From: Clostridia bacterium
Lineage (GTDB): Bacteria > Bacillota > Clostridia > Oscillospirales > CAG-272
Length of the DNA: 64,000 nt
Assembly (NCBI GenBank): GCA_017453305.1
Contig: JAFTKJ010000025.1
Location: forward strand, 392-64,391
Reading direction: 5' to 3'
The notes under the pieces are model-generated. The model saw only the letters and a list, made by a program, of their open reading frames with translations, made no database searches and was not told the DNA's origin. The translations under genes and the position numbers were made by a program. This document shows, one piece after another, positions 1 through 64,000 of this stretch (position 1 is the stretch's first letter; every line of letters starts with the position of its first letter).

Positions 1-318
1 TCGGGGTAAGGAACGAACACGTTTTCGCGCAATCTTTTTGCCAGCTTGGTCTTATTCTTGCGGATCTGTCGCTCAATGTTGGTGGCGGCATCGTCAAGTG
101 CATCGCGGAAGCTGTCAGCCCCTACCTCGCTGCGGAACAGCGTCCCCGCAGCGGAAATGGTGATTTCGATGAATTTTTGATTATGTTTGCAGCTGAGCGT
201 CACGTTTGCGTCGCCCTCGCCGGGGAAGAATTTTTCAAACTTAGCAAGCTTTTTTTCGATGAGCAGCTTCATCTCTTCATAAACGTTCATTTGTCTGCCG
301 ATAATTGTAATCTTCATC
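1..318 (-). CDS. hpf: ribosome hibernation promoting factor (HPF/RaiA), C-terminally truncated by window edge
   Basis: Minus-strand translation from ATG at 316-318 gives MKITIIGRQMNVYEEMKLLIEKKLAKFEKFFPGEGDANVTLS...ERQIRKNKTKL, which aligns to HPF/YfiA (e.g. MNITITGR..EKKLAKLERFF...ERQIRKHKTK). Confidence 0.8.
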
Positions 319-489
319 TTGCTCTCCTTACCTTTCATTCAGTGTACGCAAGCAGATAGAATTCTCCTGCTTACAGTTACAGTATATCATACTTTGATGG
401 ATTTGTAAAGATAGGACAAAAAATGTTTACAATTTAAAAAATAATTGTAGAAAATGCGAATAAAAAATCTATTTTTTTGCAAAAAATGA

Positions 490-518
490 TTGACAGAGGG
501 AGAAAAAAATGATATAAT
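490..518 (+). promoter_or_regulatory. sigma-A type promoter (TTGACA-17-TATAAT) upstream of ligA
   Basis: ttgaca at 490-495, 17-nt spacer, tataat at 513-518. Confidence 0.5.
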
Positions 519-564
519 AAAAAAGATGAGTGCTGTAAAGGACTCGTTTTTTTGCCAAAAATGA

Positions 565-2595
<2,031 letters not shown>

Positions 2596-2601
2596 ATAAA
2601 A

Positions 2602-2646
2602 GATCCCAAGGATCTGCACGTGCAGATCCTTGGGATCGATTTTTTT
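2602..2646. terminator. bidirectional rho-independent terminator between ligA and capD-like gene
   Basis: perfect palindrome gatcccaaggatctgcacgtgcagatccttgggatc followed by T7; A-run on the other side. Confidence 0.7.
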
Positions 2647-2648
2647 GC

Positions 2649-4595
2649 TTAGTGTGCAACCGCTTCTTGCATTTCTTCTGCTTCGGCGGCTTTTTGATTG
2701 ACCTCGTCGGGATTTTGGAAGGTCGGAACCGCGCGGTGCAACGCATCGCGTATCGAATCTGAACTCAGCTCGCCGGCGGAGGCGGCAACCGCCGCGTTCA
2801 GATCAGCCAGCTTCTGTTCTACCTCGGCGCGCGAGAGCGGCGCATCGGTTTCGATGAAGATCATGTTGTTTTCGGTTCGCGTCAAGGCTTCGGTTTTGAT
2901 CAACAGCTCCTCGTAAAGCTTTTCACCGGGGCGCAAGCCGATCTCTTCAATCTTGATATCCACGTCGGGAGTCAGACCGCAAAGGCGGATCATATTGACT
3001 GCCAGATCGTAGATGCGTACGGGCTTGCCCATATCTAAAACGAAGAGCTCTCCGCGCTTTGCCATTGCACCTGCCTGCATCACCAATTGGCTTGCCTCGG
3101 GAATGGTCATAAAGTAGCGAATAATGCGCTTGTCGGTAATGGTGACGGGGCCGCCCTCTGCTATCTGTCTGCGGAACAGGGGAATGACCGAGCCGTTGGA
3201 GCCGAGCACGTTACCAAAGCGTACGGCGGCAAAGCTCGTTTCGCTGTCCTTGCGGCATTGCACGATCATTTCGCACATCCGCTTGGAGGCACCCATGATG
3301 TTGGTAGGGTTGACCGCCTTATCGGTGGAGATGAGAATGAACTTTCTAACGTTGTATTTTTCTGCCATGTCCGCCGTGTTGTAGGTGCCCATGACGTTGT
3401 TTTTCACGGCTTCACAGCCGCTGTGCTCCATCAAAGGAACGTGCTTGTGTGCCGCGGCATGGAATACGATATCGGGGCGATAATGCTTGAAGATGGACTC
3501 CAGACGTACACGGTCGCGCACGGAGGCGATCTCCACCGAAAGCTTCAGTGCGTTTCCGTATTTGCGGGAGAGCTCCTGCTGAATGTCGTATGCGTTGTTT
3601 TCGTAAATGTCGAGAATGATCAGCTCTGCGGGCTTGCATTTCGCAATCTGACGACAAAGCTCGCTTCCGATCGATCCACCGCCACCCGTTACCAGCACTT
3701 TTTTACCGGTGTAGTAGTGGGAGGAGAAGCTGTTGTCGATGGAAATGGACTTTCTGAATAAGAGGTCCTCAATGCGAAAATCGTGCAAAACGCCCTGTGA
3801 CATGCGCTTGACGTTGGACTCGGAGGGAATGTCTGCATCCTTGTAAGACATATCGTAGATCTTGATCTTACAGTTGGTCTTGCTGTAGCGTTCGTATAGA
3901 GAGGATGCGGTTTCGTGATCCAGCTTTGCCAGGGCGAAGAAGATCTCTTCAATTTCCTGATCTTTGATAAAATCAATAATCGCGTCATTTTCGGGATAGA
4001 CGGTCAGTCCGGAGATACGGCTACCCACCTTGGTGGTGTCGCGATCGATGAAGAACATCGGTTGATAATTGGAGTGTCTGGCGCAAAGTAACTCGTCTGC
4101 TAAAATTGCGCCAAGCTGACCCGCACCAACAATTGCAACGGGAATCTTATGTGCACCGTCATCCTCCATCTTTTTGCGACGTCTGTAAACCAGGCAGTAA
4201 CAAAAACGGGATGAAAGCACCATCAAACAGGAAAGGGAAGCGACGATGACGAATACCCAAACGTCGGTATAAAGTCCCGTAAAACGGCATAGGAACAGGG
4301 CAAAAAGTGCGCCGATGCAATCCGAAAGCACCATTTTTAAGTAGGTGGCGGTATTGCTGTAACGCCAGATGCTGAGGTAGATCTTGAAAATAAAGCGGAA
4401 CATCATGATCGATGCCAGCATGATGGAGGCGTTGATCAGATAGTTGATGGGGTCGTAATGCATCACTCTCTCCAAAACAATGGTAGATATAAAGTAAAGG
4501 AGTGCGATTACAATATAGCACAAGATGTCAAAACCAATGAGCACAACTTTTCGCGATCGGTCCATTTTGATTTTTGAGTTATAAATTTTCTCCAT
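2649..4595 (-). CDS. membrane-anchored NDP-sugar 4,6-dehydratase/epimerase (CapD/PglF/WbpM/FlaA1 family)
   Basis: 648 aa; N-terminal TM helices, Rossmann motifs VLVTGGGGSIGSELCRQI and IVGAGQLG, polysacc_synt_2 architecture. Confidence 0.85.
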   Translation of the reverse strand: MEKIYNSKIKMDRSRKVVLIGFDILCYIVIALLYFISTIVLERVMHYDPINYLINASIMLASIMMFRFIFKIYLSIWRYSNTATYLKMVLSDCIGALFALFLCRFTGLYTDVWVFVIVASLSCLMVLSSRFCYCLVYRRRKKMEDDGAHKIPVAIVGAGQLGAILADELLCARHSNYQPMFFIDRDTTKVGSRISGLTVYPENDAIIDFIKDQEIEEIFFALAKLDHETASSLYERYSKTNCKIKIYDMSYKDADIPSESNVKRMSQGVLHDFRIEDLLFRKSISIDNSFSSHYYTGKKVLVTGGGGSIGSELCRQIAKCKPAELIILDIYENNAYDIQQELSRKYGNALKLSVEIASVRDRVRLESIFKHYRPDIVFHAAAHKHVPLMEHSGCEAVKNNVMGTYNTADMAEKYNVRKFILISTDKAVNPTNIMGASKRMCEMIVQCRKDSETSFAAVRFGNVLGSNGSVIPLFRRQIAEGGPVTITDKRIIRYFMTIPEASQLVMQAGAMAKRGELFVLDMGKPVRIYDLAVNMIRLCGLTPDVDIKIEEIGLRPGEKLYEELLIKTEALTRTENNMIFIETDAPLSRAEVEQKLADLNAAVAASAGELSSDSIRDALHRAVPTFQNPDEVNQKAAEAEEMQEAVAH

Positions 4596-4806
4596 AATCT
4601 TATGTTCACCTTCTGTGTATCATTTGATGGGGAATATCGGAACCGGGGCTCTATTGAGGATTGTTATTTGCAAAAGTGTTTTACCACACAAGTTTTATTA
4701 TAACATATGGAGCGAATTTTGTCAAGCGTTTTGACCGCTTTTCACTTTTGGATATGATTGGATTTTGTTAAAAATGTAAAAAAAAGGATTTTTGCAAAAA
4801 AACATC

Positions 4807-4835
4807 TTGACATTGACTTCTCAGCGCAGTATAAT
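4807..4835 (+). promoter_or_regulatory. sigma-A type promoter (TTGACA-17-TATAAT)
   Basis: ttgaca 4807-4812, tataat 4830-4835, upstream of ECF S-component-like gene. Confidence 0.5.
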
Positions 4836-4881
4836 AATACCATTCTTTTTTAGCAAATAATGTACCAAAGGAGAGGGATAT

Positions 4882-5433
4882 ATGAGATCGGATCAAATTC
4901 AAAAAACGGTATACGCCGCATTGCTTGGAGCTATGGTATTCGTGGCAACGTGGGTCTCCTTTCCCACGCCGTTTGGTGGAAACGTCAACATGGGTGATTG
5001 CGCACTTTTGCTTGCCGTGTTCTTCCCTTTAGAGCCGTGGAGCATCGTTGCCTGCGCGGTGGGAGCATCCTTGACCGATCTTTTAGGCGGATACGCGGTG
5101 TATGCGCCTGCGACTCTTGTGATCAAGGCACTTATGGTTGCCGTTGGCGTATGCATCAAGCGTGTTACCTCAAAGCTTCCGTCCTTTGTGCGCGCTCTGC
5201 TTTGCGGCGTGGGGGCGGAGGTCTGCATGGTGGTCGGCTACTACGTTTACGAGGCGTTTGCCTTGTACGGCGCTGTGGCGGCACTGGCAAACGTGCCGTT
5301 CAATCTTTTGCAGGGCGGTGTTGCGTGTGCGGTTGCCTGCGCGCTGTTGCTGGTTATCTCGCAAATGCCTTTGCCACGAGTATTGAAGGAAGGTCATGCG
5401 CTTTTTTTGCACAGATTTACAAAAAAGCAATGA
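4882..5433 (+). CDS. ECF-transporter S-component-like integral membrane protein (substrate unknown)
   Basis: 183 aa, ~5-6 hydrophobic helices, small size and Gly-rich motifs typical of ECF S components; good RBS aaaggagagggatatATG. Confidence 0.45.
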   Translation: MRSDQIQKTVYAALLGAMVFVATWVSFPTPFGGNVNMGDCALLLAVFFPLEPWSIVACAVGASLTDLLGGYAVYAPATLVIKALMVAVGVCIKRVTSKLPSFVRALLCGVGAEVCMVVGYYVYEAFALYGAVAALANVPFNLLQGGVACAVACALLLVISQMPLPRVLKEGHALFLHRFTKKQ

Positions 5434-5492
5434 ATCGCTTCTTCTTTTGTGATATACTATCCGTAGATCTATAAACGGAGAGGAATATTCGT

Positions 5493-6191
5493 ATGAAAAA
5501 AACAGCTTTCTTTTTGGCATGCCTATTGCTCTGCCTGCTTGTATGCACGGGGTGTGCCGCCGAGCGCCACGATTTGCTGTATGAAATTGAGCGCGACGGC
5601 GTGGTTTATTGCGTTCGCGGAACGGGAACGCAGGCAAAGCAGATCGTGATCAAAAAGGACGGAAGCCTGATCTGGTCGCAACGGGTAAAGGCAGACCGCG
5701 AGATTGGAAATTTGGGCGGTACGTACGGCTTTGAATTGCAGGATCTCAATTTTGACGGACTTTTGGATCTTCTGATCGCGGTGGAAAAGACGAAGGATTG
5801 CGTTTCCTACGTTTGTTGGCTGCGCGATGCCGATCGCTTGTCCTTTACCGAGTCGACAGAGCTTTCGGGACTTTGCAATATTTACGCAGACGCGCGTTTG
5901 CAAGCGATCTTCGCTTTTTCGCAAACCGCAGAGATGCGCGGCGAGGATGGATACAGTACCTGCGATAAGACCACCAAGTACGTGTGGGAAGAGGGCAAGC
6001 TTGTTCCCGACATGTACGCCGCCATCAACTATTACTCCGGCGCAACGCAATATCCGTACTGCTACTCGGTGGCGTATTACGATGCCGAGATCAAGGATTT
6101 TAAGGATTCCTCCGACGACTGGATGACAGCCGAGGAGTATCGCTCCCTGGATTGGGACTTCTTGTACTATTTTAAGGACTCTGAAAAATAA
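5493..6191 (+). CDS. lipoprotein of unknown function
   Basis: Signal peptide with lipobox LLVCTGC; 232 aa. Confidence 0.6.
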   Translation: MKKTAFFLACLLLCLLVCTGCAAERHDLLYEIERDGVVYCVRGTGTQAKQIVIKKDGSLIWSQRVKADREIGNLGGTYGFELQDLNFDGLLDLLIAVEKTKDCVSYVCWLRDADRLSFTESTELSGLCNIYADARLQAIFAFSQTAEMRGEDGYSTCDKTTKYVWEEGKLVPDMYAAINYYSGATQYPYCYSVAYYDAEIKDFKDSSDDWMTAEEYRSLDWDFLYYFKDSEK

Positions 6192-6289
6192 AAAAGGGCA
6201 GGGGAGCGTCCCTGCGCACTTGAACCAATCGCCAAAAATAGAAGTGACCCTTGACTGTAGTTGTAATCCCACAATCAAGGGTCACTTCT
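6185..6289 (-). terminator. tandem rho-independent terminators oriented for minus-strand transcription
   Basis: Hairpin 6198-6215 (gcaggg/ccctgc) followed on minus strand by ttttttatttt; perfect 15-bp stem 6240-6254/6275-6289 followed on minus strand by tattttt. Confidence 0.5.
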
Positions 6290-6721
6290 GTTCGTTCTTA
6301 GTATCTAACATCTTTTGTGATCCTCTCTTTCTATAGTCTGCCTTTTTCTTCCGTTTCACAACTCCGATAACACACTTTTTTCTTTTTTTCTCTTTGGAGA
6401 ATACCCATCGTTATGCTTTGCGCTCGGTTCAAAAGGCGAATTGTTTGGGCTTCTTCAGCGGCACGGTGACGATTGGATACTCACACTCACAAATGCTCTT
6501 TATCAGCATTTTAAAAATCTATATTGAAGCGTTACACCGCCGTGTGATATATCTACTCCTTTTGACACGGTTGTTTTATTGTGTCCTCGTCTACCCATTT
6601 TTTTATTTCTACCGTTTTTTTCTTTTCTCTCCACGCACTGTATCCTTCGTGCTTTGGACCCGCCATGCCGAATGCCCGTGGCTTAGTGTTTCATCGGACC
6701 GTACCTCCTTTTCTTTTGGTC
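6230..6721 (-). ncRNA. candidate ~500-nt purine-rich noncoding transcript (unclassified)
   Basis: Minus-strand promoter TTGCAA(6756-6751)-17-TATACT(6733-6728); no ORF >60 aa on either strand over ~700 bp; strong strand asymmetry (minus strand A/G-rich); tandem terminators at 6289-6185. Confidence 0.3.
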
Positions 6722-6930
6722 ACTTATAGTATAGCACACTTTTTTGCAAATTGCAATATGGCAATGTGCAAGAAATTTTAACCCCGTTTTTGGGCAAAAA
6801 GGAGAAATTTCGGTGCACGCGCAAATTACCCCTTTACAAATGCAAAAAAGTATGATATAATATATCTGTTGTGTTGTGGCAATTCTGTCACAGCATTCTT
6901 TTTTTATTGCATGTGGGCACGGGAATAAAA

Positions 6931-6971
6931 GATGAGGGAGCCTTTTGTCAAAAAGGCTCCCTCATCTTTTT
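6931..6971. terminator. bidirectional terminator downstream of trpB2 (also 3' end of a candidate plus-strand sRNA)
   Basis: gatgagggagcc(tttt gtca aaaa)ggctccctcatc + ttttt on plus; T-rich on minus as well. Confidence 0.65.
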
Positions 6972-6979
6972 AAAATCAA

Positions 6980-8350
6980 TTAAAGCTTCGGGATTTTGGA
7001 AAGTCCTGCGGCAATCTCATCGTCGGTAGGCGCGTAGTCGGTCATTCTGCCGTCGTGGAATTTTTCATAGGACATCATGTCAAAGTATCCCGTACCGGTC
7101 AAGCCGAACACGATGACCTTTTCTTCGCCCGTTTCGCGGCACTTCATTGCCTCATCGATTGCCACCTTGATTGCGTGAGAGCTTTCGGGAGCAGGGAGGA
7201 TGCCTTCAATGCGTGCAAAATACTCTGCAGCCGCAAAGACCTCAGTCTGCTTGACCGTGCGTGCCTCCATCAGTCCCTCGTCGTACAGCTCGGAGAGGGT
7301 GGAGCTCATGCCGTGGTAGCGCAAGCCGCCTGCGTGCGTTGCCGCAGGGATAAAGCCACTTCCAAGGGTATACATCTTTGCCAAGGGGCAAACGCGACCG
7401 GTGTCGCAGTAATCGTAAACGTACTTTCCGCGGGTCAGACTGGGGCAGCTTTCGGGCTCAACAGCAATAAAGCGGTAATCTGCCTCACCGCGCAGCTTTT
7501 CACCCATAAAGGGCGCGATCAAGCCACCAAGGTTAGAGCCGCCGCCGGCACAGCCGATGACGATATCTGCCTTTACGCCGTATTTATCCAGCGCCGCCTT
7601 GGTCTCCATGCCGATCACGGATTGGTGGAGCATGACCTGGGAAAGCACGCTTCCCAGCACGTAGCGATAGCCTTCGCGCTCGGTTGCCGCCTCTACCGCC
7701 TCAGAGATCGCACAGCCAAGGCTGCCCGTGGTTCCGGGGAACTCCTCAAGGATCTGTCTGCCCACGCGCGTGGTGGTGGAGGGGGAGGGAGTAACGTCTG
7801 CACCGTAGGTACGCATCACCTCGCGGCGGAAGGGCTTTTGCTCATAGGAGCATTTGACCATAAATACCTTGCAGTCCAGGTCAAAGTAGGAGCACGCCAT
7901 AGAAAGCGCGGTACCCCATTGTCCTGCACCCGTCTCGGTGGTAACGCCCTTCAGCCCCTGCTGCTTTGCGTAGTATGCCTGCGCAATGGCAGAGTTGAGC
8001 TTGTGGCTTCCGCTGGTGTTGTTGCCCTCAAACTTGTAATAGATGTGTGCGGGCGTGCCCAGCTTCTTTTCCAGGCAGTATGCGCGCACCAGCGGTGCGG
8101 GACGGTACATTTTATAAAAGTTCAGGATCTCCTCGGGGATGGGAATATAGCGATTGGTGTCGTCCAGCTCCTGCTTGACAAGCTCGTCGCAAAATACCTT
8201 GCCCAGCTCCTCGGCGGTAATGGGCTTGCAGGTCTTGGGGTCGAGCAGGGGAGCGGGCTTTTTGGTCATATCAGCGCGCACGTTGTACCAGTTGCGCGGC
8301 ATCTCACTCTCTTCTAAATAAATTTTGTAGGGGATTTCTTTGTTTGCCAT
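6980..8350 (-). CDS. trpB: TrpB2-type tryptophan synthase beta subunit-like PLP enzyme
   Basis: 456 aa; ...HIYYKFEGNNTSGSHKLNSAIAQAYYAKQQGLKGVTTETGAGQWGTALSMAC... PLP-lysine (SHK) and GAGQWG motif; long TrpB2-type N-terminus. Confidence 0.85.
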   Translation of the reverse strand: MANKEIPYKIYLEESEMPRNWYNVRADMTKKPAPLLDPKTCKPITAEELGKVFCDELVKQELDDTNRYIPIPEEILNFYKMYRPAPLVRAYCLEKKLGTPAHIYYKFEGNNTSGSHKLNSAIAQAYYAKQQGLKGVTTETGAGQWGTALSMACSYFDLDCKVFMVKCSYEQKPFRREVMRTYGADVTPSPSTTTRVGRQILEEFPGTTGSLGCAISEAVEAATEREGYRYVLGSVLSQVMLHQSVIGMETKAALDKYGVKADIVIGCAGGGSNLGGLIAPFMGEKLRGEADYRFIAVEPESCPSLTRGKYVYDYCDTGRVCPLAKMYTLGSGFIPAATHAGGLRYHGMSSTLSELYDEGLMEARTVKQTEVFAAAEYFARIEGILPAPESSHAIKVAIDEAMKCRETGEEKVIVFGLTGTGYFDMMSYEKFHDGRMTDYAPTDDEIAAGLSKIPKL

Positions 8351-8359
8351 TTTTTATAT

Positions 8360-8700
8360 TCTCCTTTCGGTATTTTTTCCAACAAAAAACGCCCTGTTAC
8401 CTTGCGGTAATAGGGACGAGGTTTTCGCGGTGCCACCCTGATTGAAGCAAACGAATGCTTCCACTTTTCGCATACCTACATATGCGGCGCCACGTGATAA
8501 CGGGAGCGCACCCCGTCGAAGCCTACTGATGCATGCGCACGTTCGGTTCGCCCTTGGAAGCCCATTCCTCTCGCCGTGCCTGCCGCAATTCCACCACCTG
8601 CGACTCTCTGAAAGAGCACCTCTGCAAAAGTACTATTCTTCCTCATCGGTTTTTGTTGTTTTTAATAGTATACCTCTTTTTTGGCAATTTGTCAATAGGT
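8360..8700 (-). promoter_or_regulatory. T-box riboswitch leader (Trp specifier) controlling trpB2
   Basis: Minus strand contains promoter TTGACA-17-TATACT (~8745-8717), AGAGAG GA-motif, candidate specifier UGGA, AGUAGG distal loop, T-box sequence AAUCAGGGUGGCACCGCG and terminator hairpin ccctattaccgcaaggtaacaggg+U6 immediately before the start codon. Confidence 0.65.
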
Positions 8701-8761
8701 TTGCGAAAAAAAGATCAAAAAAAGAGCGGTGGTGCATTGGAGTGCACGCACCGCCGATCGT

Positions 8762-9292
8762 TCAGGCTTTCTTGCTGACCAATTCGTCAAGAGACTTTCT
8801 CTTTTTGTTACGCAGAGGATCGTCATCTTTGGGATATCCAACGGTAATGACCAGACGAACGGGATGCTCCAACGAGCAGATCGCACGAATCTTTTCGTCG
8901 TCGAGCCAGCCGAGAATGCAGGTTCCGAGTCCTTGCTCCGTTGCCTCTGCGGTCAGATATGCCGCCGCAATACCGATATCAATGGAGCGGTAATCATTGC
9001 CCTTGACCTTGGAACCGAGTGCCGCCGTTTTTACGTAGGGCTCCTCGGAGATAACGATAAGGACGGGGGCATCCGCTGCAAAGCGGTTCATTCCCATCCC
9101 CATGGTGGCACGAGCCACGTCGCGAGCCACGTCACCGCGGCAAACGGTAAAGTGGTAGGGCTGACCGTTGCAGGCGGAGGGGGCAAGTCTTGCTGCCTCA
9201 AGCATTGCGTTGATCTTTTCCTCTTCTACCGCTTTTTGTGGATTGTAGCTCCGGCAGGATTGTCGCAGTTTTGCAAGATCCGAAAATTGCAT
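8762..9292 (-). CDS. nitroreductase family protein
   Basis: 176 aa; CRSYNPQ...LEAARLAPSACNGQPYHF motif typical of NfsB/NfnB-like nitroreductases. Confidence 0.8.
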   Translation of the reverse strand: MQFSDLAKLRQSCRSYNPQKAVEEEKINAMLEAARLAPSACNGQPYHFTVCRGDVARDVARATMGMGMNRFAADAPVLIVISEEPYVKTAALGSKVKGNDYRSIDIGIAAAYLTAEATEQGLGTCILGWLDDEKIRAICSLEHPVRLVITVGYPKDDDPLRNKKRKSLDELVSKKA

Positions 9293-9333
9293 AGGCTTCT
9301 CCTTTTTTTGAACATCGATCTTATCTTACTCTG

Positions 9334-9981
9334 TTATTCCAAATGCAGTGCATCGGCATTGAGGAATGCGTGGGCGCTTAGGCGCGAGTCGGTGGGGATG
9401 GTGCGGGATGCTTTGCATTTTTTGCAGGTGACGCACACGCCGCTGTCAGTGATCTCCACGTCGTAGTCGCGCTCGTTGTCCTCGGGGGAGCATTTGCAAT
9501 AGATCTTGCCCTCAGCGTCCATGTCCTTGATGACGAACATGACGATGTCGAGGATCTGCGGATCGGGAAGAGCCTCCTCGTCGTCGTGCATGGGGTCAAA
9601 GTTTTTCAGTCCGCTTTTTTCCATCAGATCCAACAATTCCAATTCGGTGCGCGCCAGCTCTGCCTTTACCAGGTTGACGTCACCGAAGAATGCGAGTGCA
9701 AAATCGGAGGCGTAGGGGCAGGACAGCGTAAAGAGCTCCTTATTATAAAAAAGCGTGCTGCTCAGGGTAAAGAGGTGCGGCGTGGTGCAGATCATGCAGG
9801 GAACGGTGATGCGGACCTTGCCGTCAGAGGAGGAGACGATGCTCATCTCGCTGTGACCGCAGGTGCATTTGAGCTTGATCATATCTGCGGAGAGCGAAAA
9901 AACGTTGACCGCGCTGATGACGCCTGCACCGCAATGCGGGCATCGGTAAGCTACCGTTGTTTGTTTGGAATCAAGTACCAT
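9334..9981 (-). CDS. cysteine-rich hypothetical protein (multiple CxxC motifs)
   Basis: Start taken at internal ATG (MVLDSKQ..., RBS aaaggaa) because a perfect terminator hairpin lies upstream; CPHCG, CTCGH, CMIC, CKCS, CVTCKKC motifs. Confidence 0.45.
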   Translation of the reverse strand: MVLDSKQTTVAYRCPHCGAGVISAVNVFSLSADMIKLKCTCGHSEMSIVSSSDGKVRITVPCMICTTPHLFTLSSTLFYNKELFTLSCPYASDFALAFFGDVNLVKAELARTELELLDLMEKSGLKNFDPMHDDEEALPDPQILDIVMFVIKDMDAEGKIYCKCSPEDNERDYDVEITDSGVCVTCKKCKASRTIPTDSRLSAHAFLNADALHLE

Positions 9982-10035
9982 TGCAAAGAAGTTCCTTTTC
10001 TGAATTTGATATGGGGAGTCAGTACAGTATATTCG

Positions 10036-10075
10036 ATCCTTCACAAAATGGCACGGAAAATTCCGTGCCATTTTG
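10036..10075 (-). terminator. rho-independent terminator after large surface protein gene
   Basis: aaaatggcacggaa-tt-ttccgtgccatttt perfect inverted repeat followed by T-rich tract on minus strand. Confidence 0.6.
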
Positions 10076-10101
10076 CGGATCAGAGATTTCCGATCGGGTA
10101 A

Positions 10102-13100
10102 TTATTTGGTAGGAGCGGTGGTGGTCTCAGCCGTGGTGATCAGCCCCTCCACCTTTTCCATGTTCTCTTCGTGGAGCTTGTAGCCGCCGTCCTTTACGAG
10201 CTGGTCGATGTGAGAAGCAACCTCAGCAGAGATCCAACCGTCTCTTGCGGTACGGAGCCAGGTCTGCTCGGTGGACATGAAGAATGCTACGTAGTAGCCC
10301 TCTTCCTTTGCCTGGAGTACGGTCTTGTCGTTTGCTTTGCGGTCAGCGGAGAAGAGCCAGTTCTTCAGGTTCTCGTCGGAGATGGTTTCCTTCTTGATGG
10401 AGGAGGAAACGGTTGCAGCAGTCTGGGACTGTTCACCCTTGTCGTTGGTGGTGGTTGCGCTCAAAGCAACGAAGTGATCAACCAACGGGAAGCCGGTCTT
10501 ATCGCCAAGACCCTTAAGAGCCTTGTTTGCTTCCTTCTCGGATTCGAACAGCAGGTAGCCGCCGTAGATGACCGCATCTTCCTTCTTGACCTGCTTCATG
10601 GGCTCGTCAATGAGGTAGATGTTGTAGCTACCGGTTGCCTTTCCGCTGGAATCGGTTGCCGCAAAGAAGGAGATGTCTTCCTTGTTGCGATCGAATACGC
10701 GATCGGGACCCTTGTCGCCCTGTGCCTCCTTGTACTCACCGGCACAGATCCATTCCTGGTAGGTGCCCTTGGTGGAGCTTTCGGGATGAGAAAGGGTAGA
10801 AGGCTTTACTGCAAATGCGTTATCAAGCTTGGTCTTGATTGCACGGAAATAGCTGTAGTATTCGCTATCCTCAAAGGTTGCATAGGTGATATCGTACTTG
10901 GTCTTATCATCCTCGGTCGTGATCTTGGTTACCGTGAAGACGTAAGAGGTGCCGTTTGCGTTTGCCTGATAGTAAGTGCCCGTCTTGATCTCTGCGTTAT
11001 CCTCGTACAGAATATCAAGGATCGCATCGGGAGCGGTGTTGGTAGCGTTTTTGTCGCTGGGATCGTTGGTGGTAGTCTTGTCTGCGTCTGCAGGCATGGT
11101 TACCTTGTTTGCCTTGATATCATCGTAGAACTTCTTTGCCAGATCATCAGCGGACTTGTTATCGGTGGTATTCTTTCTGTCGTCGGTGGCAAGATCCTTC
11201 AAGATCAGATCGTAGTAGCCCTTAACAGTGTCGGAAACGATGGTGGCATCGTCATATTTGTATTCCTTCCAACCTGCCTTTACAGTGTCGGCAGCATCGT
11301 CGGTCGCCTTGGGGAATACGTATACGAGATATACGCTGTCCTCACCCTCAATAACAGAGACCTTACCAAGGTTCTTGGAGTTGAAAATGAAATCGAAGAG
11401 TGCAGAATCCATGCTCTCTTTGGTTGTGGTGTTGTTGGTGTAGGGAGTTGCTGTGATTCCGAAGAGAGACTCAAGCTTGGACTGCAAGAGATCAATGTCC
11501 TCTTGCTTGGTCGAGCCTGCATAGGTTGCGATCTGCTCGTAGTCAGCCTCCGCCTTCTTGTTGAGAACCAGAGACTGGAAGTTGTCATCCATCACGTACT
11601 TGAGCACCTGGGTCTTGAATACCTCGTAGGTCAGGCTGTAGGTGGGAGCTGCGGTGGAGGAGCTGAGCAGGGAAGCGAACTCATCCTCGAATACGCGCAG
11701 GATCGCGCAGAATTCGGAATCCTCGAAGGTGACGTAGGAAACGGTGTAGTTGGTGGTGTTTTCTTCAATTGCGGTTACCTTGTAAACGTAGGAAACGCCT
11801 GCGTTGTTGAGCTGGCGGATCATACCCTCGGTGACCTTTGCATCCTTTGCGTAAAGGACCTCAACGATTTCGTCGGGAGCGGTGTTTTCGTAAGTCTTGT
11901 TTGCGGTGAGCGTCGTGTTCTTGATCACGGTCTCAATCGCATCTGCGGGCATTGCGTTCTTGTCTGCATCCAGAACGATCATCAATTCGGTTGCAAGATC
12001 CTCAGCGGACTTGTGCTCGGAGGTATTCTCGCCGGTCTTGATGGAGTCGGTCAAGAGAGCCTCAACGTCTGCGGGGAGGGTTCCGGTGTATTCCTTCCAG
12101 CCGATGTTAGCCTTGGTGGTGGTAGCGGTCTTTGCAAAGTATACGAGATATGCGCAATCCTCACCGCCAACAATTCGGAAGGAGTTCTGCTTGTTGGAAG
12201 TAACGAAAGCGATTGCAGCGATCTCATCGATCAGCTCGGGGGTGTAGGTAGTCTCTCCGTCTTTTTCGGTCTTGGTGTATTCCTTTGCGGTAATGCCAAG
12301 CTCGGTCAGCTTTGCGGTGAGCTCGTCACCGGAAAGCTCCTCCAGAGCCTTCTTATCAACGGAAGCAAGATACTTTGCGTAAGCGGTCTTTGCATTCTCT
12401 CTCATAAAGTCGCCTGCAAAGAACTCTCTGATCATATCCTCGGAAGCACCGTTGAATGCATAGTACTTTGCTTCAAAGTGTCCGGAGGGGTTCTTCAAGA
12501 TGTAGTCCTGAAGCTGATCGTTGGTTGCAACGCCCTCAAGAGCCATGGACTTGTAGTCGGAGTATTTGGTGTACATTACCAGCAGTCTTGCTGCGTCCTC
12601 AATGTCGGAAACCTGGAAGGTGTCGCCAACGGCGATGTTCAAGAAGTTCTTGAAGGTGGAGTAGGAAGCGTACTGGGAGCTTGCGTAAACGCTTTGCATC
12701 CAGGTAACGACCTCCTTGACCTCTGCCTTGTCGTGTGCCTCAAGCTTCAAGCCGTTCTTGACTGCTTCGTCAGCACCTGCTACCAGCTCAAGCAGATAAT
12801 CCTCAACGGAGGTCAGGCTCGTGCGAAGAGCGGAGGTGGTGTAGTAGGAAGCGACTGCAATACCGTAATCGGCAGCGGAAGCGTATCCCTTCAGGATCTC
12901 GTTGGTATCCTCATAAATGCCGTACTGCGTATACAGATATTCGTAGTATGCCTGCTGATACATGTTTTGCCAAAGCACGAACGTTGCCATTTGCTGGTTG
13001 ATGTCGTACTTGCCGCTGTTACTCTCTACCAGAATACGGGTACGGTATACGATACCGCCGTTGAGCAGGGAGATTGCAACAGCACCGATCAGAATAACTG

Positions 13101-13239
13101 CCAGAAGAACGAAGCAGATGGTCATCTTTGCCCATTTCGGCATAATGAACTGCTGTTTCTTAGCTCTATCCTTTGCTTTTGCGGGGTTGGTCTGTTTGTC
13201 TTCAACATGAAGCTGTCTGTTTCTTTTTCCTTTTCCCAT
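10102..13239 (-). CDS. large membrane-anchored (signal-anchor) extracellular protein with internal duplicated ~100-aa modules, function unknown
   Basis: Start at MGKGKRNRQ (RBS gaaaggaa); single N-terminal TM (ICFVLLAVILIGAVAISLL); D/E/K/T-rich ectodomain; two homologous segments (..NTAPDEIVEVLYAKDAKV..YVTFEDSEF.. vs ..NTAPDAILDILYEDNAEI..YATFEDSEY..). Confidence 0.55.
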   Translation of the reverse strand: MGKGKRNRQLHVEDKQTNPAKAKDRAKKQQFIMPKWAKMTICFVLLAVILIGAVAISLLNGGIVYRTRILVESNSGKYDINQQMATFVLWQNMYQQAYYEYLYTQYGIYEDTNEILKGYASAADYGIAVASYYTTSALRTSLTSVEDYLLELVAGADEAVKNGLKLEAHDKAEVKEVVTWMQSVYASSQYASYSTFKNFLNIAVGDTFQVSDIEDAARLLVMYTKYSDYKSMALEGVATNDQLQDYILKNPSGHFEAKYYAFNGASEDMIREFFAGDFMRENAKTAYAKYLASVDKKALEELSGDELTAKLTELGITAKEYTKTEKDGETTYTPELIDEIAAIAFVTSNKQNSFRIVGGEDCAYLVYFAKTATTTKANIGWKEYTGTLPADVEALLTDSIKTGENTSEHKSAEDLATELMIVLDADKNAMPADAIETVIKNTTLTANKTYENTAPDEIVEVLYAKDAKVTEGMIRQLNNAGVSYVYKVTAIEENTTNYTVSYVTFEDSEFCAILRVFEDEFASLLSSSTAAPTYSLTYEVFKTQVLKYVMDDNFQSLVLNKKAEADYEQIATYAGSTKQEDIDLLQSKLESLFGITATPYTNNTTTKESMDSALFDFIFNSKNLGKVSVIEGEDSVYLVYVFPKATDDAADTVKAGWKEYKYDDATIVSDTVKGYYDLILKDLATDDRKNTTDNKSADDLAKKFYDDIKANKVTMPADADKTTTNDPSDKNATNTAPDAILDILYEDNAEIKTGTYYQANANGTSYVFTVTKITTEDDKTKYDITYATFEDSEYYSYFRAIKTKLDNAFAVKPSTLSHPESSTKGTYQEWICAGEYKEAQGDKGPDRVFDRNKEDISFFAATDSSGKATGSYNIYLIDEPMKQVKKEDAVIYGGYLLFESEKEANKALKGLGDKTGFPLVDHFVALSATTTNDKGEQSQTAATVSSSIKKETISDENLKNWLFSADRKANDKTVLQAKEEGYYVAFFMSTEQTWLRTARDGWISAEVASHIDQLVKDGGYKLHEENMEKVEGLITTAETTTAPTK

Positions 13240-13379
13240 GATGGATATTCCTTTCTTTTTTGAGTGTTTTGGCACGAGGCTAAAACACAATTAAAGATAT
13301 TATATCTTTGTTCTGTGAAAACCTTGTGTCTTGAATATGAACAAAGACAAAATTTTAAGAGATGATGCACAAATTATGA

Positions 13380-15071
13380 TCAAATATTCATGATAACGGG
13401 CAAAATCATCGGTTTTCTCTTCGTTTTACTGTAGAGGAACTTGGTCAACTCGTCCTTGACGCGTCGCTTGAGCTGTACGCGGTCGACGGGGTCGGAATCG
13501 TACAAAATATCGGTGATCGCATCGTACGCGATATTTTTTGCCTCCTCCATCAGCTCCTCTGCTTCGCGTACGTAAACGAAGCCGCGCGAAACGATGTCGG
13601 GACCCGAGAGCAGCATGCGCTCATCTGTATCTACTGTGGCAACCACTACGATCAAGCCGTCCTGTGCCAGGTGTCGGCGGTCGCGCAGGACGATGTTTCC
13701 AACGTCACCGACGCCGTAGCCGTCCACAAGAATTTTGCCTGCGGGTACGGTGCCGTTCCAGCGCGCGCCGTCGGCATCGATCTCTAAGATCTTGCCGATC
13801 TCGGAGATGAAGATATTCTTGCTATCGATGCCCATATAGTGGGCAAGGTCGCGGTTGGCGCACAGATGTCGGCTCTCTCCGTGAATGGGCATGAGATAGC
13901 GTGGCTTTGTCAGAGCCATCATCAGCTTGATCTCCTCCTGGCATGCGTGCCCGGAGACGTGGACCTCCACGACTGCATCGTGCAGGACCTCCACCGCGTT
14001 TTTGGAGAGCTCATTGATGATGCGCCCCACCAGCTTTTCATTTCCGGGGATGGCGGAAGCGGAGAGGACGACAAGGTCGTTGGAGTCCAGCGAGACCTGC
14101 ATATGGTCGGAAAACGCCATACGGTAGAGCGCGGACATCGGCTCACCCTGGCTTCCCGTGGTGATGATGGTCAATTCTCCCGGCTTGTACCGCTTGATCT
14201 CGTTGATGTCGACCAGCACGCCGCTTGGGATGGTCATGTAGCCCAATTCGGTAGCAGCGCTGACGATGTTGAGCATGCTACGTCCCGTAATGGCAACCTT
14301 TCTGCCGTGGTGGGCGCTGGTGTCGATGATCTGCTGTACGCGGTGTACGTTGGAGGAGAAGGTGGCAATGATGATGCGCTTTTTGGGATGGGAAGCAAAA
14401 ATGCTTTCCAGGGAAGCGCCTACCTTTTTCTCGGAAGGGGTATATCCCGGGCGTTCTGCGTTTGTGGATTCACACATCAGCATCAAGACCCCTTCGCGTC
14501 CCAATTCGCCAAGGCGCATAATGTCCATCATTTCGCCATCGATGGGGGAGGTGTCCAATTTGAAGTCGCCGGTGTGAAGCAGGACTCCTAAGGGAGTATG
14601 CAGAGCGATTGCACAAGCATCCGCAATGGAGTGATTGACGTGAATGAACTCTGCCGAAATGCTTCCAAGCTTAACGGTATCTCCCGCGTTGACAACGTTC
14701 AATTTCGGTGTCCAGGGCAGAACGTGCTCCTCCAGCTTGTTCCGTATGATTCCAAGCGTCAGAGGGGTGCCGTAGATGGGTACGTTGATCGTTCGCAAGA
14801 GATAGGGGACAGCGCCGATGTGATCCTCGTGACCGTGGGTCAGAAGCACGCCACGCAAGCGATCCTTGTTTGCTTCCAGATAAGTGATGTCCTGGATGAC
14901 CAGATCGATGCCGGGCATATCGTCCTCGGGAAAGCCGAGTCCGCAATCGATGACGACCATGTCGTTATCGTATTCGACCACGGTCATGTTTTTGCCGATC
15001 TCTCCAAGGCCGCCCAAGGGAATGATACGAATCTTGCCTGTGATCTTTCCTTTTTTTGGTTTTCTTGGCAT
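13380..15071 (-). CDS. rnj: ribonuclease J
   Basis: Start at MPRKPKKGKI; metallo-beta-lactamase HxHxDH (THGHEDHIGAVPYLL), beta-CASP and C-terminal domain; 563 aa. Confidence 0.9.
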   Translation of the reverse strand: MPRKPKKGKITGKIRIIPLGGLGEIGKNMTVVEYDNDMVVIDCGLGFPEDDMPGIDLVIQDITYLEANKDRLRGVLLTHGHEDHIGAVPYLLRTINVPIYGTPLTLGIIRNKLEEHVLPWTPKLNVVNAGDTVKLGSISAEFIHVNHSIADACAIALHTPLGVLLHTGDFKLDTSPIDGEMMDIMRLGELGREGVLMLMCESTNAERPGYTPSEKKVGASLESIFASHPKKRIIIATFSSNVHRVQQIIDTSAHHGRKVAITGRSMLNIVSAATELGYMTIPSGVLVDINEIKRYKPGELTIITTGSQGEPMSALYRMAFSDHMQVSLDSNDLVVLSASAIPGNEKLVGRIINELSKNAVEVLHDAVVEVHVSGHACQEEIKLMMALTKPRYLMPIHGESRHLCANRDLAHYMGIDSKNIFISEIGKILEIDADGARWNGTVPAGKILVDGYGVGDVGNIVLRDRRHLAQDGLIVVVATVDTDERMLLSGPDIVSRGFVYVREAEELMEEAKNIAYDAITDILYDSDPVDRVQLKRRVKDELTKFLYSKTKRKPMILPVIMNI

Positions 15072-15371
15072 TCTGAAATTTATGATCCTTTCTAAATAAA
15101 TATTGTAATTTGTATTTGCCGTATGCACAGAAAAATTGCCCTTTGAGCGCAAAAATGAGCACAAAAAGGGAAGCCTTACCCGCGCGGAGACCACGCCCCT
15201 CTCCGGCGGTCAAGGTTGAACGATATTTGTAAAAGCAGGTCCGCCGCACGCAAAAGCCGTCGGGCGGATTGTATATAACGGTCTCATACAACTCATTATA
15301 TTATACTACAAATCAGAGTAGAAGTCAAGGGGTTGTTTAAATTTTTATCCTCGATTGTTGGCATTTAGACA
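15072..15371 (-). promoter_or_regulatory. long structured 5' leader/promoter region of rnj
   Basis: 300 bp non-coding with several GC-rich hairpins (ccgcgcggaga/tctccggcgg; tccgcc...ggcgga); RNase J genes are commonly autoregulated through their leaders. Confidence 0.3.
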
Positions 15372-15641
15372 CTACAAAACAAGAAAAAAGACCAGTGCCG
15401 CCAATATTCCGCCGCATAAGCTCCCCGCACCGAAAAACAGCCAGCGCCACAAGCGAGGATGCTCCTTTTTTGTACAGCTTTGCGTGCTGTCCGAGAGAAG
15501 CTTATTGACCTCGAATAAAAAATCTCCCGACTCTCGTTCATGCTCCTTCAAATCCCGTCGCAGTACAAAATACGCCTCGTCAAAATAGCGGCTGTTACCC
15601 GTGCGCACGACGATCATTTGTTTTCGAGCTCCTTTGATCAT
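15372..15641 (-). CDS. small hypothetical protein with C-terminal transmembrane anchor
   Basis: 89 aa; soluble N-domain then LWRWLFFGAGSLCGGILAALVFFLVL. Confidence 0.4.
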   Translation of the reverse strand: MIKGARKQMIVVRTGNSRYFDEAYFVLRRDLKEHERESGDFLFEVNKLLSDSTQSCTKKEHPRLWRWLFFGAGSLCGGILAALVFFLVL

Positions 15642-15767
15642 GGTAAAATTCCTCCGTCCTTTTTGTTTATTTACAGTATTTGCCTGAAAAAATCAAAAAA
15701 ACACAGCTGTAAAAAATAAAAGGTAAATTGTCCTTTTCTCCCAAAAAAGTAAAAAACAAAATTTGTC

Positions 15768-15796
15768 TTGACAGAATTGAAAAAATGGTATATAAT
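15768..15796 (+). promoter_or_regulatory. sigma-A promoter (TTGACA-17-TATAAT, extended TG) for abrB-like gene
   Basis: ttgaca 15768-15773; tggtatataat 15786-15796. Confidence 0.55.
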
Positions 15797-15885
15797 ATAC
15801 GCGGATGCGAATTTTGTCGCATCCTGCAAAGATATGATATATAAGGTCGACAAAAGTATAGAAACAAAATTCAACGAAAAGGAGA

Positions 15886-16140
15886 TTGATTATGAAATCA
15901 ACGGGTATGGTCAGAAAGGTGGATGAGCTTGGCAGAATCGTTTTACCGTCGGAGATCCGCCAAAGCATGGACATCAAGGTGCGTGATGCTTTGGAGATCT
16001 TTACGGACGAAGGGCGCATCGTTCTTCAAAAGTACGAACCGTCCTGCATTTTTTGCACAAGCATTGATAACATCGTGTACTATAAAAACAAGCGCATTTG
16101 CGGCGCATGCCTTGCAAAGCTGAAGGAGATGGAGCCTTAA
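15886..16140 (+). CDS. abrB: AbrB/SpoVT-family transition-state regulator homolog with C-terminal 4-Cys extension
   Basis: MKSTGMVRKVDELGRIVLPSEIRQSMDIKVRDALEIF matches AbrB N-domain (MKSTGIVRKVDELGRVVIPIELRR..); C-terminus CIFC...CGAC. Confidence 0.8.
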   Translation: MIMKSTGMVRKVDELGRIVLPSEIRQSMDIKVRDALEIFTDEGRIVLQKYEPSCIFCTSIDNIVYYKNKRICGACLAKLKEMEP

Positions 16141-16162
16141 GGATAAGGCTGCAAAAAGAACG

Positions 16163-16192
16163 GGGACTGAGTCAAGCGACTCAGTCCCCGTT
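16163..16192. terminator. perfect hairpin terminator between convergent abrB-like and small-peptide genes
   Basis: cggggactgagtc-aagc-gactcagtccccg; T-run on minus side. Confidence 0.55.
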
Positions 16193-16200
16193 GGCGTTCA

Positions 16201-16293
16201 TCAATGACCGCAGCAGCAGGAGAGCAGGATGATGGCGATGATGATGAGCCAGAGGGTGTTGTTATCAAACAGATTGCAGAAGCAGTTATTCAT
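16201..16293 (-). CDS. 30-aa Cys-rich hydrophobic peptide (YjcZ-like / small membrane peptide)
   Basis: MNNCFCNLFDNNTLWLIIIAIILLSCCCGH; strong RBS caaggaggatctattATG; own terminator; not in supplied ORF track (too short). Confidence 0.45.
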   Translation of the reverse strand: MNNCFCNLFDNNTLWLIIIAIILLSCCCGH

Positions 16294-16445
16294 AATAGAT
16301 CCTCCTTGAATAAGTGGAAGGAGCAGACGTTCTGTTTGCCCTTCTGCTATCATTTTATGGCGGATACGGAAAAACGTGAATACTTTTTGTCGGTTTTTAG
16401 AGAAAAAAGGGGAGAGCTCCCGTGTGTGGAGCTCTCCCCCGGGGG

Positions 16446-16937
16446 TTAAAGATACGAGAACAAAAGACGCTGACTGTGCGGATCCATTTTTGTGTGATCC
16501 GGAATTTCATAGCGGTTGTCGTTGCTGTCGCGGATGATGATGCGGTTTGTGCCTCGCAGCTGCTTGATGTCGCTGTGGCGGTTGCGAATGCGGAAGGTGA
16601 CCACGCCACGGTCTGTCTCTACCGTCCATCTCAACGCGCCGAATTTTTCCTCGCTCTTGATCAGGCTTTGGATGTGCGGGATCATATAGTACTCGCGGAA
16701 GCACTCCTCAAGGGCGCGCACCGAGGCTTCGTCGATCTCGGCGTAGTCTCGTACAAAGGCGAGCTCGCGCTCGTTTTCATCCAAAAGGGTGATAAACATG
16801 GTGGCGTTCGTAATGGGGAAGAGGCGGCGTGGCTCGAGGTTTTCGATCACCGAGCCGTCACGCAGGGTCAAGCGTACGCGATACACGTCGGTTCTTTCCA
16901 GGCGTCCCGTATATTGGTCGATGTAAATTCTGCCCAT
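16446..16937 (-). CDS. DUF1854-like protein (ABC-transporter-associated)
   Basis: 163 aa, immediately downstream of ABC exporter in same orientation; family assignment from memory of DUF1854 gene context. Confidence 0.5.
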   Translation of the reverse strand: MGRIYIDQYTGRLERTDVYRVRLTLRDGSVIENLEPRRLFPITNATMFITLLDENERELAFVRDYAEIDEASVRALEECFREYYMIPHIQSLIKSEEKFGALRWTVETDRGVVTFRIRNRHSDIKQLRGTNRIIIRDSNDNRYEIPDHTKMDPHSQRLLFSYL

Positions 16938-16948
16938 CGCTCATTACC

Positions 16949-19222
16949 TCACTCAAAATTTTCTTCGCGCTTGGATTGCGCGACCTTGTCGGACATGGAT
17001 TGGATCTGTACCAATCGGTAGTATTTGCCCTTTTTCTCCATCAGCTCCTGCGGTGTACCGAATTCTAAGATCTTGCCGTTGTCAACAACGACGATCTTGT
17101 TTGCCTTGGAAAGGGTGGAAAGTCGGTGTGCGATCATCAGCGTGGTACGACCGCTGATCAAATGCTCGATCGCATCCTGAATCAAGTGCTCGGTCTCAGA
17201 GTCCACCGAGGCGGTTGCCTCGTCGAATACCAGCATGCGCGGATTGCGAAGCACGGCACGTGCGATGGAAAGTCGCTGGCGCTCACCGCCCGAAAGTCCC
17301 ACGCCGCGCTCACCCAGCACCGAATCGTATCCGTCGGGCTGACGCACGATAAATTCATGCGCGTTGGCAATATCTGCGGCGTTAATGACCTCATCCACCG
17401 AGAAGTTGGGATCGCCGTAAGCGATGTTGTTGAAGATGGTGTCATGGAACATCATCGGCTCCTGCTGTACGTACCCGATGTGTGAGCGATAATACTGCAT
17501 GTCGATCTTGCGGATGTCAACGCCTCCCACGGTGATCTGTCCCTCGTAGTTGTCATAGTAACGGAGGAGCAGGTTGATCAAGGTAGATTTGCCCGAGCCG
17601 GTGGTGCCTACGATACCGACGATGTCACCGGGCTCAATCACGAGGTTGACGTCCTTGAGTACCTTTTTGGTGCGGTCAAAGGAGAAGTTGACGTGCTTGA
17701 ATTCAATTCTGCCGCCAATGTCGGCGTCGGTGTTGCCTTTACCAAAGTCGTGCTCGGGCTCGGCGTCCAGAATATCCATAATGCGTTCGGCGGATGCCAG
17801 GGCGTTTTGGGTGGAGTCCGAAAGGTTTGCAAAGAACTCAACAGGTCCGTAGAACATGCTTGCATAAGAAATAAAGGAAACCAAAAGACCAATCGAAATG
17901 CTGCCAACGGTTTGCGTTTCGATGGCGTCAATGACGAGATTTCCGCCAAGACTCCAGATCACCACGCTTCCGCAGGCAACCAGGCAGTTGACAATGGCGG
18001 GGTAGGTGTGCAGGATCTTTCCTGCCTTGGAGTCGGTGCTTCTCCACTCCTCAACGCAAGTGCCAAAGCGGGAGACGGTGTTCTTTTCGTTGGTGAAGGA
18101 CTTAATGACGCGAATGCCGGGAATGGTATCGGTCAGGGTAGAGGTCACCGCCGAGGAGCGGCGCCAGATGCGGTGATAAAAGGGGGCGATCTTCTTGCGG
18201 AAGATGCGGGAGCCGATGACCACCAGCGGTACGGGGGCAAGGGAATAAAGCGTCAGGGTGGGGTGAATGCAAAGCATGATGACGATGATACCCACCATTT
18301 TAAAGAACTGAACGACCACCTCCTGCGTAATGCGGAGCATAAAGGATTGCAGAGTTGCGGTGTCGCCGCTGATGCGGTTGATGACAGAGCCTGTGGAGGT
18401 CTTATCGTAAAAGCTCATGGGGAGGTGCTGTGCCTTTTCATAAACGTCGCAACGGATGCGCGCCACGATCTTATTTCCCGAAATGCGGAGCATGTAGCCG
18501 CGTACGCCGCTCAAGCCGTAGTTGATCAAGTGGACGAATATCAGCGCAATGGAGATCCACATCAGCATTTCGCGGTTGTAGTTGGGAAGCACGTCGTCCA
18601 CCAGCGTTCGCGTCAGCATGGGAGGAACGAGCGCCAAAAAGGTTGTTATAATGGAAAGGATGACCGAAATGATCAGGACGAAGGTCTCGGGCTTGAGATA
18701 GGCACCAAGCTTTTTGAAGAGCTTGCCCTTGTTCATGCAGTTGATACAGGGAACGCCGGGAGCAGAGAGGGTACGTCCGCACTTGGGGCAAACCGAGAGC
18801 AGCTTTTGATAGGTGGCTTCCACCGCCTCAAGAGCTTCCTCGGGGGAGGCGCCGCCGTTGACGTCGGTGACGTAGTTGACCACTGCATCGCACAGTGCCG
18901 TAACGGTAAAATTGAAACGGAACAGATCTACCTGACGTCCGTCACATAGCTTTGCACGCATCAGACCGTTTCCGTACATGCGCTTGTTGAAAATCTTTTC
19001 AATCTGCGAGATCTGCAGAGGATCCGAGGTCTGATCGGTGCCAAAATCGTGTGTAAACAGATGCGTTCGCGTTCCAAGCAGAACAAAGCTTCCGTAACGT
19101 GCCAAGGCAGAGATCTCACCTACGATCGCAAACAGGATCGGTTCGTCCGGAAGGGCGAGGGAGAGTATTTTATCCCTCTTCTTTTCATCAAGCTTGACGT
19201 TGGTTAAAAACGTTGTTTCCAT
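16949..19222 (-). CDS. ABC exporter, fused permease/ATPase with ~190-aa N-terminal cytoplasmic zinc-ribbon domain
   Basis: 757 aa; N-domain with CPKCGR...CINC; 6 TM; Walker A GTTGSGKST, signature LSGGERQRLSIARA, Walker B. Confidence 0.85.
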   Translation of the reverse strand: METTFLTNVKLDEKKRDKILSLALPDEPILFAIVGEISALARYGSFVLLGTRTHLFTHDFGTDQTSDPLQISQIEKIFNKRMYGNGLMRAKLCDGRQVDLFRFNFTVTALCDAVVNYVTDVNGGASPEEALEAVEATYQKLLSVCPKCGRTLSAPGVPCINCMNKGKLFKKLGAYLKPETFVLIISVILSIITTFLALVPPMLTRTLVDDVLPNYNREMLMWISIALIFVHLINYGLSGVRGYMLRISGNKIVARIRCDVYEKAQHLPMSFYDKTSTGSVINRISGDTATLQSFMLRITQEVVVQFFKMVGIIVIMLCIHPTLTLYSLAPVPLVVIGSRIFRKKIAPFYHRIWRRSSAVTSTLTDTIPGIRVIKSFTNEKNTVSRFGTCVEEWRSTDSKAGKILHTYPAIVNCLVACGSVVIWSLGGNLVIDAIETQTVGSISIGLLVSFISYASMFYGPVEFFANLSDSTQNALASAERIMDILDAEPEHDFGKGNTDADIGGRIEFKHVNFSFDRTKKVLKDVNLVIEPGDIVGIVGTTGSGKSTLINLLLRYYDNYEGQITVGGVDIRKIDMQYYRSHIGYVQQEPMMFHDTIFNNIAYGDPNFSVDEVINAADIANAHEFIVRQPDGYDSVLGERGVGLSGGERQRLSIARAVLRNPRMLVFDEATASVDSETEHLIQDAIEHLISGRTTLMIAHRLSTLSKANKIVVVDNGKILEFGTPQELMEKKGKYYRLVQIQSMSDKVAQSKREENFE

Positions 19223-19647
19223 AAGTCAATTCGCCGCCAAAGCGACCCTCCTTTTCGGATTCGCGCACATTATACCACCCCTTTTTTGCGTTGTCAACCC
19301 CTTTTTCAACTTTTTGGGGGTGGCAAATCGGCAAACTTTTTTGTGCATTCTGCACAAATTGAAATTTGTTAAAATATGCATATTGGGGCTTTGATATGCA
19401 AATTTATGCCCGAATTTGATGTTTTTTATCAAAATTGGGAGAAATGTTTATGTTTTGGAGCGCAATACTTTTCGTCATTGTTCACAAAAATGAGAAAAAG
19501 CGGATTAAATGAAGGGGAAAAAACGGTGAAAAAACAGCAAAAATATTCCAATAAAAATAAGCACATGGTGTAGACAAACGCATTTTTTTATGCTATAATG
19601 GTCTTAATGCACCAAACGCGTGCTATTGACGCAAGGAGGATGTAATT

Positions 19648-20502
19648 ATGTATCAATTTCCAATAGGTGTCGTTGTGGAATCCTTCCGTAAGGAGATCCA
19701 CGAGGCAATCAAAGAGGCGAGCCGTCTGGGCTTGGACGGTATTCAGATGTACGGAACGCGCGGAGAGTTCGCACCCGAAAACTTCAGCACCGAAAAGCGC
19801 CGCGAGCTGTTGCAGTTTGCAAAGGACAACGGCGTCAAGTTTTCCGCGATCTGCGGTGACTTCGGTCACGGCTTTATGAGCGTGGAGGACAACAAAATTT
19901 ACGTGGAACGCTCCAAAAGGGTAGTAGATCTTGCTTTGGAGATGGAAACAAACATCGTTACTACGCACATCGGCGTCGTTCCCGAGGATAAGAACCACGA
20001 GCGCTACAAGATCATGCAAGAGGCATGCTACGAGCTGGCACAGTATGCCGACAGCGTCAACGCGCATTTCGCTGTGGAAACGGGACCCGAGACCTCGGCA
20101 GTGCTTGGCGATTTTCTTGATTCGCTCGGCTCTTGCGGTGTAGGCGTCAACCTTGACCCCGCAAACCTGATCATGGTTACGGGAGACGATCCCGTGGCGG
20201 CTGTGCACCGCTTGAAGAAATACATCGTTCATACTCACGCAAAGGACGGCGTTATGCTCAAGCGCACCAATCCCGAGTATATCTACCGCGTCATTCCCAT
20301 GCCCGAGGACATGGAGCATATCGACGCGTTCAAGGAAACGCCTCTCGGCGAGGGCGGCGTTGACTTTACCGCATACCTCAAGGCATTGGAGGAGATCGGC
20401 TATCGCGGATTTTTGACCATTGAGCGCGAGGCAGGCGACACGCCGGCAAAGGATATCACCATTGCTGCAGATTATTTGAGAAAGATCATAAAGGAGAATT
20501 GA
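19648..20502 (+). CDS. sugar phosphate isomerase/epimerase (xylose isomerase-like TIM barrel)
   Basis: 284 aa; AP-endonuclease-2/TIM-barrel family signature, RBS caaggaggatgtaattATG. Confidence 0.8.
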   Translation: MYQFPIGVVVESFRKEIHEAIKEASRLGLDGIQMYGTRGEFAPENFSTEKRRELLQFAKDNGVKFSAICGDFGHGFMSVEDNKIYVERSKRVVDLALEMETNIVTTHIGVVPEDKNHERYKIMQEACYELAQYADSVNAHFAVETGPETSAVLGDFLDSLGSCGVGVNLDPANLIMVTGDDPVAAVHRLKKYIVHTHAKDGVMLKRTNPEYIYRVIPMPEDMEHIDAFKETPLGEGGVDFTAYLKALEEIGYRGFLTIEREAGDTPAKDITIAADYLRKIIKEN

Positions 20503-20503
20503 T

Positions 20504-21556
20504 ATGCAAAAGATCGTTGCTGTTATCGGTTGCGGAAGAATTGCGGTTGGTGCGCATCTTCCCGCATTGAAAAAAATGGAGGACGTTCGCATTAAATATG
20601 CCTGCGACCTGATTGTAGAGAAAGCAGAAAGAGCCGTAACGGAGTTTGGTGCCGAGCAAGCCATCACCGATTATAAGATCGCGCTTGCCGATCCCGAGGT
20701 ACAGACCGTGTTCGTCCTGACACCCAACTATGCACACTACGTGGTCACCATGGATGCGCTCAAAGCCGGCAAGCACGTATTTTGCGAAAAGCCCATCACC
20801 GTCAACTACAAGCTTTCCTGCGAGATGGCGCAAGAGGCAGAAAAGCAGGGCAAGCTGCTTACCATTGGCGTATGCAACCGTTTCCACGAGTCGGTTTGCC
20901 GCATTGCACAAATGAACAAGGAGGGCTTGCTGGGTAACATCTATCACGTGTACTGCTCCTTCCGCGCGCATCGCTCCATTCCGGGTCTTGGCGGCGCGTT
21001 CACCAATAAAAAGGAGTCGGGCGGCGGCGTGCTGATCGACTGGGGTATCCACTACCTCGACCTCATCCTTTACATCCTCGGCGGCGTAGAGCTCAAGAGC
21101 GTTACCGCCAACACCTACAGCGAGATGGCAAAGGATATGGCGGCATACCAATACAAGAGCATGTGGGCAGAGGACACCAAGAGAATTGAGGATGGCGTTA
21201 ACGACGTAGATGACTTTGTTACAGGCTATATCCGCACCAACAAGGCGTCTATTTCCTTCAATGGCGCATGGGCACAAAACATTGGTATCAGTGATACGTA
21301 TATCGATTTTCTCGGTGATAAGGGCGGTGTTCGCATGGATTATTGCGGTCACTTCACATATTACAAGAATGACCTGACCGAGGAGCGTCCTGATTTTGAA
21401 ATTCCCCCGATGCACGAGCTGGAGGACATCGACTTTTTGGATGCTTGCGAGAAGGGAATTCCCAATCGCAGCAACATCAACGACGTTCTGGAAAGCGCAA
21501 AGCTGCTGGACGCCATTTACGAGTCGGCAGAAAAGAACTGCGAGATCACGTTTTAA
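20504..21556 (+). CDS. Gfo/Idh/MocA family NAD(P)-dependent oxidoreductase
   Basis: 350 aa; N-terminal Rossmann VIGCGRIAVGAHLPAL, EKP motif (CEKPITVN). Confidence 0.85.
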   Translation: MQKIVAVIGCGRIAVGAHLPALKKMEDVRIKYACDLIVEKAERAVTEFGAEQAITDYKIALADPEVQTVFVLTPNYAHYVVTMDALKAGKHVFCEKPITVNYKLSCEMAQEAEKQGKLLTIGVCNRFHESVCRIAQMNKEGLLGNIYHVYCSFRAHRSIPGLGGAFTNKKESGGGVLIDWGIHYLDLILYILGGVELKSVTANTYSEMAKDMAAYQYKSMWAEDTKRIEDGVNDVDDFVTGYIRTNKASISFNGAWAQNIGISDTYIDFLGDKGGVRMDYCGHFTYYKNDLTEERPDFEIPPMHELEDIDFLDACEKGIPNRSNINDVLESAKLLDAIYESAEKNCEITF

Positions 21557-21604
21557 AATTTTTTTGGAAAAAGTCTCTCGAGGTAGCGTACCTGCCATAG
21601 AGCA

Positions 21605-21800
21605 GGTACGCATCGATATAAATCCGCTAATGCGGATTTTCGATATACGCTAACGCGTTTGATATGTGCTGTCGCACTCGATATGCTCACTGCGTGAGCG
21701 CGGATTTATATCATATCGAGTTTGAGCATAGCGAAAACATATCGAATTTGCTGCAAGGCAAATATATCGAGCCGAGCAAAGCGACGGCATATCGACAAAA
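21605..21800. repeat. symmetric array of 7-bp repeats: 3x TCGATAT followed by 4x ATATCGA
   Basis: TCGATAT at 21613, 21640, 21678; ATATCGA at 21713, 21739, 21764, 21789; plus long-range inverted repeat cgatataaatccgc / gcggatttatatc. Confidence 0.6.
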
Positions 21801-21847
21801 TCAAAATAGCTTATGTGGACACAGAAGCAGTGCTTGTCAAGAAAAAA

Positions 21848-21882
21848 GGACGAGAAATTTCAGCAATTTCTCGTCCTTTTCC
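21848..21882 (+). terminator. rho-independent terminator (12-bp perfect stem + T-run)
   Basis: ggacgagaaatt-tcagca-aatttctcgtcc-tttt. Confidence 0.6.
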
Positions 21883-22157
21883 TGTCGGTAGGTATTTTCA
21901 ATTTCATACTGCTCTACCGCAAGCACCCCGTGGAGACTTTTTCTTTATTTTCCAAAGCAGATTTTACACAAAAAATGCTAAAAAACAGCGAAAAAATATC
22001 AAAAAACGAAAGGGAAGACCAAAACTGTCATATTGCACAAATTTGGGTGTTCCTTTTTGTGCGTTTTGCGAATTGACAAAAGTGCTTTTTTTATATATAA
22101 TATGTGTACGCCCAAACGAGTTTTTTGGGAAAGTTTTATTTAATAGGAGGAAACCTA

Positions 22158-23740
22158 TGAAAACAATCACAAAACTGTTGGTTCTGTTGCTGGCTGTAGT
22201 CATGTTGGTTCCTTGCCTTGCTGCTTGTGGCGGCAACGGTGATGGCAACGACACGACTGTAGATAACGGCGGAGCTAACAAACCCGATGACGGAGAGACG
22301 ACTACTGCCGATGGCTCAGTCGCAATGCCTCCCGTGGTTCAAATGACCGACGGCAACGGTGGTCAGTACGTCTACAAGGCACATAAGGCTTCTAACGCAG
22401 CCGAGGGCTTTGCAGGCACCGCTTCTACCGACGGTAACGGCGGCTTCTACTGCGAGGACTTCTACGTAGCAGAAACCAGTGAGGACGCGCTTTCCTTTGC
22501 TGTGTACACCAGAAACCAGACCATTCAGGAAACCTACAACATCCGTATTGCAATGGTTCCGCAGATTGGTAACATGTACAAGGAGCTCAACCAGTTCTAC
22601 ACCAACGGTGAAAAGCACGATGCAACCATCATCAAGACCATGTCCGCAGCTTCTGCGGCAACCGGTAACCTGCTCAAGGACGTTAACTCCATGCAGCACG
22701 TTGATCTAACGCACCCCGCGTTCGACCAGAACTCCGTAAAGCAGCTCTCTATGGGCGGTAAGCTCTATTACCTCAGCGGTGATATGAACATCTCCTCCAT
22801 GGATAACTACGCTCCCACCATTGTTAACATGCAGATGTACAACGACCTCTCCGAGACCATCGTTGATACCTTTGGCGAGGACATCTATGCAAACATCTAC
22901 GAGCTCGTAACCGAGAAACTGTGGACCATGGATACCATGCTCACCATTGCCGAGCTGGCAAATGTTGACCAGAACAAGTCTGACGGCGCTCTTAGCGTAA
23001 CCAAGGGCGACACCGTTGGTTACTTCATGTACTCTGCTTCTCCTCTGTACTACTTCTACGGTGCAGGCGGACGTATCTCCGAGATCGACGAGGACGGTTA
23101 CCCCGAGCTCGTTATCGCTGAAGATAAGAACGTTGAGATCTACGAGTACCTCATTCGTAACTTCAATACCGTAAAGAACAGCTGGATTCCTCAAGGCGCA
23201 TCCGGCGATAGAAAGACCAACTTCTACGGCGGCGGTACACTCTTTACCGATATGACCCTTTGGGACGTACGTAAGGGCCTTTACACCACCGCTACCTTCG
23301 AGTACGGTATTCTCCCGAACCCCCTGTTTGAAGAGGGCAACGATTATGCATGCGCAATCTACTTCCAGAACTGCCACCACCTGTGGGCAATCCCCTCCAT
23401 GTGCGGCAATGAAGAGTACGCAGGCAGACTCCTCCAGGTATTTGCAGTCTACTCCAGCCTGAAGGATTCCACCATGGACGCATACTACACCAAGACCATG
23501 TACCTCACCGTTGCGGGCGATAAGGGCTCCCGTGAGGTTATGGATATCATCAGAGCTTCTCTGTCTTACGATATCGCAGGTCTGTATGACTGGGGTCAGT
23601 TCATGTCCACCATCAGAAGCGCAGGTGGCGCATCTTCCAACCAGCTCACCTCTAGGATCAACAACATGGACGTTGCAGAAGAGGCTATGCAGCTGACTCT
23701 TGAGAAGTTCAAGAATCCTCAGTACGTTCCCGAAGAGTAA
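22158..23740 (+). CDS. lipoprotein, paralog 1 of tandem pair (function unknown)
   Basis: MKTITKLLVLLLAVVMLVPCLAACG lipobox; 527 aa; own promoter TTGACA-17-TATAAT (~22070-22098) and terminator. Confidence 0.7.
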
Positions 23741-23766
23741 TTTCTGACCGAACGGTTCTGAATCAC

Positions 23767-23806
23767 ACCGCACCGCAAGTGCCTTGGCACTTGCGGTGCT
23801 TTTTTT
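23767..23806 (+). terminator. terminator after lipoprotein paralog 1
   Basis: caccgcaccgcaagtgcc-ttg-gcacttgcggtgc + T7. Confidence 0.65.
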
Positions 23807-23963
23807 GCTTAACGTTTTGAAAAAATTGATTTTTAGCTATATTGCACAAAAGGGAATTGCGTTTTTTGTGTGTTTTGCGAATTGACGAAATTACGTTTTT
23901 TATATATAATATAGACACGCCCAAACGAGTTTTTTGGGATTTATTTTATATAGGAGGAAACTT

Positions 23964-25541
23964 ATGAAAACAATCACAAAACTGTTGGTTCTGTTGCTGG
24001 CTGTAGTCATGTTGGTTCCTTGCCTTGCTGCTTGCGGCAATGGTGATGGCAACGACACGACTGTAGATAACGGCGGAGCGAACAACCCCGATGACGGAGA
24101 GACGACTACTGCCGACGGTGCAGTCGTAATGCCTCCCGTCCTTCAATTGACCGATGGTAACGGCGGTCAGTACGTCTACAAGGTACATAAGGCTTCCAAC
24201 GCCGCTGAAGGATTTGTTTCAGCAGACGACTCTAACCAGGCCTTTTATTGCGAGGATTTTTGGGTAGCGGAAACCAGCGAGGACGCTCTTTCCTTCGCTG
24301 TATACACCAGAAATCAAACCATTCAGGAAACCTACAACATCCGCATCGCTATGGTTCCACAGGTTGGCAATATGTATAAGGAGCTCAACACCTTTTACAC
24401 CAATGGTGAAAAGCACGATGCTACCATCATCAAGACCATTTCCGCAGCTACTGCGGCAACCGGTAATCTGCTTCAGGACGTGCACACGCTGGATTACGTT
24501 GATCTGGAGCACCCCGCGTTCGACCAGAACTCCGTAAAGCAGTTTTCCATGGGCGGTAAGCTCTACTACCTCAGCGGTGATATGAACATCTCCTCTATGG
24601 ATAACTTCGCACCCACCATCGTCAACATGCAGATGTACAACGACCTCTCCGAGACCATCGTTGATACCTTTGGCGAAGACATCTATGCAAACATCTACGA
24701 GCTCGTAACCGAGAAACTGTGGACCATGGATACCATGCTCACCATTGCAGAGCTTTGCAACGTTGACCAGAACAAGTCTGACGGACCTCTTGACGTAAGC
24801 AAGAACGATACCGTTGGTTACTTCCAATACAGCGCATCTCCTTTGTACTACTTCTTCGGTGCAGGTGGACGCATTTCTGAGATCGATGAAGACGGCTATC
24901 CCGAGCTCGTTATTGCTGAGGATAGAAACGTTGAGATCTATGAGTATATTCTCCGTAACTTCAATACCGTGAGCAACAGTTGGATCCCCAACGGTAACTC
25001 CGGTCCGAGAAAGACCAACTTCTTTGGCGGTGGTACGCTCTTTACTGATATGACGCTTTGGGACGTTCGTAAGCAACTGTACACGAGCGCACAATTTGAG
25101 TACGGTATTCTTCCGAACCCGTTGTACGAGGAGGGTGACGATTACGCGTGCGCGATCTATTTCCAATCCTGCCATCACGTATGGGCAATCCCCTCAATGT
25201 GCACCGATGCGAAGAACGCAGGCTTGCTGCTGCAGGTGTTTGCAGTTTACTCCAGCCTGAAGGATTCCACCATGGACGCATACTACACCAAGACCATGTA
25301 TCTCACCGTTGCAGGAGACAAGGGCTCCCGTGAGGTTATGGATATCATTAAGAGCTCTCTTTCTTACGATATTGCAGGTCTGTACAACTGGGGTCTGTTC
25401 CAGGACACCATCCTGAATGCAGACACAGCACCTTCCAACCAGCTCACCTCTAAGATCAACAACATGGACGTTGCAGAAGAGGCTATGCAGCTGACTCTTG
25501 AGAAGTTCAAGAATCCTCAGTACGTTCCGAACGAAGACTAA
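23964..25541 (+). CDS. lipoprotein, paralog 2 of tandem pair (function unknown)
   Basis: Identical signal/lipobox, ~85% aa identity to 22158..23740; 525 aa; duplicated promoter (~23890-23918) and identical terminator. Confidence 0.7.
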   Translation: MKTITKLLVLLLAVVMLVPCLAACGNGDGNDTTVDNGGANNPDDGETTTADGAVVMPPVLQLTDGNGGQYVYKVHKASNAAEGFVSADDSNQAFYCEDFWVAETSEDALSFAVYTRNQTIQETYNIRIAMVPQVGNMYKELNTFYTNGEKHDATIIKTISAATAATGNLLQDVHTLDYVDLEHPAFDQNSVKQFSMGGKLYYLSGDMNISSMDNFAPTIVNMQMYNDLSETIVDTFGEDIYANIYELVTEKLWTMDTMLTIAELCNVDQNKSDGPLDVSKNDTVGYFQYSASPLYYFFGAGGRISEIDEDGYPELVIAEDRNVEIYEYILRNFNTVSNSWIPNGNSGPRKTNFFGGGTLFTDMTLWDVRKQLYTSAQFEYGILPNPLYEEGDDYACAIYFQSCHHVWAIPSMCTDAKNAGLLLQVFAVYSSLKDSTMDAYYTKTMYLTVAGDKGSREVMDIIKSSLSYDIAGLYNWGLFQDTILNADTAPSNQLTSKINNMDVAEEAMQLTLEKFKNPQYVPNED

Positions 25542-25562
25542 TTTGGAAGAACACTTCCAAAA

Positions 25563-25603
25563 AACACCGCACCGCAAGTGCCTTGGCACTTGCGGTGCTT
25601 TTT
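25563..25603 (+). terminator. terminator after lipoprotein paralog 2 (same sequence as 23767..23806)
   Basis: caccgcaccgcaagtgccttggcacttgcggtgc + T7. Confidence 0.65.
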
Positions 25604-25683
25604 TTGTATAACGCCCCCCGCTAAGCGGGTGGTTTTCGTTATACAATTAAGGGCTGTCTCAACTTGAGACAGCCCTTTTGCTA

Positions 25684-26232
25684 TCAGCACGCCACGGTCA
25701 ACCGTTCCAAAGTGTTGCCGTTGGTATGACTGTGCAGGTACACGCGCGTGCATTTGCGGTATTTGCAAAACAGCTTTTTTGCCTTTTCGGGGTCCCCATA
25801 GGCTTTCCAACAACCGATACAGGTAGGGGCGCAATCCGGGCACAAGAAGCCTTTGACGTCCTCGATGGGGTAGCCCAAAAACAAGCCGATCTCGTGCGGA
25901 AAATTCTTGGATTGACGCAAGCGCCGGCACAGCTGTGCAACGCATTGCTCGGCGGTAGCATAGTGATAGCCGAGGTCTGCAAGCAAGGCACGCGCTTCGG
26001 GGTGTGAGAGGTCCTGCATCAACTTTTTGGGTCGGTAAACGTAAATGAGGGCGCGGTTTTGGTCGAAGCGCAGGGGAATGATGCGCAAGCCCTTGGCACT
26101 CAGCTGTCGATTGTAGCGGCGAATGCGATGCGCCAATGCTTTTGCGGAAGGGCAGGGGCAGGAGAAGAGGCTGCCTGTTTTCATCCCTGCCAAGGTAGGG
26201 GAGCAGTGGCGGAGCAACAGTTCTTCTGACAT
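25684..26232 (-). CDS. DUF3793-like hypothetical protein
   Basis: Start at MSEELLLRHCSPTLAGMKTG (RBS aggagg+11); Cys-rich (CPCP, CPDC, CIGC); family assignment tentative. Confidence 0.45.
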   Translation of the reverse strand: MSEELLLRHCSPTLAGMKTGSLFSCPCPSAKALAHRIRRYNRQLSAKGLRIIPLRFDQNRALIYVYRPKKLMQDLSHPEARALLADLGYHYATAEQCVAQLCRRLRQSKNFPHEIGLFLGYPIEDVKGFLCPDCAPTCIGCWKAYGDPEKAKKLFCKYRKCTRVYLHSHTNGNTLERLTVAC

Positions 26233-26274
26233 TCTATCATCAACCTCCTTCTGGAGAGCATTTTCCTCCATCGG

Positions 26275-26337
26275 TTAGCTTGTGCTAACCGAAAGACAAT
26301 AAAAAAGAAAGAAAACAAGTTAGCATATGCTAACTAA
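26275..26337. promoter_or_regulatory. two copies of 18-bp palindromic operator-like site GTTAGC-N4-GCTAAC
   Basis: ggttagcttgtgctaacc (26275-26292) and agttagcatatgctaact (26320-26337) in divergent intergenic region. Confidence 0.45.
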
Positions 26338-26469
26338 TGTTATTATAGCAGAAAAAAACGGAGTTGTCAAGGGATTTTTTTAAAAAGGTGTGATTTTTTT
26401 GCATTTTACTTGCATTCAATGTGGGAGTGTGTTATAATAAGGTCAATAAAAGCAAAGAAGGAATCGTTT

Positions 26470-27048
26470 ATGAAGCTGACACAGTTATTTCAAAAGGATC
26501 GTCTTTCGCTTTCGTTTGAGGTCTTTCCGCCCAAAACGGACACCTCATTTGAGAGCGTCAAGCAAGCCACCGAGGAGATTGCCAAGCTGCACCCCGCGTT
26601 TATGAGCGTAACCTACGGCGCAGGCGGCGGAACCAGCCGCTACACCATGGAGATCACGCAGAACATCAAGGAGCATTACAACGTTCCCACCCTGGCACAT
26701 TTGACCTGCGTTTCCTCCACAAAGGAGACCGTGCACGCAAAGATCGGACAGATTCGTGCGGCGGGCATTACCGTACCGATTATTCCAGGCATTATGCCTA
26801 TTACCAACGGCAACCAGATCGAGCGTGCCATCAAGCTCTCGGGCTCATTTATGCCGCAACGGTTCAAAGCCTTGGTGGATAAATTTGGTACTTCTCCTGC
26901 CGCTATGAAGCAGGCGGGAATTGCCTACGCCACCGATCAGATCATCGACCTGTTTGCAAACGGCATCACAAACGTGCACGTTTACTCCATGAACAAGCCC
27001 GACGTTGCCGCCGCAATACAAAGCAATCTTTCCGATATTTTGGGGTGA
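26470..27048 (+). CDS. metF: methylenetetrahydrofolate reductase (MetF) homolog with ~100-aa in-frame internal deletion
   Basis: MKLTQLFQKDRLSLSFEVFPPKT...SVTYGAGGGT...HLTC... then GI-TVPIIPGIMPI; the segment equivalent to E. coli MetF ~120-220 (ALRGD... FAD/catalytic core) is absent. Confidence 0.6.
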   Translation: MKLTQLFQKDRLSLSFEVFPPKTDTSFESVKQATEEIAKLHPAFMSVTYGAGGGTSRYTMEITQNIKEHYNVPTLAHLTCVSSTKETVHAKIGQIRAAGITVPIIPGIMPITNGNQIERAIKLSGSFMPQRFKALVDKFGTSPAAMKQAGIAYATDQIIDLFANGITNVHVYSMNKPDVAAAIQSNLSDILG

Positions 27049-27055
27049 GAAAGAA

Positions 27056-27640
27056 ATGGAAGGGGTAATAGAAAGAAGTTTGCAGTCGCTTCAAGCGCGA
27101 TGCATTGCCACATTGTGTATTCCTTTTGGATTGCTGCTGCTTATTTTGGCAGTGATTTGGATTTTGCCGATTTTTTACCACCGCTTGGAGGATGGCAAGA
27201 TCAAAAGCCCACGTGTACGTGTGATCCTGCGTATTTTGTTTGCCGGTTCACGAAAAATAAAAGGGAAGTATAAAAAGCAGAAAGAGATTTTGATGCAGGT
27301 CGTTTTGACGTTGCTTTTTAGTGCCTTGCTGGCGTTATTGATTCTGCCGCAATTCAAACAGCTTTCCATGATTCAACGTGATATTTCCGAGGGCGCATAC
27401 GTCACTTACGAAGGCGCGTATGAAGTAGCCTATCACTCCTCGAGAGAATTTTATCTTTCTGATCTTTGGCTCGATGAGCGCGTGGTTACCCTGACTGATA
27501 CGAATGAGCAGGTTTGGGTGGACATGAGTGGAACGTGGGAGGGAATAACTTCCATCAGCGGAGAATTTTACGGAACGGTAGTGTACGGACAACACAGCAA
27601 ATGGGTGATCTACGTGAATGGATTGGTCGACGCGGAATAA
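27056..27640 (+). CDS. hypothetical membrane protein
   Basis: 194 aa; two TM segments then soluble domain. Confidence 0.4.
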   Translation: MEGVIERSLQSLQARCIATLCIPFGLLLLILAVIWILPIFYHRLEDGKIKSPRVRVILRILFAGSRKIKGKYKKQKEILMQVVLTLLFSALLALLILPQFKQLSMIQRDISEGAYVTYEGAYEVAYHSSREFYLSDLWLDERVVTLTDTNEQVWVDMSGTWEGITSISGEFYGTVVYGQHSKWVIYVNGLVDAE

Positions 27641-27648
27641 AATATAAA

Positions 27649-27690
27649 AAGTGTGCCGCAAATGCATTGCATTTGCGGCACGTTTTTATT
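27649..27690. terminator. bidirectional terminator
   Basis: gtgccgcaaatgca-ttgc-atttgcggcac + ttttatttt. Confidence 0.65.
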
Positions 27691-27699
27691 TTGAAATGA

Positions 27700-27911
27700 T
27701 TATTTCTTCGTGGGAGGCTCGGGAGCCCAAGTCTTGGGGAAGCCTGCTGCAAAGCCCTCCAGGTTATCCTGGTCAAGGGACTTCTTGTTTGCTTCGTCTT
27801 CTTCCAGTGCCTTCTTTACTTCTTCGTCAGCCTCTTTGTTGTTGGCAAAATCGTCCAATCCGCCAAGGATATCGTCCTCTGCCACTTGATTCTTCAATTC
27901 TTCAGACATCT
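27700..27911 (-). CDS. 70-aa highly acidic, probably disordered protein (last gene of SPFH operon)
   Basis: MSEELKNQVAEDDILGGLDDFANNKEADEEVKKALEEDEANKK...; RBS gaggagg; ATG 1 nt after upstream stop. Confidence 0.5.
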
Positions 27912-29674
27912 TATTTTGCCTCCTCAATCATCATGATATCCAAATCGCCGATGTTGCAGGGAACAAAGCCGTTAACCAGAGCAAGGATAGCGATCCACTC
28001 GTTTGCTGCTTTTTCAATCGTACTGCATCCATTGTTGACTATTTGGTCATATTTATTATTAATTGCAAGCTTATCAGCCTTTGCCTTGCCGTTCTTCTTG
28101 TTCCAGAATACGAATACGACAACAGCGCAGATCAAACCGATGATAGCAACGGGAGCCGCATCTACTGCGAAGCAGATAGCGCCTACTACTGCGAGCACCA
28201 GAGCGATGATCAGCATAGCGGTGGGGGACTTAATGGTTGCAAGCTCTGCGTCACGCTTCTTGTTGACGTGAGCGGTGTAATCTTCCTTCATCTTGCCCTT
28301 GTTGGCACCGTCGGTGGTGTTACCCTTCCAATCGTCCACCTTAACGGTGATCTCCTGCGGGAAGTCGTCGCGCTTCTCACCGATGAACTTGTGGTAAGCG
28401 GGAACAATGTACTTGCTCAGGAATGCGCAAGAGGTCTTGCGTGCGGAAGCGAGGCTGCCGCTCTGATCGCCGGAGGTGATTGCCTGGGTCAACTGTTCTG
28501 CAAAGTTGATGGGCGGGTCAGCTCTCTTGATCTTTCTTGCCTGGATGATTCTCTTTGCAAGCTCTTCATCACCCTTCAGTCTCTTGATCTCAGACATGAG
28601 CTCTTCCTCTTCACGCAGAGGAGCCTCTTCGTCGTCAAACTTGCTGACCAGAGTGAGCAGCTCGTTGTCGATCATGTTAGCCAGCTTGGTCTTATCAACG
28701 GAAGCGTTTGCAATGCCTTCAAAGTGAGCAAAGATCTCGTCTACGGCGTTGATGCGCTTTACGTAAGCGTTGATGCGCTCAAACTCGGGGCAAACCTTTG
28801 CAAGGGTGGGGTAGGTCTCGTTGATGTCTACGCATCTGCTCTGGTAGAACTGTGCCCAGTAAGCAGCCTGCTCAGCAGCGAGAGAGCCGTTTTCGTCAAT
28901 TTCCTTCATCCACTGATCAACGTAGCTGTAGAAGTCACAGGTCTGCTTGATCTCTTCAGAGTTGGGATCGCCAAATACGCCGTTTACGTAAGCGTTGATG
29001 TAAACGATGATACTGCTGCGCATCATCTTTGCCTTTTGCATGCCAAAGTACATGTTGAGCCACTTGTAGCAAGCCAGGTTTCTTGCGTGGTTGACCTTTT
29101 CGTCGTCGGTGTTAGCAGCTCTGCGGCAAACCAGTGCGAAAACGAGAGCGGTCTTTTCCTTATCGCGGTTAAGGGCTTCCTTCAATGCGCGATCAGCAAG
29201 CTCCTTGTTGTCTGCGATCCATGCGGAGAGTGCAACTACGCAGGGAGCGAGCCAATACTTGGGAGTGGAGATCATCAACTGCTCGGAAGCGGTTGCGATG
29301 GTGTCGTTACGAACCAGGGCGAGATCGGTTGCCTGAAGGATACCGAGCATGGTGTTTCTGACCAGCTGATAGCTGCCGTACTTTTGCTCGAGCTCCTGGC
29401 GGATACGGATGATCTCGGTGAGTGCGCGCTGCAGGGCAGCTGCCATTCTCTGTTCCTTAACCATCTTTACAAAGCGGTCGCGCAGATCAGCCAATTGGCT
29501 ATCTACCTGATTGACTTTGCGGTCTACAAGGACCACATTGTCGTTGACGGTAATGAGGTTATTACCGATTTGCGTAGTCTGTGACTGCAAAGCAGATACA
29601 GCAGCAGCCGTGCGAGCAATGCTGTTGGATATGTTTGTCAGGTCAACATAACTAACTTGGACTTCATTTGACAT
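27911..29674 (-). CDS. 587-aa coiled-coil protein with C-proximal transmembrane hairpin, unknown family
   Basis: Strong RBS aaaggag; long helical N-region, charged EEEEL...KRLKGDEEL segment, two TM helices (AMLIIALVLAVVGAICFAV / APVAIIGLICAVVVFVFW), ~70-aa C-tail. Confidence 0.65.
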   Translation of the reverse strand: MSNEVQVSYVDLTNISNSIARTAAAVSALQSQTTQIGNNLITVNDNVVLVDRKVNQVDSQLADLRDRFVKMVKEQRMAAALQRALTEIIRIRQELEQKYGSYQLVRNTMLGILQATDLALVRNDTIATASEQLMISTPKYWLAPCVVALSAWIADNKELADRALKEALNRDKEKTALVFALVCRRAANTDDEKVNHARNLACYKWLNMYFGMQKAKMMRSSIIVYINAYVNGVFGDPNSEEIKQTCDFYSYVDQWMKEIDENGSLAAEQAAYWAQFYQSRCVDINETYPTLAKVCPEFERINAYVKRINAVDEIFAHFEGIANASVDKTKLANMIDNELLTLVSKFDDEEAPLREEEELMSEIKRLKGDEELAKRIIQARKIKRADPPINFAEQLTQAITSGDQSGSLASARKTSCAFLSKYIVPAYHKFIGEKRDDFPQEITVKVDDWKGNTTDGANKGKMKEDYTAHVNKKRDAELATIKSPTAMLIIALVLAVVGAICFAVDAAPVAIIGLICAVVVFVFWNKKNGKAKADKLAINNKYDQIVNNGCSTIEKAANEWIAILALVNGFVPCNIGDLDIMMIEEAK

Positions 29675-29732
29675 GAAAACGTCACTCCTTTATATAATTT
29701 TTTGGGGCACAAAATAAATTTGGTGGACGCGA

Positions 29733-30542
29733 TTATCCCATCTTTTCCAGAATCTGCGCCTCCAGTTTGTTGTAGGCGGTGAGGAATTTTTGCCTCATCT
29801 CCTCATCCTGCATTGCTTCAATCACGTCACCAATGGGGTGGACGTAGGTGTGCAGGAAGCGCTGGGTTTTGTTGCGCAGATAGAAGGTTTCGTTGGGATA
29901 GGGGGAATCGGGGTTGGTTCTGATTGAAGAGAGCAATGCATAGCAGGTTTTTGGAATATTGCAATCTTGGGCAAGCTCCATGTAAATGTCTGCCAGCTCT
30001 TGGGTCAGGTAATCGATGGAATTGCGCTTTGCGATGACGGAAGGGGAGAAGGCGTCTACGAATGCGCAGAGCTCTTCGCTTGTCTGAGCATTGCCGCGGA
30101 CCAGATCCAAAATCTGCTCCTCATGCTCGCTCAGGCGTGCCGGGGAGGCGAGGAAAAACTCCTTGAGGGTGTTGATCTCGTCCTCGTCCAACGGTTCACT
30201 TTGCTGCTCGACCAGGCGCTCCTCGAAAAAGTTGTACAACGCTTTTTCTTTGCGGTTTTTTGCAATAAAACGGTCGTAAAAAGCCAGGATATACTTTGCA
30301 GGTGCATTGTCTACCGCATAAGCAAGAGCACCCTGCGCGCATTCCACCGCACGGTCGAATTCACGGTTCAGGAAATACTCGGTCGCCTTTTTGACGTTGC
30401 TTTGTACAGACGGACCTGCGTTGATCTCTTTACGGGGGATGTGTACCAGCTGATGACACCAATCGCAACGGCACGTACGCGTTTTGAGGTCGATGTTCAA
30501 CGAGGCGTTACAATTCCCACAGCTATAGGGTATTGCGTCCAT
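29733..30542 (-). CDS. YdjG-like protein: N-terminal zinc ribbon + helical (TPR-like) domain
   Basis: YSCGNCNASLNIDLKTRTCRCDWCHQ; RBS aggggagg; 269 aa. Confidence 0.55.
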   Translation of the reverse strand: MDAIPYSCGNCNASLNIDLKTRTCRCDWCHQLVHIPRKEINAGPSVQSNVKKATEYFLNREFDRAVECAQGALAYAVDNAPAKYILAFYDRFIAKNRKEKALYNFFEERLVEQQSEPLDEDEINTLKEFFLASPARLSEHEEQILDLVRGNAQTSEELCAFVDAFSPSVIAKRNSIDYLTQELADIYMELAQDCNIPKTCYALLSSIRTNPDSPYPNETFYLRNKTQRFLHTYVHPIGDVIEAMQDEEMRQKFLTAYNKLEAQILEKMG

Positions 30543-30553
30543 AAGACCTCCCC

Positions 30554-31258
30554 TTACTTCGAAACACTCAACATCGTGTTTCTCGTTTTGAGAGTGACCT
30601 TAGCGGATTTGATCTTTTTCAGGATTGCTTCGGGCTCTTCCTCTTCGTCGATCATTGTTTGAATTTCAATGACCTGCATACGGAAGCGGCTCTCCAGCTC
30701 CTTGGTTTCGGCATTGCCGATGATATTACTGTATTCTACGGCTTGGCAAAGCACCTTGAGCTCTGCCTTGACCTCCGCATTTTCGGAAAGGTCTGCCATT
30801 CCGGTGATCTGAATTGCCAGACCGTCCAGCATTGCGGCACCGCCGTACAGCTCCTTGTCGTTTTGTGCAATGCGGCCGGATGCGTAGAAAATGAATACCA
30901 TCGCAGCAGCATATACGAGAAGGATGAGGATGTTTGGAAGAACGACGACCAAACGGTTGTCACCCTTGGAGATGATAACGAAGATCGTGTTCAGGATCAA
31001 CGAAACGATAAAGTAAACGCCGGTATACAAAAGGGCAGGGGTTCTTGACGAAATGGAAGCGTCTTTGTCTCCGGGTGCGAGGGCTGCCATTGCCGCTGTG
31101 ATGACAAAGGCGATCATCGCAAAGGTGTAACCGCCCCAGAAGAGGAATTCGCGGTTATCGGGATTGGAGAGCATAAAGACCAAAAGATTCCAGATAGCGG
31201 CGATGATCACAACGAAGATCATCGAGCTGAGACGAAAACGAAGCTTTTTAATTTTCAT
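30554..31258 (-). CDS. YdjH-like integral membrane protein (4 TM + cytoplasmic C-domain)
   Basis: 234 aa; RBS aaggag; position between SPFH and Zn-ribbon genes mirrors ydjH. Confidence 0.5.
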   Translation of the reverse strand: MKIKKLRFRLSSMIFVVIIAAIWNLLVFMLSNPDNREFLFWGGYTFAMIAFVITAAMAALAPGDKDASISSRTPALLYTGVYFIVSLILNTIFVIISKGDNRLVVVLPNILILLVYAAAMVFIFYASGRIAQNDKELYGGAAMLDGLAIQITGMADLSENAEVKAELKVLCQAVEYSNIIGNAETKELESRFRMQVIEIQTMIDEEEEPEAILKKIKSAKVTLKTRNTMLSVSK

Positions 31259-31276
31259 TACGGTATCTCCTTTTCT

Positions 31277-32725
31277 TTAGCCTTGTTGTGTGGGGGTTCC
31301 GCAGTTGTCACAGAATTTTGTACCGGGAGTCAGCTCCTTGCCGCAGCTTGTGCAGATCACTGCAAGGCGTGTGCCACAGTTGCCGCAGAACTTTGCGCCT
31401 GCGGGGAGCTCGTTACCGCAATTGGGGCAATGGTTGCCTTGCGGCTCTGCCTTCATGCCGCAGTTGGGACAAAACTTGGTGCCGGCGGGAAGAATGTTTC
31501 CGCAATTTTTGCAGGGGATACCTGCGGGAGCGACCTTTTGTCCGCAACCGGAGCAGAACTGTGCGCCTGCGGGAACGGGAGCGCCGCAATTGGAGCAGGG
31601 AGTACCTGCACCCTGTGCTTGCTGTGCGCCGGGGTTCATTGCGTTCATTGTACTTTGTGCCATGTTATCCATGCCCATGCCAAACGCTTTTCCCATACCA
31701 ACGCCCATGCCAAGTCCCATGCCTGCTCCCATAAAGTCGGAGCCGGAGCCGGTGTTGGCGGCGGCGGTCTTCATGACGTCAAAGCCCTTTTCCTGCTGAT
31801 AGGTGTAGCCCATCATGCGCATCTTTTTGGCTTCAGCCTCTGCAAGACGCTCCATGCGAATGGCTTCTGCCTCTGCCTCTGCCTGCGCAGTACCAATGGA
31901 CTGCTTTGCGGTAGCTGCCTTGAGGCGTTCCTCGTTGATGGGAGCCAGATCCTCGTCCGGCGCCATGATATCCATAAAGGAGAAGTCATGAATGACAACG
32001 CCGAATTCACTGAAGTAGGGAACCAGCTTTTCCTGAATGGTGGAAGCAAGCTTTTCGCGATTTTCGTGGATATTGAGAATGCCGATCTGCTTTTCCGCCA
32101 TGGTGGAAGCCAAGGTGTTGGAAAGTGCATCGGGAATCTTAATGCTCAAATATTCCTCAAGATCTTGCGTGGTAAATACCTTTTGGGTTCCTACAACGCG
32201 CTCCAGGAACTTCTTTGCATCATCGATACCGTCCTCGTTTTCGCGGATGGTGCCGATGTGTGCCGAGAAATAACCGTGTGCACGAACGTGAATTTCAACG
32301 TTGTAAACGGGGTCGCTCATTCTGATCGGTGCGGGAGTGCCCCACTTGGTGGGACGCAGACGGATCAGGTTGATGAAATAGACCTCGCAATGGTAGATGG
32401 TCTGTCCGCCCGTAGCCATACGGGTCATGCCGTTCATGCCTGCAATGTTGTTGCTGTCCAGAACCCATCTGCCGGAGCCGAGGGAACGCTCAGCCTTACC
32501 ATCGCGGAAGATGACTGCAACCTGCGACTCGTGAACGATCAAAACAGATTGATCGTTAAAATCCTCGATATCGTGCTTGTAAGCAACGATGTCGCGGCTT
32601 TGCGGATCATCCGGATCCCATTTGATCACGCTTAAAATACCTTTTTGGATTTTGCGGTCGATTTCGCCCTGCTCGGAGGGAGTAGTTTTACGAAACGCCG
32701 ACTTGATTGAACTGATAATACCCAT
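31277..32725 (-). CDS. SPFH/Band-7 family protein (YdjI-like) with Met/Gly-rich linker and four tandem C-terminal zinc ribbons
   Basis: N-domain KWDPDD..IVAYKHDIEDF..LIVHESQVAVIFRDGK aligns to B. subtilis YdjI (VEWEEFRDDMIFYKW..LIIRPGQDAVFLNNGR); GMG-rich linker; 8 CxxCG motifs (CSNCG, CSGCG, CKNCG, CPNCG, CPNCG, CGNCG, CTSCG, CDNCG). Confidence 0.8.
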   Translation of the reverse strand: MGIISSIKSAFRKTTPSEQGEIDRKIQKGILSVIKWDPDDPQSRDIVAYKHDIEDFNDQSVLIVHESQVAVIFRDGKAERSLGSGRWVLDSNNIAGMNGMTRMATGGQTIYHCEVYFINLIRLRPTKWGTPAPIRMSDPVYNVEIHVRAHGYFSAHIGTIRENEDGIDDAKKFLERVVGTQKVFTTQDLEEYLSIKIPDALSNTLASTMAEKQIGILNIHENREKLASTIQEKLVPYFSEFGVVIHDFSFMDIMAPDEDLAPINEERLKAATAKQSIGTAQAEAEAEAIRMERLAEAEAKKMRMMGYTYQQEKGFDVMKTAAANTGSGSDFMGAGMGLGMGVGMGKAFGMGMDNMAQSTMNAMNPGAQQAQGAGTPCSNCGAPVPAGAQFCSGCGQKVAPAGIPCKNCGNILPAGTKFCPNCGMKAEPQGNHCPNCGNELPAGAKFCGNCGTRLAVICTSCGKELTPGTKFCDNCGTPTQQG

Positions 32726-32775
32726 AGCGATCTCCTTTGTAAAAAAATGGAATGCGATGTAAAATCTACATATTA

Positions 32776-32803
32776 ATTATAGCACTTTTTTGAATTATGT
32801 CAA
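32776..32803 (-). promoter_or_regulatory. sigma-A type promoter of the SPFH operon (TTGACA-16-TATAAT)
   Basis: minus strand ttgacataattcaaaaaagtgctataat. Confidence 0.5.
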
Positions 32804-32856
32804 CAGTATTTTGACAAAAACTGTCGAAAAATGGCAAAAAAGTTCACAAAATACAA

Positions 32857-32895
32857 AACGAGTCTCCTCAATTGACGTCTTGAGGAGACTCGTTT
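32857..32895 (-). terminator. terminator of aldose-epimerase-like gene, insulating SPFH operon
   Basis: cgagtctcctcaa-ttgacgtc-ttgaggagactcg, T-rich on minus side. Confidence 0.55.
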
Positions 32896-32897
32896 GT

Positions 32898-33815
32898 TCA
32901 GTTGATTTTAATGGCGGTGCGATAGCACTTTGTTTCATGCGGTAAGATCTCCACCAAGCCGTGCTGCATGGCACCTCCGGGGAGGCGGAAGCAATCGATT
33001 GCCGTGGTTTGCGGCTCGCAGACAAAAAAGCTTCCGTCGGCGGTTTGATACAGCATACGATACGTAAATTGCGTATCGGCACTGTAGGTCAGGCAAAGCC
33101 CTGTGGAAAGGTCGGTCAACGTCATGTCGCCGCCTGCTTCGTAGAATGCGGAAAGATGCTTGCCATAGGGGATATATTCTCCGTTTTGCATTTCCCACTC
33201 GCGTGCACCTTCCTCGCGGAACTCACCCGTGGGGATAAAGCTTTCGGTGCGCAGCTCCTCTCTGCCAACCTGCAGGCGTACGCGGTGATCGACCGAGCGT
33301 GAGCCTTTGATCAGGGGCAGATTGAAGGTGGTGTGATACGCCAGCATAAAGGGCATGACCTCGTCGGAATCATTGGTGATCTCGTCGGTCTCGCACAAGC
33401 CGTTTTCGTTGAGCGTATAGCTTCTGACAAAGGTGAACGCATGCGGAAAGCCGATGTATTCTCCTGCCTTTGCGCGATAGACCAGGCGAACGCTGTCTGT
33501 GCTTTTCGCTTCTACCTCAAACGGCATGCGCCACAGCGCCCCGTGAATGTGACAGCCCGTGGAGGGCTCATTGAGGGGGAGGGTGTACTCTTTACCGCGA
33601 AAGGTGAATTTTGCGCCAAGGATACGGTTTGGCGGAAAGAGCGGTGGATTGCCGTAAAGATAGACGTTTTGTGACAATTCCTCCTCATCCCGGGGCGTGC
33701 GCAAAATATTTGCGTCGGTAGGTTTGTGGATCAAGCGATAGCAGATCCCTCCGCGTGAAGAGGAGACGTCTGCTTCATAGCCGCCGCCACAAAGATGTAT
33801 GTCGGTTGAGATCAT
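32898..33815 (-). CDS. aldose 1-epimerase family protein (galactose-mutarotase-like)
   Basis: 305 aa; beta-sandwich mutarotase-like pattern; assignment by overall similarity from memory. Confidence 0.5.
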   Translation of the reverse strand: MISTDIHLCGGGYEADVSSSRGGICYRLIHKPTDANILRTPRDEEELSQNVYLYGNPPLFPPNRILGAKFTFRGKEYTLPLNEPSTGCHIHGALWRMPFEVEAKSTDSVRLVYRAKAGEYIGFPHAFTFVRSYTLNENGLCETDEITNDSDEVMPFMLAYHTTFNLPLIKGSRSVDHRVRLQVGREELRTESFIPTGEFREEGAREWEMQNGEYIPYGKHLSAFYEAGGDMTLTDLSTGLCLTYSADTQFTYRMLYQTADGSFFVCEPQTTAIDCFRLPGGAMQHGLVEILPHETKCYRTAIKIN

Positions 33816-33894
33816 AAGTGCCTCCTTTGAAAGTGACGTGTTTGGAAGGGAGAGGAAAACCTCTTTGCTGAAAGCTTTCCCCTGAAAGCTCCTC

Positions 33895-36510
33895 TTATCG
33901 GAATTCCGTCACGGCGTCGTCAAGATAGACGTGCGTACGGAGAATGGAGTAGGACTCCTTGGTAGGGTCGCCCGAAAGGATGCCGCACTTTTCCCTGGCG
34001 GCGGTGATCAAAAGCTCGGGATTGAGGTGCTCGACGTTGCCCGCGCGGAGCGTTGCGCAAATGCGGATCTTGCCATCCTCGGGGGATGTGACAGAAACCT
34101 TGCGGATCAGGGGGATCAGATCGACCTCCTTCTCACCCGACTTTGATTTTTTGGTCATCGTCAAGGGGGAGGTGGAGTACAGTGCTTGGAGCTCCTGCGC
34201 TTTTTGCGCGTTGGCACCCTCAAAGCGGAGCACCATTTCGTAGCTTGCCCAAGCAATGTCGGCAAATTTGCTTGTGGGTACGTAAGCATCGAGGATTTGC
34301 ATCTCCTCTGTCAACTCGCGGTTGAGCAGTTCCTTAACCTCCTCACATGGGATATCACGGTCTACGCGCAGGTCGATGAACTCGCACTCACTTTCGGTTC
34401 CCACCGAAAGGGGAAGTCCAAATACCACCTTGGCGTGAGGATTAAAGCCCTGCGTGTACCACATGGGAATGTTGGCGCGTACCAGGACGCGCGCAATGGT
34501 GCGTTGCAGATCCAGGTGCGAGATGTACTGCAGGTCACCAACCTTGCGGAATTTGATGCGCACGTTACGGAATTCCTCCAAGGGCTTCCATGCGCTCTTA
34601 TCCTGCTTTTGCGGCAGAGGCGTATCGCTCTTTGCTTGTTCCGTCTCCTTGCATCCGGGGCAGACCGCGCGTACACCGCCAAGCTTGTTGGCACCGCATG
34701 CCGAGCAATGCTCACGGCAGTTTGGCGTGGTACTCGCGGCATATGCTTTTTCACGCTCGCGCAGGAAAAATTCCTTGCTTACGCCGCAGTCGATGATATC
34801 CCAGGGCAGGATCTCATCCGTGCTAAATTTGCGGTTGGCATAAAATGCAGGGTCAACGCCCGTGCGCTCGAATACCGAGAGCCATTTGTCATAGTCAAAG
34901 TACTCGTCCCAAGCGTCAAAGCAAAAGCCCTCGTTGCATGCAAGCTCCAACGCATCGGCAAGGCGGCGGTCACCGCGTGCCAACACAGCCTCTATGCGAG
35001 ATACCTTTGCATCGTGATGTTGATAGCGTACGTGCTTGTTTTTGATCTTGGTTTTCAGATATTCCTGCTTTTCTGCAAGCATTTCCATGGTGTCCTGTGC
35101 CTCCCACTGGAAGGGGGTAAAGGGCTTTGGAATGAAGCAGGAAACGCTGACTGTGACCTGCACGGGACGGGATTTGTTACGGTTGGGGTTTTGATAGTAG
35201 GCATCCACTACGTGCTCGGCAAGGGTTGCAATGCCTTCAATGTCCTCAAGCGTTTCGGTGGGGAGTCCGTTCATAAAATAAAGCTTTACAGCATTCTTTT
35301 TGGCGTCAAACGCAACGTTTACCGCACGCATGACGTCCTCCTCGTGCACGTTTTTGTTGATGACGTCACGCAATCTTTGCGTGCCTGCTTCGGGAGCGAA
35401 GGTCAGGGAGGAGGAACGCACCGACTCAATGCGGCGCATCAGATCCTTGTTAAAGCTGTCCACGCGCAAAGAGGGGAGTGAAAGGCTGACCATATTGTCG
35501 TCAGTCCAATTGAGAAGCTTATCACACAACGGTTCAAGAGCGGTATAATCGCTGATGGAGAGGGAGGAGAGCGAGATCTCCTCGTACCCCGTGGAGTTAT
35601 AAAGTGCTTTTGCTTGATGATTGAGCACGTCCGCACTCTTTTCACGCACGGGGCGGTAGATCATACCCGCTTGGCAGAAGCGGCAGCCGCGGATGCATCC
35701 GCGGTAGACCTCCAGCATAATGCGGTCGTGTACCGTTTCAATGTAAGGCATGACCACACGGTCGGGGAAATAGACCGTGTCCAGATCCTTGATGATCTGT
35801 TTTTCCACACGCGTGGGGATATCGTCGTAAATGGGAGTGTATGCCTTGATGGTGCCATCCTCGTTGTAGCTTACCTCGTACAAGGAGGGAACGTAAACAC
35901 CGCGAATGGTCTTTGCAGCCTCGTGCAAAAAGGCTTGGCGAGTGTAAGTACCATCGTCCTTCATTTTGATGTAAAGACGTACGATTTCGGGGAGCATGTC
36001 CTCACCTTCACCGATGTTGAACAGATCGAAGAAATCTGCAATCGGCTCGGGGTTGTATGCGCACGGACCGCCGCCCACGATGATGGGATCGTTTTCGCCT
36101 CTGTCACACGTGCGCAGGGGGAGTTTTGCTAAGGAGAGCATATTGAGCACGTTGGTGTAGCTCATTTCATATTGCAGGGTAAAGCCAATGAAGTCGAACG
36201 CCGAGAGCGGGTCGCCGCTTTCCAACGCTGTCAATGGCAGGTTATGCTCGCGCATTTTCTCCTGCATGTCTGCCCACGGGTCAAATACGCGCTCGCACCA
36301 AATATCCTCGTGCTGATTGAGAGAGCCGTAAAGCAGTCGCATGCCAAGATTTGACATGCCGATCTCGTAGGTGTCGGGAAAACAGAAGGCAAAGCGCGCC
36401 TTAACGGCGGTAGGGTCTTTTATAATTTGTCCGTACTCGCCGCCGGCATATCTTCCGGGCTTGGAAACGGATTTGAGAATGGTACTGTTTGGTTTGGTAG
36501 AATGATTCAT
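33895..36510 (-). CDS. B12-binding-like radical SAM protein fused to DUF2344 (TIGR03960-TIGR03936 fusion)
   Basis: 871 aa; CIRGCRFCQAG radical-SAM cluster motif; N-terminal B12-like domain; C-terminal ~250 aa DUF2344-like. Confidence 0.75.
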   Translation of the reverse strand: MNHSTKPNSTILKSVSKPGRYAGGEYGQIIKDPTAVKARFAFCFPDTYEIGMSNLGMRLLYGSLNQHEDIWCERVFDPWADMQEKMREHNLPLTALESGDPLSAFDFIGFTLQYEMSYTNVLNMLSLAKLPLRTCDRGENDPIIVGGGPCAYNPEPIADFFDLFNIGEGEDMLPEIVRLYIKMKDDGTYTRQAFLHEAAKTIRGVYVPSLYEVSYNEDGTIKAYTPIYDDIPTRVEKQIIKDLDTVYFPDRVVMPYIETVHDRIMLEVYRGCIRGCRFCQAGMIYRPVREKSADVLNHQAKALYNSTGYEEISLSSLSISDYTALEPLCDKLLNWTDDNMVSLSLPSLRVDSFNKDLMRRIESVRSSSLTFAPEAGTQRLRDVINKNVHEEDVMRAVNVAFDAKKNAVKLYFMNGLPTETLEDIEGIATLAEHVVDAYYQNPNRNKSRPVQVTVSVSCFIPKPFTPFQWEAQDTMEMLAEKQEYLKTKIKNKHVRYQHHDAKVSRIEAVLARGDRRLADALELACNEGFCFDAWDEYFDYDKWLSVFERTGVDPAFYANRKFSTDEILPWDIIDCGVSKEFFLREREKAYAASTTPNCREHCSACGANKLGGVRAVCPGCKETEQAKSDTPLPQKQDKSAWKPLEEFRNVRIKFRKVGDLQYISHLDLQRTIARVLVRANIPMWYTQGFNPHAKVVFGLPLSVGTESECEFIDLRVDRDIPCEEVKELLNRELTEEMQILDAYVPTSKFADIAWASYEMVLRFEGANAQKAQELQALYSTSPLTMTKKSKSGEKEVDLIPLIRKVSVTSPEDGKIRICATLRAGNVEHLNPELLITAAREKCGILSGDPTKESYSILRTHVYLDDAVTEFR

Positions 36511-36538
36511 TATTGATCCTCTTTCTCTGTGCGCAGTT

Positions 36539-38851
36539 TTATTGGCGTTGCAGATAAAGTGTGCGTTTGTTGATATTGGCGTGTGTCACTACTGTGGAGA
36601 TCAGGATGCAGATCAGGTGGTATGCACCGATAACAAGGGGGGAAAGTGTGACGTGGAGGGCGCAAGCCAATACCGTAGCACCGACAAAGCCGACCATGGT
36701 GGCAATCAATTGGAAAATAAAGGAAAAGCGTGTAGCGGAATGGGCTTTTTTTGCCGCATAGAGCGGATGCGCAATGCGCTCCTCACCGCTCAAAGAAACT
36801 GCGCCGCTATCGGAAATTTCCAGCATGGCGTTGGATTCGTACTTGCCCGGCTTGATCACGCGGATGGGAACCGCATCCGACAGACGCAGGTTTTGCAAAA
36901 AGCCTTCGTTGAGGCTTGGGTCGTAGGATTGGATCGCAATGGAGGTGTCAGGATCTGCAAGGCGCTCTGCGAGCTCCTCAAAGCGAGGGTTGAGAGCATA
37001 TTCGATCTCATAGCTGAGCTTCGGAATTCCGTCAATCGCAACGAATAAAACGCCTACGTTTGCAGGATGATTCAATGCGCGCTCGGCTGCTTCACGCGAG
37101 ATGCGTACACCGCAACGCTTCAAAAATTCAGCATCTCCCGCAATGACGTGATGTTGGTTGTCGATGACGGCTTCCACGCCCGTATCGGCAATGCGAACGA
37201 ATGCGACCGTGGGGTCGGGCGTTTTGGTGGCGGTTGCCTGACCGATCCTCTCAAGTGTTCCGCCAATCTTGCGGAAGAGAATACCGGCAAGCTTGAGGTC
37301 CTTGCGAAGATCGTCGCTCTGCCGCACCGAAAGCTCGGTACAGCTTTGTGCCGTGCAAAGACGGGCATCATTGAAAATGACGGTTTTGGATTCGCTGTAT
37401 TCCTCTACTGCTTCATTGCCGATCAGCGCCGCATTGTGATGAGTCAGAAGCTGATTGGCATGGCTGAGAGGAAGAAAGTAACCGATGCAAGCCGTGGTGG
37501 GAACACCGAGCGCGATCACTGCCATGAAGATTGTAAGCGCTTGCTCGAAATCTGCCGTCAGGGAGACGAAAAACGCAGAACAGAAGGCAAGAGCGATCGG
37601 AACGATCAGAAGCACGCGGAAGGGGTGGTGTGCGGCGCGCATGTTGTTGAAGCGGCGGAAAAAGCCGATCGTTTGTGCGGCGGTGTGCACGTGATAAAAG
37701 CTTTCGCCAAGATCGTCGTTAATGATCTTGATTAGCTTTTTGCCTTGCTTGAGCTTCTTTTTGCGCGGCTCGGTGGTTTCCAGCACCGTTTTGGGGGCAT
37801 CTGCAGAAATCAGTCGGAATACGCGCATTTCACTGCACAGACGCAACACGTCGCAGACGGAAAGTAACAAGAATGCTCCTGCGGCAATGCAGTTGACACG
37901 CAGCAACGGATACTGCAGGCAAAGTGCCGTAACGTCGTATAGTACGGTGAAGAACAGGGTGAGCGGGAGCGTAGAATATGGCGTGGGAGAGAGCTTGAGA
38001 AAGCTACGCATGCCCGCGTTGAGCTGGCGATAGGAAAACGCCGCCGTCGCGATGAGAAGAACCGTGGACAGAATGGGCAAAAGGAGGGGGTGCGCAATAT
38101 CAAAAGCCGCAAATCCCTCACCAAGAAGGTGGGGAACGTCTATCAAAAAGATGATCATTGTCAAAAGCGCGGTCATCAACGTGCGAAGGATCAAAAATTT
38201 GCGGTCGCGCATATAAGCTGCAATGATCTTCGATTTATTCTCGGCGGTGACGTTATCCTCTCCCAGATAGCCGAATGCGGTGCGGTATTGCTTGGTGTGC
38301 TCGCTTGCAAGGCGGTGCATTTGCTCATATTTCAGCTTTTTCAGGTTTTCATATCCCACAAGACGACCAAGCTCACTTTCGTAGCCCAGTTCAAACAGCA
38401 TGGCTACGTCATCCTCGGAAAATCCGCTCTTTTTGCAGATAAGCTCCATAGCGCCGAGGTTTTTCTCGGCTTGCTTTTCTCTGCGCAGGCGAAGGCGCTC
38501 CAACAAATTGCTTGGCTTTTGTTCTCCGGGGACAATTTCTTCAGGGGCATCTATCGGGATCTCCTCCGGATTTTCATCGTCGAGGATGACATCGTCCAAA
38601 ACTTCGTCAAGCGCCTCATCCTCGGATCTCTGTGCCTGCGGTATGCTTTTTAAGGGGCGCACCTTCTTTTTGACGGCAGGTTTTTTCAAAGCCGAGTTTT
38701 CCGTTTTTGCAGAGGAGGGGAGTGACGTATTGGGCGCGCGGCGCGTAGGTGTGGCGCGCTTGGGTGCCGCTTGCGGCGTTGTGGGGGATTGTTCGGTGTC
38801 TGCCTGCGCGCCGGGGGTGCGCTTGGGTACCGAATTGGAATCTTGTTTCAT
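36539..38851 (-). CDS. P-type ATPase homolog with degenerate catalytic motifs (probable pseudo-ATPase) and disordered basic N-terminus
   Basis: 770 aa; ~8 TM; ALTIFMAVIALGVPTTAC (no CPC), SKTVIFNDARLCT in place of DKTGTLT, VLFVAIDGIPKL in place of GDGxNDxP. Confidence 0.5.
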   Translation of the reverse strand: MKQDSNSVPKRTPGAQADTEQSPTTPQAAPKRATPTRRAPNTSLPSSAKTENSALKKPAVKKKVRPLKSIPQAQRSEDEALDEVLDDVILDDENPEEIPIDAPEEIVPGEQKPSNLLERLRLRREKQAEKNLGAMELICKKSGFSEDDVAMLFELGYESELGRLVGYENLKKLKYEQMHRLASEHTKQYRTAFGYLGEDNVTAENKSKIIAAYMRDRKFLILRTLMTALLTMIIFLIDVPHLLGEGFAAFDIAHPLLLPILSTVLLIATAAFSYRQLNAGMRSFLKLSPTPYSTLPLTLFFTVLYDVTALCLQYPLLRVNCIAAGAFLLLSVCDVLRLCSEMRVFRLISADAPKTVLETTEPRKKKLKQGKKLIKIINDDLGESFYHVHTAAQTIGFFRRFNNMRAAHHPFRVLLIVPIALAFCSAFFVSLTADFEQALTIFMAVIALGVPTTACIGYFLPLSHANQLLTHHNAALIGNEAVEEYSESKTVIFNDARLCTAQSCTELSVRQSDDLRKDLKLAGILFRKIGGTLERIGQATATKTPDPTVAFVRIADTGVEAVIDNQHHVIAGDAEFLKRCGVRISREAAERALNHPANVGVLFVAIDGIPKLSYEIEYALNPRFEELAERLADPDTSIAIQSYDPSLNEGFLQNLRLSDAVPIRVIKPGKYESNAMLEISDSGAVSLSGEERIAHPLYAAKKAHSATRFSFIFQLIATMVGFVGATVLACALHVTLSPLVIGAYHLICILISTVVTHANINKRTLYLQRQ

Positions 38852-38886
38852 GTTGCCTCCTTTCCGATATTTTGGATCGGGAAAAA

Positions 38887-39768
38887 TCAGTTTGTCGGGT
38901 GATGCTGGCGTGCCGCCTCGGCGAGCAGGATCGCCGCAGCGGTGGAAACGTTGAAGGAATTGACCTTGCCGTACATGGGGATGGAGACAATGGTGTCGCA
39001 GGTTTTTTGAACGATCTGCGAAACGCCGTTTCCTTCACTGCCGAGAATAATGGCGCAAGGACCTTTGAGGTCGGTGGAGTAAACACTCTGTCCGCCTGCC
39101 TCGGCGGCAAAGGTCCAAACGCCCACCTCCTTAAGTGCTTCAACGGTGGAGGCGATATTGGCGACCTTGGCAATGGCAAGATGCTCGACGGCACCTGCCG
39201 ATGCTTTTGTGACAAGCGGCGTCAAGCCTACGGCGCGGCGCTTGGGAATAATCAAGCCGTGCGCACCGCAGCACTCGGCACAGCGGATGATAGCACCGAG
39301 ATTATAAGGGTCTGTAATGCCGTCACAAATGACGATAAGGGGATCCTCGCCGCGCTCCTTTGCGATCTGCAAAATATCCTCCACCGAGCAATATTCCTTT
39401 TCTGCTGCATACGCAATCACACCCTGGTGGGGGGCAAAGCCCGCAATGGCATCCAGCTTGGGCTTGTCGGTTTCAATGACGGGAATGCCGCGCTCGATCG
39501 CTTGTGCGACCAGAACGACGATGGAGCCCGTGCGCTCACCGCGTTGTACCAACAGCTTATCAATGGCACGCTCGGATTTCAACAGCTCGCGTACGGCATT
39601 TCTTCCAATCACGGCACCGTTTTCGTACTCGCCGTGAATTCCGTTTTCCTCGTTTGAGGAGGGAACTTCCTTTTCCTTTGCTTCATAACGGGGTGCATGA
39701 TATTTTTTTTCATAGCCACGCTTTTCAGAGGAGGGGCGACGCGGTGCTTTGCTTTTCTTGTTTTCCAT
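38887..39768 (-). CDS. rlmB: 23S rRNA (guanosine-2'-O)-methyltransferase RlmB (SpoU/TrmH family) with ~55-aa basic N-extension
   Basis: 293 aa; SpoU_sub_bind + SpoU methylase motifs (IICDGITDPYNLGAIIR, GSEGNGVS). Confidence 0.85.
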   Translation of the reverse strand: MENKKSKAPRRPSSEKRGYEKKYHAPRYEAKEKEVPSSNEENGIHGEYENGAVIGRNAVRELLKSERAIDKLLVQRGERTGSIVVLVAQAIERGIPVIETDKPKLDAIAGFAPHQGVIAYAAEKEYCSVEDILQIAKERGEDPLIVICDGITDPYNLGAIIRCAECCGAHGLIIPKRRAVGLTPLVTKASAGAVEHLAIAKVANIASTVEALKEVGVWTFAAEAGGQSVYSTDLKGPCAIILGSEGNGVSQIVQKTCDTIVSIPMYGKVNSFNVSTAAAILLAEAARQHHPTN

Positions 39769-39918
39769 AAATACGAGCTTGTCCTTTCTGATATCAATCA
39801 GTTTATTTCCTTATAATTATAACATGAAATTTCATTTTTGTATAGGGGATTTTGAAAATTTATTCTCTTTTCGCTCCTTTTTCGTTCGACAAGGGATGAC
39901 AGCACTTCTAAAAATAGG

Positions 39919-39956
39919 GGAGCAGAATGCAAAACGCATTCTGCTCCGAAATTTTT
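39919..39956 (-). terminator. rho-independent terminator
   Basis: gagcagaatgc-aaaac-gcattctgctc with T-runs. Confidence 0.55.
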
Positions 39957-39961
39957 GCTTT

Positions 39962-40510
39962 TCAGTTGGCGCTCAGCTCGTCCAGGTGTGCACGGATGTA
40001 AACTGCGAGATAGTCCTGGATCATGGGATATTCGTAAAAGGTGTCGGTAAAACCAATTAAGGGATAATCCTCGCTCAGCTTTGCCGCTTCTGCCTCGGAG
40101 TAGTCACCGTGTGCGGCAATCTTTTCGGGATCCAGACCGTTGACGTAGAGGAACTTGGTATAAAGCATTTTGTGGTCGTGTGCACCAATCGCACCAAGTG
40201 CGTCACCAACGAACGGTGCGATCTTGCGGGATTCCTCGGTCAAAAAGAATTGCAAGCCTCCTTCCATTATCTGGGATTCGTACCAGTACGTCAAAAAGAC
40301 GTTCTTTTCGGCGGTGTTGAAGGTTGCAAGCGCATCTTTGACGTCTGCAAACGCTTCGGATCTTTGAGACAAGGGCATGAATACCAAAGAGGGAAGATCC
40401 GCATTGGAAGCGCTGTTCAAATCAACGGTTTCCTCTGCCGGTGCTTCCTCGGGGAGCGTAATGACCTCGGGCTCTTTTTTCTTTTCCTTTTTCTTGAAAA
40501 AACCAAACAT
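39962..40510 (-). CDS. DUF4375/DMP19-like hypothetical protein
   Basis: Start MFGFFKKKEK (RBS gaaaggag); EGGLQFF motif reminiscent of DUF4375; low confidence. Confidence 0.4.
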   Translation of the reverse strand: MFGFFKKKEKKKEPEVITLPEEAPAEETVDLNSASNADLPSLVFMPLSQRSEAFADVKDALATFNTAEKNVFLTYWYESQIMEGGLQFFLTEESRKIAPFVGDALGAIGAHDHKMLYTKFLYVNGLDPEKIAAHGDYSEAEAAKLSEDYPLIGFTDTFYEYPMIQDYLAVYIRAHLDELSAN

Positions 40511-40530
40511 GATAAAGTCTCCTTTCAAAA

Positions 40531-41328
40531 TTATGCAATTTCTTCAAGCATGTTTTTTGCCTGTTGTACGACGTAGAGAGAGGGGGGATAGGACGCCGCG
40601 CGCGTCAAATGTTTTTTTGCGTTTTCGAAATCCTTTTGCGCAAAATAGATCTGCCCCAAGAGAAATGCCGTTGAGAGATCCTGGTGTGCGCACGAGGGAG
40701 AGAGCCTTGCGGCAAACGCCATGGCGCCGTCGGGGTCATCATGCCGCAGTCTTTCTTCGGCTTGCGAAGAGAGAAGACTGTACTCCAGCTGCTTGAGCTG
40801 CTTTGGATTCTTGATTGATTCAAGCATCTGCAAGGCTTTTTTGTGATAAAGATCTGCGCTTTCGTATTTGTTCAAAACGTGGCAGTAGTACGCCAGATTG
40901 TTGTAATAAATGGCTTTTACGGTGGGCAATGTCCCCGCGAATTTGTCAATGTTGATCTCGGACATCACCTCATATGCTCGTGCGTGGTCTCCCAATTCGC
41001 TCAGGGCAAGGGCATAGTCAATCAGGTAGACGTGCGTGGTAGAGCTTTCGCGTCGATGCTTTAAGCCTTCTTCCGCCTCATGCAACAGCGGCAGGGGATC
41101 GCAACGCTCATTGAGGGCTTTTCCTGCAATGGCGAGCAGTTGATTGGATGCGGATTCGCAAAAGCAGTACGTGCAAAGGATCATAAACAGAACCACAGCG
41201 ATAATCACCCACGGAGCGGCTTGGATAGATGCCAGCATGTACGTGCAGATGCCACACAAAAACAGATCGAACAAAAGATTGCAAAGCAAGCGATGTCGTG
41301 AGACAAAACGGTAGAATGAAGCATTCAT
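40531..41328 (-). CDS. membrane-anchored TPR-repeat protein
   Basis: 265 aa; N-terminal TMs, TPR-like AxxAxxxY repeats. Confidence 0.45.
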   Translation of the reverse strand: MNASFYRFVSRHRLLCNLLFDLFLCGICTYMLASIQAAPWVIIAVVLFMILCTYCFCESASNQLLAIAGKALNERCDPLPLLHEAEEGLKHRRESSTTHVYLIDYALALSELGDHARAYEVMSEINIDKFAGTLPTVKAIYYNNLAYYCHVLNKYESADLYHKKALQMLESIKNPKQLKQLEYSLLSSQAEERLRHDDPDGAMAFAARLSPSCAHQDLSTAFLLGQIYFAQKDFENAKKHLTRAASYPPSLYVVQQAKNMLEEIA

Positions 41329-41500
41329 GTAAAGGACTCCTTGCTGTTGTTTTTTTTATTATAGCACATTTTTTTGCATTTGTCTACCTTTATCGTGTTT
41401 TTTTGCAGTTGTGTTTTATAATTCTATTGAGAAAAAGGCGAGTTTCACGAAAATAGGGGCTGAGTGCAAACTCAGCCCCTAAAAAATTCATTATTTCCCG

Positions 41501-41570
41501 AAGTATCTCTCGAGCAGCCCCTTGAAAGCCTTGCCGTGACGAACTTCGTCGTGGTATTTTTTTACAGAAT
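41501..41570 (-). pseudogene. remnant of rubrerythrin 3' end (~20 codons)
   Basis: Minus-strand ...[20 protein letters not shown] vs intact rubrerythrin C-terminus ...[18 protein letters not shown] at 46905; followed by hairpin terminator 41455-41490. Confidence 0.6.
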
Positions 41571-41633
41571 ATAACGAAAAATACTTATGCTGTAAGCTTT
41601 TTTGAACCCCTAATGCTTAGATTTATACATTCA

Positions 41634-43154
41634 TCAATACGGATTGCTCGGGAACATCTTGTAGGTATCAAGCATTTCGGGAGTGTTTCCGATGAGCTTA
41701 ACCCCGGTACTGTTCTTGGGATCGGTAGGATAAACTCTACGGCAGATCGCTTGACGCTTGTTTGCATAAACTTCTATCACCGACTTATCAATAAGAATAT
41801 CAAGCGAAAGCTTCTCACCTGCGCGAAGCTCAAATGGGGCTTCTTCTCTTACGCGCCAGCCCTCTTTTCCGCTGTGGGTGGTGTCCATTACGAGTTTCTT
41901 TTCCTCAGGAGAGTAATAGATCTCCGTATATTCCTTACCGTCGGGGCTGATGCGAACGGTAACACCTGCTTTTTTATTACCACTCCACTTGCCCTTGATC
42001 CTGCAAGCAGTACCGTCTCCAACCTTTACGGTGTCACCATCTGCAGAAGTATATGCAATGTGACCGTACTGAAGATGATCGATTTCAGATACAGGAGCTT
42101 GCTTCAGCTCACCGTCCTCGTACCATACGTTACGCGGAATTCCAAAAACGCCGCTCCAACCAAAGCGATTGAAATCGTTGGGGAGATTGTCGCGCAACCA
42201 AGTCCAAACGATCTGTCTGTTTTTGCCGTCTACAAGCGCCTCGGGAGCAAAATACGCGCTGTCCTTCCAGCTCATTCTGCCGTGCTGCTCAGGAATAAAT
42301 TTCTCTCCGTCCATTCCGCCAATATAATACTGACAGCCCTTGTTGTGGGAAATGAAAATTTGCAAATACTTGCCCGTGAATGCGCCGTTCTCCTCTGCAT
42401 CGTACAAGGGCAGGAAGGAGGGACACATATCGTCCTCGGTTTCGTCGGGCCAATCCTCCACACCCTTGCGGTTGTTCTCGTAAAAGCGACCGACGTACTC
42501 CCATTTTTTCAGATCGTCCGAGCGGAACAGGTCGGTATAATCTCCTTTGTATTTGGGAAGAGAGTCCGGTTTTCTGCCAAAACAGCCGAGCACGCAACCA
42601 TTGCCCGCCTGCACATAATATTTGCCATTCGCCTTCCAGATATTGGAGGGATCGGCGCTTCCAACGTAAACGCTCTCGCCGTTTACCTCTACCTTGGTAA
42701 CGCCCCACATATCAGGAGTAGATTCGATAGCAATTTTCTCCATGCGCTCCCAAACGTCATATGGAGGCTTGGAATAAGCGATGGCAATACCGCCATTATC
42801 CTTGTTCTTATCGACCGCCCCAAACTTCCAAAAGCTGATGTAAGCCGTACCGTCATCGTCAACAAATCCTCCGCCGCTGAAGCATCCGCGGTCGCCCTCG
42901 TTCTGAGTCAGAGCATCGGGATGATTGCGCCAATGGAGCAGATCAATGCTGGAGAGATGTCCCCAATGGAAAGCCTCGGTCTCGCAATTTTTGTAAAGAT
43001 ACATAAGGTGATATACCCCGTCAGCGAAGAATGCGCCATTGGAGTCTCCGGGAATTCCCAGATCGTCCGGGATCGCAAAATGATAAGTAGGTCGATATTC
43101 GTCAGCTAAAAGACGGTCGCGGTAACTTCTTGTAAGTAATACTTCTGCTTTCAT
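41634..43154 (-). CDS. glycoside hydrolase family 32-like (5-bladed beta-propeller) protein
   Basis: 506 aa; YRPTYHFAIPDDLGIPGDSNGAFFADGVYHLMY matches GH32 N-terminal block (RPxYHFxP...NDPNG...YHLFYQ). Confidence 0.6.
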   Translation of the reverse strand: MKAEVLLTRSYRDRLLADEYRPTYHFAIPDDLGIPGDSNGAFFADGVYHLMYLYKNCETEAFHWGHLSSIDLLHWRNHPDALTQNEGDRGCFSGGGFVDDDGTAYISFWKFGAVDKNKDNGGIAIAYSKPPYDVWERMEKIAIESTPDMWGVTKVEVNGESVYVGSADPSNIWKANGKYYVQAGNGCVLGCFGRKPDSLPKYKGDYTDLFRSDDLKKWEYVGRFYENNRKGVEDWPDETEDDMCPSFLPLYDAEENGAFTGKYLQIFISHNKGCQYYIGGMDGEKFIPEQHGRMSWKDSAYFAPEALVDGKNRQIVWTWLRDNLPNDFNRFGWSGVFGIPRNVWYEDGELKQAPVSEIDHLQYGHIAYTSADGDTVKVGDGTACRIKGKWSGNKKAGVTVRISPDGKEYTEIYYSPEEKKLVMDTTHSGKEGWRVREEAPFELRAGEKLSLDILIDKSVIEVYANKRQAICRRVYPTDPKNSTGVKLIGNTPEMLDTYKMFPSNPY

Positions 43155-43166
43155 CTTTTTTCTCCT

Positions 43167-43931
43167 TTATGCTTTTATGATTTTTACGTACCCGGAATAA
43201 GTTGCAAGCACCTCGTCTGAAATTCCTGAATCGGTTACGATTACGTCAATATCGCAAAGCCGACAGATTTTTTCCATAGCCTTTTTTTGGAACTTGGAGT
43301 GATCGCACACCAAAATTTTGGTTTTGGCAGCGGCTATGATCGCCTTTTGAAGCGGTGTGTGCATGGGATACGGGGTTGTGATACCATCCTCAACGGAAAC
43401 GCCGCTGGCACCTACGATGCATACGTCTACATTTAAGGAGGAAACAAACGCCTCTGCCTGCGCACCGACAAACCCGCGAGATGCAGGAAAATAATAGCCG
43501 CCGCTACAATAGAGAATACTTTTTTCATATCCGCCGAGAATTGCGGCAGTTTCCATTCCCGTGGTGTAGAAGGTGTATTTTTTTGCGGGATCGAAAAAAC
43601 GTGCGCATTCCATTGCGGTCGTGCTGTTGTCAAAAATCACCGACTGCCCATCGGCGATCAGCGATGCCGCCTTAATTCCGATCAAACGCTTCTCCTCAGC
43701 ATAAAAATCCGTATTCTCGCGATCGGCATTTTCAATATAAACTACCGCGCCTCGCTTTTTATATACGTAATTCTGCTTTTGGAGTGCATCCACGTCACGG
43801 TGTATCGTCATTTCCGAAACACCCAGCGCCGTTGCCAGCGCTTTGATCGTGATCTCTCCCTCGCATTCTGCCCTTTGCAGAATTTGCTTTTGTCGTAAAT
43901 TCAAGTTACTTCCCTCCAGATAATGCATCAT
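43167..43931 (-). CDS. DeoR/GlpR-family transcriptional regulator
   Basis: Start MMHYLEGSNLNLRQKQIL 3 nt after upstream stop; HTH + sugar-phosphate-binding DeoR C-domain. Confidence 0.8.
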   Translation of the reverse strand: MMHYLEGSNLNLRQKQILQRAECEGEITIKALATALGVSEMTIHRDVDALQKQNYVYKKRGAVVYIENADRENTDFYAEEKRLIGIKAASLIADGQSVIFDNSTTAMECARFFDPAKKYTFYTTGMETAAILGGYEKSILYCSGGYYFPASRGFVGAQAEAFVSSLNVDVCIVGASGVSVEDGITTPYPMHTPLQKAIIAAAKTKILVCDHSKFQKKAMEKICRLCDIDVIVTDSGISDEVLATYSGYVKIIKA

Positions 43932-43933
43932 TT

Positions 43934-46768
43934 TTAGTAAACGTATCGGATTTTGAGCTCGCAGAAGGCTCGCGGTCCGATGCCTCCTGCGCAAGATTTG
44001 ATCCACGCAACCATCTCTCGGTGCACAAAAATATTCAAGCGGCGATTTCCTGTTCTGAACGTTCCCTGCCAAGCATTCAGCTCCGCATTGTATGACAGCG
44101 CAGGCATGCTCGGCTTTGTCGGCAAAATACAGTAAACAGCCTCGATTTGCTCGCGCGACACACCTGTTTTTACCGTGACGGTGTATTCGCAGTCGGTATC
44201 GTTGATGACGTCGGGTGTCACCTCAAGACTGTCGATGAGCAACCGATCATCGGTATGAAGCCTTGACGTTGACACAAGCTCATCCATCACAAAACGCTCA
44301 GCCTCCAACCCGTTACAGCACTCCGGATATCCGATATACATGCCCAAAAAGCTGTTTTGCGCCAAACCGTCGATCTCTAACTCGATCTCATTCGTAGCAT
44401 CCCATCGCACGTAATCCTCGATATAGGCATAGCGCACAAAGGGGATATTTTTTAAATAGAATATCTCCATCGGAACGCGCGCACCGTTGATTCGCAAGGA
44501 AACCTCACGCGGCATAGAAATGCCCGCAAACGGAAGGTATGCCAGCAATCTGTTTGGTATGGCGGCAAGAAGATTGAACGGTAGCTTCTGCTCTCGCCAC
44601 TCTCCCATTTTTTCAAGAATCAAGGCTTTGTTTGGAACAGGAACAGCTTGCAAAACCTCCTTCAGCGCACCGTTAAAGCGCGCCGATGCGGAAACGGTGA
44701 TTTTTTCAAATGAGGCGTGTTCCATAGGAGTAAGCACACTCCCATCCGCTCCGTAAAAACGATCGATTTTGTGACCGTAAGACGGAAGCTCCGCAATGTG
44801 CCGCCCCCCTTTTGTATCCGTCATTTCCAAGACCAATGCCCCGTAGGGCGGCAACGTAACCTCCAACGTATCTCCTTTTTTGTAAGCTCCGCCGTAGTCG
44901 ACCGCCTCGTTTTCAAAATCCGCGTTTTCGCAGTACAAAATACGCAAATAAAAGCGTTGATCGGTTGCGACCCCGATTTTTTGATCCAATACCACTCGCT
45001 TTTTGATACTCAGCGGAGAGGAGTTGAACAAAAAGATCTGACCTCTTTCCCCATCGATACGCGCAAAGCCGTCGACCGTACCGTCCGCCACGTTATTGGA
45101 AAGCGGCGTTACGTATTCACAAAAACGGTAATTTTGCTTTGCCCAATCGATCCACTTATCATAAAATGCCGTCATTCCGGGCACGTTTTCAAGACGATCG
45201 GGCAAATTGCAATGCGTTACGCTGCCACAGCAGGCAATTGCCGACAGTAAGGAATATTTCCAGCCGATCAGGTCGTTTGCTCTGTCAAGCGCAGAATCAA
45301 AATACATCTCACCCATACGCGTCACAAGACCGTGCCCGATATGCGGCGGCAAAAAACGATAGTTCATGCTCCACAGATTTTGCAAGCGCGTTCCGTGCGC
45401 ATTGATTCGGTAATCGTCAAAATCGCTGTGCAGGGTCGCTCCCGGAAGAAGCGTTTGCTCCCAATAGACCTCTTGCTGTGAAAAATACCGAAAGCCCCAA
45501 AATCCGTACTCCTTTCTGCCGTAAAAGGATTGCAAAAAGAGGCGCGGAAAGCGTTCTCTGATTCTTTGAAGCAGCTTTTGCGAATTTCTCCAGCCCTTGT
45601 ACTCCCCCTTCCCGGGGAGATGTCCGTGATTTTCGGCATAGCAGTCGTTGCCGTTTCCGGGGCCCGGGTCCCAAGCCCAATATCCAAGATCGTATTTGGA
45701 AATGGTGTTTGCTTGCACCGTGTACCACCAATCCAGATATTCGTCACAGGCAAGGCAGTTCTCGCTTGCAACGTTTCCAAAGATGTCCTTCTTTTTCCAC
45801 TCTGTTTTGTGGGGCATGAAGGGCAACAATGCCGCGTTTCCGCCCTCGCCGTTAAAGGCGCATCCCATATAATATCCGCATCGAAGCCCCTTTTGCACGG
45901 CATGATCAAAAATTTTTTGTGCCGCAGAACCTTGTGGCAACAGCTCCCAATACGGCTTTTCTTCCGTGGGGAGCGTTGTTTTTATGTGTGGATTAAAGGC
46001 AATGATATCTCCCTTTAACCGATGAAACCGATCGATGGTGTCAAAATAATCTGCGATTTCCGCATCCGTTTGAGGGTATTGCTTTTTGGGATAGAAAAAG
46101 AAATACAAAATATTATCAAATTCTCTTTCCATCACGTTGAGATATTCCCAAACGTACGCACGCATCGCCTTGATTTCAGACAGATCAAGCGCAACTCCAT
46201 CGCAGGGATTAAAAAAACGTTGGCGCATTCTTCCACTCTGCATAGCCTCTATGTTCAGCGCCTCTTGCCCCGACACAAGCACGCCACTGCATATATATTC
46301 CCCAATGAATTGCGGTTCGCTCTCGTAATCCTCACCCGCCTTCAAAATCAAGGACGGCTGATAGGAAAGCAGGATTTCACCATCCTCCTTACACGCAGTG
46401 AAAAACGGATTTTCAATGCCCGTGTAAAAGCCACGCTCGCCGCATCGCACAAACGCCGCGGCAGGTGCGTTGATGAACGTTTTATAAAAAACGAATTCCG
46501 TTCTCTCCTTTGGTGTGGGGATGCAAAATTTGACGTCATAAAGGATCATATCCCGCTTGCACGCAATACGCAAGCTTTTGTAAGCCGTTTTGCCGCCCTT
46601 GCACTTGATTTCAACCGTCAAATTTGCAAAATCATTCTCATACTGCATCTGTGAATGAGATAATTGCTCTGTCCCGCCAAGGGTAACCGTTCCCCAATCG
46701 GTACAAACGCAGACCCGACCCGAAGCAAGCAGTGCTTCCGAATTTGTCATTCTCGCACCTCCCAACAA
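43934..46768 (-). CDS. 944-aa cytoplasmic protein of unknown function (possibly carbohydrate-active)
   Basis: Long intact ORF co-oriented and translationally coupled with DeoR and GH32 genes; no signal peptide; no motif recognised. Confidence 0.5.
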   Translation of the reverse strand: MLGGARMTNSEALLASGRVCVCTDWGTVTLGGTEQLSHSQMQYENDFANLTVEIKCKGGKTAYKSLRIACKRDMILYDVKFCIPTPKERTEFVFYKTFINAPAAAFVRCGERGFYTGIENPFFTACKEDGEILLSYQPSLILKAGEDYESEPQFIGEYICSGVLVSGQEALNIEAMQSGRMRQRFFNPCDGVALDLSEIKAMRAYVWEYLNVMEREFDNILYFFFYPKKQYPQTDAEIADYFDTIDRFHRLKGDIIAFNPHIKTTLPTEEKPYWELLPQGSAAQKIFDHAVQKGLRCGYYMGCAFNGEGGNAALLPFMPHKTEWKKKDIFGNVASENCLACDEYLDWWYTVQANTISKYDLGYWAWDPGPGNGNDCYAENHGHLPGKGEYKGWRNSQKLLQRIRERFPRLFLQSFYGRKEYGFWGFRYFSQQEVYWEQTLLPGATLHSDFDDYRINAHGTRLQNLWSMNYRFLPPHIGHGLVTRMGEMYFDSALDRANDLIGWKYSLLSAIACCGSVTHCNLPDRLENVPGMTAFYDKWIDWAKQNYRFCEYVTPLSNNVADGTVDGFARIDGERGQIFLFNSSPLSIKKRVVLDQKIGVATDQRFYLRILYCENADFENEAVDYGGAYKKGDTLEVTLPPYGALVLEMTDTKGGRHIAELPSYGHKIDRFYGADGSVLTPMEHASFEKITVSASARFNGALKEVLQAVPVPNKALILEKMGEWREQKLPFNLLAAIPNRLLAYLPFAGISMPREVSLRINGARVPMEIFYLKNIPFVRYAYIEDYVRWDATNEIELEIDGLAQNSFLGMYIGYPECCNGLEAERFVMDELVSTSRLHTDDRLLIDSLEVTPDVINDTDCEYTVTVKTGVSREQIEAVYCILPTKPSMPALSYNAELNAWQGTFRTGNRRLNIFVHREMVAWIKSCAGGIGPRAFCELKIRYVY

Positions 46769-46904
46769 TTTTGATTTATTATATTATATCACATAAAAAT
46801 AACATTGTCAACATTTTTTGTTATAATTGCAGAATTTAACGCGCAAAAAGGGAGCAAGGCGAACCTCACTCCCTTTTAAAAACTTAGCTTAAATGGCTAT
46901 TTTC

Positions 46905-47453
46905 TTACTTAAAGTATCTCTCAAGCAGTCCCTTGAATGCCTTGCCGTGGCGAGCCTCGTCGCGTGCCATCTCGTGAACGGTGTCGTGGATGGCGTCGAG
47001 GTTGAGCTGCTTTGCCATTTTTGCAAGCTCGAACTTGCCGGCTGTTGCGCCGTTTTCAGCCTCTACGCGAACGGTCAGGTTCTGCTTGGTGGAGTCGCTG
47101 ACGCATTCACCGAGGAGCTCTGCAAACTTTGCAGCGTGCTCTGCTTCTTCCCATGCAGCCTTTTCCCAGTAAAGACCGATTTCGGGGTAGCCCTCTCTAT
47201 GTGCAACTCTTGCCATAGCCAGGTACATACCAACCTCGGTGCACTCGCCCTGGAAGTTTGCGCGCAGACCCTCAATGATCTCAGCGGGAGCGTCCTTGGC
47301 AACGCCTACGATATGCTCGGCAGCCCAAGTCATTTCGCCGCTTTCAACAATTTCCTCAAACTTTTCGCCGGGTGCCTTGCAAAGGGGGCACTTGTCGGGA
47401 CGTACGTCGGATTCTACAATTTCACCGCAAACGGTGCATCTCCATTTTTTCAT
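46905..47453 (-). CDS. rbr: reverse rubrerythrin (N-terminal rubredoxin-like CxxC...CxxC + ferritin-like diiron domain)
   Basis: [11 protein letters not shown]...CPLC then E..H diiron ligands, C-terminal GLLERYFK. Confidence 0.85.
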
Positions 47454-47623
47454 ATGTGTATCTCCTTCAAAATCGATATGTTGGACACACGGTCCATGGC
47501 TTTATTTTATCATAAAACTGCAATTCTGTCAACATCTTTTTTACTTGGCAGCACTATTTTTTTTGACAAAGTTGCCATCCCATGAGAGTTCCTTAAAAAG
47601 CTTGTTTGTGAGGAGGACAAAAA

Positions 47624-47652
47624 GTCCTTGTTGACAATCCCTGCTGTTTATG
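47624..47652 (+). promoter_or_regulatory. sigma-A promoter for GH2 gene
   Basis: ttgaca 47624-47629, tataat 47647-47652. Confidence 0.5.
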
Positions 47653-47718
47653 CTATAATGACATCGGATCTGTAATTTATTTTCAGTTCGCGGGTTGATG
47701 ATTTTTGGGAGGTGCATG

Positions 47719-50112
47719 ATGGCACAAAGAATTTTGTTTTGTGATAATTGGTTGTTTCACGATGGGGAAATTGAGGTAACGCCGCCGGCACTTAAGGGCC
47801 CTGTTTATACACAGTCAAAAACGGAGAGCTACCGTCACGGTCCTGCATCGATATATTATCCGGATCGACCGGATGATTTTGGTGGGAACGGGGCTGCAAT
47901 GCTGACGCATGAGCGCTGGGAAAAAGTTACGCTTCCACACGATTATATCGTTAATTCTCCAATTGAACGCGAGGAGAACAATGCGCTCGGTTTTCGTCGG
48001 TATCGCCCTGCATGGTATCGCAAGCACTTTGTGGCACAGGAGGCTTGGAAGGGTTCGCGAGTGGAGCTTGCATTTTTGGGAATTGCGACCGAGTGCGACG
48101 TCTATCTCAATGGCGTTTGGCTTTATCATAATGAAACGCAATATACTCCCATCAACGTGGATATTACAGATTTTATTAAATTTGACGGACAGGACAATGT
48201 CGTTGCAGTTCATGTTACGCAAAAAACAATAGAAAATTGGTGGTACAATGGTGGCGGTATATGCCACAAGGCTTATATTACGGTGTTTCCGCCTGTTTCT
48301 CTGGAGCGGGATGGGGTATGGATTGCCCCTGCTTTGACCGCGCGTGGAGAATGGAGCGTTTCTGTTTCTGCGGAGGTGCATAACGCGCAATATACCGATG
48401 CAAGTGTGCGCGTGACGTGTGAGTTGTTGAATGCGGAATCAAATTTGCTTGCAACCGCAGAGGTCAATGCCGTTGTTCCGGCAAGAGAAATATCCAATCT
48501 TAAACTACCGTCCATAACCGTTTCAAATCCTCACTTGTGGGATATTGATGACCCATATCTCCATCGCGCGCGCACGCGCGTGTACGTTGACGGTAAGATC
48601 ACGGATGAAAAATATGATTGCTTTGGCTTTCGAACAGTTGAATTTACAGTGGACAAAGGCTTTTTGCTCAACGGTAAGCAACGCTACATCAACGGTATTT
48701 GCGGACATGAAGATTTTGGATTGACGGGCAAGGCTGTTCCGGATAATATTATGCGATATAAGGTGCGCATGCTCAAGGAGATGGGGGTGAACGCTTATCG
48801 TTGCGCACATTCGATGCAGGACGAGGCGTTGATGGATGCTTTTGATCAATATGGTATGATGGTTATGGCAGAAACAAGACATTTCAGCACGTCAAAAACA
48901 CATCTTGAGGAACTTCGCGCATTGATCCGACGGGATCGCAATCGTCCCTCGGTGTTTATGTGGAGTGTTGGAAATGAGGAACATTATTTTATTACGGATG
49001 AAGGCAGACGCATTGCCGAACACATGATCTTTGAGGTCAAAAAGCTGGATCACACGCGACCTGTAATAACGGCAAACGACAAAAAGCCGGAGGAGTGTAC
49101 CGTGTATGAATCGTCGGATCTGATCGGTGTCAATTATAATCACGGTCTTTACGATTATCTGCATGAAAAATTTCCAAATAAGCCTATTTTTGCCTCCGAG
49201 TGTGCCGCTGCGTCCTCAACGCGCGGCTGGTATTTTGACACCTGTCATGACTTGGGGCGTATGAGTGCTTACGATGAGAATATCAACGAGTGGTTCATCA
49301 ATCACGAAAATACCTTCCGCATTCTCCATCAGCGACCGTATATGATGGGTGCTTTTGTCTGGAGTGCGTTTGAGTATCTTGGTGAAGCAAAATGGCCTCG
49401 GATTTGTTCTTGTTCGGGAGCAATCGACCTTTATTTGCAAAAAAAGGATGCTTTTTACCAATTGCAGAGCTTTTATAGTGAAAAGCCGATGGTGCATCTG
49501 CTACCGCACTGGAACATGGATGGTATGGAGAGCGTCCGCGTGGTTACATACACCAACTGCTGTGAGGTAGAGCTGTTTTTGAACGGAAGATCACTTGGGC
49601 GGCAAAGCTGCGAAAAATATTTGCACAACGAGTGGCAAACGCCGTTTGAGGCAGGGGAGATCTGCGCGGTTGCTTATGATAAAATGGGGAATGCCGTAGC
49701 AAAGGACGTTCAAAAAACGTCGGGCAAGCCGTATGCCTTAAAGCTCCGTTATGAAAACGAAGATGACGTATGTGCCAACGGTGAAGATCTTGCATTGTTT
49801 ACCTGTTACGTTGTGGATGAAGAGGGAATAGAGGTTCCGGATGCGGAGTGCGAGGTCACCTTGATTCCGGATAAGGACGTTAAACTCGTTGGGACGGGTT
49901 CGGATCATTCCGACCACACACCACCTGCATCGCCCACACGCCGCATGTATGCGGGCAGAGTCCTGGCGGCGCTTCTTCCTATGTCGGCAGGCAAAATGAC
50001 ACTGCGTGCCAGATCATACGGACTAAAGACTGCATCTATTACAGTGGAGATTCCGGAGGATCGTAATCCCGTGCCGGGCAGAGTTTATCCAATGGCGAAT
50101 ATGAAATGGTAA
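47719..50112 (+). CDS. glycoside hydrolase family 2 (beta-galactosidase/beta-glucuronidase-like)
   Basis: ~798 aa; GH2 sugar-binding, Ig-like and TIM barrel; NAYRCAHS motif (cf. NAVRTSHYP); start at second ATG of ATGATG (RBS gggagg). Confidence 0.8.
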   Translation: MAQRILFCDNWLFHDGEIEVTPPALKGPVYTQSKTESYRHGPASIYYPDRPDDFGGNGAAMLTHERWEKVTLPHDYIVNSPIEREENNALGFRRYRPAWYRKHFVAQEAWKGSRVELAFLGIATECDVYLNGVWLYHNETQYTPINVDITDFIKFDGQDNVVAVHVTQKTIENWWYNGGGICHKAYITVFPPVSLERDGVWIAPALTARGEWSVSVSAEVHNAQYTDASVRVTCELLNAESNLLATAEVNAVVPAREISNLKLPSITVSNPHLWDIDDPYLHRARTRVYVDGKITDEKYDCFGFRTVEFTVDKGFLLNGKQRYINGICGHEDFGLTGKAVPDNIMRYKVRMLKEMGVNAYRCAHSMQDEALMDAFDQYGMMVMAETRHFSTSKTHLEELRALIRRDRNRPSVFMWSVGNEEHYFITDEGRRIAEHMIFEVKKLDHTRPVITANDKKPEECTVYESSDLIGVNYNHGLYDYLHEKFPNKPIFASECAAASSTRGWYFDTCHDLGRMSAYDENINEWFINHENTFRILHQRPYMMGAFVWSAFEYLGEAKWPRICSCSGAIDLYLQKKDAFYQLQSFYSEKPMVHLLPHWNMDGMESVRVVTYTNCCEVELFLNGRSLGRQSCEKYLHNEWQTPFEAGEICAVAYDKMGNAVAKDVQKTSGKPYALKLRYENEDDVCANGEDLALFTCYVVDEEGIEVPDAECEVTLIPDKDVKLVGTGSDHSDHTPPASPTRRMYAGRVLAALLPMSAGKMTLRARSYGLKTASITVEIPEDRNPVPGRVYPMANMKW

Positions 50113-50206
50113 TGGAATACAAAATACATCACGGGGGAGTCAAATGCGCTTCGCATTTGACTCCCCCGTGATGTATTTTGAAGTTCTCTATCTTTTCACG
50201 CTCTTT

Positions 50207-50989
50207 TTAGTGCAATTTATACTTCAAACGCAAATTATCCGCAATCATGGCGATAAACTCCGAGTTTGTCGGCTTTCCGCGGTTGTTTTGAATGGTGTAG
50301 CCGAAATAGGAGTTGAGCGTATCGACGTCACCTCTGTCCCATGCGACCTCAATGGCGTGGCGAATGGCGCGCTCGACGCGGCTGGTTGTGGTGGCGTATT
50401 TTTTTGCAACGCTGGGGTAGAGGACTTTAGTAACCGAGTTGATCACGTCCGAATCCTTGATGGTCAAAAGGATGGCGGTGCGCAGATACTGGTAGCCCTT
50501 GATATGTGCGGGAACTCCGATTTGATGAATGATCTGTGTGACTTGGGATTCAATATCGGGACCTTGCTCAACCTCCTGCATTGCCGCGGCAGGGATTTCT
50601 TTTTGACGTTGTCCAAGCATGCTTTGGATATGCTCGGAAAGACTCGTGATGTTGATAGGCTTTAGCAGGCAAAGATCTGCGCCTGCCTCGGTGGCTTGAA
50701 TAAAGGTGTTTTGGCTGGAGACCGAAGAAACAACGATAAAGATAGGCGGCTTGTCATTACCGAAGTCCAGGTTGCGGCAATTGCGTAATACGCCGATTCC
50801 GTCCAGCTTTGAAAGCCAGATATCCAAAAGGACGATTTCGGGGTGATTGTGCGAAATTTTGAGCACTGCCTCCTCTCCGTTTACAGCTTCTTCCACGTTT
50901 CGGTAGCCTGCACGCAAGAGTCCCTCTTTGGTTTGTGTCCGCCATGCAGGACTTTCATCGGCAATCAGTATTTTCGTTTTGTATTCCAT
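50207..50989 (-). CDS. spo0A: stage 0 sporulation protein A (Spo0A)
   Basis: Receiver domain + hallmark C-domain [16 protein letters not shown]...[27 protein letters not shown]...[14 protein letters not shown]. Confidence 0.9.
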
Positions 50990-51127
50990 ATATCAAAATC
51001 CTCCGTTTGATTTTTTGTGACAGTAATATTTTACCATATTTGTAAGAATTTTACAATAGAAAACGATAAAAAATATTCCCCAAAAATTTCGGGGAATATT
51101 TGGTAATTTTTACCAATTATGATGAAA

Positions 51128-51523
51128 TTATTCATTATGAGAGTGTTTGCAGGGTTCTTTGAAGAAATCTGTCAGATCCATTTCGAATCTGCCGTCGGCA
51201 TTTCGCGAAAAACCGATGGCTTTGATCAAAATTTCGTTGTCGTATTCTGCGTCAAAAAACGCACGGTGTATGCCGCAAAGATCGATAAAGTTCAAAGCGG
51301 CGCGCCCCATGACGAACATTGGCTCAAACTCATATCCGCCCGGGATGTGCGCAAAATCCACTATTTTGCCGCCCTCGGCACTCATGGTAAATTGGCAAAT
51401 GCCGCGCAATTCACCGTCTACCATTGCACGGTAGGCAAGCATTTCGGTGCGGAAGGGAACACCGCACCTTGCGCAAAGCGCCTCCTGCTCCTCTTTGGTT
51501 TGAATGGGTAATACTTCCAGCAT
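51128..51523 (-). CDS. hypothetical protein
   Basis: 131 aa ORF with terminator hairpin downstream (51075-51100). Confidence 0.4.
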   Translation of the reverse strand: MLEVLPIQTKEEQEALCARCGVPFRTEMLAYRAMVDGELRGICQFTMSAEGGKIVDFAHIPGGYEFEPMFVMGRAALNFIDLCGIHRAFFDAEYDNEILIKAIGFSRNADGRFEMDLTDFFKEPCKHSHNE

Positions 51524-51526
51524 GAT

Positions 51527-52240
51527 CTATTTTCCTTCCTTATTGTTAGTATAAAGATAACCGACCTCATCGGCGGTCAATTCGCGCCATTTTCCAACGG
51601 GGAGCGTACCGAGCACCAGCTCGCCAATGGCAACCCTTTGCAGGCGTGTAACGCGCAAGCCGACCTGCTCGCACATGCGACGGATCTGTCTGTTACGCCC
51701 CTCGTAAAGATCCATCTGCAGGGTAGTGTCGCTCAGTCGCGTTACCTTGACGGGCTGTAAACGGTAGCCGTCCAGCGTCATGGGTTTACCGAGTGCGGCA
51801 ATTTGCGCGTCGTTTGGGGCAGGGGAGAGCGTGACGTGGTAGATCTTTGGAATTTCATGGCGTGGATGGGTCAGATGGTTGGCGAAGTCGCCGTCATCCG
51901 TGAGGAGTAACAGCCCCTCTGAATCCATATCCAGCCGTCCTACCGGATACACGCGCGCTCCAACGCTACGTGTCAGGTCTGTCACCGTTCGTCTGCCTTT
52001 TTCGTCCTTTGCGGTGGTGACGTATCCGCGCGGTTTATGGAGCATGACGTAGTGGCGCGGTTGATCGGTATGGGGAAGAATGCGTTTTCCCTGATATTCG
52101 ACAATATCGACCTTTGGATCGACCGAATCTCCGATCATGGCAATTTTACCGTTGACAGTAACCTTGCCTGCGGCAATTTCAGCCTCTGCCGCGCGTCGCG
52201 AGAGCACGCCGCTATCCGAAAAGAATTTTTGCAGTCGCAT
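51527..52240 (-). CDS. rluB: pseudouridine synthase (RluB/RsuA family)
   Basis: Start MRLQKFFSDSGVLSRR (S4 domain); HKPRGYVTT, catalytic RLDMDSEGLLLLTDDG. Confidence 0.85.
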   Translation of the reverse strand: MRLQKFFSDSGVLSRRAAEAEIAAGKVTVNGKIAMIGDSVDPKVDIVEYQGKRILPHTDQPRHYVMLHKPRGYVTTAKDEKGRRTVTDLTRSVGARVYPVGRLDMDSEGLLLLTDDGDFANHLTHPRHEIPKIYHVTLSPAPNDAQIAALGKPMTLDGYRLQPVKVTRLSDTTLQMDLYEGRNRQIRRMCEQVGLRVTRLQRVAIGELVLGTLPVGKWRELTADEVGYLYTNNKEGK

Positions 52241-52284
52241 GGTGACCTCCTTTCCCAAAATGTATTGTGTATCGATGTGAGAGA

Positions 52285-53448
52285 TTACAAAAACAGAGAC
52301 GCCCACCAATCAAGGATCTTTTGCCAAAACGTGCGCGTATCCGCCTTGGTTTCAACGCTGTAGCACGCGATCATCGGGACCTCGGCAATGCACTCGCGCA
52401 CGCCGTCTCCATCCGAATCGCAGTAAAACAGCATTCTGCCGCAAACCTCTCCTTGAAAAACGGGAGCTGACTCAAAGCGGCGGCATTCGATCACCTGTTG
52501 GATTTCTTCGACCTCGTTGGGTAAAGTGACGCATGCATCCTCCTCCACTCCTAACATGACGTAATCCTCCTTGGCGTTTACCAACGGCAGGGGATATAAA
52601 AACGCCATGTCGCAAAGCTTGACCGAGTGATAGCGCGCAAAGCCGTAATCCAACATGGCTGTGTGATCGCTCCAATCGTTTGGTGCATCGATGGTAACGG
52701 CAATCAAACGCACGCCGTCGCGCTCCGCCGCAGAAACAAGACATCTTCCGCTCTGCTTGGTAAAACCGGTCTTGACACCGATGCATCCGTCATAAAGGCG
52801 TAGCATTTTGTTGTGGTTGACCAAAAGCCGCACGCCGTCACTGCCTGCATGCGGAATGGTTGTTTTTCGGGTGGATACGATCGTTTGAATCAGTTCGTTC
52901 TGCAGTGCCGCGTGTGAAAGGAGCGCAAGCTCGCGTGCGGTGGTGTAATGATCCTCGTCGTGCAATCCGTGTGGATTGGTAAAATGGGTGTTCGTCAGTC
53001 CGAGCGATTGCGCCTTACGGTTCATTTCATCGGCAAATGCCTCCACACTTCCCGAAAGCCCGATGGCGATTGCTGCGGCGGCGTCGTTTGCCGACTCCAG
53101 CAAAAGGGCATAGAGCAATTGCTCCAGTGTCAATTCCTCGCCCTCGCTCAAATAGATCGAGGACCCCTCGATACCAACCGCCCCCGCGTCCGTGCGGATC
53201 ACGTGCTCGGGTTTTGCAAGAGCGAGTGCAACGTACGCCGTCATAATTTTGGTGGTGCTTGCCATGGGAAGGCGCTCGTTTGCATTTTTTGCGTACAAAA
53301 CGCTTCCGCTGTCGGCATCGATCAGCACGGCGCTGTGCGCGGAGAGTGCCAAGGCTTCGCTTGTATCCGCAGATGCAGGGAAGTACGTGACACCTGCGAG
53401 AATGCAGAATGAGAACAGAAACGCCGCGAGTCTGAGAATTCTGGACAT
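52285..53448 (-). CDS. dacB: D-alanyl-D-alanine carboxypeptidase (PBP5/DacB-like, S11)
   Basis: Signal peptide; ASTTKIMT (SxxK), SAND-like and KTG (GVKTGFT) motifs; C-terminal domain. Confidence 0.85.
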   Translation of the reverse strand: MSRILRLAAFLFSFCILAGVTYFPASADTSEALALSAHSAVLIDADSGSVLYAKNANERLPMASTTKIMTAYVALALAKPEHVIRTDAGAVGIEGSSIYLSEGEELTLEQLLYALLLESANDAAAAIAIGLSGSVEAFADEMNRKAQSLGLTNTHFTNPHGLHDEDHYTTARELALLSHAALQNELIQTIVSTRKTTIPHAGSDGVRLLVNHNKMLRLYDGCIGVKTGFTKQSGRCLVSAAERDGVRLIAVTIDAPNDWSDHTAMLDYGFARYHSVKLCDMAFLYPLPLVNAKEDYVMLGVEEDACVTLPNEVEEIQQVIECRRFESAPVFQGEVCGRMLFYCDSDGDGVRECIAEVPMIACYSVETKADTRTFWQKILDWWASLFL

Positions 53449-53520
53449 AATAATACCCTCCGGAAAAAATACATTTGTTCATGTATATTTTTCCGGAGTG
53501 TAATTTATGTCTTTTTGCGA

Positions 53521-54318
53521 TTATCTGATGGTTCCGTTCTCCAAAGTCTTTTCGGAGATCTTACCGCGCTTGTTGTGAGGAACGGGAATGCTTGCCTCAG
53601 CCGCAGCAGCTTCCGCCTCGGCAGCAGCCTGAGCAGCCTCGATAGCGGCAATTGCCTCTGCAAGCTCCTCTTCGGTTTGCGCGTCCTTCAAAGCCTTCTT
53701 TTGCGCCTTCTTTTCCAGCTTTTCCTGCTTCTTGCGTTCTTTTTCTTCCTTCTTCAAACGCTTCTTGTCTTCCTTGGTCAGTTCTTCTTCCTCTTCGTAA
53801 AGGATCTGTTCAGCCTCCTCAACAACGTCCTCGGAAGGCTCTGCTGCCTCCTGAGCAAGCTTTTGGCGGTAGATCTCTTCCAATTCTGCGGAGCGGTCTA
53901 CGGGCTCTTCTTTTTCTTCCTGGTAGCCGTTGGTGAATACGTTCTTGACACGACCGATGATGTCGGGAGCGTTGTAGATCAGCTCTGCAACCTGCTCAAC
54001 GGGAGTGAGCTTTTCGGTGGTCATGGGGATCAGCTCAACCTTGCCGTCGGGAGTAACGGTCAAAAAGCCGATGGGAGAAACGGTAACGCCGGTTCCGCCG
54101 CCACCGCCGAAGTTTTTCTTTCCACCCTCATTTGCAATTTTGGTGGGAAGATCCAAGCCACCGGAGGCAAAGCCCATGGATACCTTGGAGATCGGGATGA
54201 TGATGGTTCCGCTGGGGGTAACGATCTGCTTGCCTACAACGGTGTCAGCGTCTACGATGGTGCGCACTTGCTCCAGAGAATTTTGGATAATTTCCTTGAT
54301 AGAAGATTCGTTTTCCAT
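53521..54318 (-). CDS. ytfJ: sporulation protein YtfJ/GerW with K/E-rich coiled-coil C-extension
   Basis: Start MENESSIKEI; VSMGFASGGLDLP...GGGGGTGVTVSPIGFL core; ~130-aa charged tail. Confidence 0.75.
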   Translation of the reverse strand: MENESSIKEIIQNSLEQVRTIVDADTVVGKQIVTPSGTIIIPISKVSMGFASGGLDLPTKIANEGGKKNFGGGGGTGVTVSPIGFLTVTPDGKVELIPMTTEKLTPVEQVAELIYNAPDIIGRVKNVFTNGYQEEKEEPVDRSAELEEIYRQKLAQEAAEPSEDVVEEAEQILYEEEEELTKEDKKRLKKEEKERKKQEKLEKKAQKKALKDAQTEEELAEAIAAIEAAQAAAEAEAAAAEASIPVPHNKRGKISEKTLENGTIR

Positions 54319-54346
54319 AATGAATAATCCTTTCGTATATGTGTTG

Positions 54347-55123
54347 TTAATTTTTTTTGGATTCGGGGCGGTTTTTCCGCGCTTTTTTCTGTTCACGGGC
54401 GGCAGCCTTTCGGTAGGCTACGCCCTTTTCTTTATCATAAGCAGTCAGCATTCTCAGTGCGATGATCAATGCGCGACCGAGCTTGACAGAACAGACAAGA
54501 TCAATATCGGCAGAGCACTCCGTGGCAAGATAGTCGGGCGTGATCTCCACGTCACCCTCATGCCGTTTGATGTGCGAGAACTTTTCTTCCACAAAGTTCA
54601 AAATATAGGAAGCCGATTGAACGATCACTCCGTACAGGAGTGCTGTTTTTGCAGCGTCATCGGATCCAACGCGAATGTGCATTCTGTGGAAGCGAATGCC
54701 GATCTTTCCGCGTGTTTCACGGTAGAGCTTTTTGAGCAGCTGCAGGATCATTTCCAAATTTTCTTTCAAATTTGGTGCAGGACAATATTCGGCAGGAACA
54801 CCGGATTGCTTTGCTGCTTTTTTCGCCGCTTTTTTTGCCGCCTTGCGACGTTTGCGTTCTGCTTTTTTTGCTTCACGTTCTTGTCGCCGCAGCTCCTTTC
54901 TCAGCGCTGCTTCCGGGTTGCGACAGCGTGAAAGGTTTTTCGGCTTTTTCTGCTTTGGATCTTTGTCCGAGATCAGCGTAAACCGTATGCCGCAAACGGA
55001 TGCGACCACGCGTAGCTTTTCACGGCAGACGATTCGGATCTTCGCATTTCCAAACAGCAAAAGTGCCACAGCCAACAGCAAAATGCCGCCGAGGACCGCC
55101 AAAACGATCTGTAAGGCTATCAA
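54347..55123 (-). CDS. ytfI: DUF2953-like membrane protein (YtfI-like)
   Basis: N-terminal TM, position upstream of ytfJ as in Bacillus ytfI-ytfJ. Confidence 0.5.
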   Translation of the reverse strand: MIALQIVLAVLGGILLLAVALLLFGNAKIRIVCREKLRVVASVCGIRFTLISDKDPKQKKPKNLSRCRNPEAALRKELRRQEREAKKAERKRRKAAKKAAKKAAKQSGVPAEYCPAPNLKENLEMILQLLKKLYRETRGKIGIRFHRMHIRVGSDDAAKTALLYGVIVQSASYILNFVEEKFSHIKRHEGDVEITPDYLATECSADIDLVCSVKLGRALIIALRMLTAYDKEKGVAYRKAAAREQKKARKNRPESKKN

Positions 55124-55878
55124 TTGAATTCCTCCTTTTCATTCAGGGTAGGTGCGTCAGGAGGGGTGGGGAGGGCACCGTTCTCAAAGACGAGATCCGC
55201 TTCCTCGCTGTCCACCGGCTCGGTGTATTCACCAAGCTCAACGTCATCCGGAATTTCGGCGGCAAGCTGTTCTGCCTGCTCATCCTCTTCCGTACCTTCC
55301 GCTTGTGCCGCCGCCACGCTCAAAGCTTCGGTTTCGGGCAACTCATCCAGATTGTTGATGCCGAACACGCGCAAGAACTTGTCGGTAGTCACGTAGAGCA
55401 TCGGTCTGCCGGGGGCGTCCAGACGTCCTGCGGCTTCGATCAGCCCTTTATCAAGTAGGGAGTTGACGGCGTAGGAGCTGTCAACGCCACGTACAAGATC
55501 AATGTAAGAGCGAGTGACGGGTTGATTGTAGGCGACTACTGCCAAAACCTCCATAGAGGAAGCGGAGAGGTTGCCGCCGCGTCGGATTCCCAGTGCCTCG
55601 CGGATATAGGGAGCGTAGCGCTCCTTGGTGGTAAGCTGACAGGTGGAGGGGTAGAGCAGGAGCTGAATACCGTGATGGGTATCATCCTTTGTAAAATGCT
55701 CTGCCATCGCACGTACCACGGTTTTGACGTCCTTTACGGCAAGCCCCAAAACCTCTGCCAGCTTGTCATACTTCATCGGGTAGCCTGCGGCAAACAGAAT
55801 GGCTTCGATGGCTTGCTCGATATCCTGTTCGCTGGTCAGCTGCTCGAGGTATGGCGCTGATTCTTTCTTTTCTTCCAT
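55120..55878 (-). CDS. scpB: segregation and condensation protein B
   Basis: IEAILFAAGYPMKYDKLAEVLG...LAVVAYNQPVTRSYIDLVRGV. Confidence 0.85.
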   Translation of the reverse strand: MEEKKESAPYLEQLTSEQDIEQAIEAILFAAGYPMKYDKLAEVLGLAVKDVKTVVRAMAEHFTKDDTHHGIQLLLYPSTCQLTTKERYAPYIREALGIRRGGNLSASSMEVLAVVAYNQPVTRSYIDLVRGVDSSYAVNSLLDKGLIEAAGRLDAPGRPMLYVTTDKFLRVFGINNLDELPETEALSVAAAQAEGTEEDEQAEQLAAEIPDDVELGEYTEPVDSEEADLVFENGALPTPPDAPTLNEKEEFN

Positions 55879-55907
55879 AATATGTGCGGTAATTCCTTTC
55901 GGGAAAT

Positions 55908-57035
55908 TTATTGACTATCGTCGGGGAGGTCCTTTGCCTTTTGCGCCATGGAGCGAATGATATCGTTCATATCAAGACCGATATCGTCCAGCAGATCCTC
56001 ATCGTCGTCGGAAAGCTGATTGTCAAGCAGCTCGGCAACCTTTGCTTCTGCCTCAAGGTCGCTGTCGTCCTCCGGTAAAAAGTCCTCTGCAAGCTGCTGA
56101 GCGGCTTCTTCCTTGGCGAGTCTGCGTTCTGCGGCACGGCGTGCGCGCTCTTCGGCACGCAGGCGTTTCTTTTCGGCAAGCTTTTGCTCGCGAATGATCC
56201 TTCTTTGCTCGCGATGCATCTCTGCCTTGGAGGAGAGAGGGATTGGCTCGTCGCCGTGAACGGAGGGGTTGTATTCTTTTTCTTCCTCACCCTCGGCAGG
56301 GGGCGCATCGTTGACCACAAAGCGCGTGTTTACGCCGTGAATGACGGTGTAGGAGTCCGGCTCCTCGTCGATCAGGATCTTGCGGACCTTAATCAATTCC
56401 AGAATACCCAGGAAAATTGCGATCATGTCATTGAGCGAGACCGCATCGTGCAAAAGCTCTTGCATGGAGGTATCTCTGCGGCGCGACATGCGATGCAAAA
56501 TACCAACGATCTTAACGTCTACGGGAATGATAGGCTTTGCCACCAAGGGGGCAAAGGTTTGTTTTTCCGCCTTGGGGCGGGATTCATTTGCCGCAATGAT
56601 ACGGCGCACAGCCACGCAGAGCTGTGTGACCTCCTGATCGTCAACGTAGGAGGTATCCACCGAAATTTCGTCCGTATCCTTGACCATACGTCCGCTGTAC
56701 AGCTGGTAAAGCGGTGTCAGCTTTGCCACAGCCTGCTTTGCCTGCTGATATCGCAGGAGCGCCTCGGCAAGGTCGGCACGCGGATCCTTTTCGTCCTCGT
56801 TTTCCTTGGGGAGTAGGAGACGGCTTTTGATGACCATCAATTCACTCGCCATGACGATGAACTCGCCCGCAATCTCCATGTCCATGTCCTGTGCCGCCTT
56901 GATGTATTCAAGGTACTGATCGCAGATCAGGGCAATGGGGATATCTATGATATTCACTTTGTTTTTCTGGATCAGTGTCAGCAATAGGTCCAGCGGACCT
57001 TCAAACTGATCCAGTCGGTAAGTGAGTGCGTCCAT
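55908..57035 (-). CDS. scpA: segregation and condensation protein A (with long charged C-extension)
   Basis: FEGPLDLLLTLIQKNKVNIIDIPIALICDQYLEY; 375 aa. Confidence 0.85.
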   Translation of the reverse strand: MDALTYRLDQFEGPLDLLLTLIQKNKVNIIDIPIALICDQYLEYIKAAQDMDMEIAGEFIVMASELMVIKSRLLLPKENEDEKDPRADLAEALLRYQQAKQAVAKLTPLYQLYSGRMVKDTDEISVDTSYVDDQEVTQLCVAVRRIIAANESRPKAEKQTFAPLVAKPIIPVDVKIVGILHRMSRRRDTSMQELLHDAVSLNDMIAIFLGILELIKVRKILIDEEPDSYTVIHGVNTRFVVNDAPPAEGEEEKEYNPSVHGDEPIPLSSKAEMHREQRRIIREQKLAEKKRLRAEERARRAAERRLAKEEAAQQLAEDFLPEDDSDLEAEAKVAELLDNQLSDDDEDLLDDIGLDMNDIIRSMAQKAKDLPDDSQ

Positions 57036-57080
57036 AGGTAAGGGGGATCCTTTCTGTCTGTTTGTCGTGTCAAAGAAGCC

Positions 57081-57788
57081 TTACAGGAGGGCTCCCGCAA
57101 GCTTGAAAACGGGGTTTGCAATGAGATAGGTCAATTCCTGCGCGATCCATGAGAAGGGCGAAAAGCCGAGTCGGGACAGTAACAGCAAAACGACCAGAAT
57201 GCCGATCATGATCTGCTGCTCGTAGCGCATGATACCAAAGTATGTTTTGGGTGGCAAGAACGCCAGCGCGAAGCGAGAGCCGTCGAACGGCGGAACGGGA
57301 ATGAGGTTGAACGCCATGAACAAGAAGTTGTAGATGGCAGAAAGCCGAAACAGCTCGGTTGCGTAATATACGCAGGTGATCAGAAATTCATTTGCATGGG
57401 CTACCACAAGGCTGTTGTGCCATGCGACGGAAAAGCCGAACAGCGCCGCGCCGATGATGCCGAGCAGTGCGTTTGCGGCGGGGCCTGCCAGGGCAGAGAG
57501 GACCATACCGCGCTTGGGATTGCGAAAATTGCGTGTGTTGATCGGCACGGGTTTTGCCCAACCGAAGCCAAAGATCAGCATGCTGAAAAATCCGAACGGA
57601 TCGATATGACGCAGGGGATTGAGGGTCAGGCGTCCGAGATTGTACGCGGTATTGTCACCGCATTTCCATGCCACGTACCCGTGTGCCGTCTCGTGAAACG
57701 AGAGTGCGAAGAGGATGATGGGCATGCTGAACAGCAGAGAGATGAGGATGGAGCGAAAATCTCCTCCTGCAAGAATTTCGAATAACAT
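57081..57788 (-). CDS. site-2 protease family (M50) zinc metalloprotease
   Basis: HETAHG (HExxH) within TM helix, multiple TMs, LIPVPPFDG-type motif. Confidence 0.65.
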   Translation of the reverse strand: MLFEILAGGDFRSILISLLFSMPIILFALSFHETAHGYVAWKCGDNTAYNLGRLTLNPLRHIDPFGFFSMLIFGFGWAKPVPINTRNFRNPKRGMVLSALAGPAANALLGIIGAALFGFSVAWHNSLVVAHANEFLITCVYYATELFRLSAIYNFLFMAFNLIPVPPFDGSRFALAFLPPKTYFGIMRYEQQIMIGILVVLLLLSRLGFSPFSWIAQELTYLIANPVFKLAGALL

Positions 57789-57818
57789 TTAAAAAGGGAT
57801 TCTCACTTTCTTTGTGAT

Positions 57819-58427
57819 TTACAGCTTGATATCCGTGAAGTCGGCAATGAGCTTCCACAGCTCTGCTTTTCCGTTCCCCTTCAAGGATGAGTAAAACACG
57901 ATGGGGGTATCGGTGGGGATGTTGGGATGTGCTTTGAGCATCTCCTCGGATTTTTTACGCTCGGTGGCGTTGAGCTTATCGCACTTGGTGGCAACCACCA
58001 CAAAGGGGATACCCGCCTGGCGCAGATAGGAGAGCATCATTTCGTCGTCTGCCGTGGGGCCGACGCGGCTGTCGATCAGCTGAACCACCAGCTTGAGCAG
58101 ATCCACGTTGGGGTTCTGCGTAAAGTAGCCGTCGGTCAGCGCCGACCACTGTGCCTTGTCGCCCGGGGCGCGCTTTGCAAAGCCGTAGCCGGGCAGATCC
58201 ACCAAAAACAGGGTTTTGTCAACGTCGTAAAAATTGATGGTAATCGTCTTTCCGGGGGAGGAGCTGACGCGCGCGAGCGACTTGCGCCCAAGCAGGGAAT
58301 TGATCAAGGAGCTTTTGCCAACGTTGGATCTGCCCGAAAAGGCGATCTGCACCATGGCGTCCTTGGGAAATTGCTTTGGCAGTCCCGCGCTGATGCGCAG
58401 CTCTGTCTTATTGAGATTGAGCGCCAT
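57819..58427 (-). CDS. engB: ribosome biogenesis GTP-binding protein YsxC/EngB
   Basis: FSGRSNVGKSSLINSL; located immediately downstream of lon as in B. subtilis. Confidence 0.9.
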   Translation of the reverse strand: MALNLNKTELRISAGLPKQFPKDAMVQIAFSGRSNVGKSSLINSLLGRKSLARVSSSPGKTITINFYDVDKTLFLVDLPGYGFAKRAPGDKAQWSALTDGYFTQNPNVDLLKLVVQLIDSRVGPTADDEMMLSYLRQAGIPFVVVATKCDKLNATERKKSEEMLKAHPNIPTDTPIVFYSSLKGNGKAELWKLIADFTDIKL

Positions 58428-58447
58428 CGAAAGGCTCCTTTCAAAAA

Positions 58448-60880
58448 TTACTTTTCCGAAAAGCGGATCTGCGGCTGTCCCACGGGTGTGGGAATGAATT
58501 TGGATGCCGCAACCGCGTCATTGCTTTTTTCCGCCTCTGCCGTGATCTCGGGCTTTGCAGGAACCAATGCTTCTTTGAGCACCTCGCACGCGCGACGGCA
58601 GGGGATAAAGTGCAGATTTTCACGCGCCAGGGGATCAATCTCTTCCAGGTCGCGCAAATTTTCATCGGGGATCAACACGGTCTTTACGCCCGCGTTGTAG
58701 GCTGCCATGGTTTTTTCCTTGAGTCCGCCAATGGCAAGCACGTGACCGCGCAGGCTGATCTCGCCCGTCATGGCAACGTCGCGTCTGACGGCTCTTCCCG
58801 TCAAGGCGCTGACCAATGCCGTGACCATCGTCACACCCGCAGAGGGACCGTCCTTTGGAACCGCGCCTTCGGGGAAATGGATGTGAATATCCTTGGTCTT
58901 GTAAAAATCGGTGGGAATGCCGTATTCCTTGGCAATGGAGCGAACGTAGCTGACCGCGATTTGCGCGGACTCCTTCATTACGTCACCAAGAGAGCCGGTG
59001 GTCTCGATCTTGCCCGTGCCGTCCAGCACGGCGACCTCGACCTTGAGCAGGCTTCCGCCGAGCTCGGTGTAGGCAAGCCCGTTGACGCATCCGACCTCGT
59101 TTTCGGCGTCGATCTGCTCGGGCAGGATCTTTCTTGCACCAAGGAAAGTTTTGACGTCGGGAGTGTCAACAGAAACGCTCTTGACGTTTTCCGCCAGCAT
59201 TTTTTTGCCTGCCTTGCGGCAAAGGGTTGCGATGGTGCGTTCCAAATTACGAACGCCCGCCTCGCGTGTATAGTAGTCAATGATCTCAATCAGCGCGCCG
59301 TCGGTGATCTTGAGCATGCGGCGGTTGAGCCCATGACGCTTGAGCTGCTTGGGAATGAGGTGATCCTTGGCGATGTCCATCTTCTCGCGCTTGGTGTAAA
59401 TGGAAAGCTCGATGATCTCCATACGGTCAAGCAAAGGCTTTGGAACGTTCTCCAGAGAGTTTGCGGTTGCGATGAACATACAATCGGAAAGATCGAAGGG
59501 AAGCTCCACGAAATGATCGCGGAAGGTCTTGTTCTGCTCACCGTCCAGCACCTCAAGAAGCGCGGAGGTGGGATCTCCGTGCGTATCGCGCGTGAGCTTG
59601 TCGATCTCGTCCAGCAGGATCAGAGGATTGCGGACCTCTGCCTGCGTAATGGCGGCAATGATGCGCCCGGGCATTGCGCCGATATAGGTCTTGCGGTGAC
59701 CGCGAATGTCCGCCTCGTCACGCACGCCGCCCAGGGAGATGCGCACGTACTTGCGGTTCATTGCCTTGGCAATGGAGGACGCGATCGAGGTCTTGCCCAC
59801 ACCGGGAGGGCCGACCAGGCAAAGGATCTGATTGTTCAATTCGGGGCTGAGCTGCTTTGCGGCAATGTATTCCACAATGCGCTCCTTGACCTTTTCAAGA
59901 CCGTTGTGATCGGCGTCCAGTACCTTTTGTACGGCGGTAAAGCTGACGCGATCCTTAGTGGTCTTGCTCCACGGAATGGAGAGGCAGGTATCCAGATAGT
60001 TTGCAAGAACGGTGGATTCGGCAGAGCCGAAGGGCGTTTTTGCAAGGCGGTCGTTTTCCTTGGTCAGCTTGGCTTCCACCTCGGGGGGGAGCTTTGCTTC
60101 TTTGATCCGCTCGGCAAATTCGGCAACGTCGTCGCCCTCACCAAGCTCATCCTGTATCACCTTGATCTGCTCGCGCAGGTAATATTCCTTTTGGTTGCGG
60201 TTCATACGCGCATTGACGCGGCGGCGGATGAGGGATTCCTCCTCCATAACCACTGCCTCCTCCTGCAGGATCTCCAAAAGGATCTCCGCGCGCTTCAGGG
60301 GATCAAAGCACTCCAATACGGCTTGCTTGTCGATGGGGCGAACCAAAACGTTTGCCGCGATAAAGTCGGCAAGCGCGCCGGGATCGTCGATGTGGCGCAG
60401 CGCATTCATCATGTCGTTGGTGTCGGCAGGGAGCAGACTGAGATTCTTTTCCACCGTGCGGATCATTTCGTGCACGGCAGCCTCACCGCGTACACCGCCA
60501 AGATCGGGCATGGAGATATGCTTGCAGATCAGATCTGCCTCGGTGTAGCCGAGGTTTTTGCGGTAACGGACAACGGAGGCACGCACCAAGCCCTCGGCAA
60601 CGATGCGGGTCTGTCCCTCGGGGGTGCGGATCATCTGCTTGATGCGAACAACGGTTCCCACGTGATAGAAGGGAAATTCCTCCTCGGGGTCGTCGGTTTG
60701 ATATTCTTTGTATGAGGTCAGGAACAAAAAGGAGGTTCCCGCAGCCGCGGCTTTGGCGGCGGCAGAGGCATTTTCGTCACCTGCTTCAAAGTTTACGGTG
60801 ATCAGGGGAAACGCCACCGTACCGCGCAGGGCGATGACGGGAAGCGTAACGGGTTCTGCTTTTTCGATATAAGAGGGCAT
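58448..60880 (-). CDS. lon: ATP-dependent Lon protease
   Basis: 810 aa; LON N-domain, AAA+ GPPGVGKTS, C-terminal Ser-Lys proteolytic domain (PKDGPSAG). Confidence 0.95.
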   Translation of the reverse strand: MPSYIEKAEPVTLPVIALRGTVAFPLITVNFEAGDENASAAAKAAAAGTSFLFLTSYKEYQTDDPEEEFPFYHVGTVVRIKQMIRTPEGQTRIVAEGLVRASVVRYRKNLGYTEADLICKHISMPDLGGVRGEAAVHEMIRTVEKNLSLLPADTNDMMNALRHIDDPGALADFIAANVLVRPIDKQAVLECFDPLKRAEILLEILQEEAVVMEEESLIRRRVNARMNRNQKEYYLREQIKVIQDELGEGDDVAEFAERIKEAKLPPEVEAKLTKENDRLAKTPFGSAESTVLANYLDTCLSIPWSKTTKDRVSFTAVQKVLDADHNGLEKVKERIVEYIAAKQLSPELNNQILCLVGPPGVGKTSIASSIAKAMNRKYVRISLGGVRDEADIRGHRKTYIGAMPGRIIAAITQAEVRNPLILLDEIDKLTRDTHGDPTSALLEVLDGEQNKTFRDHFVELPFDLSDCMFIATANSLENVPKPLLDRMEIIELSIYTKREKMDIAKDHLIPKQLKRHGLNRRMLKITDGALIEIIDYYTREAGVRNLERTIATLCRKAGKKMLAENVKSVSVDTPDVKTFLGARKILPEQIDAENEVGCVNGLAYTELGGSLLKVEVAVLDGTGKIETTGSLGDVMKESAQIAVSYVRSIAKEYGIPTDFYKTKDIHIHFPEGAVPKDGPSAGVTMVTALVSALTGRAVRRDVAMTGEISLRGHVLAIGGLKEKTMAAYNAGVKTVLIPDENLRDLEEIDPLARENLHFIPCRRACEVLKEALVPAKPEITAEAEKSNDAVAASKFIPTPVGQPQIRFSEK

Positions 60881-61173
60881 TCCAAAATCCTTTCAAACGG
60901 GGCACAAAACATATTCTTACAATTATTACTTTATTATAGCACACTTTTCTCCCGATTTCCATACCTTTTTGAAAAAAAGTTGCTTATTTTAAAATCTTTT
61001 TTCGCTTTTTTAGCGCCATTGCCGCGTTTTTCGGATTTTGCGTCACACAGAATGAAAGGCAGATGCGAAAAATCTTGAAAAAGTCTTTACTTGATGCAAA
61101 AAATGTGGTATACTGTAAAATGCGAGAAAGTTTTGATCTGTGATGTCTTATTGAGAAGGAAGGAGAGTGGGAA

Positions 61174-61797
61174 ATGAACGGCAAAAAAATTGAAATTGAG
61201 AAAGACGGCAAAGAATACCTCATCAACTTGTATTGGAGTGATTGGGAAGGTTCTTTTTCGCCGCGGATGATATTTTCGCTGGACGTAAATGATGAACTCA
61301 TTGATGAAGGTGTGATGAAATGGAATCACTATCATTGGGTATATGGCTTTGAAAGAGAAGGTCATCAGTTCACATTGGTTGCTAAAATTTCAAAATCCTT
61401 GCATGGCACTCATTCCAATTTCGTTGAGGTCGACTGTTACGTGGATGGCATTTCTCAAACCGACGGGAGCGACTGGAATGCACTTTGCGAGCAGTTTGAG
61501 GAAATGCGTTGGTGGCAAAAGCTTTTTGGCATTTTTAATGGTGAAGACCTCAGATATCACCTGCGTTGGATGCTTTTTTGCTCTGCCGTTTTACTTGCAA
61601 TACTAACGGTATCATTCCTTGTCAAAATTCAAAAGGGAATGAAGCCTATGGATGCTTTGAGCGATGCCCTTATTAACTTTGTGGTGTATTTTATTGCAGT
61701 TCACATCGGTTGGTTTATAGCGAACAGTTGCGTGCGTAGCAAAAGACGAAAATTGATACGCCAACTGAAGGAACAGTCGAAAATCGCAAAAAAATAA
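61174..61797 (+). CDS. hypothetical membrane protein
   Basis: 207 aa; RBS aaggaaggagagtgggaaATG; soluble N-domain then 2 TM. Confidence 0.4.
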
Positions 61798-61825
61798 TCT
61801 ACATAATGAATTTTTAGGAGAACGT

Positions 61826-63838
61826 ATGAACGCAAAACCCTTTGTCCTCAAAAGTGAATATTCTCCAACGGGAGATCAGCCCGAGGCAATCGAGCAATTG
61901 ACCGAGGGGCTTTTGCGCGGTGAGCGGATGCAAACGCTCCTTGGCGTTACCGGCTCCGGTAAGACCTTTACCATGGCAAACGTCATTGCACGCACCAATC
62001 GTCCTACCTTGATCCTGGAGCCGAACAAAACGCTTGCGTCGCAGGTGTGCTCCGAAATGCGCGAGTTTTTTCCGGATGCTGCCGTGGAGTATTTCGTATC
62101 CTATTATGACTATTATCAGCCCGAGGCGTACATTCCGGGCAAGGATATGTATATCGAAAAGGACGCCTTGATCAATGACGAGATCGATCGCCTGCGCCAC
62201 AGCGCCACAAGTGCGCTTTTTGAGCGACGTGACGTCATTATCGTGGCGTCGGTGTCCTGCATTTACTCCTTGGGTGACCCGAGTGAGTACCAAGGGCTTG
62301 TGCTTGCCATTCGCCCCGGTATGCCCATTGGTAGAGATATTTTTATCCGTAAGCTGGTTGCCAACAGCTACAGCCGCAATGATATGGAACTGAAGCGCGA
62401 TTGCTTTCGCGTCAACGGCGACACGGTGGAGATCATTCCCGCAAACATGAACGACAGCGCCCTGCGCGTGGAATTCTTTGGAGACGAGATCGACCGCGTA
62501 TCGGAGATCAACATCGTTACGGGGGAGCTGAAGCGTCTGCTTTCCTACGCGGCGATCTATCCTGCCACGCACTATGCCGTATCGGATGAAAAGCGTGAGG
62601 CGGCACTTGCCGAGATCGAGCGCGAAATGATCGAACGTGTTGCGTTTTTTGAGTCCGAAAACAAGCTGATTGAGGCGCAACGTATTCGTGAACGTGTCAA
62701 ATACGATTTGGAAATGCTGCGTGAGATCGGCTTTTGCTCGGGCGTGGAAAACTACTCGCGCGTGCTTGCGGGGAGGGAAAAGGGTGCAACGCCGTTTACG
62801 CTGTTGGACTATTTCCCAGAGGATTATATTATGTTCATTGACGAGTCGCACGTCACGGTGCCGCAGGTGCGCGGCATGAGCGGCGGTGACACGGCAAGAA
62901 AAAAGAATTTGGTGGACTACGGCTTCCGTTTGCCCTCGGCTTATGATAACCGTCCGCTCTTTTTTGATGAATTTGAGCAGAGCATTCAGCAGGCGGTATT
63001 TGTCAGCGCCACGCCCGGCGACTATGAAAACGAGCATTCCGAGCGCGTGGTGGAGCAGATCATTCGTCCTACGGGGCTGCTGGATCCCGAGGTCGAGGTG
63101 CGCCCGATTGAGGGACAGGTGGACGATCTGATGGGGGAGATCCGCCTCCGTGCGCAAAAGGGAGAGCGTGTGCTTGTCACGACGCTGACCAAAAAAATGG
63201 CGGAGGATCTGACCGAATATTTTGAGAACAACGACATCAAGGTGCGCTACATTCACTTTAACGTGGATACCATGGAGCGTATGGAGATCATACGCGATCT
63301 GCGCCTTGGCGTATTTGACGTGCTGGTCGGTATCAACCTCTTGCGTGAGGGCTTGGACATTCCCGAGGTGTCGCTGGTTGCGATCCTTGACGCCGACAAA
63401 GAGGGCTTTTTGCGTGCGGAGCGCTCCCTGGTCCAGACCATTGGACGTGCGGCACGAAACGCGGACGGAAAGGTCATTATGTACGCGGACAGCGTTACTA
63501 AATCGATGCATGCGGCAATTTTGGAAACCAACCGCCGCCGCGAGATCCAGAACGCATACAACCAAAAGCACGGTATCGTGCCCAAAACCATCGTCAAGGG
63601 CGTGCGCGACGTGATTGAGGTGGGCACCACAGAGGAAAAGAACGGCAAGCGCCGTTCGGGTCTTTCTTTGCAGACGGACCGCAAGCTGAGTAAGACCGAA
63701 CGCGAGAAGCTGATTGCCGAAATGACGGTGGAGATGAAGCAGGCGGCGCAGCATCTTGAATTTGAAAAAGCAGCCTTTTTGCGCGACGAGATCAAAAAAC
63801 TGCGCGAGGGCAAGATCGATGCGCCGCGCCATCGATGA
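61826..63838 (+). CDS. uvrB: excinuclease ABC subunit B
   Basis: [17 protein letters not shown]...[10 protein letters not shown], helicase motifs, C-terminal UVR domain ([14 protein letters not shown]). Confidence 0.95.
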
Positions 63839-63861
63839 TTTTTTGGGGGAGAAGAAAGCGT

Positions 63862-64000
63862 ATGAAGCTTCATGAGATCAAGTTCCGACGCCGCTTTTCG
63901 ATCAATCCGTACCGCAGTTTGCGCCTGAATATGGGGCATATGGATTTTTTTAAGAATTGGGTGGATGATCAAAGAGGCGATCCTTATCCCGTTCTCCGCC
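63862..64000 (+). CDS. hypothetical protein, 5' partial at window edge
   Basis: ATG at 63862 continuing in frame to window end; not UvrA-like. Confidence 0.25.
   Translation, partial: MKLHEIKFRRRFSINPYRSLRLNMGHMDFFKNWVDDQRGDPYPVLR

Follow-up and report, generated by a model that had tools for sequence, protein, structure and literature searches.

A conserved bacterial membrane protein of an unnamed family, encoded with a small acidic peptide beside SPFH or AAA+ partners

Membrane integrity depends centrally on SPFH proteins and PspA/ESCRT-III, and their partners are, to our knowledge, largely unknown outside Bacillus and E. coli. Recurrent partners of PspA/ESCRT-III include SPFH/Band-7 and AAA+ proteins (PMC11237479, PMC11188069). 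In B. subtilis, YdjI recruits PspA and itself needs membrane partners (PMC8581546), namely YdjG and YdjH (SamG/SamH), which are required for its recruitment to the membrane (PMC8581546; bioRxiv 10.64898/2026.02.06.704340). YdjG combines Zn ribbons, an NTF2-like domain and a transmembrane (TM) segment, while YdjH is a membrane protein with a TPM domain (PMC11237479). A regulatory role has been suggested for the TFIIB-type Zn ribbon of YdjG (PMC9239133), the samGHI products associate in a complex close to the membrane (PMC8581546, PMC9239133), and SamGHI has been reported to affect transcription globally (bioRxiv 10.64898/2026.02.06.704340).

We analysed a stretch of 64,000 nucleotides from a Clostridia bacterium (the window), which contains a gene for a widely conserved, unnamed bacterial membrane protein of 587 aa. 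The original prediction had described this open reading frame as an unrecognised protein of an SPFH operon, and the gene proved to be real: it begins with ATG, 10 nt downstream of an AAGGAG Shine-Dalgarno sequence (29685–29690), and its product has more than 1,400 homologues, forming 885 clusters at 50% identity, with many residues (charged ones among them) invariant across the aligned homologues. The plus-strand reading of the same interval was rejected, as it is crowded with stops. That no family could be assigned also held true, since sequence and profile searches of Pfam, NCBIfam, PADLOC, PHROGs and the PDB returned only coiled-coil and TM noise with no explanatory match; the matches set aside on these grounds were DUF4010, Laminin_II, DUF2207_C, holin-like and CCC_membrane. 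The case named beforehand as refuting, a confident match to a chemotaxis (MCP) or SMC protein in an unrelated context, was looked for and did not arise, as neither MCPsignal, HAMP nor SMC gave a confident match in Pfam, NCBIfam or the PDB. The literature found on PF13421/Band_7_1, or on SPFH proteins with zinc ribbons and their neighbourhood, held no account of the family or of its cassette.

The gene belongs to a discrete five-gene operon with its own promoter-like and terminator-like sites (Table 1), in the order SPFH protein with Zn ribbons, 4-TM protein, Zn-ribbon/TPR protein, 587-aa protein and 69-aa acidic peptide. This order is kept in about 80 loci of Clostridia and Collinsella, which bears out the predicted membership of an SPFH operon. 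An SPFH gene lies upstream of the family gene in 68 of 69 loci, and the Zn-ribbon/TPR gene is immediately upstream in all 79 of the loci compared; one locus (L023) has the protein–peptide pair without the SPFH and 4-TM genes. The window's SPFH protein has no TM helix and carries a G/M-rich linker followed by repeated C-terminal Zn ribbons (four Zn_Ribbon_1 matches). The 4-TM protein has no TPM domain and no other Pfam match. The Zn-ribbon/TPR protein, also without a TM helix, has some homologues that carry PF08271 (TFIIB-type Zn ribbon), and gave an hhalign probability of only 0.3% for homology to the 587-aa protein. The ATG of the peptide gene, which had gone unmentioned in the original prediction, sits 1 nt past the stop of the 587-aa gene. 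The peptide has an invariant C-terminal G-F-P-x-W-x-L-x-P-P motif, and of 81 related loci 78 have a small open reading frame 3' of the family gene in which a regular expression detected it, while the remaining three have degenerate forms.

Table 1 Features of the operon, of its downstream flank and of the 587-aa protein in the window.
Feature	Position	Strand	Basis
Promoter-like TTGACA-16-TATAAT (12/12 matches, TG extension), upstream of SPFH gene	32776..32803	minus	
Gene 1: 482-aa soluble SPFH protein (Band_7_1, YdjI type)	31277..32725	minus	PF13421 4e-30
Gene 2: 234-aa protein, 4 TM helices and cytoplasmic helical tail	30554..31258	minus	
Gene 3: 269-aa soluble protein, N-terminal C4 Zn ribbon and TPR-like superhelix	29733..30542	minus	
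Gene 4: 587-aa protein, clade-A member of unnamed family	27911..29674 (stop codon included)	minus	
Variable N/Q/S/T/V-rich heptad coiled coil, aa 13–72	29459..29638	minus	Model helices 13–36, 43–114
Conserved core, aa 73–436: long helix, then globular all-helical domain	28367..29458	minus	
Conserved beta-hairpin FP..IT....W.G.T.DG.N, aa 437–456	28307..28366	minus	Conservation and model
Two-helix TM hairpin, aa 485–525, outer loop 3–4 residues	28100..28222	minus	
Cytoplasmic helix extending TM2, IN..YD..I..G...I....QW, aa 526–572	27959..28099	minus	Conservation and model
Gene 5: 69-aa acidic protein ending ...NLEGFAAGFPKTWAPEPPTKK	27700..27909	minus	
Terminator-like hairpin (13-bp stem, 8 GC pairs) then T run, just past 69-aa gene	27653..27681	minus	
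Separate 2-TM open reading frame	27005–27640	plus	
Short complete MTHFR open reading frame, central part of profile missing	26470–27048	plus	

Genes for an aldose epimerase and a radical-SAM protein flank the operon at one end; at the other end are the 2-TM open reading frame and the short MTHFR gene. A frameshift in the MTHFR gene was considered and rejected, as these are two separate frames. An apparent SPFH–4TM fusion in Collinsella (704–728-aa frames) was likewise discarded, because the tblastn alignments crossed a real in-frame stop. The 99 immediate neighbours of clade-A cassettes, the clade to which the window operon belongs, are mutually unrelated and mostly housekeeping genes, with no family seen more than twice, and neither integrase nor transposase is among their 25 most frequent families.

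In an AlphaFold2 model (mean pLDDT 80.7) the N-terminal 480 aa of the protein are nearly all helical. The original prediction of a helical, coiled-coil region of about 470 aa was therefore right as to helices, but not as to the coiled coil throughout: long helices of that type are confined to aa ~13–116, while aa 117–436 form a conserved globular domain of about 18 short helices with a weak TPR-like resemblance. The VDLTNISNS...GNNL segment (aa 10–40) lies at the N-terminal end, and the charged EEEELMSEIKRLKGDEELAKR segment (aa 355–375) within the globular domain. In the heptad region V/I/L/N occupy 65–94% of the a/d slots in 25 homologues, and this coiled coil is likely an oligomerisation stalk. 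It found weak coiled-coil matches only, most of them to proteins that we take to form trimeric coiled coils. Conserved motifs of the core are EQR..AALQRA.TEIIR.RQELE in the long helix, and YWLAP...W, EKT.L.FALICRR and the acidic helix LREEE...GDE in the globular domain. Among the invariant residues are R92/Q93/E94, R106, Y140-P144, W152, C183-R185 and E350-E357.

The predicted C-proximal hairpin was confirmed as two hydrophobic helices at aa ~485–503 and 507–525, with a 19-aa Kyte-Doolittle mean of up to 3.0. Across the family its position and hydrophobicity are conserved and its sequence is poorly so. K/R-rich segments lie on either side, so that both termini should be cytoplasmic. A C-tail of about 62 aa does contain the two cysteines that had been pointed out (Cys550 and Cys573), but neither is conserved in homologues.

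How far, then, does this locus resemble the Bacillus operon? What it shares with samGHI is a soluble SPFH protein (Band_7_1) that has Zn ribbons at its C-terminus, a protein beginning with a Zn ribbon of TFIIB type (matched by PF08271 in some homologues) and a multi-pass or membrane-anchored partner. Unlike in samGHI, the SPFH gene comes first rather than last, pspA is absent, the protein with the Zn ribbon is a soluble, TPR-like one lacking the NTF2-like domain and TM segment, the membrane protein has four TM helices and no TPM domain, two extra genes (for the 587-aa protein and the peptide) are present, and the promoter is sigma-70-like in appearance, not sigma-W-like. The argument that the 587-aa gene occupies the slot of pspA fails, as it is the fourth of five genes and not the first; the neighbours are not YdjG/YdjH homologues, the TFIIB-type Zn ribbon being all that is common to both.

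A sister clade (B), larger than clade A (95 of the 150 best representatives), retains the protein and small-peptide pair, the SPFH set being replaced by a Cdc48/VAT-like classical AAA+ ATPase and two unassigned proteins of about 155 aa. The ATPase (E = 2e-62 to VAT; TIGR01243 CDC48) resembles Vps4/CdvC less closely than it does the D2 domain of Cdc48/VAT, and lacks both a protease domain and a TM helix. SPFH and AAA+ genes did not co-occur in any of the loci seen. The accessory proteins of the two clades have no detectable homology to each other, so that the clades could do different things, and PDB profile searches with them gave no result in either clade. SPFH-type cassettes have five genes and AAA+-type cassettes four to five; four of the five products per cassette lack a family assignment, and three do in the smallest AAA+ versions seen. 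The clade-A cassette occurs commonly in Collinsella aerofaciens and in Clostridia of the human gut and the rumen, and the clade-B form is often found on plasmids, and on one satellite phage, in several phyla. Carriers that can be cultured are C. aerofaciens, Butyrivibrio sp. X503 and Oribacterium sp. P6A1 for clade A and Ligilactobacillus salivarius for clade B.

Because SPFH and AAA+ proteins are the reported partner types of PspA/ESCRT-III, the suggestion that the protein is a functional analogue of PspA gains support from context, through the SPFH gene of clade A and the AAA+ gene of clade B, as guilt by association; the homology side of the suggestion was not found. PspA_IM30 (PF04012) did not match the protein at E ≤ 10, nor any of the five operon products, and the TelA-like nature also proposed fell away, with no match to TelA (PF05816) down to E = 10. 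Neither family was among the 25 most matched by 25 aligned homologues at E ≤ 0.1, and when the family alignment was compared by hhalign with a PspA alignment of low diversity, the probability was 0.8%. The protein does not show the ESCRT-III fold (an alpha1–alpha2 hairpin plus alpha3–alpha5), and no fold similarity to ESCRT-III or PspA was found for it. Two sub-threshold matches fell in the coiled coil, one to Snf7 (PF03357; aa 45–110, E = 0.05, with 13.7 bits where the cut-off is 27.3) and the other to a PHROG annotated "tellurite resistance" (E = 0.0024, limited to aa 13–97).

The likenesses and differences can be stated more closely. Like PspA/IM30/ESCRT-III, the family protein is proposed to act as an all-helical cytoplasmic protein at the inner face of the membrane; clade A is encoded with a YdjI-type SPFH plus Zn-ribbon protein, as in the PspA–YdjI pairing of B. 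subtilis (PMC8581546), and clade B with a classical-clade AAA+ ATPase, as in ESCRT-III–Vps4. Unlike PspA, which is peripheral, it is integral to the membrane via its hairpin, and it is about 2.6 times longer; unlike both PspA and ESCRT-III, it is conserved in a globular helical domain and has an obligate small peptide partner. HflK/C–FtsH offers a second parallel, an SPFH scaffold and a classical AAA+ machine tied to membrane-embedded clients, but the present family is tied to one or the other, never both among the loci seen, and its SPFH protein lacks a TM helix, as its AAA+ ATPase lacks a protease domain and a TM helix. Similarly, a conserved C-terminal peptide motif encoded next door recalls TPR adaptors (Hop/Sti1, Sgt2, PP5, MamA), although the 587-aa protein has no Pfam TPR match and the peptide is a putative ligand.

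The neighbourhood pattern points to an undescribed membrane-maintenance machine. Our tentative reading, to which we give a probability of about 0.4, is that the 587-aa protein is the self-assembling, membrane-anchored core subunit of a modular system for membrane surveillance and maintenance, paired with the acidic peptide. The hairpin would anchor the protein in the cytoplasmic membrane and leave its two termini on the inner side, oligomerisation would fall to the heptad stalk at the N-terminus, and the all-helical domain (aa 73–436) would be a platform for docking the adjacent Zn-ribbon/TPR protein and the motif-bearing peptide. Its assembly state may be governed by lineage-specific partners, the SPFH scaffold and 4-TM protein in clade A and the Cdc48/VAT-like unfoldase in clade B. 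In the manner of a PspA-type effector, it would assemble on the cytoplasmic side of the membrane when the envelope is stressed, the assemblies being organised or recycled by the SPFH or AAA+ partners. Oligomerisation, partner docking and the role in membrane stress are what we infer from these features.

The protein might instead be a passive anchor or adaptor, incapable of assembly or remodelling by itself, that only tethers the soluble SPFH protein, and perhaps an effector encoded elsewhere, to the membrane. The SPFH partner lacks a TM helix, YdjI depends on YdjG/YdjH for its membrane recruitment as described above, the poor conservation of the hairpin sequence is what would be expected of a mere anchor, and the helical core resembles TPR-like interaction modules. 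However, the 4-TM protein of the same operon could already be the anchor, a mere tether would hardly need 480 cytoplasmic residues with many charged ones invariant, and the protein–peptide pair persists in L023 and in a clade without any SPFH protein, which makes a purely passive role unlikely in our view.

A second alternative, which we hold to be credible but doubtful, is that the protein is a membrane effector or sensor of an anti-phage system of the abortive-infection type, or of another conflict system. Once released or activated by its partners, the protein with the hairpin would disturb the membrane, with the peptide as inhibitor or trigger. The patchy distribution across phyla fits this idea, as does the company of clade B: its cassette was found on a 26-kb Komagataeibacter plasmid (adjoining an IS3 transposase and an integrase), a Comamonas megaplasmid and a Ligilactobacillus salivarius plasmid, beside a DUF2779 protein in an IMG/VR contig, and at the far (cargo) end of the Streptococcus satellite phage Javan368. 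The best PADLOC match of its ATPase is IetA (2e-29), but that similarity is confined to the AAA+ module, and in PADLOC-DB 2.0 the clade-B operon gave only AAA+ domain matches (IetA or TRIP13) and the window operon only sub-threshold coiled-coil/TM matches (PbeC 0.0021, LeoBC 0.01), so that no component bar the generic AAA+ domain fits any model. Clade-A cassettes, moreover, sit among unrelated, mostly housekeeping genes, with defence-model matches for only a handful of the 99 neighbours, and relatives occur in just one phage record and one of 2.9 million IMG/VR viral contigs. A phage origin of clade A was rejected, since that sole IMG/VR match is distant and belongs to clade B.

It is quite improbable that the protein is a sensor or signal transducer of membrane stress, whose hairpin senses the bilayer while the cytoplasmic domain sequesters or releases the Zn-ribbon/TPR protein or the peptide, which would then act on gene expression or another target. 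PF08271 in some Zn-ribbon/TPR homologues, the regulatory role suggested for the YdjG counterpart, the reported influence of SamGHI on global transcription and a tight protein–peptide pairing that recalls sequestration pairs would all be in keeping with it. Nevertheless, profile searches found no output domain (DNA-binding, kinase, cyclase or other) in the five products, the outer loop is very short, and clade B is partnered by an unfoldase rather than by a signalling enzyme. Lastly, a true PspA/ESCRT-III or TelA homologue whose similarity has decayed below detection, for which the two sub-threshold matches and the long N-terminal helix pair of the model could be adduced, is most improbable and already largely refuted, as both matches lie in compositionally biased coiled coil among equally weak ones, the family is conserved in the globular domain and not in the N-terminal helices, and the PspA and TelA searches given above were empty.

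These results define a new cassette pair, an SPFH type and a sister AAA+ type, in which a shared protein–peptide pair is wired to a scaffold or to an unfoldase, and which may allow SPFH and AAA+ action on a common membrane client to be compared. Should the defence reading hold instead, the cassette would represent a new immunity module that acts on membranes. The membrane-maintenance reading can be carried further, to a third kind of bacterial membrane-remodelling or repair protein, unrelated to ESCRT-III/PspA/Vipp1 or to dynamin-like proteins, that is hairpin-anchored, oligomerised by a coiled coil, built on helical repeats and served by a peptide cofactor; SPFH cages would build or confine its assemblies in Clostridia and Coriobacteriia, and a Cdc48-like unfoldase would disassemble them in the mobile sister cassette. 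We hold this extension to be unlikely but credible; under it, the ESCRT-III/SPFH/Vps4 logic would have evolved convergently.

The 587-aa protein is the product of the fourth of five co-directional genes, on the minus strand, with a ribosome-binding site (AAGGAG) 10 nt 5' of its ATG. A plus-strand gene in the same interval was ruled out, as frame translation of that strand gave many stops. The original prediction of a 587-aa protein with a transmembrane (TM) hairpin was borne out, with corrections on strand, coiled-coil extent and cysteines, and the two segments it had quoted map to aa 10-40 and aa 355-375. The SPFH protein encoded by the first gene has a low-complexity linker rich in Gly/Met, and its C-terminus matches Zn_Ribbon_1 four times; the 4-TM protein encoded by the second has a conserved ...K.RN... 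ending and no family match. The third gene encodes a 269-aa Zn-ribbon/TPR protein, and the fifth, which the original prediction had not included, an acidic protein with the C-terminus NLEGFAAGFPKTWAPEPPTKK (given also as ...LEGFAAGFPKTWAPEPPTKK). Outside the operon, a short MTHFR-like ORF aligns with both ends of the 287-position Pfam profile, with the central part apparently missing (the sequence jumps from ...IRAAGIT to VPIIPGIMPI), perhaps through truncation of the gene, its decay to a pseudogene or a deletion in the assembly; the separate ORF that overlaps it had no family match.

Coordinates of the operon and its flanks, of segments in the 587-aa protein model and of clade-B cassettes in homologous loci of other genomes
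Feature	Position	Strand	Remark
Promoter TTGACA-16-TATAAT, perfect, with TG extension	32803-32776	-	5' of five-gene operon
Gene 1, 482-aa soluble SPFH protein, Band_7_1 (YdjI) type	31277-32725	-	
Gene 2, 234-aa 4-TM protein, helical cytoplasmic tail	30554-31258	-	
Gene 4, 587-aa protein, 587 codons, ATG start	27911-29674	-	ORF reading
Gene 5, 69-aa acidic protein	27909-27700	-	ATG one base past stop of 587-aa gene
Strong hairpin terminator	27681-27653	-	3' end of five-gene operon
Short MTHFR-like gene, 192 aa	26470-27048	+	
Separate 211-aa ORF, two TM helices	27005-27640	+	44-nt overlap with MTHFR-like ORF
Predicted helices	aa 13-36 and 43-114		AlphaFold2 model
About 18 shorter predicted helices	between aa 118 and 432		AlphaFold2 model
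Predicted beta-hairpin	aa 442-453		AlphaFold2 model
Predicted helix	aa 459-478		AlphaFold2 model
Predicted TM1	aa 485-503		AlphaFold2 model
Predicted single long helix, including TM2 and running on into cytoplasm	aa 507-569		AlphaFold2 model
Clade-B cassette	L084 5971-10507		
Clade-B cassette	L088 8001-12421		
Clade-B cassette	L092 1106-5629		
Clade-B cassette	L093 6495-11030		
Clade-B cassette	L100 9674-14257		

Hydropathy analysis placed two neighbouring TM helices at aa ~485-503 and 507-525, with a Kyte-Doolittle 19-residue mean of up to 3.0. The DAAP linker between them, together with the flanking segments NKKRD...IK and WNKKNGKAKADK, predicts an inside-inside membrane hairpin whose outer loop has no more than 3-4 residues. 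With 25 diverse homologues as the input alignment, AlphaFold2 gave a model with a mean pLDDT of 80.7 and a pTM of 0.61. The helix layout of this model indicates that the N-terminal ~470 aa had correctly been called helical but incorrectly coiled coil, as the coiled-coil-like part is limited to the first ~115 residues. The C-terminal tail has the two expected cysteines, Cys550 and Cys573; both are unconserved among homologues.

The protein had been described as not assignable to any family, and this holds: Pfam, NCBIfam, PADLOC and PHROGs gave sub-threshold coiled-coil or TM noise only, and PDB sequence and profile searches gave matches restricted to the N-terminal coiled coil (E >= 0.0014), likewise noise. 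Most of the PDB matches are to trimeric coiled-coil proteins (Lpp, reovirus sigma-1, P22 gp26, autotransporter stalks and HA2), a weak hint to the oligomeric state of the 587-aa protein. MCP and SMC proteins were not matched in Pfam, NCBIfam or the PDB. We found no Pfam or NCBIfam model for the family and no paper on it or on either of the cassettes described below.

More than 1,400 relatives were found at E <= 1e-3 among 8,000 candidates scored, nearly all of them unannotated or "hypothetical", and one of identical sequence is from a Clostridia MAG. When 1.84 billion cluster representatives were searched exhaustively with a profile, 885 clusters reached E <= 1e-3 and 443 of them E <= 1e-30; the best 150 of the 885 representatives are mostly 540-680 aa long, with a few shorter fragments. 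A further 'one genome for each GTDB species' scan, limited by a sequence pattern, confirmed 389 loci, in Lachnospiraceae, Oscillospiraceae, Christensenella-like organisms, other Clostridia, Collinsella and Coriobacteriaceae. The N-terminal heptad segment (aa 13-72) is variable in sequence and retains V/I/L/N at a/d positions. The adjoining aa 73-186 are highly conserved, with a mean majority-residue frequency of 0.73-0.76 among ~40%-identical sequences and the motifs EQR..AALQRA.TEIIR.RQELE, G.Y...R....G.LQA.D, P.YWLAP..VA..AW and RD.EKT.L.FALICRR. An acidic helix (LREEE...GDE) and a beta-hairpin (FP..IT....W.G.T.DG.N) are also conserved, and of the TM hairpin hydrophobicity and nothing else.

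The family falls into two clades, A, to which the 587-aa protein belongs, and its sister B; invariant residues common to both include A84, R106, Y140, L142, W152, W205, W255, W273, E350 and G368. Membership of an SPFH operon, as originally claimed, extends across clade A, where the SPFH gene lies 5' of the family gene in 68 of 69 loci and the Zn-ribbon/TPR gene immediately 5' of it in all 79 loci with enough sequence. Three of the 68 contain an extra Zn-ribbon and trypsin-like protease gene. In two Ruminococcus-type loci (L009 and L016, about 5570-7020) such an insert, whose product joins a Zn ribbon to a trypsin-like serine protease, lies between the SPFH and Zn-ribbon/TPR genes, and the peptide motif is degenerate (GFPAGWTLTT). 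The protein in the 4-TM position is either recognisable or a very divergent protein with four TM helices. Two Lachnospiraceae MAGs have reduced cassettes, one lacking the 4-TM gene (L026) and one retaining genes 3-5 only, adjoining VTC/DUF4956 genes (L023); therefore the tightest unit is the Zn-ribbon/TPR protein, the family protein and the peptide, and the SPFH and 4-TM genes are dispensable at the locus or encoded elsewhere.

A small acidic ORF with L-E-G-F-A-x-C-F-P-x-W-D-L-H-P-P follows the family gene in 78 of 81 clade-A loci and is degenerate in the other three, and a small ORF with [GA]-[FL]-P-x-W-x-[LI]-x-P-[PA] lies 3' of it in virtually all loci of the two clades (in clade B, for example, GFPDWTILPP, GLPSWDLVPP and AFPEWDLLPA plus a basic tail). 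In L061 and L091, this ORF has an additional N-terminal Zn ribbon.

Clade B, entered through one IMG/VR contig with a 31% identical relative and a DUF2779 protein alongside, accounts for 95 of the best 150 representatives, and its family protein has the same length, hairpin and core motifs. In every locus with enough sequence the family gene is followed by the motif ORF, a ~142-200-aa protein and an AAA ATPase (515-525 aa in complete loci). Most Firmicutes-type loci also encode a ~160-aa protein 3' of the ATPase; in proteobacterial loci it is encoded 5' of the family gene. Neither small protein has a family assignment. SPFH, Zn-ribbon/TPR and 4-TM genes are absent from clade-B loci. Selenomonas and Fusobacterium vincentii are among the carriers of clade B. 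The single-ring ATPase belongs to the classical AAA+ clade; VAT (2e-62) is its nearest PDB relative, followed by p97/Cdc48 D2, and it also matches TIGR01243 CDC48. No homology was seen between clade-A and clade-B accessory proteins, or between them and anything in the PDB. Several AAA+-cassette products (L084, L088, L091, L092, L093) end in similar basic-hydrophobic tails, which may be a shared docking motif: ...RTRKVLV, ...RRAVLLG or similar in the ATPase, ...RRILL or ...RRNILI in the proteobacterial ~190-aa protein and ...RRVKVVD or ...KRTIRV in the family protein.

The membrane-anchored protein and the small peptide with its invariant C-terminal motif are an evolutionarily stable pair, which comes with either of two modules, SPFH-based or AAA+-based. 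YdjI-type SPFH proteins are soluble, require membrane partners and recruit PspA (PMC8581546; bioRxiv 10.64898/2026.02.06.704340), PspA has repeatedly and independently become associated with Band-7 and AAA+ ATPases (PMC11237479), and archaeal ESCRT-III/Vps4 loci are accompanied by SPFH and Zn-ribbon proteins (PMC11188069); the family thus has the same range of partners as ESCRT-III-type effectors. From its anatomy and context we infer, with a probability of roughly 0.4, that the family protein self-assembles and forms the hairpin-anchored core of a complex for membrane surveillance and maintenance. In this model the protein would oligomerise through its coiled coil, the TPR partner and the peptide would bind to its conserved helical domain, and the assembly would be organised or recycled by the SPFH scaffold (clade A) or unfoldase (clade B).

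The family protein could instead do no more than anchor the SPFH protein or act as its adaptor, but this is unlikely given that the operon already has a 4-TM gene, that the cytoplasmic part is large and conserved, and that the protein and peptide persist without SPFH. A role in an anti-phage or other conflict system, as its membrane effector or sensor, would fit the mobile elements that carry clade B: a Ligilactobacillus salivarius plasmid, two Komagataeibacter plasmids (adjoining an IS3 transposase and integrase), a Comamonas megaplasmid and the 14-kb Streptococcus satellite phage Javan368, where the cassette is at the far end. However, PADLOC had no fitting model for the clade-B cassette except a generic AAA similarity to IetA, restricted to the AAA module, and the 99 immediate outside neighbours of clade-A cassettes are mostly housekeeping enzymes, with no family in more than two loci and only a handful of defence-model matches. 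The clade-A cassette is self-contained and outside obvious defence islands, and we regard a conflict role as doubtful. That the protein is a sensor or sequestration device seems very unlikely.

The protein had also been proposed as a functional analogue of PspA, for which the SPFH and AAA+ partners give contextual support, or as TelA-like. The claim that it occupies the PspA slot of the Bacillus operon proved loose, as the gene order differs and the neighbours, apart from the Zn ribbon, are not YdjG or YdjH homologues. Neither PspA_IM30 nor TelA matched the 587-aa protein down to E = 10, against the TelA-like proposal; Snf7 scored 13.7 bits (cut-off 27.3) inside the coiled coil, hhalign of the family and PspA alignments gave a probability of 0.8%, and no PspA, Vipp1 or CHMP chains were among the matches listed. 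The family protein has no detectable relationship to PspA, ESCRT-III or TelA, and cryptic homology to the latter two is highly improbable.

Membrane modules linked to SPFH proteins are already known as a kind of system. What is new is the composition of this one: four of the five products have no family assignment, the peptide partner is obligate, and an alternative AAA+ wiring exists. The family might even represent a third class of membrane-remodelling proteins in bacteria, distinct from ESCRT-III, a prospect we consider rather improbable.

Follow-up and report, generated by a model that had tools for sequence, protein, structure and literature searches.

A soluble SPFH protein with a tail of four zinc ribbons heads a five-gene operon in a Clostridia bacterium

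Described SPFH systems and the architecture of gene A

Among described systems, the pspA-ydjGHI (pspA-samGHI) operon of B. subtilis is a useful point of comparison for the gene examined here, which we call gene A. The YdjI (SamI) protein has no membrane anchor, carries a zinc finger as well as a low-complexity region, and depends for its recruitment on the membrane proteins SamG and SamH (PMC8581546; bioRxiv 10.64898/2026.02.06.704340). In turn, SamI brings PspA to foci at the membrane and holds SamGH signaling back. SamH has a TPM domain, and SamG combines two zinc ribbons (ZnRs) with an NTF2-like domain and a transmembrane (TM) segment (PMC11237479). An earlier note on this DNA gave YdjI a single ribbon, and the literature indeed describes one C-terminal zinc-finger motif after the low-complexity region (PMC8581546; bioRxiv 10.64898/2026.02.06.704340; PMC11237479).

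Other SPFH systems share domains with gene A. In some Band_7_1 (PF13421) proteins, the C terminus is a SHOCT domain, which is most often attached to this family and has been proposed to serve as an oligomerization module (PMC3581485). A combination of SPFH domain, coiled coil, and zinc ribbon has also been described in a membrane-remodeling neighborhood, and it resembles gene A in these shared domains, but the adaptin-appendage, GOLD, and ESCRT components found there are unlike the surroundings of gene A (PMC10936438). The cage-forming HflK/C-FtsH, QmcA-YbbJ, stomatin, prohibitin, and flotillin complexes enclose or regulate membrane partners. In contrast to gene A, these cage proteins are themselves membrane-anchored and carry no ribbon arrays. 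In the HflK/C cage, the C-terminal parts of the subunits come together at the top.

Gene A (31277..32725) lies on the minus strand, as do all other features located below, within a window of 64,000 nucleotides that comprises the whole stretch of DNA analyzed. Its 482-aa product is a soluble SPFH protein of the Band_7_1 family, scoring 105.4 bits over residues 60-258 against a Pfam gathering cut-off of 24. An SPFH domain is followed by a short EA-rich coiled coil, a Gly/Met-rich linker predicted to be disordered, and four Cys4 ribbons. The first 30 residues (32636..32725) form a basic extension (pI about 10) with predicted short helices, which might possibly contact the membrane or a partner. 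The SPFH domain (residues 31-258; 31952..32635) is supported by Pfam, by an AlphaFold2 model (pLDDT 80-88 in this region), and by Foldseek, and the model places long helices after the SPFH alpha/beta fold. Overall, the model is of moderate quality, with a mean pLDDT of 65 from an alignment of 18 sequences. The Foldseek matches (E values of 2e-9 to 1e-3) are solely to SPFH proteins that form cages, namely prohibitin, stomatin, HflK/C, QmcA, flotillin, erlin, and vault; the cage complexes named above align over residues ~30-300 at 2e-9 to 1e-6. The whole protein had no match among PDB sequences.

The helical, EA-rich coiled-coil region (residues 259-325; 31751..31951; model helices 257-324) contains a family-conserved GYTYQQE motif. 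It leads into the low-complexity linker (residues 326-374; 31604..31750), which has 14 Gly and 9 Met residues among its 49 aa, a pLDDT of about 26-35, and a 12-nt repeat in its DNA at 31691-31732, as detected by Tandem Repeats Finder. Hydropathy over the protein reveals no hydrophobic segment that could serve as a TM anchor. For this reason, the description of the protein as flotillin-like in the earlier note holds for the SPFH superfamily as a whole and does not extend to flotillin proper: bacterial flotillins of the FloA/FloT type are anchored by an N-terminal TM helix or hairpin and have a long flotillin domain of EA repeats, whereas gene A lacks a TM segment and has only a short EA-rich stretch (residues ~280-300).

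Like YdjI, the gene A product is of the Band_7_1 class and anchor-less, ends in a zinc motif that comes after a low-complexity region, and is encoded beside a membrane protein. The likeness has limits. YdjI, which enters this comparison by description only, has one zinc motif as opposed to four, and the two SPFH domains are probably no more than distant relatives; YdjI does not appear by name among the best 150 cluster representatives ranked by SPFH domain. The gene context also differs, with unannotated genes B, C, D, and E occupying the operon in place of PspA, the TPM-domain protein YdjH, and a YdjG-type protein (two ZnRs, NTF2-like domain, and TM segment). Pfam detects neither PspA_IM30 nor TPM in the operon partners, and a single-sequence phmmer search with E. 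coli PspA, a weak test, found no PspA-like ORF in the window. Gene B encodes four TM segments and matches no Pfam family, and gene C encodes one ribbon and no TM segment. Neither gene is a homolog of SamH or SamG as described, and any analogy with SamGH is therefore functional only.

The ribbon tail and its distribution among relatives

The four ribbons quoted in the earlier note are present exactly, each of their eight knuckles reads CxxCG as that note counted, and the region 31277-31610 to which it assigned them spans the stop codon and the last ~110 codons. Ribbon 1 (TPCSNCGAPVPAGAQFCSGCG; 31541..31603) has its first Cys at residue 377, ribbon 2 (IPCKNCGNILPAGTKFCPNCG; 31457..31519) at residue 405, ribbon 3 (NHCPNCGNELPAGAKFCGNCG; 31373..31435) at residue 433, and ribbon 4 (VICTSCGKELTPGTKFCDNCG; 31298..31360) at residue 458. 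All four have the two-knuckle form CxxCG-x10-CxxCG. The tandem iteration is real, but the unit length of ~26 aa proposed previously is replaced by measured spacings of 28, 28, and 25 aa. The 4-aa linker that connects ribbons 3 and 4 (TRLA) is also found in the terminal pair of relatives and is the only ribbon linkage clearly conserved among them.

Pfam recognizes Zn_Ribbon_1 (PF13240; E 1.5e-28) and Zn_ribbon_3 in four stretches each, and the double zinc ribbon family DZR (PF12773; E 4.5e-24) in two. Zn_Ribbon_1 fits each unit and DZR fits the units pairwise, and the tail can be described as an SPFH scaffold bearing two consecutive DZR-type pairs. Ribbons in tandem occur often enough that Pfam gives them a separate family, and it assigns neither Zn_Ribbon_1 nor DZR a function. 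In the AlphaFold2 model, the tail consists of four beta-hairpin knuckle pairs with short strand pairs at each knuckle. Its 108 aa (residues 375-482) include 16 Cys, and 8 K+R versus 4 D+E for a net charge of +4. We infer that the Cys4 sites bind zinc, and Fe(Cys)4 may be conceivable in its place given that the host is an anaerobe. The gene A ribbons match the family consensus CPxCGAxLPxGAKFCxxCG. Beyond the four Cys residues, conservation among 422 ribbons is highest for G21 (98%), F16 (90%), and the G after Cys2 (80%), followed by K15 (68%), A14 (61%), G13 (59%), and K23 (52%), with the other positions variable.

An expanded ribbon array on such a scaffold had been considered unusual. When ribbons are counted across relatives, however, tails of two to five ribbons prove to be the rule in the branch of the family to which gene A belongs. 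Three samples of relatives were each chosen by SPFH domain alone, and ribbons were counted by regular expression; the numbers describe the nearest relatives of gene A rather than all of PF13421. Among 150 representatives of 50% clusters ranked by SPFH domain, 67 have no C-terminal ribbon, and 13, 41, 25, and 4 have one, two, three, and four, respectively. The corresponding counts for zero to five ribbons are 13, 3, 35, 21, 3, and 5 for 80 genes in species-representative genomes, and 7, 5, 53, and 50 for zero to three, with 5 at four, in the 120 clusters nearest to the operon type of gene A, as obtained from a profile search. (A word-indexed search for homologs of the SPFH part had yielded 22 matches, too few for statistics.) Two or more ribbons are present in 84-96% of the ribbon-bearing proteins. 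Two or three are typical, four occur in about 3-10%, and five are also seen. Four ribbons therefore fall in the upper tail of the range and are neither unique nor the maximum.

Multi-ribbon relatives, annotated simply as 'SPFH domain-containing protein', are found in gut Clostridia and Methanobrevibacter. They share the SPFH domain, coiled coil, G-rich linker, and a (CxxCG-x10-CxxCG)n tail, are followed by gene B, and with their 2-5 ribbons show no difference in kind from gene A. Its architecture is already covered by Pfam domain annotations, ribbon number ranges from 0 to 5 in the family, and the tail is ordinary for its branch: a string of small Cys4 ribbons that varies in copy number. Three orthologs (P0001-P0003; 83-98% full-length identity) likewise have four ribbons. 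Among loci with the five-gene operon, L001 has four, L011 has two, and L010, L089, and L091 each have three, the typical number, which the gene A lineage exceeds by one. Copy number is labile: two proteins that are 98% identical, P0015 and P0017, differ by one ribbon (three versus two).

The nature of the tail can change as well. SHOCT-tailed Band_7_1 relatives (PF13421 plus PF09851) have the same SPFH body, linker, and neighbors (gene B and a ZnR-TIR-TPR gene), but end in a short helical SHOCT domain rather than in Cys4 ribbons. These tails take the place of ribbon tails in the same A-B-C' gene context, with gene B present in 12 of 13 cases.

The repeat is also visible in the DNA, as the earlier note observed. 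At a lag of 84 nt, identity rises to 0.51 from a background of 0.28 (z = 3.6), and smaller peaks lie at 42 and 75 nt. The amino acid repeat and codon usage of the gene predict a lag-84 identity of 0.503 +/- 0.018, which equals that observed and rules out a recent DNA duplication of the ribbons. Because the periodicity is what the protein repeat and codon usage predict, the ribbon duplications are old. Pairs of units are 51-70% identical in nucleotides and 33-57% identical at third positions, and Tandem Repeats Finder reports no repeat in the ribbon region when run on 31000-33000. Single units of 21 aa hold too little signal to tell which ribbon was gained in this lineage.

The five-gene operon

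Gene A, for the SPFH-ZnR protein, comes first in an operon whose further products are, in order, a 4-TM protein, a helical protein with a ZnR, a helical membrane protein of 587 aa, and a small acidic protein. On its upstream side, the operon is bounded by a terminator-like hairpin (32856..32895) that follows an aldose-1-epimerase gene. Next comes a putative promoter (32776..32803), recognized by its match to consensus at 12 of 12 positions (TTGACA, 16 nt, TG-TATAAT), and then a ribosome-binding site (AAAGGAGA; 32731..32738) read from the sequence 5 nt before the ATG at 32725.

Gene B (30554..31258), immediately 3′ of gene A, encodes 234 aa with four TM helices predicted by hydropathy and a ~110-aa helical C-terminal domain (residues ~125-234, putatively cytoplasmic). 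It is a conserved partner: in 63 of the 80 genome loci, a homolog is the first or second gene after the SPFH gene. None of 60 gene B homologs matched a family in a Pfam scan. Gene C (29733..30542) encodes a soluble 269-aa protein that has a helical region and, at its N terminus, a Cys4 ribbon (C8, C11, C26, C29). Over its first ~80 aa, it shares homology with the N terminus of the ZnR-TIR-TPR proteins of sister operons, in which the same scaffold is paired with a transmembrane TIR-TPR protein. Gene C has no TIR domain, and the idea that it is a degenerate TIR protein was rejected, given that the TIR-homolog profile aligns to the first ~80 residues only.

Gene D (27911..29674) encodes an all-helical protein of 587 aa with a C-terminal TM hairpin. 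It matches no Pfam family and has more than 1467 homologs, all unannotated. Its AlphaFold2 model is good (pLDDT 79), and a Foldseek search of PDB with this model returned nothing at E <= 0.001, only weak TPR- or ABC-TMD-like noise. Gene E (27700..27909) encodes an acidic 69-aa protein with a conserved LEGFAxGFP motif; its ribosome-binding site, GAGGAGG, sits within the end of gene D, and its homologs come after gene D in L001, L089, and L091. A terminator-like hairpin of 13 bp with 8 GC pairs and a T-run (27653..27681) closes the operon. None of the four operon proteins scanned with NCBIfam and PADLOC scored above threshold. The operon is widespread, has thousands of homologs and no annotated function, and is of more interest than the number of ribbons. 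Phages were rejected as its main habitat, since 2.9 million viral contigs yielded 13 relatives versus at least 594 candidate genome loci.

Possible roles of the ribbon tail

On balance, we lean toward gene A encoding a soluble scaffold of the YdjI/SamI class that acts as an oligomer at the membrane and carries a multivalent docking tail on a flexible linker. The SPFH domain and following helices would oligomerize into a ring or cage on the cytoplasmic membrane face, as in HflK/C, stomatin, prohibitin, and flotillin. The 4-TM protein B might dock this complex at the membrane, in parallel to the anchoring of SamI by SamG and SamH in B. subtilis. At the crown of the oligomer, the Gly/Met-rich linker of each subunit could then hold out its four ribbons, each folded on its own, and there they may serve as generic, additive (avidity-type) modules for protein-protein docking or self-association. 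As an adaptor, the scaffold would be tied by its ribbons to products C, D, and E, or the ribbons would be tied to one another. The C-terminal module of soluble Band_7_1 proteins is interchangeable (ribbons or SHOCT) and labile in copy number, which suggests an additive docking or association role and makes ribbon number a simple handle on how anchor-less SPFH scaffolds engage partners. A point against this reading is that ribbon and SHOCT tails share the same neighbors, whereas binding of a specific operon partner would predict that ribbons co-vary with that partner.

The earlier note proposed that the array might multimerize or bind a partner or nucleic acid, and the former options remain plausible. 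Perhaps the ribbons are purely structural, recruiting nothing and instead self-associating like SHOCT to close or stabilize the crown of the SPFH cage. SHOCT, as a proposed oligomerization module (PMC3581485), does substitute for ribbon arrays in the same context, most of the conserved ribbon positions beyond Cys are Gly, Ala, or Phe, and C-terminal segments converge at the apex of solved SPFH cages. A fixed cap, however, should not tolerate two versus three ribbons at 98% identity or a range of 0-5 within one operon family, and a disordered linker of about 50 aa separates the ribbons from the helices, making this explanation unlikely. It is less probable again that the tail binds the membrane through contacts of its conserved Lys (68% before the third Cys, 52% after the last Gly) and Phe (90%) with anionic lipids, even though multivalent affinity would suit a protein without a TM segment and membrane-stress proteins such as PspC and DUF2089 often have small ribbons of this kind at their cytoplasmic ends (PMC11237479). 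The neighboring gene almost always encodes a dedicated 4-TM partner, the net charge of the tail is only +4, and acidic, helical SHOCT domains can take its place.

The cysteine content invites a different proposal. Cys4 zinc sites are redox switches in proteins such as Hsp33 and RsrA, and the 16 Cys in 108 aa, together with the 9 Met in the 49-aa linker and the anaerobic gut habitat of the host, could indicate a redox or metal sensor whose complex is switched when zinc is lost through oxidation or metal exchange. We consider this very unlikely, as Cys-less, SHOCT-tailed relatives keep the same linker and operon, ribbon number varies freely, and annotation scans revealed no redox-related gene in the operon. 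Nucleic acid binding in the manner of TFIIS/TFIIB-type ribbons is the most improbable of these proposals. Ribbons of other families do bind DNA or RNA (PMC3581485), and the ribbon of one relative weakly matches a Cas12f zinc-finger model, which reflects only shared CxxC knuckles. Against this, the 108-aa tail has just 8 K+R versus 4 D+E, SHOCT replaces the ribbons in the same context, the setting is wholly membrane-associated, with four TM helices in one partner and a TM hairpin in another, and domain and defense scans of the operon found no DNA-binding domain or nuclease.

Beyond the docking scaffold that we favor, it is possible, albeit doubtful, that gene A provides the scaffold for a membrane module, so far undescribed but widespread in gut Firmicutes and methanogens, that functions in envelope surveillance or defense signaling. 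By analogy with SamI, which restrains SamGH, the SPFH cage might keep a partner inactive, with the copy number of the ribbon latch tuning the threshold. Neither PADLOC-DB v2 nor the literature searched contains a pairing of an SPFH scaffold with a transmembrane TIR-TPR protein, and that literature also holds no description of an SPFH plus TIR defense system or of Band_7_1 ribbon arrays. PADLOC-DB v2 gave no match for A, B, or C, E values of only about 2e-3 to 1e-2 for D, and 3.6e-4 for the sister-operon TIR protein against ThsB. Such a module would have two forms. That in the window would comprise SPFH-(ZnR)n, the 4-TM protein, the short ZnR-helical protein, a ~550-aa helical TM-hairpin protein, and the small acidic protein. 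The other would combine SPFH-(ZnR)n or SPFH-SHOCT with the 4-TM protein and a transmembrane ZnR-TIR-TPR protein, and the TIR-TPR proteins of this second set carry variable extracellular repeats that include LRR, Flg_new, DUF6273, and RCC1.

Domain architecture and repeat history of protein A

Gene A (31277..32725, minus strand) encodes a 482-aa SPFH protein in which Pfam places Band_7_1 (PF13421) at residues 60-258, with 105.4 bits against a cut-off of 24. The C-terminal tail is matched by Zn_Ribbon_1 in four separate stretches (E 1.5e-28), by Zn_ribbon_3 in four stretches and by DZR, the 'double zinc ribbon', in two (E 4.5e-24). The ribbons are 21-aa units at 31541-31603, 31457-31519, 31373-31435 and 31298-31360 (all minus strand), whose first cysteines are residues 377, 405, 433 and 458, corresponding to ribbon-to-ribbon spacings of 28, 28 and 25 aa. 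These units agree letter for letter with those quoted in an earlier note on this DNA, which had also placed the tail accurately at 31277-31610, and all eight of their knuckles are CxxCG. Protein A belongs to the multi-ribbon Band_7_1 SPFH proteins, whose tail type is already covered by Pfam Zn_Ribbon_1 and DZR.

Hydropathy analysis over the 482 aa found no hydrophobic segment. Residues 1-30 are basic, 14 of the 49 linker residues are Gly and 9 are Met, and the ribbon tail contains 16 Cys, 8 K+R and 4 D+E. In an AlphaFold2 model made from an 18-sequence alignment (mean pLDDT 65), the SPFH domain is modelled confidently (pLDDT 80-88), residues 257-324 are helices, residues 321-374 are disordered (pLDDT about 26-35), and the knuckles form four short-strand pairs (pLDDT 62-68) arranged like beads on a string. 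A PDB sequence search with protein A returned no chain similar in sequence. A Foldseek search of the PDB with this model at E <= 0.001 matched only cage-forming SPFH proteins (E 2e-9 to 1e-3), namely prohibitin (8rrh), stomatin (9oh9), HflK/C (9cz2 and 7vhq), QmcA (8z5g), flotillin (9l3g), erlin and the vault shoulder.

The periodicity previously noticed in the ribbon DNA is real, though no greater than the protein repeat predicts. Within 31277-31610, identity at lag 84 is 0.51 against an in-frame-lag mean of 0.28 (z = 3.6), with weaker peaks at lags 42 and 75. When the same peptide was back-translated 500 times with the codon usage of gene A, the expected lag-84 identity was 0.503 +/- 0.018, and thus the DNA signal is fully accounted for by the protein repeat. 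Pairs of ribbon units share 51-70% nucleotide identity and 33-57% third-position identity, and Tandem Repeats Finder reported nothing across this region. The ribbon duplications in gene A are old, and neither the identities, the lag analysis nor Tandem Repeats Finder gave any sign of recent expansion or gene conversion.

Ribbon number and tail exchange among relatives

Three samples of relatives were drawn by searching with the SPFH part alone, which kept the selection independent of ribbon content, and C-terminal ribbons were counted by regular expression. In sample a, an exhaustive phmmer search of 1.84 billion representatives of 50% clusters, made with residues 1-300, gave 1759 matches at E <= 1e-3, and the best 150 of these carry zero, one, two, three and four ribbons in 67, 13, 41, 25 and 4 cases, the zero class including several proteins with CxC-knuckle ribbons, about 25 with SHOCT-like tails and some fragments. 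Seventeen sample-a proteins have 1-3 additional N-terminal ribbons, bringing totals to as many as six. For sample b, one genome per GTDB species was scanned with an SPFH-only alignment, yielding 594 confirmed candidates, and the complete genes of the 80 loci kept have zero to five ribbons in 13, 3, 35, 21, 3 and 5 cases; the five-ribbon proteins are from Anaerocolumna, Miniphocaeibacter and Tissierellia genomes. Finally, an SPFH-domain profile of the five-gene-operon type described below gave 3758 matches at E <= 1e-10 among 5.8 billion 90%-clusters (sample c), and the best 120 have zero to four ribbons in 7, 5, 53, 50 and 5 cases. The clade to which the window belongs accounts for three of the five clusters with four ribbons.

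The earlier note had considered the expanded array unusual, which these counts contradict. Because single-ribbon tails make up just 16%, 4% and 4% of ribbon-bearing proteins in samples a, b and c, multi-ribbon tails are the norm in protein A's branch of the family, the samples covering its nearest relatives rather than PF13421 as a whole. Four-ribbon tails form the upper tail of the distribution (about 3-10%) and are neither unique nor the maximum. The window's four ribbons are near-perfect copies of the consensus over 422 ribbons, xxCPxCGAxLPxGAKFCxxCGxK, in which the spacer has 10 residues in 81%.

Ribbon number is also labile. At 98% identity over 441 aa, the homologs P0015 (three ribbons) and P0017 (two) are set apart by exactly one unit of 28 aa, which shows a very recent gain or loss. 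Even among five-gene operons, the window and its orthologs (P0001-P0003 and locus L001, 83-98% identical) have four ribbons, loci L010, L089 and L091 have three, and L011 has two. Other relatives (L028, L040, L048, L050, L053, L058, L059, L078, L079, L083 and L086) carry, in place of ribbons, helix-pair tails resembling SHOCT (a short helical domain, PF09851), with the consensus ...DDMAAFKAKVEKLxxMKxAGxIxEEEF...LL. In SHOCT-tailed relatives the linker and neighbours are the same, with gene B downstream in 12 of 13. The C-terminal module is interchangeable between ribbons and SHOCT, a proposed oligomerisation module whose commonest partner domain is PF13421 (PMC3581485).

The five-gene operon and a TIR-bearing sister module

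Gene A heads a compact predicted operon (27653..32803, minus strand). A promoter-like sigma-70-type site of perfect consensus (TTGACA, 16 nt, TG-TATAAT; 32803..32776) lies upstream, the ribosome-binding site AAAGGAGA precedes the ATG, and a terminator-like hairpin (32895..32856) lies between the operon and an aldose-1-epimerase gene upstream of it. Gene B (30554..31258) encodes a 234-aa protein that combines four predicted TM helices with a helical domain on the cytoplasmic side. The 269-aa product of gene C (29733..30542) has helices in addition to an N-terminal Cys4 ribbon. Gene D (27911..29674) encodes an all-helical protein of 587 aa with a TM hairpin near its C-terminus, and gene E (27700..27909) an acidic protein of 69 aa with its own GAGGAGG site. 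All are on the minus strand, the A-B, B-C and C-D gaps are 19, 12 and 59 nt, and a strong predicted terminator, a 13-bp hairpin (27681..27653), follows gene E.

The same operon is present at L001, L010, L011, L089 and L091. Pfam, NCBIfam and PADLOC give no assignment for any of proteins B-E. Gene D has >1467 full-length homologs, none annotated, and a fold search of the PDB with a confident model of it (pLDDT 79) found no match at E <= 0.001. The C-terminal motif of gene E, L-E/D-G-F-A-x-G/C-F-P-x-W, is conserved in the window and at L001:12726-12962, L089:8700-8864 and L091:8676-8885, and resembles a short linear docking motif.

Antisense ORFs opposite gene A (31283..32635, plus strand, 450 aa) and gene D (28043..29584, plus strand, 513 aa) translate into Cys/Gly/Leu-rich sequences of low complexity and appear to be shadow ORFs rather than genes. 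Upstream of the operon, 33895..36510 (minus strand) encodes an 871-aa protein whose position is kept at L001, where the 86% ortholog carries Radical_SAM_N2, Radical_SAM and DUF2344; it is probably unrelated housekeeping.

In 63 of the 80 genome loci the SPFH gene is followed within two genes by a gene B homolog, and a protein with a gene C-type N-terminal ribbon usually comes after it or sits just upstream. TIR_2 and TPRs occur in 32 of 37 gene C homologs, many of which continue with TM segments and DUF6273, LRR_5, Flg_new or RCC1 repeats. The window's gene C resembles these homologs over its first ~80 residues alone, and alignment of their profile found no TIR domain in it. The sister module reads (small RHH protein), SPFH-(ZnR)n or SPFH-SHOCT, ~230-aa 4-TM protein and ZnR-TIR-TPR protein, as at L003:6692-13023, L005:6211-10954 and about 30 more loci (among them L018, L029, L034, L037, L041, L051 and L062). 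Its TIR proteins weakly match Thoeris ThsB (E 3.6e-4) and matched no system in PADLOC v2, and no description of an SPFH-ZnR or SPFH-TIR module was found in the literature searched. SPFH relatives are rare on viral contigs (13 loci). Six of the 80 loci (L016, L017, L019, L021, L022 and L039) are from Methanobrevibacter or related archaeal MAGs; their SPFH proteins are 36-37% identical, have two ribbons at five of these loci and one at the other, and adjoin N-terminal-ribbon proteins. Such close relatives suggest exchange between gut bacteria and methanogens.

Possible function of the ribbon tail

SPFH proteins form rings or cages whose C-terminal ends meet at a crown. The features seen here are a cage-type SPFH fold, a linker disordered in the model, four consensus ribbons and a conserved membrane-protein neighbour. 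SamI (YdjI) of B. subtilis, which lacks an anchor, depends on SamG/SamH for its recruitment; SamI itself recruits PspA and keeps SamGH signalling in check (PMC8581546; bioRxiv 10.64898/2026.02.06.704340; PMC11237479). Protein A is a soluble SPFH protein of the same architectural class, but gene A lies outside any pspA-ydjGH context, no such setting having been found around it. Given the fold, neighbour and tail data, together with what is established for SPFH cages and SamI, the likeliest arrangement is one in which protein A would oligomerise beneath the membrane and the gene B product would dock it there. The tails would then present a cloud of 4n ribbons, whose additive effect would be to dock the other operon products or to self-associate.

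The labile ribbon number argues for such an avidity-type role over a fixed structural one. Nucleic-acid binding, an option raised in the earlier note, and redox sensing are both disfavoured as the main role, since SHOCT tails can replace the ribbons. Follow-up is better spent on the unannotated operon of five genes, and on the sister module with its TIR proteins, than on the ribbons themselves.

Elsewhere, no tRNA genes were found in the 64-kb window, and its sole Rfam match is a T-box leader at 8409..8655 (minus strand; RF00230), which scores 110.7 bits where the gathering threshold is 93.
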